Source: Amoeboaphelidium protococcarum X5
Lineage: Eukaryota > Fungi > Aphelidiomycota
NCBI GenBank assembly: GCA_023515725.1
Contig: JALDTO010000243.1
Coordinates: 1-11,238, forward strand
Direction: 5' to 3'
Length of the DNA stretch: 11,238 nucleotides
The number at the start of each line of letters is the position of its first letter. Position 1 is the stretch's first letter. Under the pieces are notes generated by a model. It saw only the letters and a list, made by a program, of their open reading frames with translations, ran no database searches and was not told the origin of the DNA. Below are positions 1 through 11,238 of this stretch, piece after piece. A program made the position numbers and the translations under genes.

Positions 1-208
1 GGTAAGGGCAAGGTGAACTTGAAGGGTGCTGATGGCCAACTGAATGTGAGACCGACTGAAGTTTTCATGTGCAGTGTTGTCATGCGTCAAGGTTATGGTG
101 AAGGTAAGTTGACTCGATATTTTAATGAGTAACTACTATTACTTCTTCAATTGTTTGTATGTTCCATCAAGTGTAGGATTCAGATGGATGAGCTAGTACA
201 TCAACTGA
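1..208 (+). CDS. SAR1: Sar1 small GTPase (COPII), 3' part only; exons 1-103 and 177-208
   Basis: Spliced translation [40 protein letters not shown](TAG=Q)YIN-TGA matches the conserved Sar1 C-terminus (RPxEVFMCSV..RQGYGEGFRWLSQYI). TAG at 194-196 occupies the conserved Gln. Stop is TGA at 206-208. The 5' end lies outside the window. Confidence 0.96.
104..176 (+). other. Spliceosomal intron in SAR1 (73 nt, phase 1)
   Basis: GTAAGT donor at 104 and TGTAG acceptor ending at 176. Removing it restores GYGEGFRW. Confidence 0.93.
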
Positions 209-957
209 GCACAGTTCGCGGATCCATCAAGTATGAATAATAAATATCATCAGAGTTCTTATCTTGCATATGTTTTTTGGGATAGTAAAAAGTTCAATTG
301 TTAGCAGCTTTCATGTTATTTTCGCTGATATGTACGATACAAGTCTACAGTGGTGCGTTTTGAACTAATATGTTCAATAGCGAGCCACCTACTCTAGGTG
401 TCACAAGGATAGACAAACGAGAGAACATACGAGCATGATTTGTCTACAATGTTTAATGCGCGAACAGCAGATTACAAATAATCATAAACTGAACCCTTGA
501 ATTATTAATTACAACATTTATACTATAGCGACACCAAAACAGCTTTTTAACTTCCTGTCGCGTAATAGGGATCGCTTTGGAGTATCATATCATTGCAGTG
601 CTGTCTCATACACACACATACTGGTTTCATAATATTGAGAAGGTTCCTGTGTCGAATAGAATAAAACGTTATTGTTTTCACAGCAAAATTCACAATATCT
701 GATCCCAGAGATGATGAAAAAGTTCTCAATTTACTGTTACATACGCATACCTGACGGGGAAGCGTTGTTGAGCAAAGGTCACAATGGCTCTCTAATTAAA
801 GCTTTCTGGAGGCCGTTGTTATGGAAATATATCAACTGGTCTGAAAGATACCAGTTGTCACGTATGTAAATGAATTTTAAATTTTAATCATAGATAAGAA
901 TTATAATACTAAAGTCAGTCACAAGAGTAGCTAAAATATATCAAGAGGAGAATATAG

Positions 958-2106
958 ATGGTCATCTTGCGAAAGAGATTGGTATTTGTGATCTCCGCTC
1001 TGATGATCTTAATTGTTGTCTATTCAATTTAGCTTCTGCCAGATGTTGGGCCTAATTTTAAATCATTCCATCGACCAGGTTCTAATTAAAATATTGCTGT
1101 CAACAGGAGGAATGATACTGCTGCCTCTGGTCCTTTACATTACTCCAAGCTTCCTGAGGTGACTGCAGCTGTCGTGTATCTGATAGCTCATCATGAAGAG
1201 AATAATTTTCGTAAAAGTGTCAAGATGACTCTGGACAATTTTATATCCCTCAGCGACCACAAAAAGTACCCAGTAATCGCTCTATACGAAGATAATTACC
1301 CGAAGAGCGACCTAGACGCGCTAATCAAGGACACCACGTCTATGTATAATGCCAAAGGATGTACGCTCGTGTATCAGAAGATCAAGTTTACATTCCCGAA
1401 GCATTACGATTAAAAAACTCAGATTGCGATCAACTTTGCATATCCTAATTACAATTTCATGATACATCTGTGGTTTATGGATATTTTTTAGATGGAGCGT
1501 ATTAAAGATCTAGAGTACTATTGGCGGTTGGACACTGACTCGTTTATACACAATAAGGTGTATGTTGATCCGTTTCGTTTCATGAAGCACCAGGGCATTA
1601 AATACGGATATAGAGATGATACTGTGCGTGATGTTGATCGGGTCACTGTCGGAATGCTGGAAGCCGTTGATAGGTGGTTAGAGGGACATGTTCTTGCGCG
1701 TAGTTTATCCCGTCAGAATGATATGGAACTACCAGCTGTGGACGAGCGGGAAGGCTATGGGCCTTTGATGATTTACACCAACTTTGAGATTGCGCATGTA
1801 CCAACCTTTTAGAACCGAGCCAAGAACGAAAAGGTGTAATTACAGGATGGGAGTATCATGCAGACTGCGGATCGAAATAAGTAACTTGTGGAATTTGCTG
1901 ATTACATTGATCGTACGAACAGAATATTCACTCATCGATGGGGTGACGCGCCTCTGCGGTACTACCAGCTCAAGATGCTATTCTCCTGGGAGAAGGAGGT
2001 GTGGAAGTTTTGCGCTGTCGATTATGAGCATGCTCATCATAATAAACGCTTCGAGCCTTGTGTAGACGACATTGCGCTGAATTCAATTGTATGGAGAGAT
2101 GATTGA
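958..2106 (+). CDS. Glycosyltransferase family 15 (KRE2/MNT1/KTR-like alpha-1,2-mannosyltransferase), copy 1, 382 aa in code 6
   Basis: A single frame joins track ORFs 1159-1413, 1492-1812 and 1888-2106 through 7 in-frame TAA/TAG (1030, 1087, 1411, 1489, 1810, 1837, 1882) with no TGA until 2104-2106. N-terminal type II anchor MVILRKRLVFVISALMILIVVYSI. GT15 motifs YYWRLDTDS, DPFRFM..KYGY, YTNFEI, RWGDAP. Confidence 0.9.
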
Positions 2107-2245
2107 CTTCACTCGCAATTCAATGTAGATTTTATGAATCTTTGAAACGTGCATTATAATATTGTCTCACCGTCCATAATCTAGTTTCACGTTTGACTTT
2201 TGTTGCTTATTACACCAACTACCATTCACCATTATCTGAATTATA

Positions 2246-2770
2246 ATGGAACAAATTGAATCTAAAACTTTTAAGAAATTGAAATTGAAATTTGCTGTCT
2301 TTACCTGTTTAAGCCCAAATATATAAATGAATGGGCAATTATTAATTTTCGATGATATTCCCGGTTTACCTTTGTGAAAATTCCATGTAAATGATGAAAC
2401 TGCCTCACAAGGCGCGTCTCTGTTTGTCTATTATCGACTGTACAATGCTGGTGTAAAGTTCAATGATACAGACTTGATTTACTAAAGTGCCACTGATTTT
2501 GGTGTTTAGAATAATTGTCTGCAGTTATATAATTCTACGCTGCTATCAGGTATGCAAGATATGGTGTTTTAGAAGATCCATTGTCGACGCTTTATCTCTT
2601 GGATCAGCGATGTCATGAAATTCAACAGTGATCAAGAACGACTCTTCGTTTCAAGCACATCATTACGCGTCCTGATCAAGCATTTATAAGGAGTATATAG
2701 GCATTCTAATCTGAGGTCCGAAAATCAGTAGATACTCCAGTAATCTCTTTAAACGACAGAAATTTGTTGA
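2246..2770 (+). pseudogene. Orphan ORF relic A (unknown protein, 174 codons in code 6 with one internal TGA at 2375-2377)
   Basis: Reads MEQIESK...LSPNIQMNGQLLIFDDIPGLPL*KFHVNDETASQGASLFVYYRLY... and aligns without gaps to relic B at 4399 (19/39 identical residues in the core). The frame stays open from 2378 to TGA at 2768-2770. Confidence 0.6.
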
Positions 2771-2945
2771 TCGTGGACAGCTTAGCTGATGGATTTTTGA
2801 CTGTTGTCGCCCAGAGTTAACTTTAGTGCACGGTGCGTTGTGATTAAGGGATTTTTCAGGGCCGCGCTCTACATTGTATCTTTCGGTAAGACACTTTCAA
2901 GTTCCACTTTTTTAGGATCATTCGCGCATAGGAAGGGAAGTTATT

Positions 2946-4081
2946 ATGGTTACTTAGAGGAAAAGTCTGATAGCTATATTCTCTGTGGTATTGGTCATTA
3001 TAGTTGTCTACTCACTTAAGCTTTTGCCAGATGTTGGACGAAGTTTCAAATACTTACGCCGATTCGGATATTACAATCTATACAAGAAGAATGGTAGTAT
3101 ACCAGGAGCCTTACATTATTCGAAGCTTCCTCAAGCGACGGCAGCAGTGGTGTACCTGATTGCTCATCATGAAGAAGACAACTTTAGGAAAAGTGTTTTG
3201 ATGACTCTGGATAATTCATAAATCTAAATGACCACAAAAAGTACGCGGTAATAGCTCTCTATGAAGATAACTATCCGAAAAGCGATTTGTATGCGCTCAT
3301 CAAGGACACAGTCTATGAGTTTGAGGCCAAAGGATGTAAACTTATCTATTAGAAGGTCAATTTTACCTTCCCGTCGCATTATGATTAAAAGTCCGAGATT
3401 GCGGTTAACTTTGCATACCCGGGCTACAATTTTATGATACATCTGTGGTTCATGGACATATTTTAGACGGACCGTATTAAGGATCTGGAGTATTACTGGC
3501 GTCTAGACACTGACTCTTTCATACACAACAAGGTGTATGCCGATCCGTTCCGCTTTATGAAGTACAAGGGCATCAAGTATGGATACAGAGATGACAATAG
3601 ACGCGACAATAATTTTGTAACGGTCGGAATACCGGATGCTGTTGATAAGTGGTTAGATGGACATGTACTTGCGCGTAATCTATCCCGTCAGAATGATATG
3701 GAACTACCAGCAGTTGACGAGCGGGAAGGTTATTGGCCTCTAATGATGTACACCAACTTTGAGATTGCGCATATACCAACCTTTTAAAATAAAGCCAAGA
3801 ACGAAAAGGTGTAGTTACAGGATGGGAGTATCATGCAGACTGCGGATCGGAATAAATAAATTGTAGAATTTGCTGACTACATTGATCGTACGAACAGAAT
3901 ATTCACTCACCGATGGGGTGACGCGCCTCTACGGTATTATTAGCTCAAGATGCTATTCTCTTGGGAGAAGGAGGTGTGGAAGTTTTGCGCTGTGGATTAT
4001 GAGCATGCGCATCATAATAAACGCTTCGAGCCTTGCGTAGACGACATTGCGCTGTAGTCAATCATATGGATTGATGTTTGA
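2946..4081 (+). pseudogene. GT15 mannosyltransferase copy 2 (about 378 aa) with a single-base deletion near 3215-3217; recent pseudogene or sequencing error
   Basis: Starts at ATG 2946 (MVT(TAG)RKSLIAIFSVVLVIIVVYSL). Collinear with copy 1, but AAT TC ATA replaces copy 1 AAT TTT ATA, which shifts the frame. The downstream frame keeps all motifs (YYWRLDTDS, YTNFEI, RWGDAP) and ends at TGA 4079-4081, aligned with the copy 1 stop. Confidence 0.85.
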
Positions 4082-4398
4082 CTTCACTGGTCTTTGAATT
4101 CTTTTTCTTTTATTATGAAAGAAATATAGTCTTACAATGTTATGTTCCATTACTCCACTACAGCGCTTTGATTTGTCAGTATAACTTCTGTTGCTTCAAC
4201 TATCATGATTTATGGGTCATGTTACGTGACATTGACGTGTCAGTGTTAAAGTATGAGTCAATGCTGTGACAATTAAGCGCAAACTGTCAGCTCATTTCTC
4301 TTTTCAAAAGCAGAACAAACTCTGCTTTAAATAGTTTGGGCTATAAGGGAATACAATAATATTGCTTCTACATTTGTGGCACTCATGAAGCATTATTA

Positions 4399-4885
4399 AT
4401 GGACTAATCACGTTTAAAACCCCAATTGGACCGAGTTAGTAACTTGCATCCTCTTCCTACTCTTATCCCAAATACGAAAATGGATAGGTAGATATTAAAG
4501 CCTGACGATATACGCGATTTGCTTGTTGAAAAATTCAATGTGACAATTGAAACTGCCGCGAAGTACGCGCAACTGTTGGTAAATTATCGTCAGTATAGTG
4601 ATAATATCAGATATACTGATGAGGTGTCACTTTCTGAATGGAAATGAGTGGTCACTGGAAGTTAAAAGAAACGTGTGTATCTTTGATGAAGATAAGATCA
4701 AAGAGATCGGCTAACTTACCCAGTTGAGTCGATAGTATGATTTACTGGAGGCACCAGTCGCTGAAAATTACTCTAAAATTATCCGCTGCTTCCCTCCTCA
4801 GTAGTCAAGTTATCATTAGACTGTAGTAACGTAGATGATATTCTACGAAAAAGATTAGTTGGTCTTATCTACCTAGATTGAATGA
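4399..4885 (+). pseudogene. Orphan ORF relic B (paralogue of relic A); first frame ends at TGA 4645-4647, with a possible frameshifted continuation to TGA 4883-4885
   Basis: MD(TAA)SRLK...LIPNTKMDR(TAG)ILKPDDIRDLLVEKFNVTIETAAKYAQLLVNYRQY. The two ATGs are 81 nt apart, as in relic A. The extent beyond 4647 is tentative. Confidence 0.55.
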
Positions 4886-5225
4886 AACTCGTTAATTTAA
4901 AAATAAACTACTAAGTTCATGTTAAATTTTCTCTTCTTCCCTTTACAGTATATGGTTTGACTCGCGTGGCGGTGTTCTCTCATTGATGATGTTTCCCAAA
5001 ACGGAAATCCGATCCTGGGTGGTCGGTCCCTTAGCGACGGAAACTCGTGAAAATCGGTGGCCCCTGCTACTGTTTAATTGGGCGGCATTGAACAGTCATT
5101 TACTCCTGATCAGGTGGATTTTTCAGAGTATATTAACAGCTAGGTGGTCATTCAGCATAGTCCGACACTTTTTATTTTCAAAAGAATTAATTTGGACCCT
5201 GCACTGAGTGTAAATAAGTTTGATC

Positions 5226-7802
5226 ATGAATTCGTTGCTTCATCTAGTGTTTTATTTCAAAGTCTTGTTTTGGTCCATGGTACCGGTGCTTTGCGGGGTA
5301 TACCTAGCCTGGAGATTCGCTGATGCTGTTATTCATAATAGATAGATGCAATTAGGACTGTTTATACTCTTGGATTTCTATGTCCTGTGCGAATTACTGT
5401 TTTACATCTATTTTGTAAAGACCAAGAAGCGATTACAGAATTACGTGCCTCCATCTCTACTTGGTCACAGAGCATCTGATTACGATGGTCATCATCGCGG
5501 CTAGGGAAGGATGAAGGGAATTGCCACTAAAGAGGAGAGATGGAACCTATTTGTGAAGTGCATGAACACCGTCCACCTGGAAAAGTATCGCCACCCTGCT
5601 GCTGATCTGTAAAGCGGTAATGACGTTAATTTCAACGCTGTGTATTAATATCTTGCTGGATGGTTTTATTATGTCGACCCGTCGCTGAATAAAAATGCAG
5701 ATTACAGTCGAAGAGTTCTAGATCCATCTGAAATATATATGGATAACGTTTTGGAGTTTATTGGATGGGCATTTTTCATGGAGGATTACCATCTGCTAAA
5801 GAAGTTGGCCAGCGGAGATTTTAATTTTGATGCTGAAGGAGAGCAGTAATCCATGTCAAATTTGGGATAGACGTTGAAGCATCTAGACTCTACCGATACT
5901 TAGCGCAAGGCTTAGGACCTTCTAGATGAAATGAAAGAAATGCTCAACTACGCCGCCATCAATTACTCATCAGAGCCCCTGTATTGGCAGCCTGGTTTCA
6001 ATCCGAATATCAAATCCATCAGACTCACCCTGGATGAAGTTTAGGCTATTCATAAACCTCTTCTGTATTACTCGATTATTGCAGTATGTCATGGTCTATT
6101 CGCGTTTGTTGTCACTCGATTCTGGGGCTTTACAAGAGGGGATGCTACTGGTGTTAAAACTCCATACTATTATAGGCCACCACTAAAGGAGATCGCTGGT
6201 GGAGATAAAGCTAACACAGTAAGTCCTCTTTTTATCCAACATGGTATAGGCGCTGGCGTGTTTGGGTATGCTCCGATGCTGTGGAATCTTTTAAAGTACT
6301 GTCGTGACTCTGTGCGTGATCCTGACAATGCTCAGTATCGTCATCTTGAGAATACTCCAATATTTCTGTTGGAAATCAACAGCGTATCATCTCTATTCTA
6401 TCCCTTGTACCATGATAAGATTGAAGATTTTGTTGGGGTTCATGAGATGGCTGACGATGTAGAAAAGATTTTATTTCACCATGGTTATTTCACTGAGGTG
6501 ACTCCGCGGGACCCTTCGGATAAAGATCAAGACCTTTTGAGTACTCCTATAAGTGAAGGTGGTGTTCGTAAGCGATCCTCCTTTATAGCCAAATCCAAAC
6601 AGCTGATAACTAGAAAGTTTTTGGGAAAGTCGGATATTAAAGCGTCAGCCGTTGATCAAAATGCCACTACCATCTAGTAATAGCCATTTACTATTAAGCT
6701 GCCTATGAGCATAACATATGTTGGCCACTCCCTAGGCACTACCTATCTCTCTGCTCTTATGCAGAAGACTTATCAGTATAAAGCGGATGGTGTGAATTAT
6801 CACAATTTGGTAAAGCACGGTATCCTAGTAGATCCAGTCTGCTTCCTCCTTCATCACTCAGATGTTGCATACAACTTTATTCATAGACTTCCTATGTCGT
6901 TCTCTTAGATTGTACGTCAACTGCTGTCCTTTAAAGGTTTCCAGAGTGGTGCCATAGTTACGTCAAAGTAGCAGAGATATCGTGCCAATTGGAAGTGGGT
7001 CGAACTGTTACTTTATAATTTTGCATCAAAGGAGCTTTATATAAGCTGGACACTGGGAAGATGCTTCTACTGGCATTAGAAAGTCATATTTAAGGAAGAT
7101 ATTCCACGTAATGTTAAAGTAAGTGTTGTGTTGGGCGAAGACGATGCTATAGTCAATGCTGAGTTGATTCGCGCATATCTCCACTCTGATGGCGACGATG
7201 ACTTTGACTGTAATTACAATCTGGTGCCGTCTGATGCTTTGAATCAATTTAAAGTATTGCGAAATGGTGCTGATGGCTACGTTGGCTCCAACTTGTCTTT
7301 GTATTACTACGAGGGGAAGAATCATGCTCACTTTCTATTTTCACCTCCGATGGAACGATAAGTTCTCCAGGTGATGCTTTAAGGTTATGAACAAGTGGAT
7401 GATAATATTGAGGTGTCTTCTTCTAGTGTAGTACGTTCAAGTGCAGATATTATTAACTAAGCTCACGTAAATTCCACTGATTGCAATGTGGGTGTTTAGC
7501 AAAAGCATTTGAACGCGTAGTAAATGTAATAGACTGACTACTAATAGCCGCCGCTATCAACAAAGTTTAACTCATACATGGTGGATATCATCCCGTAGTT
7601 TATCTGGAATCCTATGCTGTCCGTGTTTAATACTGCACCTCCTCACCCGACTCTTAACTTCAAATCATCATAATACCCTCTAAGTGGTGGTGATGCTGGA
7701 CCTCCAAGTGTGTCTGTAAGATCAGCGTCAAGTGCAAGCTTTCTAGTAGATAGTAGCCTTCCATCGCTAATGTCTGAAGATAATTAATACCAAGATATAT
7801 GA
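5226..7802 (+). CDS. Membrane-anchored alpha/beta-hydrolase fold protein, 858 aa in code 6
   Basis: One TGA-free frame from ATG 5226 to TGA 7800-7802 joins track ORFs 6258, 6705 and 7128 across about 28 TAA/TAG. Two N-terminal hydrophobic segments, oxyanion motif HGIG (6240-6251), nucleophile elbow GHSLG (6723-6737), LVDPVCFLL, candidate acid in LGEDDAIV (7131-7154), candidate His in GKNHAH (7323). The tail after about 7380 is low complexity. Substrate unknown. Confidence 0.88.
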
Positions 7803-7988
7803 GAGTATCGCTACCAATGCATAGAGAATGAGACAGTATAGCTGTAGCAGTGTTTAGTTTAATGTTCAGTGTACGTTTATTCATCATCATTAAATCTTTA
7901 GTTCTAATCTACTTTACCAACACTATTTTTATTAATCGCTCCATCCCAATCTCATACTTAAGTCATAAATCAGTGAACTGAAAGTTGG

Positions 7989-8358
7989 TCATAACTCTTG
8001 ATTAGGATCTTCTAGAGGAGATGCATCTGGATCTGGTCCGGCGAATTGTTTCAAAATCTCTGGTAGATCAGTGTCATTAGTAACATTCAACTTTGGCTAA
8101 GGACTGCCAAATCCATACAGAGAAAATAGAATAAAGGCAAACAGTGCAGCGATAACAATCAGTCCAGGGATAACATACTTTCTTGCCACCTACATTCAAT
8201 CTCGTCATCATCTATTAACATTATGTCGTTTACAACAAGTGTGAAAATGGATAATATCAAACCTCGTGTGCTCTTTTGTTCGCTTCAATCCTGGCCAACT
8301 TTTACTGCCTATTCTCTCTGGACTCCTTCTAACTCGAAATCTATTTAGTTTTTGGCAT
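7989..8358 (-). CDS. Small single-pass membrane/coiled-coil protein, SMCO4-like, 98 aa; exons 8358-8263 and 8189-7989
   Basis: MPKTKQISSQKESRENRQQKLARIEANKRAHE|VARKYVIPGLIVIAALFAFILFSLYGFGSPQPKLNVTNDTDLPEILKQFAGPDPDASPLEDPNQEL-TGA, with four of the Gln encoded by TAA/TAG. A charged helical N-terminus followed by V[IL]P and a TM helix resembles SMCO4. The family call is from recall. This gene is absent from the supplied ORF track. Confidence 0.75.
8190..8262 (-). other. Spliceosomal intron (73 nt, phase 0)
   Basis: GAG|GTTTGA donor and TGTAG|GTG acceptor. Left unspliced, the frame hits TGA immediately. Splicing joins the charged helix in frame to the TM segment. Confidence 0.75.
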
Positions 8359-8540
8359 CTTCAAATATAAATCTAACGATTACTACTTTACTGAATGTTT
8401 TTATTAGAAAGTTATATCAAATAACTTGGGCGAATAAAGAGTTAAGTTGAATGATGCTGCGTTTGTTTGATCTAAAGACTATCAGGATAATTCAAATAAA
8501 AACACAGTCAAGTAATTTCAATACATTTATTTCTTTGAGT

Positions 8541-10775
8541 TCATTCTTGAGCAAATTTATTATAAGTTGCAAGCCACTAGCATTAAGACACATCTTCCAT
8601 GCTTAATCGCTTGTATACATTGACAGTGAGCATTCCATCCAGCAAATCAACCACGTCTTTACTATAGGTTCTACCATTCTCCAGAAAGCCACGTGTATTC
8701 AACGAAGGATTATTATTGAATGATGAACTCAATGATGATGAACCAAATGATTGTGAGCCGCACGACTACTGATTAGGACTAGTTAATGAGTATTCCGAGG
8801 TGGAAGAGCGGAGTCGCTTATAACATCCAGATAAGATTTTCAACTGGCACCGCGGACCATAGACATCACAGAATGGTAGTTAATTACAGAGCATGACATA
8901 TAAAGTTACTCCAAGAGACCAGACGTCACTAGTAGGAGATGGATAAGTGTATAGAGACTGTAGATTGCTTCTACCTTCTTGTGGATGCAGAAATGAATGA
9001 TCCAGCTCTTCAGGTGACGCGTATTCAAGAGAACCTACACCGCCAGCTTCCAGAATCTAATCAATGTCTTTACACTCGCAACCGTATCTATTCTTCGGTG
9101 TCCCCACCTGAGTAGAATTACCATTGCTATCCAGCGGATCAATCAGCTGAAATCTTTCACTAAGAGAAAAGTCACCCAACCTGGCCACCAACTTACCACT
9201 AGCATCAAAGTCGAGGAACACATTCTCCGGTTTGATATCGCGGTGAACAATCTACTTGCTATGAAGATACGATACAGCAGATACAATATCCCGGAATATG
9301 TACTTGGCAATGTCTTCAGTCAAACCATTAGGATGCTCATTAATATAAGTCAACAGCTAACCTTGTTTGCAAATTTCCATCACTAGAAGTAGATTCTATT
9401 CATCAAACTCGATAATATCCAGCAGAGGTACAATGTTTGGATGAGACAATGATTTCCACAGAGATAACTCACGATAGAACAAATCATCTTCTTCCATCTC
9501 TGTAACAACTTCAGACATTTACACTTTCTGCTCATCACTGTCTGTATTATTCGCAACTGGCGACGTATTAGGAGATGCTGAAAACACGCCTGTGGTGGAG
9601 GTGATTTAATTCTCCTTTCCAGCCGCCGATCGAGATTGGGATGGTGAGCTCTGATCACTGGAAGGACTTTGTTAGGCTGTAGATTGAGAACATGGCTTTT
9701 TGTTAAGGTCACTCATTCGTTTCCTTTATACAATCTTTACGGCCACATTCTAGCTACGCCAAACACCATCATACACTTGACTGAAGTTACCAGAGCCGAT
9801 CTTCTTACTGATAGACAAGTCACCGATAGAAACATTTTCCCATTAAATACTTCTTGAATCAGTGCCGCTATTGTTCATACTGCCACTGTTATTCAAATAA
9901 TCGCGACTGAGAGTGGACGGGGCAGAGGTAACACCAGCCAAATGACCCAGAAATGATATAGCTGGCGATGGTGGGAGTGAGGAGTAGGCAGTTTCGTCAA
10001 TACAGGGAAAATGAGTAGATGGGCTTTATTGCAGATTAGACGTGGGAGCAGAACACGAGCCTTAACTGATGGAGCCAAGCCAATTTCTCGATCCATTGGA
10101 TGATATCCGCCTGACAGGAACTCTGAATGCTTATTAAGCTGCTGGCATCGAACATCGTCGCAATTATTCATCTAGAGGCTGGTTAGGTGACTGGTATATT
10201 TAAGAGTTAGGCAATGACAATGGCTGGATCAGCTTCGGTCGTCCGTGTCGATCAGAGGGATCAAGCGTGAAAGGACTCTACTCAGAGATGGATTACAGCT
10301 TTAATTACTATTACTACTGCGAGCCATCATCATCATCATTATTCTCCGATTATGATATATCGCTAGTGATACCAAGACCATAATTAGAGGAATTGTCGGA
10401 TGAACGTGTCTTTGAATTTTCATGCCATTAAGAGTCATGGTCCAAGTGCCGGCTACCACCATCATCAGCACTGTGTCGTTAATTACTGAGGTGTTGATTA
10501 AATCTTTATCTGATAGCCATAGCTATTCCCCCTTAACTTCCTCTGATACCTTCCGGTGTTACAGATCGACTACCAGTGGTCATCATATTATATCCAGAGC
10601 TATGCAAAGGGGGTCGATTGATAGCAAAGAGAGTATCATTCAGATATTAAATACTGCTATCCATGCTTCCAGACCCCTTATCGCCATAGAATGGCTTGAT
10701 CCGCTAAGAGGAGGATGAATTCACAATCGAAATGGGCCTAGTATCTGTCATTTATATAGGAGATTACGAAGGCAT
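8541..10775 (-). CDS. Ser/Thr protein kinase (CAMK-related, NNK1-like), 744 aa in code 6, with a long disordered N-terminus
   Basis: TGA-free frame from ATG 10775 (upstream in-frame TGA at 10797-10799) to TGA 8541-8543. Motifs: IGSGNFSQVY (~9770-9800), VAVK (9735-9746), RELSLWKSLSHPNIVPL, HRDIKPEN (HRD 9237-9245), LGDFSLSE (DFS 9165-9173), GSLEYASPE, DVWSLGVTLY, LPF..GPRCQLKILSG, DLLDGMLTVNVYKRLSM. Absent from the ORF track because of in-frame TAA/TAG. The subfamily call is tentative. Confidence 0.92.
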
Positions 10776-11063
10776 GATGATGTATAAATATCTTCTTCAA
10801 TATACTGTTCAGACTATCTAATTATAATTATTATTTACAAAATACAATACGATAACAATTCCTTCTTTGGATACAGATACTATAATATACCAACGAAATA
10901 CTCTGAATCAATCTAATACTACCACTAATTTTGATAAGATACCAGTAACAATTAAGCGCTTAAAGAGATAACAGGAGCTAACTGAGTGCAATGTGTTTTG
11001 ATCAGATGAAGATTGATTTCACACGCAGATTGATACTATTACTAAACGCCTGCTGTTTACTAA

Positions 11064-11079
11064 GTGAGTGAGTGAGTGA
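11064..11079. repeat. Short microsatellite (GTGA)4
   Basis: gtgagtgagtgagtga read directly from the sequence. Confidence 0.7.
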
Positions 11080-11084
11080 ATGAT

Positions 11085-11170
11085 CGACGGCGGAAAGAGA
11101 AGGGCGGTCGGTGGTGGTGGCTGAGGGAGGAGTGACCGCGCGAAAGGAATTTCACATCGCGGCGCGTGAT
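11085..11170. promoter_or_regulatory. GC-rich patch upstream of the kinase, probable promoter region
   Basis: Local GC/CpG-rich stretch in otherwise AT-rich intergenic DNA, about 310-400 nt upstream of the kinase ATG. Contains GCGCGAAA at 11138-11145. Confidence 0.3.
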
Positions 11171-11238
11171 TCGACAACGGCTTGTTTATCGTGTACACAA
11201 GTGTCATCTGACCTGCGATTGGACCATTTATATTTAGG

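Follow-up and report, generated by a model that had tools for sequence, protein, structure and literature searches.

Gene content and reading frames

The window, i.e., the whole stretch of DNA analysed, is 11,238 nt long and codes for six genes on both strands. The codons TAA and TAG (together TAR) stand inside their reading frames, and the question is what these codons mean and in which organism. The reading reached here, with a probability of about 0.97, is that both are full sense codons for glutamine, synonymous with CAA and CAG, and that no stop other than UGA was observed, which is translation table 6. The genes are:

1 to 208, + strand: 3' end of SAR1, with exons 1-103 and 177-208 and an intron at 104-176; TAG at 194-196, TGA at 206-208
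958 to 2106, + strand: GT15 (KRE2/KTR-type) mannosyltransferase, copy a (PF01793), 382 aa; 4 TAA and 3 TAG; TGA end
2946 to 4081, + strand: GT15 copy b; 9 TAR; TGA end; one base missing near 3214
5226 to 7802, + strand: predicted alpha/beta-hydrolase-fold membrane protein, 858 aa; 12 TAA and 16 TAG; TGA end
7989 to 8358, - strand: small single-pass membrane protein gene (NCBI call), 98 aa, with an intron at 8190-8262; 1 TAA and 3 TAG; TGA end
8541 to 10775, - strand: Ser/Thr protein kinase, 744 aa; 24 TAA and 11 TAG; TGA end

The six gene models (about 2,500 codons) contain 44 TAA and 40 TAG codons versus 24 CAA and 32 CAG. The 84 TAR codons are distributed as 1 in Sar1, 7 in GT15a, 9 in GT15b, 28 in the hydrolase, 4 in the small gene, and 35 in the kinase. 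A sequence-only reading of this DNA had reported six genes with in-frame TAR; the codons are there, but GT15b is broken by the missing base. It was also right on all six TGA stops, located at 206-208, 2104-2106, 4079-4081, and 7800-7802 on the plus strand and at 7989-7991 and 8541-8543 on the minus strand. The longest TGA-free frames of the window have 864, 751, and 410 codons. In order-2 Markov sequences (n = 300), the longest such frame averaged 284 +/- 47 codons, and the observed length was attained in 0 of 300. TAA-free and TAG-free frames in the same window were no longer than chance in the same simulations.

The kinase motifs GSGNFS, VAVK, HRDIKPEN, DFS, and DVWSLG and the hydrolase motifs HGIG, GHSLG, GEDD, and HAH each lie in a single frame across TAR codons, as the sequence-only reading had claimed for the catalytic motifs. 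Stop-free pieces were used as queries in protein family searches, and PF00069 was recognized on four pieces of the kinase, which the sequence-only reading had called NNK1-like; the protein kinase domain is its sole Pfam match. The SAR1 fragment matches Sar1 in PDB with an E value of 7.5e-07.

Source of the sequence

The window is identical (0 differences) to the whole NCBI contig JALDTO010000243.1 of assembly GCA_023515725.1, to which the Amoeboaphelidium protococcarum protein KAI3635650.1 also belongs. It is thus nuclear DNA of the algal parasite A. protococcarum, and the strain behind the assembly is probably X5. The window is syntenic and 93-96% identical to a second assembly, GCA_023515745.1, assigned to A. 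protococcarum in 10.64898/2026.07.21.739728, and the cluster mates of the hydrolase protein are A. protococcarum proteins. Each of the two assemblies has two syntenic copies with 88-96% identity, as in a duplicated genome; a genome duplication in this species is described in PMC10608142. The three syntenic copies used for comparison are designated L002, L003, and L004.

A guess that the DNA came from an aphelid was therefore correct. Genes of fungal type (GT15, homoaconitase, and the hydrolase family) would also suit another fungus-related lineage with an undescribed reassignment. Unless both assemblies are mislabelled, this is very improbable, as the window is a complete contig of an assembly with A. 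protococcarum proteins and is syntenic with the second assembly at the identity given above. The earlier claim of an undescribed reassignment, conditional on such a lineage, does not apply, the source being the species where the code was described.

Glutamine at TAA and TAG

The annotation in NCBI has the identical set of six genes, and the deposited hydrolase protein has Q at 28 of 28 TAR codons; these Q residues are no independent evidence, because the code was already applied by the depositors. The glutamine identity of TAR is, however, supported independently of annotation. Between gene copies, TAR and CAR were exchanged at 35 of 393 sites (0.089), at a rate similar to that of the leucine control TTR-CTR (46/436, 0.106; p 0.48) and far above that of non-synonymous first-position T/C exchanges (15/1702, 0.009; p 1e-15). 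TAA-TAG exchange (0.069) resembles that of other synonymous third-position pairs (0.074-0.081). In the GT15 paralogues, two CAG/TAG and two TAA/TAG swaps were found.

In-frame TAA and TAG were also identified in mitochondrial EF-Tu, homoaconitase, and topoisomerase II genes of the syntenic loci, so that both codons occur inside intact conserved nuclear genes. In homoaconitase, a neighbouring gene of the same genome, TAA or TAG occupies four of nine near-invariant Gln columns, and the two columns with TAA have Gln in 50/56 and 62/62 homologues. Four other TAR sites of this gene are on columns conserved in bacterial homologues as Pro (two), Glu, or Gly; ordinary codons deviate at about 11% of such columns too, and the site on the Glu column is CAA in the other copy. 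The switch-II Gln of Sar1 is coded by TAG in L004 and by CAG in L002 and L003. TAG at 194-196, earlier placed at a conserved Gln of Sar1, is present and has CAG at the equivalent site in L003, but the residue is not invariant; Gln is the commonest there, in 42 of 67 homologues (query, a 61-aa exon).

Profile-based codon inference, which recovered 60 of 61 sense codons and had been suggested as a check, assigned TAG to Gln by 18 log units and left Gln, Lys, and Glu unseparated for TAA (Q -0.1, K -0.3, E -0.6). The latter result is what favours two codons of unlike meaning, or Glu or Lys instead of Gln. Such a reading is hardly credible, as TAA exchanges with TAG at a synonymous rate, its commonest sense-codon partner is CAA, exchanges with GAR (0.008) and AAR (0.007) are at the non-synonymous level, and TAA is found on the two Gln columns of homoaconitase. 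TAG as Gln is thus indicated by profiles, exchange rates, Sar1, and homoaconitase columns, and TAA as Gln by its exchange with TAG and CAA and by the two near-invariant columns.

Decay or sequencing errors could interrupt frames as well. GT15b has a frameshift in this strain and is not one intact frame (intact, 378 aa, in L003 and L004; a contig built from reads of run X2 has the same deletion), and two decayed relics of an orphan gene were found. The frames are interrupted by TAA and TAG only, never by TGA, and the essential genes for Sar1, mitochondrial EF-Tu, homoaconitase, and topoisomerase II carry TAR in all copies with 91-99% protein identity, so the chance that pseudogenes or errors explain the pattern is negligible.

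TAR codons in RNA

U-to-C editing of RNA under the standard code would yield an identical TAR-CAR equivalence among DNA copies, and TAR could also be spliced out. A contig of run X6 skips the 73-nt intron of the small gene, retains the TAR codons of exon 1, and has 0 differences from the window over 8261-8467, including three in-frame TAR codons. The run has no record as RNA, and we infer this status from the skipped intron and empty intergenic bins; with this status, TAR is unedited and unspliced there. Another read-derived contig runs without interruption through a part of the hydrolase gene with six TAR codons, and the median spacing of TAR, 13-17 codons, is too dense for splicing. A standard code repaired in RNA is therefore highly unlikely. 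Coverage of the window genes in metatranscriptome run X14 is little.

TGA as the stop codon

All complete called genes in L002-L004 terminate in TGA, like 6/6 in the window, and none of the conserved genes among those called ends in TAA or TAG. This sample comprises about 15 distinct genes and is partly circular for called genes but independent for Sar1, where TGA is at the point where standard-code homologues end and TAG lies four codons upstream.

In Condylostoma and Blastocrithidia, UAR or UAA also terminates (PMC5304391). A similar ambiguous code, with UAA and/or UAG as Gln internally and as stop near some mRNA ends, is very unlikely here. Calling gene ends with table 6 would miss TAR-ending genes by construction, and the sample is small. 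In-frame UAR is read as sense in the window as in those organisms, but UGA stands at every gene end seen, and TAR occurs 2, 5, 8, and 12 codons before TGA in four genes, with no depletion towards the ends. There is accordingly a slim chance that a residual context-dependent UAA or UAG stop exists in some A. protococcarum genes, hidden by table 6 annotation; if true, an opisthokont would have a nuclear code with ambiguous stops.

Relation to known codes and putative decoding system

Three papers (PMC5304391, PMC6299283, and PMC11687900) credit Karpov et al. 2013 (Protist 164:195) with the report of UAR as Gln in A. protococcarum; species, codons, and amino acid are the same, and no difference was found from the code as these citations give it. 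The code is real, but it has been known for A. protococcarum since 2013. With the code published at that time and already applied in NCBI's annotation of the contig, the window adds confirmation only. Any window of this genome needs table 6, and "in-frame stops" TAA and TAG are no finding here. The rarity is nevertheless real, A. protococcarum being, in the cited literature, the sole fungus-related organism with nuclear UAR reassigned.

Table 6 is also used by ciliates (Tetrahymena and others), hexamitid diplomonads, the oxymonad Streblomastix, and ulvophycean algae (PMC11687900). They likewise have UAA and UAG as Gln and UGA as stop, but belong to other supergroups and are of independent origin. 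Paraphelidium tribonematis, also an aphelid and with a homologue of the hydrolase (P0017), differs in having the standard code (PMC6299283). The change is accordingly recent and local, with its origin inside the aphelids.

In the decoding system considered quite probable from ciliate and diplomonad precedent, UAR would be decoded by tRNA-Gln copies that descend from tRNA-Gln(UUG/CUG) but have UUA and CUA as anticodons and are charged by glutaminyl-tRNA synthetase, and an eRF1 with altered N-domain would recognise UGA only. AT-biased mutation may then have converted many CAR codons to TAR (60% of Gln codons here). PMC5304391 records a tRNA-Gln(CUA) for Tetrahymena, Condylostoma, and Spironucleus. 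No tRNA gene was detected in scans of the window and the three loci, and no eRF1 gene is present in them.

Other features of the window

No match to Rfam was found in the window. The full-length hydrolase revealed no family in Pfam and NCBIfam; its fold is predicted from motifs and from homologues with PF00561/PF12697. The window protein as query found one relative only, while protein P0003 as query found 65, to which five TAR sites can be aligned, weakly informative ones. Two relics of one unannotated orphan gene, which is intact as a 290-codon ORF at L002:8799-9671, were recognized by tblastn:

2336 to 2683, + strand: decayed relic A, 31% identical to the ORF (E 2e-11)
4480 to 4875, + strand: decayed relic B, with a large internal deletion, 64-69% identical to residues 1-48 and 205-289 of the ORF

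Reading frames and gene content

Under the standard code, the window (G+C content about 40%) has no ORF longer than 211 codons. When only TGA is read as a stop, frames of 864, 751, and 410 codons open. Across 300 order-2 Markov simulations, TGA-free frames peaked at 284 codons on average, and none reached the observed value; TAA-free and TAG-free frames were at chance level. The window is identical at every base to contig JALDTO010000243.1 (11,238 bp, assembly GCA_023515725.1), and the six genes claimed by the sequence-only reading are the six called by NCBI on it. All end in TGA where that reading had placed the stops:

1-208 (+), SAR1, 3' end
958-2106 (+), GT15 copy a
2946-4081 (+), GT15 copy b
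5226-7802 (+), hydrolase
7989-8358 (-), small membrane protein
8541-10775 (-), kinase

Over about 2,500 codons, these genes carry 44 TAA and 40 TAG in frame (together TAR; CAR for CAA and CAG). Protein searches were run with stop-free pieces, excluding joined spliced models. GT15 and kinase domains were matched in Pfam with the pieces in profile order, Sar1 was recognised by a PDB match, and the hydrolase piece was 100% identical to the deposited 858-aa protein encoded on JALDTO010000243.1. The kinase and hydrolase motifs each stay in a single frame across TAR codons, as had been claimed.

Copies of the locus

Four syntenic copies of the locus, with 88-96% identity to the window, are as expected given the genome-wide duplication of A. 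protococcarum (PMC10608142). The second copy in the same assembly (L002) is 88% identical, and the two copies of the other strain (L003 and L004, GCA_023515745.1) are 93-96% identical; a closer match across strains than within the assembly is what hybrid genomes of different parentage would be expected to show. GCA_023515745.1 is given as A. protococcarum in a preprint (10.64898/2026.07.21.739728). Judged by accession ranges (PMC10057920), GCA_023515725.1 is probably strain X5 and GCA_023515745.1 probably FD95. The deposited hydrolase has three cluster mates, all from A. protococcarum: KAI3635650.1, encoded in GCA_023515725.1, and KAI3643559.1 and KAI3644675.1, encoded in GCA_023515745.1. Neither the hydrolase gene (L003:10001-12579) nor the homoaconitase gene (L003:1591-3817) has a length divisible by three, and their protein models are shortened (838 and 724 aa, respectively); the annotation has bridged either frameshifts or errors of assembly there. 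Close relatives of window 1000-10000 (contigs about 91-97% identical) were present in a 2013 biofilm metagenome, and freshwater and sediment metagenomes matched a small part of it.

Amino acid assigned to TAA and TAG

The deposited hydrolase has Q at 28/28 TAR codons; this reflects a code already built into the annotation and does not prove it correct. The meaning of TAR was tested independently of the annotation by codon exchange between copies, homologue columns, and Sar1 sites. TAR-CAR exchange between copies of one gene (35/393) was similar to synonymous Leu TTR-CTR exchange (46/436, p 0.48) and ten times as frequent as non-synonymous T/C exchange at first positions (15/1702, p 1e-15). TAA-TAG exchange was 0.069, with 0.074-0.081 for CAA-CAG, GAA-GAG, and AAA-AAG, and exchange of TAR with Glu, Lys, or Tyr codons was 0.005-0.008. 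Between the GT15 paralogues of the window, CAG and TAG are swapped at two sites and TAA and TAG at two.

An alignment of homoaconitase from the syntenic loci with 63 bacterial homologues has nine near-invariant Gln columns; TAA or TAG stands at four of these, CAA or CAG at four, and Ile at one. At four further TAR sites the column is Pro, Glu, or Gly; ordinary codons are off consensus at 29/273 such conserved columns. Profile inference on hydrolase and homoaconitase recovered 60 of 61 sense codons and gave TAG as Gln (5.2 vs. -13.3); TAA was not resolved to one amino acid by this inference alone. In Sar1, TAG 194-196, near the C-terminus, is CAG in L003 and Gln in 42/67 metagenomic homologues; for the switch-II Gln, L004 has TAG and the remaining copies CAG. 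Exchange rates and homoaconitase Gln columns support Gln for both codons, and the Sar1 sites support it for TAG, as the sequence-only reading proposed.

This is a known code in a known species. UAR-to-Gln in A. protococcarum is attributed to Karpov et al. 2013 in PMC5304391, PMC6299283, and PMC11687900, and the window has the same code in the same species; Paraphelidium uses the standard code (PMC6299283). The code had been read correctly, and its conditional branch, an undescribed reassignment if the source were another fungal-related lineage, is excluded by the source.

The mitochondrial EF-Tu gene (L002:1572-2849, -) has 5-6 TAR codons, all within its first 190 codons, and the adjoining homoaconitase 38-39; TAR use may drop as expression rises. 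In an unrelated, divergent metagenomic Sar1 (L141, QLAH01015060.1), TAA/TAG also stand in frame at Gln-like positions and the gene ends in TGA; its source is probably a ciliate.

Splicing, editing, and ambiguous stops

Removal or alteration of TAR in RNA by splicing or editing is unlikely, given contigs of sequencing run X6 and the dense TAR spacing (median 13-17 codons). One contig runs across the small gene without its 73-nt GT-AG intron and is identical to the window over 8261-8467, keeping the TAR codons at 8343, 8331, and 8304 unchanged; a second spans six hydrolase TAR codons with no gap. That X6 is RNA we infer from the skipped intron and empty intergenic bins, not from its record.

An ambiguous code, with TAR as sense within genes and as terminator of some, would predict genes ending in TAR and few TAR close to gene ends. 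Called genes end in TGA without exception, the Sar1 TGA coincides with the ends of its homologues, and TAR occurs 2-12 codons upstream of the stop in four genes. A small chance remains for such a code, as the sample is small and the gene calls were themselves made with table 6 (TAA and TAG as Gln, TGA as stop).

Decoding of TAR as Gln would most likely involve duplicated tRNA-Gln genes acquiring UUA and CUA anticodons, with glutaminyl-tRNA synthetase charging the tRNAs and a changed eRF1 releasing at UGA only, by analogy with precedent (PMC5304391). No tRNA genes were found in the window or syntenic loci, and the eRF1 gene is absent from the window. In the window genes, 60% of Gln codons are TAR, so that in usage the reassignment is complete and would be hard to undo.

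GT15 pair, orphan gene, and small membrane protein

The tandem GT15 pair (window 958-4081) is also present in L003 and L004, and L002 has a single GT15 (7220-8368). At 3210-3216, copy b has one T fewer than both other-strain copies (intact, 378 aa). There, run X2 yields a read-derived contig (depth 141) that agrees with the window with no gap, and contigs of X6 and X8 have one gap; the loss therefore looks like a real strain-specific frameshift, which the NCBI model (354 aa over 1,136 nt) probably bridges by a false intron. In the alignment, the 3' parts of the two genes (1690-2106 and 3665-4081) are far more similar to each other than the 5' parts, which suggests gene conversion.

An orphan gene accompanies GT15:

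L002:8799-9671, intact ORF of 290 codons (table 6), between GT15 and hydrolase, not called by NCBI
window 2336-2683, decayed relic after GT15 copy a
window 4480-4875, decayed relic after GT15 copy b

L003 and L004, like the window, have two decayed relics only. Since one relic follows each GT15 gene, the GT15-plus-orphan unit is duplicated in tandem. A single 31-aa piece matches DUF3990 weakly (E 0.019), short of the cut-off.

Pieces of the protein encoded at window 7989-8358 (-) had no Pfam matches. It has 98 aa, a basic N-terminus, and one membrane segment, and may resemble small membrane proteins of SMCO4/DUF4519 type.
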